DNA from: Hormiphora californensis
Lineage: Eukaryota; Animalia; Ctenophora
NCBI GenBank assembly: GCA_020137815.1
Contig: CM035360.1
Coordinates: 3,534,001-3,598,000, forward strand
DNA length: 64,000 bases
Direction of reading: 5' to 3'
Of the stretch, positions 1 through 64,000 are shown piece after piece (the first letter of the stretch is position 1; every line of letters begins with the position of its first letter). The position numbers were made by a program, and so were the translations under genes. The notes beneath the pieces are model-generated. The model did no database searches and had not been told where the DNA came from. It saw only the letters and a program-made list of their open reading frames with translations.

Positions 1-420
1 TTAATTAGATAATTGGATAATTAGGTTTGCGCATAACCGTTTTTTGGCTATATGGCTATAGCCACTTAGGAATGGAATAGAGACTTTTCACTGGCGCCAT
101 TTTGTAGGCAGTAGCCAAGTTATGGGGGGTCGACGTCGGACTTTTAAGCTCTATCTCCAACCGTTTAGCCGTTATTTGGCTTAAACGATGCTCAAAATCG
201 GGCTTTTTACCGTTTTTCGCTCATTTTGAGCATCGATTAAGCCAAATAACGGCTAAACGGTTGGAGATAGAGCTTAAAAGTCCGATGTAGACCCCCCATA
301 ACTTAGCTATTGCCTACAAAATGGCGCCAATGAAAAGTCTCTAAACCATTCCTAAGTGGCTATAGCCATATAGCCAAAAAACGGTTATGCGCAAACCTAA
401 TTATCCAATTATCTAATTAA
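1..420. repeat. Long imperfect palindrome (foldback/MITE-like), truncated by window start
   Basis: 1-~198 is the reverse complement of ~223-420 (ttaattagataattggataattagg... / ...cctaattatccaattatctaattaa) with few mismatches. Confidence 0.85.
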
Positions 421-710
421 CCAGATGAGATAGAGACTTAATTCCAGCACCTACCCCCACTAATGCGAGGGCGCTGATCACTTTAGTGCCCTCAGATTTG
501 TCTCTACTCCTATTCTAAGAGGATTTATGTTTTTGGCTACAGGCTGAAAATACAGGTAAAAGGGCGTGGCCGATTTGGGCATGTTCTTCACTTTTGCGAC
601 CTTACCTATGAACGGGATCGTGTTCAGCGGGTCAAAATAGGTGGGTTACAACCGGAATTTGCTTTCCACCAAATAGTGAGTCAAAAAATTAAGATTCGTC
701 CCTACTATTA

Positions 711-1068
711 CTAAGGATGAGGTCATGCTAATAAATAATTCAAGATTTGTCACTGATGAATCACTATTCTTGATTCTCTGCGGGTGGCCACTTCAATTTA
801 ACTTCTCGTTTTAGAACTTTACCAAATTTGGTTCTTTACAACGCACTAACGATGTCATTGGATGCATTGATAACTACATAATGGCTGGACATGGTTATCA
901 TGAGAGATAGAGAGAAAGATGGAGAGAGTGTGTGTGAGGGTGATAAAAGTTACGTAGTTGAATCCGTTCAACATTTTTGTTCTAAAACGTTGGCCACCCG
1001 CTATGAATCAGGAATAGTGATTCTCGGGTGACAAATCTTAAATTATATCATCATGATCTCATTCTTAG
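711..1068. repeat. Degenerate inverted repeat (old MITE-like)
   Basis: ctaaggatgaggtcatg...gaatcactattcttgattctctgcgggtggcca (711-790) pairs with tggccacccgctatgaatcaggaatagtgattc...catgatctcattcttag (991-1068). Confidence 0.6.
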
Positions 1069-1273
1069 TGGTTAGAATTGTAGAGGGTGATCATCACGCG
1101 TACTATAACACTAGCACACATAACAATGTACATATGTGAGTGTTTGGTAACAAAGTTACCCCTCCCTTGCCAGCGCAAGGGGTTGTTTCGTAACCAATGT
1201 GAGTACAAGAGCGAACTTTGGATAAGATCTCTCTCCCGAGACTGTTAATCGACTAATATTTTCACCCCCTCAG

Positions 1274-3305
1274 GTGTTAAACGTGTCACGAAACTGTGTA
1301 AACCATTTCCCGGATTACTTTGAATACATGAACCTCCCAGTTGAGGACAGGGTATATGCTGATATATCACAACATTTCAACAAGGCACTACACTTCATAG
1401 GTAAGAAATAGGAGGGGGAGTTTTGAGGAGGATTGGGTAGTATTGAGACTTTAAAACGGAGTCCCCAGACTGGGGTAATTATGATAGTGGGCAGGTGAGT
1501 AGAACTAGATACTGATAGTGGTGTTCCAACAGTTGGGAACTGAGTTCCAACAGTTGCACTGGGAACTGTGTCTCTAGCTTTCTTGTCTGTCTGGGGGGAG
1601 GAAGAAGAAACATGTCAGGGGGGTGTCGTAAAAAATTCGACGGGGGTGGGGAAGGAGACGATCGAAAGAGAGGGGACGGGGAGAGAGACCATCGAGAGAG
1701 ATGGGGCGGAAGGGGTGGGAAGAGAGAAGACATAGTGAGGTACTTTGCTTTCCAAACTGTCATATTAAAATGATGGAATGATAATGATTGATGAAGAGGG
1801 AGATACTCACATCAAAACTGCGTCGTCTGTAAAGCCCGATTAAAGGTTGACAAGATACCTAAAACTTTTCGTATATCGTCTTATTTTGATTTATCATTAA
1901 TTTTCAGCATTTTTTCAGAATTTTTTGTCGGCTAGAAAAAATTCGAAATAGGGGGTCTACCGATATTGTCAGCACTGGTTTTACTGGGCACACTCACTGC
2001 GTCTCGCAAATTGAAATTCACGTTTCCGGTTCCTCAAAAGATAAAGACTTGATCTTGGTTGCGTTGGATTGGTCTCAATAAGACCTTTCCAACGCTACCA
2101 AAACGATTTCTGTATCTCATCAGGAACCGGAGATATTACGTTATCAATTTAAAAAAAGGCACACTCATTTGGCAGTAGACCCCCTATTTTGCACATATTT
2201 CTAGCCGACAAAAAATTCTGAAAAAATGCTAAAAATTAATGATAAATCAAAATAAGACGATATATGAAAAGTTTTAGGTATCTTGTCAACCTTTAAAATG
2301 TCTGGCGGGGGCAGAATGCAGATGCAGAGGCTACTTAGAAGTTATTTAAATTGGAATTACTGGAATTACCAGCAAAGAATGGAAGTTTCACCTCCATCCC
2401 GGGTCCTAACCCTGGTGAATATAATTTGGGGGGAAGAAAGATATATTCAAGAAGCTTCCTAACCTGACTTCCTAACCTGACTTCCTAGAACTACTAAAAA
2501 TAAAAAGAATGAAGGGTCCTCCGAACCCCATAATGTCTTAACCCGATAAATATATAATTCACCCTTCATATTCAATTCTGGGAAGCATTAATAAGATCGA
2601 GCGTTCATTTCCCCTCATGACTTCTTAATCCCTTTCTGCCCCATAACTATCTAACCCAATCCCCCTCTCTCTACCCAATAACTTCCTAACCCACTTTCTC
2701 TCTCCCAAGAATTTCTCCCTAATTTAACCTATTCCCCAGAACAAGTTGATCCTAATTTCTCCCCTTTTTCCCTAGAACAAGCACGAGGTGAAGGCTGCAG
2801 TATTCTGGTACATTGTAGAGCTGGAATTTCACGTAGCGCCACCGTTGTTATGGCATACCTTATCCAGTACTACAACAAAAACATGGAGGAGGCCTTCGAC
2901 TTTATTAAGTGAGTAAAAGTCACCTGATCAATTGACTATTCTGGAGTTATGAATTTGACTCATTCAAGTCACCTGAATCCTGATCTCGACATCTATTCTG
3001 GAGTCACTATTTTGTTTATTCTGGAGTATTGTTCATCATATATCCTAACATCCTCTCTCCTCCCCAGGATGAAGCACCCCTGCATTTCACCCAACTTCAA
3101 CTTCATGGGTCAGCTACTACAGTTCCAAAACGAGCGTGCCGCCAAGAAGAGTGATGGTAGCACCCCATCTTCCGACCATTGGGAGGCACAGGAAGAGGAA
3201 GATGAAGGAGAGGAGGAAGAAGAGGATAATGTCGTGTTATCCCTATCTGCCATCACCACTGCAACGCTACCACTCCTGCCAATAGAGAGGAATGATGAGA
3301 GATGA
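1274..3305 (+). CDS. Dual-specificity (MAP kinase) phosphatase, 3' part; 5' exons lie upstream of the window
   Basis: Phase-compatible GT-AG exons 1274-1400 (VLNVSRNCVNHFPDYFEYMNLPVED..ISQHFNKALHFI), 2776-2908 (ILVHCRAGISRSATVVMAYL, catalytic HCxxGxxRS) and 3068-3305 (ISPNFNFMGQLLQF plus an acidic tail). Confidence 0.93.
1844..2292. mobile_element. Non-autonomous DNA transposon, Kolobok-like, in a DUSP intron
   Basis: ~95-bp TIRs AGGTTGACAAGATACCTAAAAC... / ...GTTTTAGGTATCTTGTCAACCT, flanked by TTAA (1840-1843, 2293-2296). Purine (AG) termini with a TTAA target fit Kolobok better than piggyBac. Confidence 0.8.
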
Positions 3306-4048
3306 GGAGGAGGAGTGTCTGTCAGCAGCACCCAACCCTCCCGGAGGTGCTCGAGCATTTGCATTTGGTGAATGATGAGCTACAAAGGTGTAGGGTACTT
3401 GGAATTTGGTTGTTCTAACCCTCCTCCAAGGCAAGAATTTGGCTGCAGTGAGCGCTCTCAGATCTGTTATTTTGTGACTGATTTATTATTGGCTACTCAA
3501 TCGGCTGCACATTGTTTGAGACTTTTGTATATCAGCTCTCTTGTATTCAGTAATATATATCAGAAAGCTGATGGAAGGTTATCCGTGGAAAAAGAACGAT
3601 ATTTTGTTGTTTTCCTTCTTCTTCGCTCAGAGAGGTATAATATCTGTTTATGACGATTATCTATACACATTATCTATGACCCTAGCTAATATCTATATGT
3701 TATGTATTTGAGCTGCCTTGTTGTTTTTTGCTGTTATTGTGTGGGTGTGTGTGTGCGTGTGTGTGGATATTTGACTTCCTTGCATCATAACTAAGTGGCT
3801 TAACCAAAGCTGTTCTATATCGTTATCCCCCTGGGCTGAGTCGCCTAGTCGATCAGTGAGATATCCTTGAGTTGATAGTAGAACATTCTCGCTACTTTAG
3901 GTGGTAGTATGGAACAATTTCACTAATTTGTGTACTGCTTTACTACAACTGCAGTGTGGAGCGTGATTTCTCTGGCTTCTTTGGGTGGCGTGTTTGTTCG
4001 TTTGTACCTACTGTATATCGAGTAGGAGGTGGAGAGAGGGATGGGGAG

Positions 4049-4050
4049 AC

Positions 4051-4149
<99 letters not shown>

Positions 4150-4157
4150 AGGAGAGA
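4049..4157. repeat. (AG)n microsatellite
   Basis: Direct reading; it produces the spurious ER/SL-repeat ORFs. Confidence 0.95.
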
Positions 4158-5650
4158 GGCCTCTAGAGGAGCCCTGAATGAGATTAGCTTGACAGACAAA
4201 TTGTCTGACTCGGCAATGGAATGAGATATGAGCAGCAGCTTCTAGGTGTGGCTTCATTTTTCTAAGAACTCAAATATTCGCCACCATTGAAAGTAATGAC
4301 GGCCCTAGATTTAGAGATTACAGTGGGATGTGGTGTCACGGGTAGCATACTTTGTTAGGCTTTAGGTATTTAGATGTTTTGCTAATTGCTTGGTATAGGG
4401 CAACAAAAGGGTAAGGCATTGGTTTATATTGGCTTTGGGAACTTGTAATGAGTCTGAAGTCAGAGTATATGACATTGTCATTTGTGTGTGTGTGTGTGTG
4501 TGTGTGACTTGTGAGCGCGAAGTGTTGTCACTTGTGCGTTTCTATATCTGTTATACACAGGGCTTCCCCAATCTACTTTTAGCAGTTAGTAACTTGGTGA
4601 GTGAGAGAGTAAAAGAGAACGTGTGTGCCTTTGTATGTTGGGTGGGGTCTTAATAACTTTTGTACTTTTGGGAGTTTTCAAAACAGTGAAATATTGATTA
4701 TGCCATCACTACTTTCCATCCACAACTCGCATCTGTCGGTCGGGAAGTGACGCACTTGAAACTAATTTGTATTACTACAGATGTTTCAGTGTTTCTGAAA
4801 CTGTAACACTGTTTCCAGTGTTCCAGACTGACAATGCGAATTGTAGGGTGATGACACGATCCCTCGAATCTGTCACGGTTAGAGTGGATCAATGTGTAAA
4901 GAGTTATCTAACAGTAAAATATAACCCGCCTGTATACTTGCAATGACGAGAGATTTCATTATCATTTCTGTGTCCTAATGTATTATGTAAGTTGCAGTGA
5001 CTTCACGAAATAAGTACACCTATAAATGAAAAGTATGCCGTTAAAATAAAATAAGGTGACTCTGAGTAGCGATCTCAAGTCTCTCTTAGCCATTTCTTAT
5101 GACAGAAATTTTCTATTTTCTAGATATACATACATCAATGTACAGCAAAAAGAAACTCATCTAATATTTTCACAATCACACAATTGATATGTCTCCTGTA
5201 AAATATGTTTATTATTAGATGACCTATTAATCACGAGTTAAAAGTTCTATATTCTCCTCCTGGACCATTTATTTTATTTTCATGGTGTATTTAATTTTTA
5301 TTTTCACAACATTAAATATATTAAAACCTCGAGTTTGCTTGATTTTACTCTAGAAAGAAAGGGAGCTGGGAGTTAGATGCTCTCTTCAGCTACTTGGGTA
5401 TGGTGCAGGTGCCCCATTGTCATGTCTTACCACATGTAATGTGTGCACTAACCAGCTCAGCATCGGTGGTAGATCTACGGAACAAGATTTCCTAGCTTGT
5501 ATGGTGCCTGGTTTACGAATGGCGTGATGAATCGGGCGCTCTTGCCAGCGCTTGAAATGTTGCGCGCAAAAACATAACGCGCCGCGCGGCGGTTATTTGA
5601 ACGTGACATTTAAAATTTGCATTTTCGTGTTCAGCTGAGCTGGGTTTTTT

Positions 5651-5873
5651 AAAGTCGGATTTTTTGAAACTGTCACCCCTTGAAATAACAAAATTTGTCA
5701 TATCTCCGGTTCCTGATAAGATAGCGACTTGAAATTTGGAGGTTCAGAATAACTTAGCAAGATCTTCGTAACCTCCAAATTTCAAGTCTCTATCTCATCA
5801 AGAACCGGACTTATGGCCATTTAAAGAAATTTAAAAACTCTAGGGGGGTGACAGTTTCAAAAAATCCGACTTT
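5651..5873. repeat. Imperfect palindrome, probable MITE core
   Basis: aaagtcggattttttgaaactgtcacccc... / ...ggggtgacagtttcaaaaaatccgacttt, with an inner pair gacttgaaatttggaggtt / aacctccaaatttcaagtc. Confidence 0.7.
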
Positions 5874-6141
5874 ACCCGAAAATTCTGTCAATTTTTTCAT
5901 TTTTAGAAATCCTTCCCGTGCTTGAAATATCTCAAATATCCTCCAACAGGTAGATACGTTGAGGTCATGATAGACATCGACTTACGGTAAAATGACACAG
6001 AACTTAAAACTGCTACTTTTCTAAGCTCATGGCCCACGCTGTTTAATTCAGTTTTGTTTTTTTCACTGCAAAGTTTATCAAATTTCCATTCATTTGCCAC
6101 ATCTTTCCAAATTTGATTTAACTATTTATTCTTGACTAATA

Positions 6142-7024
6142 CAGTGGCGTAGCCAGGGTTTTGAGCATGGTAGTGCATTAAGAATTTGAAGTAGTGCTCC
6201 TTTAATGACGGAAAATTTTACCGATTTTTGACAATCTGAGAGCAATTTGAAACAATATGAAGGAGGCACAGCCCCCACGAGCAGGGTCCAGGGATTGCAA
6301 GCCCTGGTGGGGGCGTGGGGCAAAGCCCCCGGAAATTTTTCCTGATGTTTGTCAATTTTGACAATCTGAGAGCAATTTGAAAGTAATAATTCGGGCAATA
6401 TGACGGGGACAAAGCACCCACGAGCAGGGTCCAGGGATTGCAAGCCCTGGTGGGGGCGTGGGGCGAAGCCCCCAGAATTTCCCCAATTTTTGCCAATTTT
6501 GGCAATCTGAGAGCATTTTGAAACCAATAATTCAAACATTATAAAGGAGGCAAAGCAGGGTCCAGGGACTGCAAGTTCTGGTGGGAGAATGGGGCAAAGC
6601 CCCCCGGAAATTTTTCCCGATTTTTGTCAATTTTGACAATCTGAGAACAATTTGAACACAATCGTCACACAAACCAAGAAGGGTAATACACCATGGATAG
6701 CACAATCCTAGCAATTGGGCGTTGTGCTGTTATCCAATCGAGGCATGGAACGCATGGTACTGGCGATTGCTCTCTATAAACTTGTCACCTGAACCCCTCT
6801 CTTTTTCTCGTTCTTTGTGCTTTATCTCTATTTGTTTGGGATTCAGTGTCGTACATTACATCTCAAACACTTATTTCAAGTTTATATCCTAACGAACTCC
6901 AAAGTAGTGCAATTTCGATAAAAATTTAGGCGTGGTAGTGCAAATCAGGAAAATTTGAGGTAGTGCAGTTGGGAGCGCTCAGGTAGTGCAATGCACGTTT
7001 GCACATACCCTGGCTACGCCACTG
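6142..7024. mobile_element. Non-autonomous hAT-like element with internal ~140-bp repeats
   Basis: TIR CAGTGGCGTAGCCAGGG / CCCTGGCTACGCCACTG with a perfect 8-bp TSD GACTAATA (6134-6141, 7025-7032). Confidence 0.9.
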
Positions 7025-7215
7025 GACTAATAATTTGCCGTTATAAAACTTTATGTAAATCTTAAATAAATGGGCATTGGGGCGCCATCGGCCATCGCCA
7101 CCTCGCGAACGAGTATGCAAATTTTTACAATCGCATGGTTTCTCTTCAGCCTGTTTGACCTTTCCGCACTATAACTCATTATTCCAGATATAGGAGGAAG
7201 TCTAGAAGTATCTCT

Positions 7216-8145
7216 ATGATTGAGCTGGAACAACCACCGAAGTACCGTGCTCTTCTCCACAAATCCGTGACATCCCTTCTCGGTCTCATCTCTTACTGTT
7301 TCATAGACTTTCTCTACTGTCAATCTCATTACAGCAAGCGGAATGTGTATCCCATCCCCTCACTTTTTATGTTCCTTTCACACAGTCTCCTCCTTGGAGT
7401 ACTGCTAATCCTCGCTGCCTCAATGAGGACCTTCCACCTGCCTCGACTAACTCTAACCTCCATCGGGGCCTCTCTAGCCCTCACACTGACACTGCAGTAC
7501 GACGTGTTTGACTTGAATCACAACTTTGGTGTTCCTGGCTACAAGATGATAACTGCAAATCTTGTTCCTATGGCAATCATGGCATTGAAAGCAAGCCGCT
7601 CGGAGTGCGGTGGTGTTTTCATCGCTATGTTGATCAGCACTTCACTGGGGAGGTGCTCAGTTCGGGCGGGAGATTTTATCACTGGTGTAGGACTCGTAGG
7701 GGTGTTTTATCTCTTTGTCCGACTTTACAGTAAACACTTCAACTCACAACGAGCCGTTTCCGGGTTACGAACTCGCGTTGCCATAGAGATACTATGTGGC
7801 GTGGTTGCTACAGAGTTGATTTTAGTGATGCTGGATACAGCACCAACTGCTGGATTCTCATTTGGACTTCTTGATGGGGTACTCTTGGCACTGTTAACGC
7901 TTGTTAAATTAGCAGCTGTATTTTGGTGTGAGGACAGTGGACTGACTTTCATGGTGGTGTCCTGGGTCCTTAAAACGCTAGCTTTCAGTGTGACATATTC
8001 GCTCAATTATAAGTTTGATCTTACCATAGCGAACTTCACTGCAATTCTCTTTTTGGCAGCGTTCGCTTTGGGTAGGAAAGTTTGCCAAGTTTGGGATTTA
8101 CAGCCAATCAAACGACAGGAAAAGTTATTTGAGCATGATGATTGA
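7216..8145 (+). CDS. Intronless polytopic membrane protein (309 aa, ~9-10 TM), possibly a divergent SLC35/DMT-fold transporter
   Basis: Long uninterrupted ORF with regularly spaced hydrophobic segments. YPIPSLFMFLSH resembles the FPYPLxLTxxH start of SLC35C/E TM2; the family call is weak. Confidence 0.72.
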   Translation: MIELEQPPKYRALLHKSVTSLLGLISYCFIDFLYCQSHYSKRNVYPIPSLFMFLSHSLLLGVLLILAASMRTFHLPRLTLTSIGASLALTLTLQYDVFDLNHNFGVPGYKMITANLVPMAIMALKASRSECGGVFIAMLISTSLGRCSVRAGDFITGVGLVGVFYLFVRLYSKHFNSQRAVSGLRTRVAIEILCGVVATELILVMLDTAPTAGFSFGLLDGVLLALLTLVKLAAVFWCEDSGLTFMVVSWVLKTLAFSVTYSLNYKFDLTIANFTAILFLAAFALGRKVCQVWDLQPIKRQEKLFEHDD

Positions 8146-8509
8146 TTATGAAGCTGTGGGTTAAATGCTTTTAGAATTATGATATGCTATGTTAATCACT
8201 CTTTTAGTTTACTGTATTAGACGTTAGTTCACTGTTAGTTTTCTGTCTATTTTCATACTGCTTGTTTTAAGTGTGTATGTGTGTGTATGTGTGTCAGTGT
8301 GTGTGTATTTTCTATGTACGCTTCTTTTATATAATCATGATTTACTTTGAGCTGAATTTTGTCTGTGAACTTTTTCTAAAACACCTGCTTCTTGATTCTT
8401 CATGAAACTCGTTTTATTTTGGTTGTTTTCATAATAATCATGATTGAAATTTTGAAACTTCAAAACTCAAATCTAACTCAATCTTAGCTAGCTCTACAAC
8501 AACACAACA

Positions 8510-9391
8510 ATGAAGGCCATCTGTGTGCTAAGGAATGATAAATCTACCTTTGGAACCATCAAGTTCTCTCAAGAGAAGGAAGGATCTCCCACCAGCATTG
8601 AGGTACACAGTTACTAGTTGTATCCGTCTCTTTTTATATCCGAGAGTATCGAAGGCTCGTGCGGCGGGCTAGTAGACAAATCTTTGTTACTTTTGTAACG
8701 TTTTACATCAATAATTGATAATCTTTCAGGTTGATATTGCTAACAGTGAACTGACCGAAGGGCAACATGGTTTCCATGTTCACCAGTTTGGGGATAACAC
8801 CAACGGATGTATCTCCGCTGGACCTCATTTCAACCCCTTCAAGAAGACACACGGTGGACCAACTGACGATGTAAGTTTTCAAAACTTGCTGGTTTAGTTT
8901 AGTCAACCCTCTGTCGCCTCCACGTGACCCGCCCTGGTAACACACCCCGACCTTTATTATGTGTCCTGGGGTATTGTCAGACAGCCATTGGGATCGGAAG
9001 TGGGCCGCAACAAAGGACTACTCGCTGCATTGTTGGAAGGGTAGTTCTGTACAATACAACTTGTATTGTTCAGAACTACCCTTGTATTATACAAGTCTGA
9101 ATTACAGATAATTACAGATAATTCCTTGTTTACTAAACTCCGTCACCACCACTGCAGGTTCGACATGTTGGTGATCTTGGTAACATTGCAGTTGACGGAT
9201 CGGGGAAGTGTGCCACCGTCCTGACCGACCCCCAGGTGTCCCTATTTGGGGAGCACTCTGTTCTTGGCCGTACCATGGTGCTTCACGCTGGTGTGGATGA
9301 CCAGGGGAAGGGAGGGAATGAGGAGAGCCTGAAAACTGGCAATGCTGGAGGGCGTGTTGCTTGTGGTATCATTGGAAAATGTGCCCAGTAG
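8510..9391 (+). CDS. SOD1: Cu/Zn superoxide dismutase (155 aa)
   Basis: Exons 8510-8602, 8730-8870 ([28 protein letters not shown]) and 9158-9391 ([46 protein letters not shown]). Metal ligands are present. Confidence 0.97.
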
Positions 9392-9543
9392 ATAGTTTTT
9401 TGTATCCCACCCCGTACCTGAAGGAAGTTCAACCTCTCCTCCAGGTAGGGGGTGATCAGTGTCTACTAGAACAGAGTGACCCTTAGTTGACCTGGCCCCT
9501 TCCCCTTTAAATTATTATTTCCTTTATAAAAGAGGCCCTCTTA

Positions 9544-12500
9544 TTTAGGTGCCGGCAGGCACCTCCGACCCGAAGAAAACAGAAAAAACGAAGAAAAAAA
9601 AAATTTTGCCCCTGCACCAAATCCAAAAAGCCGGCCCTATTTAGGTGCCGGCAGGCACCTCCGACCCGAAGAAAACAGAAAAAACGAAAGAAAAAAAATT
9701 TTGCCCCTGCACCAAATCCAAAAAGCCGGCCCTATTTAGGTGCCGGCAGGCACCTCCGACCCGAAGAAAACAGAAAAAACGAAAGAAAAAAAAATTTTGC
9801 CCCTGCACCAAATCCAAAAAGCCGGCCCTATATATACAAACGTAGGTCTTTTTTTCGGGGGGGGGGGGGGGGGGGGGCAAATTTCAGGCAGCGATTGTGG
9901 CCACATTTTTTGAGATATCGACCTGAAATTTTGTAGGCGTGTTCTAGTAGTATAACTACGTGTCATAACGTGGCCGGATTTTTGATTTTTTGCCTAATTA
10001 ATTAATTATAGGTAATTAAAAAGTAGCCCCTGCACCGTGCCCCTGAGCATGGCGTGTTCTGTCCCCTGGGCATTGCCCCTGAGCCGAAATTATCTCCCGA
10101 TCTGCTTGAAATATCGACTTGAAACTTTGTAGGAATGCTCTTCAAGCATAAAAAATGATCTACAAAAAGTTAGAATAGTCAAAATTAAGTAATCAATGAG
10201 TTATAGGCATGCAAAAATGGACATTTCTGGTGCCCCTGAATTTTGCCCCCGAGCATTTGAAAAAACTGCCCCTGGGCAATTTTAAAATTCAAATTGTGGC
10301 CACACTGTTTGACATATCGATCTAAAACTTTGTAGGCATGTTCTAGTGGTATAACTAAGAGTCACCACGGAGCCTGATTTTTGATTTTTTACTTAATTAA
10401 TTAATTATAAGCAATTAAAATTTTAAAATTGCCCCCGCACTAACAAAAGTGGCCCAGGGGCACCTGAGTCGCAATTATCTCCCGATCTGCTTGAAATATC
10501 GACTTGAAACTTTGTAGGAATGCTCTTCAAGCATATAGAAAGGTCTACATAAGGTGGGAATATTCAAAATTAAGTAATCAATGAGTTATAAGCAATTAAA
10601 AAATGGACATTTTTATGGTGCCCCTGAGCATTGCCCCTGAGCATTTGAAAATATTTTCCGTTCTGCTATAAATATCGACTTGAAACTTTGTAGGAATGCT
10701 CTTCAAGCATATAGAAAGGTCTACAAAAAGTGGGAATATTCAAAATTAACTATCCAATTAATTATAAGCAATTAAAAAAATGTGCAGTGGCAGTGCAGGG
10801 GCAAAAAAATAAAGCATATATATGGCGGGAAAATATTTTGGCGGGAAACCGAAAAAGCCCAATAAGCCAAGAACGGGGTGGGGCCAAGGTCTGGCCCACT
10901 AGCTTTTGATCACCTCATCGAGCCCGATCGAACGCGACCAATGTCGACCTCCCACGACGACCTAAACCCCTAATCCCAAGTGGTGCCAGCCAACCGCCAG
11001 CCAAACGGAAAAATCTAGTGATCCTCTATCAGCTGGTATCAAAATCTAAGCTCTAAGTGACCAGGAACTGGCATTATTAGTGCTAATTGGCGATAACGTC
11101 ATAAATCACATAATTACGACTAATTAGTGAACCGGGGGTGGTAGAGACCTGTGGGATGGTACTTTGGACTTTTTATAGAGTCCCTAATCATATCAGAAAG
11201 TCAAATGTAAAATTCCAGACCCAACTTCCCACAACCGACCCTACTATAATAAACAGGCCGCCGCGCATCAAAAAATATTTTAACAGCCTGAAGGTTGCTG
11301 TTTCGACGAATCTCCCAACTTCGGGTCGGACGAGGGGAAGCTTGCCTTTTGCGATCATATATACAAACGTAGGTCTTTTTTTCGGGGGGGGGGGGGGGCA
11401 AATTTCAGGCAGCGATTGTGGCCACATTTTTTGAGATATCGACCTGAAATTTTGTAGGCGTGTTCTAGTAGTATAACTACGTGTCATAACGTGGCCGGAT
11501 TTTTGATTTTTTGCCTAATTAATTAATTATAGGTAATTAAAAAGTAGCCCCTGCACCGTGCCCCTGAGCATGGGGTGTTCTGTCCCCTGGGCATTGCCCC
11601 TGAGCCGAAATTATCTCCCGATCTGCTTGAAATATCGACTTGAAACTTTGTAGGAATGCTCTTCAAGCATAAAAAATGATCTACAAAAAGTTAGAATAGT
11701 CAAAATTAAGTAATCAATGAGTTATAGGCATGCAAAAATGGACATTTCTGGTGCCCCTGAATTTTGCCCCCGAGCATTTGAAAAAACTGCCCCTGGGCAA
11801 TTTTAAAATTCAAATTGTGGCCACACTGTTTGACATATCGATCTAAAACTTTGTAGGCATGTTCTAGTGGTATAACTAAGAGTCACCACGGAGCCTGATT
11901 TTTGATTTTTTACTTAATTAATTAATTATAAGCAATTAAAATTTTAAAATTGCCCCCGCACTAACAAAAGTGGCCCAGGGGCACCTGAGTCGCAATTATC
12001 TCCCGATCTGCTTGAAATATCGACTTGAAACTTTGTAGGAATGCTCTTCAAGCATATAGAAAGGTCTACATAAGGTGGGAATATTCAAAATTAAGTAATC
12101 AATGAGTTATAAGCAATTAAAAAATGGACATTTTTATGGTGCCCCTGAGCATTGCCCCTGAGCATTTGAAAATATTTTCCGTTCTGCTATAAATATCGAC
12201 TTGAAACTTTGTAGGAATGCTCTTCAAGCATATAGAAAGGTCTACAAAAAGTGGGAATATTCAAAATTAACTATCCAATTAATTATAAGCAATTAAAAAA
12301 ATGTGCAGTGGCAGTGCAGGGGCAAAAAAATAAAGCATATATATGGCGGGAAAATATTTTGGCGGGAAACCGAAAAAGCCCAATAAGCCAAGAACGGGGT
12401 GGGGCCAAGGTCTGGCCCACTAGCTTTTGATCACCTCATCGAGCCCGATCGAACGCGACCAATGTCGACCTCCCACGACGACCTAAACCCCTAATCCCAA

Positions 12501-15500
12501 GTGGTGCCAGCCAACCGCCAGCCAAACGGAAAAATCTAGTGATCCTCTATCAGCTGGTATCAAAATCTAAGCTCTAAGTGACCAGGAACTGGCATTATTA
12601 GTGCTAATTGGCGATAACGTCATAAATCACATAATTACGACTAATTAGTGAACCGGGGGTGGTAGAGACCTGTGGGATGGTACTTTGGACTTTTTATAGA
12701 GTCCCTAATCATATCAGAAAGTCAAATGTAAAATTCCAGACCCAACTTCCCACAACCGACCCTACTATAATAAACAGGCCGCCGCGCATCAAAAAATATT
12801 TTAACAGCCTGAAGGTTGCTGTTTCGACGAATCTCCCAACTTCGGGTCGGACGAGGGGAAGCTTGCCTTTTGCGATCATATATACAAACGTAGGTCTTTT
12901 TTTCGGGGGGGGGGGGGGGGGGCAAATTTCAGGCAGCGATTGTGGCCACATTTTTTGAGATATCGACCTGAAATTTTGTAGGCGTGTTCTAGTAGTATAA
13001 CTACGTGTCATAACGTGGCCGGATTTTTGATTTTTTGCCTAATTAATTAATTATAGGTAATTAAAAAGTAGCCCCTGCACCGTGCCCCTGAGCATGGGGT
13101 GTTCTGTCCCCTGGGCATTGCCCCTGAGCCGAAATTATCTCCCGATCTGCTTGAAATATCGACTTGAAACTTTGTAGGAATGCTCTTCAAGCATAAAAAA
13201 TGATCTACAAAAAGTTAGAATAGTCAAAATTAAGTAATCAATGAGTTATAGGCATGCAAAAATGGACATTTCTGGTGCCCCTGAATTTTGCCCCCGAGCA
13301 TTTGAAAAAACTGCCCCTGGGCAATTTTAAAATTCAAATTGTGGCCACACTGTTTGACATATCGATCTAAAACTTTGTAGGCATGTTCTAGTGGTATAAC
13401 TAAGAGTCACCACGGAGCCTGATTTTTGATTTTTTACTTAATTAATTAATTATAAGCAATTAAAATTTTAAAATTGCCCCCGCACTAACAAAAGTGGCCC
13501 AGGGGCACCTGAGTCGCAATTATCTCCCGATCTGCTTGAAATATCGACTTGAAACTTTGTAGGAATGCTCTTCAAGCATATAGAAAGGTCTACAAAAGGT
13601 GGGAATATTCAAAATTAAGTAATCAATGAGTTATAAGCAATTAAAAAATGGACATTTTTATGGTGCCCCTGAGCATTGCCCATGAGCATTTGAAAATATT
13701 TTCCGTTCTGCTATAAATATCGACTTGAAACTTTGTAGGAATGCTCTTCAAGCATATAGAAAGGTCTACAAAAAGTGGGAATATTCAAAATTGATTATCA
13801 AATTAATTATAAGCAATTAAAAAAATGTGCAGTGGCAGTGCAGGGGCAAAAAAATAAAGCATATGGTCGTGTTTCATATTGATTGGTCGTTAAACATTTT
13901 GAAAAATGAGTTAATGTTACGTTTACTCAAAAATGCGGCACTTAATCTAGTAAAAATCAGTTGATATTCCAACCCTAGTAGTAAAAGTGTCTTTTGATCA
14001 CTTGTATGTACTTTTAATTGAATTTACTCATAAATTGCGGCTCTGGGGACCAACTTTGCTAAACCTGGCACCAATCAAACAGAGTAAAAATTATTGTCAC
14101 AATTTTCTGTGTAAAATACAGAAAAATGATACATATTTCTTATCCATAGCTAGGAGTAAGCGAATTACTCATATTGTGCGGTGTAAAAGGTGGTTGAATT
14201 GATGGAATTTTTGGATTGCATTTAACACCCCTCTTTGGTTCCGATTTATGAGTAAAGTGATACTAAAATGTTGCAAATAAAGTGAACAACCATATTAGCT
14301 AAAGAAAACTACAAAATTTTACTCAAATTGTGCGGTGCGGCTAAAAATAGCACAAAACTTTAACCTGCTATAGCACCGCACTAAATGAGTAAACAGATCT
14401 GAAAGTGGTTGGATACAGGTCATATGGCCAATATCTAATGTATCCACCATGTTTTCAATCTGTTTACTCAAAAATTGCGGCTCTATTGACTGTCGGTTTA
14501 AATCAACCATATTTTCAGGTCTCGTACCGCACAATATGAGTAACTGAGAGTACCAGTTATCGCCTTATCATACTCATAATTGTTCAAAGGAGATATGTGC
14601 AAAAAATTAAACATCAATTTACTCATTTTACACCTTAGGAGTAAGATTTTCGGTAGAAAATAGCTGTGTGCCGCACAATATGAGTAAATTTTTCTCAAAA
14701 CCTAGCTAATCCTTTGACGAAAAAGTATTTCTAATTATTCCTGAAATTTCAAAAGTTTAATCACAACTAGCAAACTATGAGAGCCCTGTGCCGCAACTTT
14801 GAACCGCACTGATGTTTTAGCCTATATCTCTGAAAGCCGTTGAATAAGAGTAACCGTTTCTTCACTAAAGTATAGTTCAAAGTATTATGCACTTATTGCA
14901 GTATATGAGTAACCAGCCAAGCCTTTTGGTTGATTCGCAATTCTCTTCTGAAAATTTTTGGTCAAACGACCAATCAATATGAAACACGACCATATATATG
15001 GCGGGAAAATATTTTGGCGGGAAACCGAAAAAGCCCAATAAGCCAAGAACGGGGTGGGGCCAAGGTCTGGCCCACTAGCTTTTGATCACCTCATCGAGCC
15101 CGATCGAACGCGACCAATGTCGACCTCCCACGACGACCTAAACCCCTAATCCCACGTGGTGCCAGCCAACCGCCAGCCAAACGGAAAAATCTAGTGATCT
15201 TCTATCAGCTGGTATCAAAATCTAAGCTCTAAGTGACCAGGAACTGGCATTATTAGTGCTAATTGGCGATAACGTCATAAATCACATAATTATGACTAAT
15301 TAGTGAACCGGGGGTGGTAGAGACCTGTGGGATGGTACTTTGGACTTTTTATAGAGTCCCTAATCATATCAGAAAGTCAAATTTAAAATTCCAGACCCAA
15401 CTTCCCACAACCGACCCTACTATAATAAACAGGCCGCCGCGCATCAAAAAATATTTTAACAGCCTGAAGGTTGCTGTTTCGACGAATCTCCCAACTTCGG

Positions 15501-15533
15501 GTCGGACGAGGGGAAGCTTGCCTTTTGCGATCA
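9544..15533. mobile_element. Composite repeat of three ~96-bp left units (S) and three ~1.52-kb units (L); non-autonomous element with subterminal inverted repeats and a terminal hairpin (Helentron/Crypton-like)
   Basis: S units: 9544-9639, 9640-9734, 9735-9830. L units: 9831-11357, 11358-12878, 12879-15533 (the last is interrupted). S begins with hairpin AGGTGCC-ggca-GGCACCT then TCCGACCCGAAG. L ends with CTTCGGGTCGGA ~27 nt from its end. No TSD visible. Confidence 0.85.
13865..14991. mobile_element. Non-autonomous TIR element inserted in the third L unit
   Basis: 27-bp TIR GGTCGTGTTTCATATTGATTGGTCGTT / AACGACCAATCAATATGAAACACGACC. Empty sites in L1 and L2 (aaagcatatatatggcggg) show an ATAT (or TA) duplication. 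Confidence 0.9.
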
Positions 15534-15690
15534 TATATTTATCTTCGTAAGAAGTGGAGGATTGAAGTAGAGTGTATTTCAGAAGAAAGTGTGTATAAGA
15601 TGTGTGAATTGTGTTAGTAGGGGACACTAGCGTGGTACGGGCAATGAGTGGCCAATGCTCTGCAGAGCTCTGACAAGTATAAATTTTTGT

Positions 15691-16514
15691 GGGGGGGGGC
15701 CAACGAATTTTTTATATATTTCCTTAATTTTGGAATTTTTTATATATATATAAAAATATATAAAAATATATAAAAATATATAAAAATATATAAAAATATA
15801 TAAAGTTATATAAATAATATATAAAAATATATAAAAATATATAAAATAAACCCTTTTTTCACCCCTTTTACTTTCAAAAAAGGGGATTATTTCCATCTAT
15901 TGTTCACTTGAATATGTTTCATAGAGTTAATTTAAGTGTTTGAGAGTGTGATAGCTGTTTTACATAATTGAGAATGTGTTCAAAAGTGAATTATGCACTG
16001 TCAAAAGTAGAACTGGTGAAGAGAGGTTCCGGCCTAATAATATCTACCAGTTTTGATGTGATTTCAATCATTTTTTGTATGTTGATCCGTGCAGATGTAC
16101 TAGAACTGGTGAAGAGAGGTTGGGATCGCGAAACTAAAAAAAACAAATCATTTTTGACGTCATTTTGACGTCATGACGTTATTGACGCGACGTCACGATG
16201 TTACAAACGTCACATTGATGACGGAAAATCATCAGGATTATCTAGATGAAGATGCTGACCAAGTTTGAGATCAATTGAATGATATTTGATCCCGCTATGG
16301 CGAAAAACAGCTTTCTGTTTTCACACTTTCGGCACAATTTTTTATATATTTTTATATATTTTTTATATATTTTTATATATTTTTATATATTCATATGTAT
16401 TTTTATATATTTTTATATATTTTATATATATATAAAAAATTATGTTTTTTTTTCCAAAAAAAAGGTATATAAAATATATAAAAATATATAAAAAATGAGC
16501 GTTGGCCCCCCCCC
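15691..16514. mobile_element. Poly-G/poly-C capped TIR element with (ATATAAAAAT)n 10-bp subterminal arrays
   Basis: Ends GGGGGGGGGCCAACG / CGTTGGCCCCCCCCC, with 8-bp TSD ATTTTTGT (15683-15690, 16515-16522). Confidence 0.85.
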
Positions 16515-16962
16515 ATTTTTGTACAGTGTACACTATACACTGTATAGTGTACACTGTACACCGACTGCGTTCCTCACCGAAAAAAAAAGAATTTTATAAG
16601 CAATATGATTATAAATGTGCAGCTCTGTTTTTGTGAGTACCACGCTAGTGTCCTCTACTAGTTGTTGTTGATGTGACTGGCTCATGATGCTATATTTTCC
16701 AGAGAAAATAATACCCTTTATAGCTTTTTGTTGATATTCCATATAACTTAAATGTTGTTTAATTAGAAACACGACTATTGTCTAGATCAAATAAAGGAAT
16801 TTACACACTTTAATACAAGTTACAAAACCACGGTCAATACAAAAGTATACAACTCAAGAAGTGAAAATATATACAGTTCTCCGGATAGAAAGACAAATTA
16901 GAATAAAGAAATAACACTCGGTACTCATATACATTAGAATTTAAATTCTCATGGACGCACTG

Positions 16963-17698
16963 TTAACGTACACTACTCTTAATCCAGTAATGATGAACAG
17001 CACACCCACTGTGATGATTATCAGGTTTAGTGCACACTGAGGTAAACCGTCCCTCTCCCATCTGTAACTCACACTGATGGCCCTTACCATTGCTGTCTAT
17101 CGCACATTGTACCGCCGGTAACTTGTTGTCTAGGTGAATGGTAAAAAGTCCAGCTCTCCGGAGTGGCCGACCTAAATCTGGGTGCGGCCTCCAGATGACC
17201 CCCTTTAGGGTGCCATCGTGATACTTTACATCTAATAACCCCCCAAACGGGTAGTCAGATCTAGTCCATGTGCCCAATAGGTTACCGTATCGGTACAAAA
17301 TGTGGCTGAAGAATGGCTTGGCGATGGTTGGACGAAGTGAGGTTAGGGTGTCCCCAAATTGTTGGACAGCTAATTCCTTCCAGATGCTACCCGTAGCACA
17401 AAATGAGTGGAGATATCGATCAGTGTAGCTTAGCTGTACTACATCAGTTACTGAAAGAAAACAAGCGTTACAATTTTATACTAGTGTTAAGCTAGTGTAA
17501 CACAAGTGTAACACTAGTGTTAGACTACTGTTGCTTATAAAAAAACACTTTCAGCATGTATGATAATTACAGATTAAATGGTACACCAAACTTAAAATTG
17601 TGCTGCTTGCCTGATAAATGGGTGAGGATCAAAAGTAGAACCTCAGATGGCAGGCTCCTTAGCAGAGAAAATGGGGGCTGTGAAAGTGCTACAGTCAT
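16963..17698 (-). CDS. FBXO31: F-box protein, FBXO31-like, short (~191 aa)
   Basis: Exons 17698-17611 and 17450-16963 give the F-box LPSEVLLLILTHLSVTDVVQLSYTDRYLH, followed by ILYRYGNLLGTW..PFGGLLDV..LFTIHL..VQC..H..FTSVCTKPDNHH, matching the FBXO31 segment after its F-box. Confidence 0.78.
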
Positions 17699-19416
17699 AA
17701 CTCGTCCTTTCTCCTGCTACCATGACCTGGGTTCAGAGAAGATGTAAACGGGAAGTAAACGGGAAGTTTAATGCAAATAAAATCGTCAGAACAAAGCCTG
17801 ACTCCAAATTCTGCTCATTCGTAAATCCTTTCAGTGGCCTGCAACTGAACTACCAACTCAACCATGAACTACAAGTGTAATATAGTGGCAATATCTCTTG
17901 CGATAAAACTGTCGCTGCCTTCACAAGATCGGAGAGTGAGAGGGAAAGAAAGAGCAGGAGATCTCTGCTAATAGCTCATCTTCCCAAATTAACTGCGACA
18001 CAATGAAAGTACAGATGGTCAGAGAGAGATCGTTACTGTTACACTGGGAGAGATTCTTACTGAGCTGAATAGTAAGCAAGGTAGACAAAAGGCAGAGTGA
18101 GCTGGCAAAGAATAATAAGCTAATTTTATAGTCACACTGCACCAGACTCACACGCAGGAGGCAGACAGTGCTGCGGAAGTGTGAGAGAATAGGAAGGGAG
18201 AAAGCCATTCTCAGACACGGGAATGGTTTAAGCGCATGATAGTTGGTCGGGAAGTGGGCAATTGCAAACTGATTATGAGAACCAGGATGTTGCTGAGAGA
18301 AATTCAAGGCTAAGTAAGCCTAGACATAACGTGAATCAAGAAATTGGAGAGAGACGGAGAGAGGGAGAGAGAGTGATAGAGAGAAGGCTTGGTTAGAAAG
18401 TATATGGCAAACACGCTATAGCTGATGTACACGGAAAAGCTAACACTATCTGCTCTTACAAGACAGATGGCATTACAGTTGAATTGCTGTTAACAAGCGT
18501 TATAGTAGTTGTAGCGCTTGTTAGGATAGCAGATTGCCACATACTGGGCTGTCACAATATCAGCTCCACATTCCTCTGATTAGCTGTGACCGGGCTGTAC
18601 GTGACCCACACAGTGCAGGTTGTTGAAGAAATACCCAGGATGTTTGTACATATATTTCACAGTACAGATTTAAGGTCTAGAAGGATCTGTGGGACTTTCT
18701 TGAAGAAATGATCTTGGAAATCATGAAAAATAGTTGCATTACAGTAATCTGAGACAAGACAAGAGAGAGCTCGAGAGTTTGCTCATTAAAAGAAGTATGA
18801 AAACGCAGGAAAATTAGTTAAAAGAAGAACGGTTACATTGATTATTTTTCATTTATGCTCATTTAATGAAATGAGCGATTATAGCATCGGTACCGGAAAC
18901 TGTAAAGAAAAGAAAATGTACACACACAGAAAAGACAAACTACACTTCTGTGCTTCACTCTCCCCCGTGCTTCTATTTTCCTCTTACCTGTCACCAAGTG
19001 CTGTACGACAGTCAGTACACATACAGGAAGCGATGAGAGAGGGAGAGAGAGGGAGAGGGAGAGAGAAGGAGAGAGAGACATAGAAAGACACAGAGAGTTA
19101 CAGTACCTACAGATGTCCTGGCACCAGATACAATTCGTTGGCAACATCGTGACGTCACATTCTAATTGGACCCCATCATTGGTTTATTTCTGTATCCATC
19201 GGCCATCCTGGATGGCCCATCCATCGCCGAAATCATTTTATACTGCTATACCGTCATGTTTAGTGCAGTTTACGACATATTATGCCATACACTTTGCATT
19301 GGTCTCATACAGTACACAGAGAGACACATTGTACAATTATTGATGTTATTGTGTACGTGTCTTTATATAACCAGCCAAATTCTATTTATAGCGCCAAGTC
19401 TCTCTCTCTCTCCAAC

Positions 19417-19999
19417 ATGACTTTTGCCAAGAACCTCGTACACTTCCTCAAGCCTATCAAAGAGGTAAATTGCTTCAACTTTCACCCTTGATTTCATTTA
19501 ATATTTTATCCCGCATTATAGTTTATAAAACTGGATTTTCCGTATATAAAACTGGATTTTCCGTTATCCAGTTTATCTCACAATCCGTTCCTATTTCCTT
19601 TATGATTTGCAGCCCTGAGCTCCGACCCCAGGCCATATAATAACAAAATGTTCGCCCTTGATCGCGGGCGAATAGTTACGGACATTCCTTCTATAATCGT
19701 ATTTCGTGGACTCACTGTTTATTTTATTCCAGGTTGTTATCTCTGCTCCCGTTGTGTTTTACGGTTTGAGCAAGGTCCAGGTCGTCCAGAAGAGTGAGTG
19801 GACTGTAAAGTTTGTTGTTATGCACTTTTTGTAGTACAATGTATAATAGTTGTACTGTGAATGTGTACACTTGTTGTTTTCTAGAGTAATAGAGAGCAAA
19901 GAAATAAGAATCTTTAGAGAAACTCATACCTGCTGTATTGTTCTTGAGCTGTGTTCATGGAACATTTTATGATTCATATCTTTCTTTTCAGAGAAGTAA
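19417..19999 (+). CDS. 38-aa single-TM microprotein, ATP synthase subunit j (Atp18/6.8PL)-like
   Basis: Exons 19417-19464, 19733-19793 and 19992-19999 have strong GT-AG sites and encode MTFAKNLVHFLKPIKEVVISAPVVFYGLSKVQVVQKKK. Confidence 0.6.
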
Positions 20000-20270
20000 A
20001 CGAACGAAGAATGGAATCACCAGAAGCATCACCAGTCGCCTAATTTATTACTTTGGACACTATAGATCTTGAACACTAGTTATTTGGGTTTCCAACCACG
20101 ATTTTGTATGGCCATGTTATGTTATATCTAAGTAAGTCACTCGTTGCGTTATAAAAAATCATCGTGTCTTAGAATTTTGTAAAAAAGTGATCAAATTCCT
20201 CAAACTGCCCTCTCTTAGCTTAAAAAATGTCTAATTCGTTCTAGTCAGCTAGTGCTACTAATAACTAGCG

Positions 20271-22951
20271 ATGGCGTTGTGTGGCAGCGCACACTCACTC
20301 CTTCGCCATGCTGCTGTGCTCCGATCAGCAGCACCCCTTTTCCATCTTGGTAACCATAGAAACCTCTCCATTACCTCAACCTTCGCCCCGGAGAAATCGG
20401 TTGCCAAGGAAGGGTACACCAACCGATGGGCCATCGCTGTGCCCGCATTCCTGACTCATCTCTGTATTGGTATGTTATACCTCTTTCTCTGTCAATAATA
20501 AACAGCCATATATATGTTTAGTTAAAAGTAGTATAGGTAGATAGTTGTTTAACAGTTTGAAATACCAATAACAATGTTTTTTTTCCAGGTGCACCATACG
20601 CATGGTCTGCCATGAGTGGCCCCCTTACCCGAGACCAGGGTTTTGTCTGCTCCTCCGCTGATGATTGGTCCATGACATCAGCCACTGCCCCCATGGGAAT
20701 CCTCTTCGCATTCCACGGTCTCAGTGCTGCCATGGCTGGAAAATGGCAGATGAAAGTCGGACCTCGTGCTGCCATCGCCGCTGCATCTCTCTCCTTTGGA
20801 GGTGGATTCCTTCTCTCTGCCATCGGGGTCGCCACCCACAACATTGGCCTGGTTTATCTTGGTTATGGAATGTTTGGAGGAATTGGTCTGGGTCTCAGTT
20901 ATACGCCACCCATCCAGACACTAATTGAGTGGTTCCCCGAGAAGAGAGGTCTGGCTTCTGGGTTAACCATCATGGGATTCGGATCAGGAGCCCTCCTCTT
21001 TGGACCCACTGCCGCTGCTCTTCTATCAAAATTTAGGTTGGTAACATTTCCATTTATAAAACTTTTATGAAGTTTCACTTTTTGACATCGAAATAATACA
21101 TCTACATCTCACACGTGCAGTACCCTCCCAACATATCTCGGCTCGACGGTACAGACGGTCACAGAAAACGGACGATTATTCGCTGAATCCAGTGGCAAGA
21201 TGGTCGAGGTAGTGTATGCCAATGCCGCTGATCTCGCAAAGCTCTCATACAGTGGTCTGGAGGAAGGGTTCTATGTTGTCGGATCGGGTAACACAGGTAC
21301 GTGGAAGAGAGAATGGAAATTTTTATTTCTTTGTGCAAATTGAATGGAATTTACCGCACGTGTGGTTCCCAGAAGACCCTTACGCCTACATAAACCATTG
21401 TTATGCGTCACCTTACAGTATGAGGACAATAAAAGAGGGCTCATTTGAAATGAATAAAGCAGAGTTGAATAGTGAATAGGAAACTAGAAAAATATCATGG
21501 ACCGGTCCTCCCTTTTTTCAATAATAACTCAACCACTCTCCTCCTACAGGTGCGGCAATGACCTTGGCAACGATTGGTGTAGGTTACACAGTAGCAATGA
21601 TGGCATCAGCCATGGCCATCAAGAAACCTCACCCGAATTACAAGGTACTTTTCAGACACCGCTGGTTAAAGAACCGGCCCCTTATTTGTTTTTCCCGTTC
21701 CCTAACAACCCGAAAATCAATGTTTCCTTTTCCAGGTTGCAGGAGTGGATACAAGCTCGCCTGCTGTACAGACGACTAACAATGTACATACAGATAACAT
21801 GTTTAAGTTGCCCCAATTCTACGCGCTGGGAACATCTCTTGTTGTCATCGCTTCCGGGGGTAAGTTGTATTGTTCATGAATAAATCTGAACAAGGCAATA
21901 ACTTTTTTGGACTCGCTAAGTCGCGTAAATTCTACTTATTGGTTGGCTGTTGGACAGATTATCCACACATTCATCTCTCTCCCCAGGTCTTGGTCTGATT
22001 GGTGTGGCTAAGCCCCTGATGTCAGAGGTATTCGGGGGAACTCTACCCAACATTGTTACAGCTGCATTCGCCTCCTCATTCATCCTCATGCTGAGCGTGG
22101 GAAACCTAAGCGGCCGTTTGGCGTGGGCCGCCATCTCCGACAAAATCGGCCGTCCTACGACATTCCACATTTTCACCTTCGGTAGCATTGCCATCTATGC
22201 GTCCCTGCCTACTATCATTCAACAAGTGGTGCAGAACCAGAGCGTTGCCTCCCTCGGTGCTTTCTGTGGCTTGAGTGTGTTCGCTATTTCCATATTTGGT
22301 GGTGTCTACTCTCTCCTCCCTGCTTATGAGAGTGACCTGTTTGGGCCTAAGTACGTGGGTGCGAATCACGGGAAAATGTTGCTGTTTAGTAGCACTGCTG
22401 CTCTCCTTGGACCCAGTACTTTCCTTTATTTGAGGAGCGCTTCAGAGAAGGTATGATTCACGATTATAAAGAAAGTGCTGAATGTATTCATTTGACAGCT
22501 CATTATATTATTGTGCACTATATAATGACCAATGCTTCCTTCTCAGGCCGCTATAACGGACCTTCTATCCAAAGTGGATGCATCGTGTTTCGAAGCCAAG
22601 TTTGGATCTCCCATGACCATGGCCGACAGCCTGATCGAGGCTAAAACGGTGACAGTTGCAAAATTAATGGAGATTGCCCCAGTGGGAACGATGGATCCAA
22701 CTCCATTCCTGTATGATACCAGCTTTTACTCCATCGCTGCTGCAATAAGTACGTGAATTAGGACTCAGTTGTTATATTTGGGTAGATTATTTGGAGTCCT
22801 TAGTCGATGTTTTTTTTAAGTTTTGAACCTATAACTCATTCTATCCCTTTCCTCAGCTATTGGGGCTATTACTCACTCCATGATCCGCCCGGTTGACCCG
22901 AAATGGTACGAGAAAGTGGAGAAGCTGGAAAGCAAGCCTGTCGATAAGTGA
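20271..22951 (+). CDS. MFS transporter, oxalate:formate antiporter (OFA/YhjX-like) family
   Basis: Eight phase-compatible exons (20271-20469, 20589-21036, 21121-21296, 21550-21644, 21736-21859, 21987-22450, 22547-22748, 22857-22951). Motifs include HLCIGAPYAWS, GIGLGLSYTPPIQTLIEWFPEKRGLASGLTIMGFGSG, GRLAWAAISDKIGR, DLFGPKYVGANHG and IRPVDPKWY. Confidence 0.92.
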
Positions 22952-23204
22952 ATTCTTTTATAGAACAATACACGGACAATACACGATAATGTATGATACA
23001 TGTGCAGAAATTGACACTTTTTATGTTTTTCTAACTGAAAACAAAGTGTGGGGAGATTAAGTTATAGTCGAGGGGTAATAAAGTTAAAGTATATTGAATG
23101 ATATTGATAATGTTCAGTTCAGATTTTCTAACTTATAAGTTTTAACTCAGCTAGGATCGAGTTTTTATGACAATGTCAGAAAACCATCTCCCTCTTTTCT
23201 AGCC

Positions 23205-24156
23205 ATGTCGGACAGCTGGTTCAAACGGGTGGAGTTTTCATGGTGGCAGAGGTTTGTGATAAACTGTCTTCTAGCTGGTTCCCTTCCCCAACACGTTGCT
23301 TTTATCATGGATGGAAATAGACGGTACAGTAAGATCAATGGCATTACCCGTGCAGAGAGTTATCTGATGGGCTTTGAAAAGATCGGTGAGATCCTCGATT
23401 ATTGCGAGGTTTTTAGGATCAAAGTGGTCTCCGTTTATGCGTTCAGTATTGAAAACTTCAAACGATCCGCTGAGGAGAAGGAAGAGTTGTTTCAGTTGTT
23501 TGAGGATAAAATGACATACCTGCTCAAGAATTTGGACAATTTGAACGAAAAGGGAATTAAAATCAAAGTCATGGGGGACATCTCCCTTTTCCCGCCTTAT
23601 CTCACCAAACTTATGGCTGAAGTTCAGTTGAGAACGGCCCATAACTCGGACTTTTGCTTCAACCTTTGTCTCTCCTACACCTCGCGAGAAGAAATTACAA
23701 ATTCCATCAGGACGGTAGTAGAATGGTGTAAAGGAGGGATCACTCCGCGTCACCGATATCACAGAGTCTCTATTGGATAGGTGCATGTATAGTGAGGATC
23801 TACCACCCGTTGACCTCTTAGTCCGGACCTCTGGGGAGGTGCGTTTATCAGACTACATGTTGTGGCAATCAAACTTTGCTGTTCTTCAATTTGTGAAGGT
23901 TATGTGGCCTGATTTCGGGTTTATGCACTTTGTCTCCTCGCTCCTGGATTATCAGCGGCAACAACCGAGATTGGCTGAGTATCGAGCGAAATATGGAGAT
24001 TATCTAGGTCAAATGAGGGATTGGGAGTTGAGAAGTTTAGAGGAGAGAGTGTCTGAGGGGACGGAGCAGCGGCAGGAAGAGTTTGTTGTGGAGATAAAGA
24101 AGAAACGAAGGGAGATGTTGGAGGAATTTTCAAAGTTTGAAGTTGCCGGTGCTTAG
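23205..24156 (+). CDS. DHDDS: Dehydrodolichyl diphosphate synthase (cis-prenyltransferase), intronless, with one frameshift near 23720
   Basis: PQHVAFIMDGNRRY, VYAFSIENFKRS and YTSREEI in the first frame. After removing one base near 23720 the frame continues NGVKEGSLRVTDITESLLDRCMY..VDLLVRTSGEVRLSDYMLWQ..WPDF. Confidence 0.9.
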
Positions 24157-24324
24157 ATTTTGTGTCGTTTAAAGTCGTTTTAATTTGAGTGGGATAGTTT
24201 TGTGTCAGTGACTGTTTATTTGTGTACATAATTTTATTCGTTCTTTCAAATTCAAATACTGGATACTGCATTGTTTTTTATAACACTAACCCCTTCACTT
24301 CCCGATTTTAGGAGGGTCCTGTTT

Positions 24325-25437
24325 ATGTATGTGAGAAGATCCGGTCCCGCTGGGCACGCATGTGCTCTCCTCCTCTCATCCCCCTCACCTCGATCTCTCG
24401 CCTCGACACCAACATCATCCAAACGTAAAAATCCCAACGCAACGTTTCCCAAAAGGTCCCACTGCAAAGTTTTCCCACGTTCTCGCGGATGTGCCTCATA
24501 ATGTTTCGCCCATCTTGGATCGGTTAGCCTTGCCGGTGAGGCATGAACTTTACGCTCGATTTTGTATTTCTCTTCTCAAGGACTATGGTATTCAACTGAA
24601 GTTGTCCCAAAGTGGAAAATGGAGTACAGGGTTAGAAGGTTGTTGGAGTTTGGGCTGAAGGGAAGACTTTTCAACGTGCAGGCTTCCTGTTCACTTCATC
24701 TCGGACCTTAGCTCAAGTCGGTCAGTTCGGAACTCGCTGATAGAAAAAGGCACCTGAAAACACGATTAACATCATCATCAACAACCTAGGATTCAAATCT
24801 GATCAGATCAAACTGTTTGTCGCTTCCGAAACACCCACACTGCTGCTATCTGTTTTTGATGGTTCACCCAACTGGATGCAATCTAATGTCCCCACCTCAC
24901 GACACCGCAATGTCCAGGTGCAACGTCATCTGCATACCCAGAAATGGGACAGAAAGGTGGGGTTCAGTACGTACAGTATCAACAAGGAACAACGTACAAT
25001 TCCCGAGTCTGTCCTGAATCGAGGTCTCTCTCTTGTTCTCCTTAATCGGGCCCTAACCGCTCTGGCTCCAGGACTTACCGCTGGAAAGGTGGTGTACAAT
25101 CGGAGTAATAAGGAGAGGAAGACCGCCCTACGAACTCAATTTGCCTCCACCCTCCTGTACAGAGAAGCCAAGGAGGACAAGATGAGGTGTCTCCGAGATG
25201 TGGTCGCTGAGGCCAATGAGCGGGACAGAATGGCACTCAGAGAGTCACTACAGGATTTGATAGTGGATGAAAGTGCAGAACGGTACTTTAGTGGAGTGAC
25301 CCGCAGTAACGATTTAGGGACTGTATTTAGCAGCTTATTCCTTGATCAGCACCAACAGGCGCATCATAGTTTACACAACAGGAGGAATTCTTGGCCTTGA
25401 GGATTTTAGAGAGAGAGTTTTTACGGTTGGAGTTTAA
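24325..25437 (+). CDS. Unknown protein (~370 aa), interrupted by about five frameshifts
   Basis: Protein-like segments hop between frames, mostly at homopolymers (MYVRRSGPAG..KRK / IPTQRFPKG..LKLS / KWKMEYRVRRLLEFGLK / EDFS..LIE / APENTINIII..SLF / ISTNRRIIVYTTGGILGLEDFRERVFTVGV*). The N-terminus is Arg/Ser-rich. Confidence 0.55.
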
Positions 25438-25721
25438 TTTTCATACAAGTGTGGCCCTCATTTTGAAAGAAACGTAGTTGTGTGAAAGATCTGTTTTCTA
25501 ATTTATTTACGAAAAATCAAAATTTCTTAAGCGTATTTTCTTCTGACCCCAAAACCTAGTTCTCCCAGCTCCACACATACCATCTAAAAAAAAATTTTTA
25601 GTACCCATTCTCCCCCATCGCTCATCTGCGAACTACCCCCAAGCCGCAAGCGCCCTGGTACCAGGTACCTCTAATCCCCCACCGCTTATTCTACCTCCCT
25701 CCCACGCAGCGTGCCGTCATC

Positions 25722-28186
25722 ATGTTGGAAGCTGCGGAGATGTTCGAGAAGCATATTTACAAGGAGGCTCTAGAGCAGGCCAGCAGCTTCAATACCCGCC
25801 TCCTTGTTGAGAGACAATCCCGATTACCCTTCCTTGATACCCAGACCAACATCGCTCAGGTGAGAACTGGATAGAAACTAAAATCTTGAAGTTATAATCT
25901 ACTGTTTTATGAGTTGTCATGACGTGTTCTAAACCCGTTCTAATCTACAGGTTGATTGTAAATTATGGAGGAACAAGTGTGAGCGGGTGGAACCCTTGCA
26001 GAATGGTCAGGAATACTCGTACCAGGTATGACATTAGCTGTACTCATACACGATGAAAGTAGTGTGCATATGGTTATTTCTAATTCTTTGAACAATCGTG
26101 CCTAGATACGAAGAAAAAAAACATCGATCTACTGCTAATCATGATATATATCATTATATTAGGTTCGGTACTGGAAGAAGTTGCCTAAAGTAAAGAAAAC
26201 TATCCGGGATGAGACGACGGGGGAGGTGAAAGAAACTGAAGAACCAGCCCAACCTACCACCGTGACGGGTGGTGCAGTTGTGTTTAAACAAGAGTTAATA
26301 CCCGATGAGAGTATGGATACGTCACCCAGTGAGCCGACACCGGAGGAGCTCAGTCCCTCTAGTGATGATTATGATGTGAGTATGGGAGGTTCATGCCATA
26401 ACTCATCACTATCCCAATTATATATCACTACTTTTTTCAAGTGCATTGTGTATTATTTTTCAGTCATTTATACTTCTACATGCCCTTAACGCTCTGTTTT
26501 TCCCCTCAGTATTATGCCGATCGGAAGCGCAAGAGACAATCCCGAAACAGCCGCCGTACCAAAGTAGACAACCTGAGACGGGGATCTCGTTCTCGTAAAA
26601 GCAGCGTGATAGGAACAAGGAATAGCGGCCGGAAAGTAGAGGATGTTGACCCTGAACCAGCACCATTAACCACTGAACCTGCAGCAAAACAACCTGATAC
26701 TGCCGGCGTTAAAGTTGAGGAGTCAGACTCTACAGCTGCTCCTACTCCTGATGCTTCCATAAAAACCGAACCGGGACAAGCAGCACCGACTAAGGGCAAG
26801 AAGAGTGGGGTGTGCGATGTATGTGGAGGAGATAACAGGTGAATTGTTACCTCATTGTGACCTCCTTTACCCCACCACTTACTTGAATTTTGAATTTCAG
26901 AGACCCCTGATCCCATCACATATTTGCATTCTCCTGACTGTCTCACTAACTCATCCCCCCTCTCAGTAAAAACAAGAACACCGGTCTAGCTGAAGAGATG
27001 GTATCCTGTGTGGATTGCGGCCGATCTGCACACCCCTCCTGCCTGCAATTCGAGGGTCAACTGGCGGAGACTGTAAAGCAGTACAACTGGCAGTGTTTGG
27101 AGTGCAAGAGCTGTAGTATTTGTGGTAAGAAAATGCGATCATGTGCCTGTAAGAAGGAGTAGAGAGAGAGAGAGAGAGAGTAAGGGAATGAGGGAAAGAG
27201 AAAGATAGAGAGAGAGAAAAAGAGAGGAAGAGAGAAATTGTAGAGATATCGCATTTGAAGAAGAGTTCAAGAGAGTTTTGAGGAAAAAAGTTCGATGTTC
27301 AAAGAATGAACTTTAGGTTATAAACTTTAGATTTTGAGTGTTTTGTTTTTGTTTGTATGTTTGCCGCTGAAAAAGTTAGGGCACAAGTTAAATATTATGA
27401 ATTTACGGATTTACCCTTTGATTTACAGGCAAAGAGTCTTAATTAATTATTGATAACTGTGGGAATTTCATTATTATTATTAATCAATTATATCCAATTA
27501 CACACTTGGTATGCGAGATTATATAATCGCCTCAGAATTTTTAGCCGACTCTATAATGATCGGTCTGTAAAATATTACTGTTTATATAATATATACATCG
27601 TGTGTATGTGTGTTTTGTCACTGGTTTATATTTACTCAGTTCTTATATTACGCTGTGGTAAAAACACTGCTGTTTTATTTCTCCAACTCGGTGGCTCTCT
27701 GACACTAATGTGAGTGGACCGCATCGGCTAATCGCAGATTAGCTGTATCTTCCATCTCTCCTCCCTACCAACACGATCAGAAAGGGGAGGTCCTCTCTCT
27801 TTTTCATAATCTGAGGGAGGATTAGGTCTGTCCGATTCTATAACGCGACTACCATCCACACTTCTAGAGATATCATCTCTTTCTCTCCTTGGTAGTGAGA
27901 GAGAGATGGTATCTCTAACCGATCCCTCCTTGATATATCATCTCTCTACTTGATTCTTGAAAGAAAGAGAGAGAGATGGTATCTCGATCCCTCCTCTCGT
28001 CAAGTTGCCACCGGGGCATCTTTGCCCTCTCCTCACACCCTCCCTCATCCCTCAGGAACGTCTGATAACGATGACCAGTTGTTATTCTGCGATGAGTGTG
28101 ACCGAGGATTCCACATGTACTGTCTGAAACCAAAGATTGAACGGCCACCCGAGGGTAGTTGGGTTTGTCATATGTGCAAGAAATGA
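25722..28186 (+). CDS. DPF2: DPF/d4-family BAF45 subunit (Requiem N domain + double PHD), co-orthologous to DPF1/2/3
   Basis: Exons 25722-25859 ([34 protein letters not shown]), 25951-26025, 26163-26375, 26510-26838, 26967-27124 ([30 protein letters not shown]) and 28056-28186 ([33 protein letters not shown]). Confidence 0.93.
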
Positions 28187-28749
28187 GGAGGGAGAAAATT
28201 AGGAGGGAGAGTGAGACAGAAAGACAAGTTTATTAACTAAATTTTAATTTACCGAAACCCCCGGATTTATTATCTAATGCATTATTATGGAGTGAGTGTC
28301 ACCGAAAGATAGATCTTTTATTTTATGATACAACTGGACCATTAGCAATCATCTAAACTATTTCTTTATTTTTCCTGCACCCATCTGCACCTGACCCTTT
28401 CTTGCATTGTTAAGAGAGTTAGAGAGGGTGAACCAGCTGTAGATAGCGACTGATTTCACAAAAGAAAACCCGACCAATAATAAAGCAATAATAAAGCACT
28501 TTAGGCAACCCGAATATGACCAGAAAAACAGAGTGTGTTAATTTTCTTATTATATATTACATGTTTATTTTGTTCGTCATCATATAAATTTATTACGACT
28601 TTAATCTTATTATACACGAAGAGAGAGATGTTTCTTTTATAATCTGTAATACCACCAAATATATATGATCAATAAAATCACTATTCAACCAGATCTATTT
28701 GATATGTATATCTTCAATCTTCCCACCTCTCTTCTCACACATATAGTGC

Positions 28750-63575
<34,826 letters not shown>

Positions 63576-63669
63576 GTAACTAGCTATACAGTACACGCTC
63601 TCTATCCATTGAATGTGTTACATCTGATTTAAGCGCCAAAATTATGATGGTCTTTGTCTCACTAGATAT

Positions 63670-64000
63670 GGGGGGGGGGGTGACACGTAACACTTTGTAA
63701 CACTTTGTTCGGGGCCTGGCAAGGCCCCCCGACCCGAATATAACCCAAACTCAACCCATCCCCCCTAAAACATCCCCCCTAAAACTAAGACAACGGGGCC
63801 GAGCCGACAGGCCCTTAATACCAGATGAAAAAAAAACCATTCGGGGCCTGGCAAGGCCCCCCGACCCGAATATAACCCAAACTCAATCCATCCCCCCTAA
63901 AACATCCCCCCTAAAACTAAAACAACGGGGCCGAGCCGACAGGCCCTTAATACCAGATGAAAAAAAAACCATAAAACCATAACCATAACCATAACCATAG
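63670..64000. mobile_element. Left end of a poly-G capped element, interrupted by a 2x132-bp duplicated hairpin/CCGACCCGAA end
   Basis: G-run plus (GTAACACTTT)x2, then tandem 63708-63839 / 63840-63971 beginning TTCGGGGCC-tggcaa-GGCCCCCCGACCCGAA, then (ACCATA)n. Confidence 0.65.

What the first reader, a model, noticed from the sequence alone, without database searches (positions are those of the whole stretch)
9544..15533. Matryoshka element: S-S-S-L-L-L architecture implies repeated insertion into its own internal target site
Seen: three ~96-bp S units followed by three ~1.52-kb L units. One S+L forms a complete element: terminal hairpin AGGTGCC-ggca-GGCACCT with TCCGACCCGAAG at one end and CTTCGGGTCGGA near the other. 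Head-to-tail amplification would give SLSLSL, whereas S[S[SL]L]L is exactly the product of inserting twice at the S/L junction (ccggcccta^tatatacaaa). The reconstructed genomic target is similar (ccctctta^tatattt) and has no TSD. Nesting predicts the outer pair is oldest. Consistent with this, L3 has about nine private substitutions plus a secondary transposon, while L1 and L2 differ by about one substitution, and S1 differs from S2/S3 (cgaaga vs cgaaaga). Known: subterminal inverted repeats, a hairpin and no TSD occur in Helentrons/Helitron2 and Cryptons. Inference: the element carries its own TA-rich landing site, a self-made safe harbour.
Basis: partly seen in the sequence, partly recalled or inferred. 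Interest (0 to 1): 0.82.

Follow-up and report, generated by a model that had tools for sequence, protein, structure and literature searches.

The report
Transposon nested twice inside itself
Three near-identical copies of a small, very abundant non-coding transposon sit one inside another next to a superoxide dismutase gene, likely because this rolling-circle-type element jumps into short TA runs and carries such a run 96 bases inside its own end, a habit already proposed for fungal relatives.

Summary
The S-S-S-L-L-L layout is real in the window. S+L is one 1.62-kb non-coding element with a 7-bp terminal hairpin and an offset 12-bp inverted repeat, most like Helitron2/Helentron (HLE2) elements; no autonomous partner could be sought. 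Logan contigs of two samples show a very high-copy family, S and L ends joined in short derivatives, S-S junctions in 3 contigs of one run, and same-orientation self-insertions at the element's second TA run and beside its end. A related family at 63708 also has a doubled hairpin end. Nesting is supported. The dating argument is weaker than claimed: 2 of L3's 9 'private' changes are the family majority, 3 are probably one event, and site 10053 hints that L2 is a recombinant, so the third level may be a duplication. 'Safe harbour' is unsupported: TA runs are no denser in the element than elsewhere in the window. L-L junctions and S/L copy equality were not seen or testable, and the contig has a noisy duplicated stretch elsewhere. 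Self-insertion was proposed for Fusarium FoHeli; this scan noted such nests before (21 notes, at least 6 genomes, unchecked). Modest interest.

The parts
9544..9639 (.). S1: hairpin end of the outer copy (hairpin 9547-9564, inverted repeat 9564-9575)
   Evidence: polarity of the element not determined
9640..9734 (.). S2: hairpin end of the middle copy (hairpin 9643-9660, inverted repeat 9660-9671)
9735..11357 (.). S3+L1: the only uninterrupted element, 1623 bp; hairpin 9738-9755, inverted repeats 9755-9766 and 11319-11330 (20 and 27 nt from the ends)
   Evidence: its two ends are joined in short derivatives in 4 of 4 runs
9829..9836 (.). Site A: TATATATA run at the S/L junction, the empty internal target
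   Evidence: S-tail joined to S-head in 3 contigs of run X2 (loose end behind 9831)
9894..10779 (.). Degenerate internal repeats of L (about 390-bp and 130-160-bp matches, 79-90% alike), like HINE central repeats
10816..10823 (.). Site B: ATATATAT run, the element's only other TA run of 6 nt or more; target of two self-insertion junction types in run X2 and of the secondary transposon in L3
   Evidence: (table 5c)
11358..12878 (.). L2: body and far end of the middle copy; shares G at the 10053 position with L3 and all nine other variable sites with L1 (possible recombinant)
12879..15533 (.). L3: body and far end of the outer copy (inverted repeat 15495-15506)
13864..14992 (.). Secondary non-coding transposon, 1129 bp, 28-bp perfect terminal inverted repeats, TA duplicated, at site B of L3 (Tc1/mariner-like by its TA duplication; class name recalled)
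63708..63971 (.). Related family: two tandem 132-bp hairpin ends (7-bp stem, GGCA loop, then CCGACCCGAA), followed by its empty internal site; cut off by the window end
   Evidence: 4 of 7 stem pairs changed on both sides, none broken
9158..9391 (+). Context: last exon of a Cu/Zn superoxide dismutase gene; the nest begins 152 bp after its stop codon
   Evidence: (PF00080, E 8.7e-21)

Best explanation
The array is three copies of one 1.62-kb non-coding element, likely a non-autonomous rolling-circle (HLE2, Helitron2/Helentron-like) transposon, that are likely nested because new copies were put in, always the same way round, at a TA run 96 bp inside the hairpin end of a resident copy. Shown: the unit structure, the end motifs, that S and L are the two ends of one high-copy element, that flanks of other copies are AT-rich and end in TA, and that the family has inserted at both of its own TA runs and beside its own end. 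Inferred: mobilisation in trans by a Rep-helicase that reads the hairpin and inverted repeat and cuts after AT at both ends and in the target; S1...L3 is the resident copy and came from a different sub-lineage than the inner units; the inner block S2 S3 L1 L2 came from one young source, either as two insertions from that source or as a ready-made S[SL]L composite. The internal site is an ordinary target that the element happens to hold; nothing shows that it is kept for the purpose.
For: Junction table fits insertion at one point for 7 of 7 junctions. Head-to-end joints 9764/9765 to 11325/11326/11329 in 4 of 4 runs; S/L joint in 2 of 4 runs. S-tail to S-head in 3 contigs of X2; the two S|S junctions of this locus are identical over the 22 nt shown on each side, so further variants probably come from other loci. 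Self-insertion at site B in two junction forms (depth 47.6, 32.6) and next to the far end (43.9) in X2. Loose ends before the element are AT-rich and end ...ATA/ATAA before the shared TA in X1, X5, X6 (9-12 contigs each, agreement 0.41-0.45). S1 and L3 both hold states found elsewhere in the family that the inner units lack, so at least two family members contributed. A second family with the same end geometry has a doubled hairpin end. Layout matches FoHeli3-5 (one hairpin, other repeat 20-40 bp in) and the NAT^A target resembles FoHeli1/2 (PMC5148889 section 6); self-insertion model in its section 16.
Against: No L-L junction among the rows shown (24 of 532 loose ends, 24 of 769), so S and L counts could not be compared. 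All self-insertion rows come from one run (X2), whose sample may be the assembly's source. Position 10053 groups L2 with L3 while 10979 and 11207 group L2 with L1, which pure nesting explains only with a back-change or conversion. Random TA-run targeting expects at most 0.0003 double nests under assumed genome sizes and copy numbers, so an extra bias or a copying step is needed, and Helraiser shows no local hopping in 701 events (PMC4778049 section 10). Target is not T^T, the far repeat is 27 nt in and has no hairpin (z +0.68). No transposase was found or testable. The contig holds a noisy 5.8-kb duplicate elsewhere (451 gap openings).
Confidence: 0.6

Rival explanations
1. One true nested insertion (S[SL]L), then unequal exchange or slippage between the resulting direct repeats added one L and, separately, one S.
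For: L2 = L3-like at 10053 and L1-like from 10550 on, which is the product of a crossover between misaligned L1 and L3; no C>G row at 10053, and an X2 contig of depth 3524 stops at 10052; S2/S3 differ only in A-run length; L1/L2 share alleles at about 1% or less of family depth.
Against: Needs two separate events that happen to keep S and L equal; rests on one site; the allele tables are incomplete (the 10979 row is missing), so the family state at 10053 is not known.
Confidence: 0.24
2. One level is an assembly error: the locus is S2L2 (or two alleles merged) and the assembler repeated the near-identical units.
For: L1/L2 and S2/S3 are nearly identical; the same contig has an unpolished, deletion-rich duplicate at 32758-37976 (79.6%, 451 gap openings); no contig spans the array.
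Against: An error would have to repeat a 95-bp and a 1.5-kb unit at separate places with exact junctions; sequence across the array is clean; L1 and L2 differ at a non-homopolymer site; S-S junctions exist in short-read contigs.
Confidence: 0.08
3. The element is a tyrosine-recombinase (Crypton-like) unit that integrates as a circle by crossover at a short AT overlap; nesting as above.
For: The same AT stands at both ends and in the target; no terminal inverted repeats.
Against: PMC3212892 (passages) gives 4-6-bp direct repeats for fungal/oomycete Cryptons and no terminal repeats for animal ones; 'hairpin' and 'palindrom' occur 0 times there; hairpin directly beside a 12-bp offset repeat is the HLE2 layout (PMC11417382).
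Confidence: 0.05
4. No nesting: a single S+L copy whose S and L parts each amplified in tandem.
For: Gives the same order of units.
Against: Both repeat units would have to break at the same base, which is also the family's target motif; S1 and L3 hold family states that the inner units lack; self-insertions are seen at other sites.
Confidence: 0.03

Closest known systems
FoHeli (Helitron2-type, 'HLE2-reverse') elements of Fusarium oxysporum; Chellapan et al., PMC5148889 (passages and sections 6, 10, 16 read; supplements not seen)
   Same: Offset 12-16-bp inverted repeats; FoHeli3-5 have one terminal hairpin and the other repeat 20-40 bp from the end; FoHeli1/2 insert at TNAT^A; short (<200 bp; 31-85 nt) repeated termini explained by self-insertion; one copy inserted 2 bp from another.
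   Different: FoHeli cases have several 5' termini with one 3' terminus; here both halves are kept in equal number at one base. Animal host, TA-run target, no autonomous copy in hand.
HINE / DINE-1 non-autonomous Helentrons (PMC4067079, PMC7492417; passages)
   Same: Non-coding, 11-15-bp subterminal inverted repeats, palindrome after one of them, central repeats, very high copy number.
   Different: They insert in TT/T-rich sites and the 5' repeat is 2-4 nt from the end (mite HINEs); here the target is a TA run and that repeat is 27 nt in, with no clear partner repeat or microsatellite beside it.
Helitron2 (Bao and Jurka, PMC3627910; passages) and HLE2 as defined in HELIANO (PMC11417382; passages)
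   Same: Repeat 20-30 bp from one end directly before a hairpin; compensatory changes between related families keep the stem.
   Different: 5' repeat 0-2 bp from the end with a second hairpin is not seen; T^T target is not seen.
Helraiser / Helitron1 (PMC4778049; passages and section 10)
   Same: A^T insertion in AT-rich sequence fits these junctions.
   Different: No 5'-TC/CTRR-3' pair as such, and Helitron1 ends have no inverted repeats; Helraiser shows no local hopping.

Membership tests
HLE2 (Helitron2/Helentron) | Short offset inverted repeats (8-15 bp; 12-17 in HELIANO) | tested here: met
   12 bp perfect; 3 of 20,000 shuffles
HLE2 (Helitron2/Helentron) | Stem-loop directly outside one repeat, about 20-30 bp from that end | tested here: met
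   7-bp stem, -7.7 kcal/mol, z -2.23 (5 of 200 shuffles); repeat 20 nt from the end; 4 of 7 pairs compensated in the related family, whose own fold is not significant (24 of 200)
Helitron2 sensu Bao and Jurka / mite HINE | Other repeat 0-4 bp from its end, forming a second hairpin | tested here: not met
   27 nt from the end; fold z +0.68, 145 of 200 shuffles as good
Helentron / HLE2 (usual case) | Insertion between T and T | tested here: not met
   Junctions read A^T or AT^A in TA-rich sequence
FoHeli-type HLE2 ('HLE2-reverse') | One terminal hairpin, far repeat 20-40 bp from the end | tested here: met
   against PMC5148889 section 6
FoHeli-type HLE2 ('HLE2-reverse') | TNAT^A target (FoHeli1/2) | tested here: inconclusive
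   Host site TTAT^A fits; site A CTAT, site B GCAT and ATAT fit NAT only
All Helitron-like elements | No target-site duplication | tested here: inconclusive
   A shared AT at each junction fits either reading; no empty host allele was seen
All Helitron-like elements | Autonomous partner with Rep-helicase and the same ends | not testable with these tools
   No genome held; end patterns gave 0 matches in metagenome contigs and viral contigs; element has no ORF over 141 aa
HINE / DINE-1 | Central tandem-like repeats | tested here: met
   9894-10779, 79-90% alike
Helitron1 | 5'-TC and CTRR-3' ends, no inverted repeats | tested here: not met
   Minus strand starts TG and ends CCTAAA; 12-bp inverted repeats present
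Crypton | 4-6-bp terminal direct repeats | tested here: not met
   Only a 2-bp AT overlap; PMC3212892 passages
Crypton | Tyrosine recombinase partner | not testable with these tools
   No genome held
DDE cut-and-paste MITE | Terminal inverted repeats at the very ends | tested here: not met
   Ends are not inverted; best match between the 60-nt ends is the internal 12-mer

The most novel reading that the evidence does not exclude
The transposase is drawn to resident copies: it docks on the hairpin and inverted repeat of an element already in the genome and puts the incoming strand, in fixed orientation, into the first AT^A site inside that end (96 bp in for this family, 132 bp for the related one, whose site is not a TA run). 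Self-nesting would then be an end-tethered targeting rule of these rolling-circle elements, not chance, and nests such as this would record insertion order.
Probability: 0.3. Interest if true: 0.6.

Novelty: new variant of a known kind. Interest (0 to 1): 0.33.

Why it matters
How Helitron2/Helentron elements choose targets, and which end starts replication, is not settled in the papers read. A symmetric nest with a TA-run target, two related families and same-orientation self-insertions makes a self-targeting bias countable in one genome. It also matters for annotation: such nests look like two unrelated tandem repeats. If the bias proves to be plain TA-run preference in a very abundant family, the locus is ordinary.

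Tried and rejected
Whole genome: none held, so no locus-by-locus S/L count, family tree or partner search. Exact 31-nt end pattern and a degenerate two-family pattern: 0 matches in metagenome contigs and viral contigs. Rfam on 9400-15700: 0 matches. ORFs in the array: 36 of 50 aa or more, longest 141 aa, which has no Pfam match (the other 35 were not scanned). Second lay of contigs on S3+L1 alone to count S-S against L-L joints: neither appeared as a joint row; S-S appeared as a loose end, L-L not among the rows shown. Empty host allele and single-copy depth were not examined. Copy number (about 80-130 long copies) is a rough ratio of X2 contig depths (3494-4180 against 32-54 for rare joints), not a measurement; genome sizes of 100-300 Mb are assumed. 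A second hairpin at the far end: rejected. 'Safe harbour' by enrichment of target sites: rejected. Dating by 9 private changes: rejected as stated. Replitron identity: no terminal direct repeats (PMC10288648 passages). The host taxon was not tested here; 'comb jelly' comes from earlier notes. Literature searches for the exact pattern (listings only unless a paper is cited as read) gave FoHeli as the only close precedent; two searches gave mechanism papers and nothing relevant on IS3EU. PMC11934779 was seen as abstract and outline only.
Full report
Observation. The window is eukaryotic and gene-dense; the array starts 152 bp after the stop codon of a Cu/Zn superoxide dismutase gene. Earlier notes on this genome call the host a comb jelly; I did not test that. 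The layout is as described: S1 9544-9639, S2 9640-9734, S3 9735-9830, L1 9831-11357, L2 11358-12878, L3 12879-15533. Each S starts with TTT, a 7-bp stem with a GGCA loop and TCCGACCCGAAG; each L carries the reverse complement of that 12-mer 27 nt before its end. The 12-bp match arose in 3 of 20,000 shuffles; the hairpin folds at -7.7 kcal/mol with 5 of 200 shuffles as good. All seven junctions fit one element inserted at one point, and S3|L1 is the empty site. The same AT stands on both sides of every junction, so A^T, T^A and a 2-bp AT duplication cannot be told apart; 'no TSD' is therefore open. The array is non-coding. L3 holds a 1129-bp transposon with 28-bp terminal inverted repeats and a duplicated TA.

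Is S+L one mobile element? Yes. No genome was held, so I laid Logan contigs of 4 of 19 listed runs (two samples, two studies; one sample may be the assembly's source) on S3+L1. Summed depths of about 700 to 930,000 per bin mark a very abundant family. Short derivatives join the S head to the L end (9764/9765 to 11325-11329) in 4 of 4 runs, and the S/L joint is listed in 2 of 4. Loose ends before the element in X1, X5 and X6 are unrelated AT-rich flanks ending in ATA or ATAA before a shared TA (9-12 contigs each, agreement 0.41-0.45). A rough depth ratio in X2 (3494-4180 for conserved contigs, 32-54 for rare joints) suggests about 80-130 long copies; this is an estimate, not a count.

Does it insert into itself? 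The element holds exactly two alternating TA runs of 6 nt or more: site A at 9829-9836 (the S/L junction) and site B at 10816-10823. In run X2, 3 contigs continue from the S tail into the S head, two junction forms put an element start at site B (depth 47.6 and 32.6), and one puts it 3 letters after the far end (43.9). Site B is also where the secondary transposon sits in L3. All of these, the two S|S junctions here and the doubled end of a second family are in the same orientation, although site A is palindromic; the only opposite-strand joint shown (X5, 11112/11193) is not at an end. At 63708-63971 a related family has two tandem 132-bp ends of the same geometry, with 4 of 7 stem pairs changed on both sides and none broken, followed by its own empty site; its far end lies outside the window.

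Order and age. Two of them (C at 10979, T at 11207, L1 numbering) are the family majority, 98.8-100% of depth in 4 of 4 runs, so these are changes shared by L1 and L2. Three more lie within 8 bp and create a short inverted repeat, probably one event, and one matches L's internal paralogous repeats. S1 differs by an A-tract shift of a kind seen in contigs of 4 of 4 runs. So the outer pair comes from another sub-lineage than the inner block, which supports at least one real nested insertion but says little about age. The inner units share rare alleles, so they have one source. Position 10053 cuts across this: L2 and L3 have G, L1 has C, no C>G row is listed, and an X2 contig stops at 10052. That is the pattern of a crossover between misaligned L1 and L3, but it rests on one site and on incomplete tables.

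Chance or bias? TA runs are no denser in the element (1.23/kb) than in the rest of the window (1.28/kb; 0.91/kb without an AT-rich element), and derivatives without either site are common, so there is no sign of a maintained 'safe harbour'. With assumed genome sizes of 100-300 Mb, random use of TA runs expects 0.02-0.19 single nests at site A from long copies alone (up to about 3 if 1000-3000 short copies are counted) but at most 0.0003 double nests of long copies. One nest can be chance; two levels need a bias towards resident copies, a travelling S[SL]L composite, or a duplication. Helraiser showed no local hopping in 701 events (PMC4778049 section 10), which speaks against simple re-insertion next to the donor, though that is a Helitron1 in cultured cells. 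A caution on the assembly: 32758-37976 is a deletion-rich 79.6% copy of 25545-31228 with 451 gap openings, like an unpolished long read.

Mechanism and family. It works like an HLE2 rolling-circle element: offset 12-bp repeats, a hairpin directly outside one of them, central repeats, no coding sequence (PMC11417382, PMC3627910, PMC4067079, PMC7492417; passages). It fails two features of the canonical forms (T^T target; second repeat 0-4 bp from its end with a hairpin), so I do not file it as a HINE or as Helitron2 in the strict sense. Its layout matches FoHeli3-5 and its NAT^A target resembles FoHeli1/2 (PMC5148889 section 6). Which end is 5' is undetermined: S is the 3' end in the canonical layout and the 5' end in the reverse one. 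The Rep-helicase partner could not be sought. Cryptons fit poorly (PMC3212892 passages).

Novelty. FoHeli elements carry 31-85-nt repeated termini that the authors explain by self-insertion (sections 10 and 16; their supplements, which list the cases, were not seen). My searches showed no paper on a symmetric same-base nest with a TA-run target, but the library lacks most subscription papers. This scan has 21 notes on similar nests in at least 6 genomes (8 shown); they are unchecked and not used as support. Verdict: real feature, nesting likely (0.60 for two nested levels, 0.24 for one level plus duplication, 0.08 assembly error), new variant of a known kind, interest 0.33.

Noticed in passing
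window 63708-64000: Second family with the same hairpin + CCGACCCGAA geometry, two tandem 132-bp ends (2 differences), then an (AACCAT)n tract; its host junction has G, not A, before the start. Cut off by the window end.
   Followed up: partly
window 32758-37976 vs 25545-31228: Deletion-rich 79.6% duplicate (451 gap openings in 5.8 kb), like an unpolished long read left in the contig; further inverted copies around 29426-30617 / 38957-40160.
   Followed up: partly
window 13864-14992: 1129-bp non-coding transposon with 28-bp terminal inverted repeats, TA duplication and internal repeats/inverted repeat (14370-14486), sitting at the same TA run that the host family uses.
   Followed up: partly
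window 9735-11357, contigs of runs X1, X2, X5, X6: Very short derivatives (about 60-75 bp) made only of the two ends, at depths up to 852; they would define the minimal cis elements.
   Followed up: no
window 9738, run X2: One contig has the reverse-complement repeat directly before the hairpin, i.e. a fold-back at the hairpin end; one contig only, could be a library artefact or a hairpin intermediate.
   Followed up: no
window 8512-9391 and 9544: The nest lies 152 bp after the stop of a Cu/Zn SOD gene with no AATAAA in between, so it may interrupt the 3' UTR; expression not checked.
   Followed up: no
window 15690-16515: AT-rich element with long imperfect inverted repeats of (ATATATAAAA)n units, 150 bp right of the nest.
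   Followed up: no
window 1-420, 58854-59438, 42051-42676 / 46341-46975: Several long fold-back or inverted-repeat elements elsewhere in the window.
   Followed up: no
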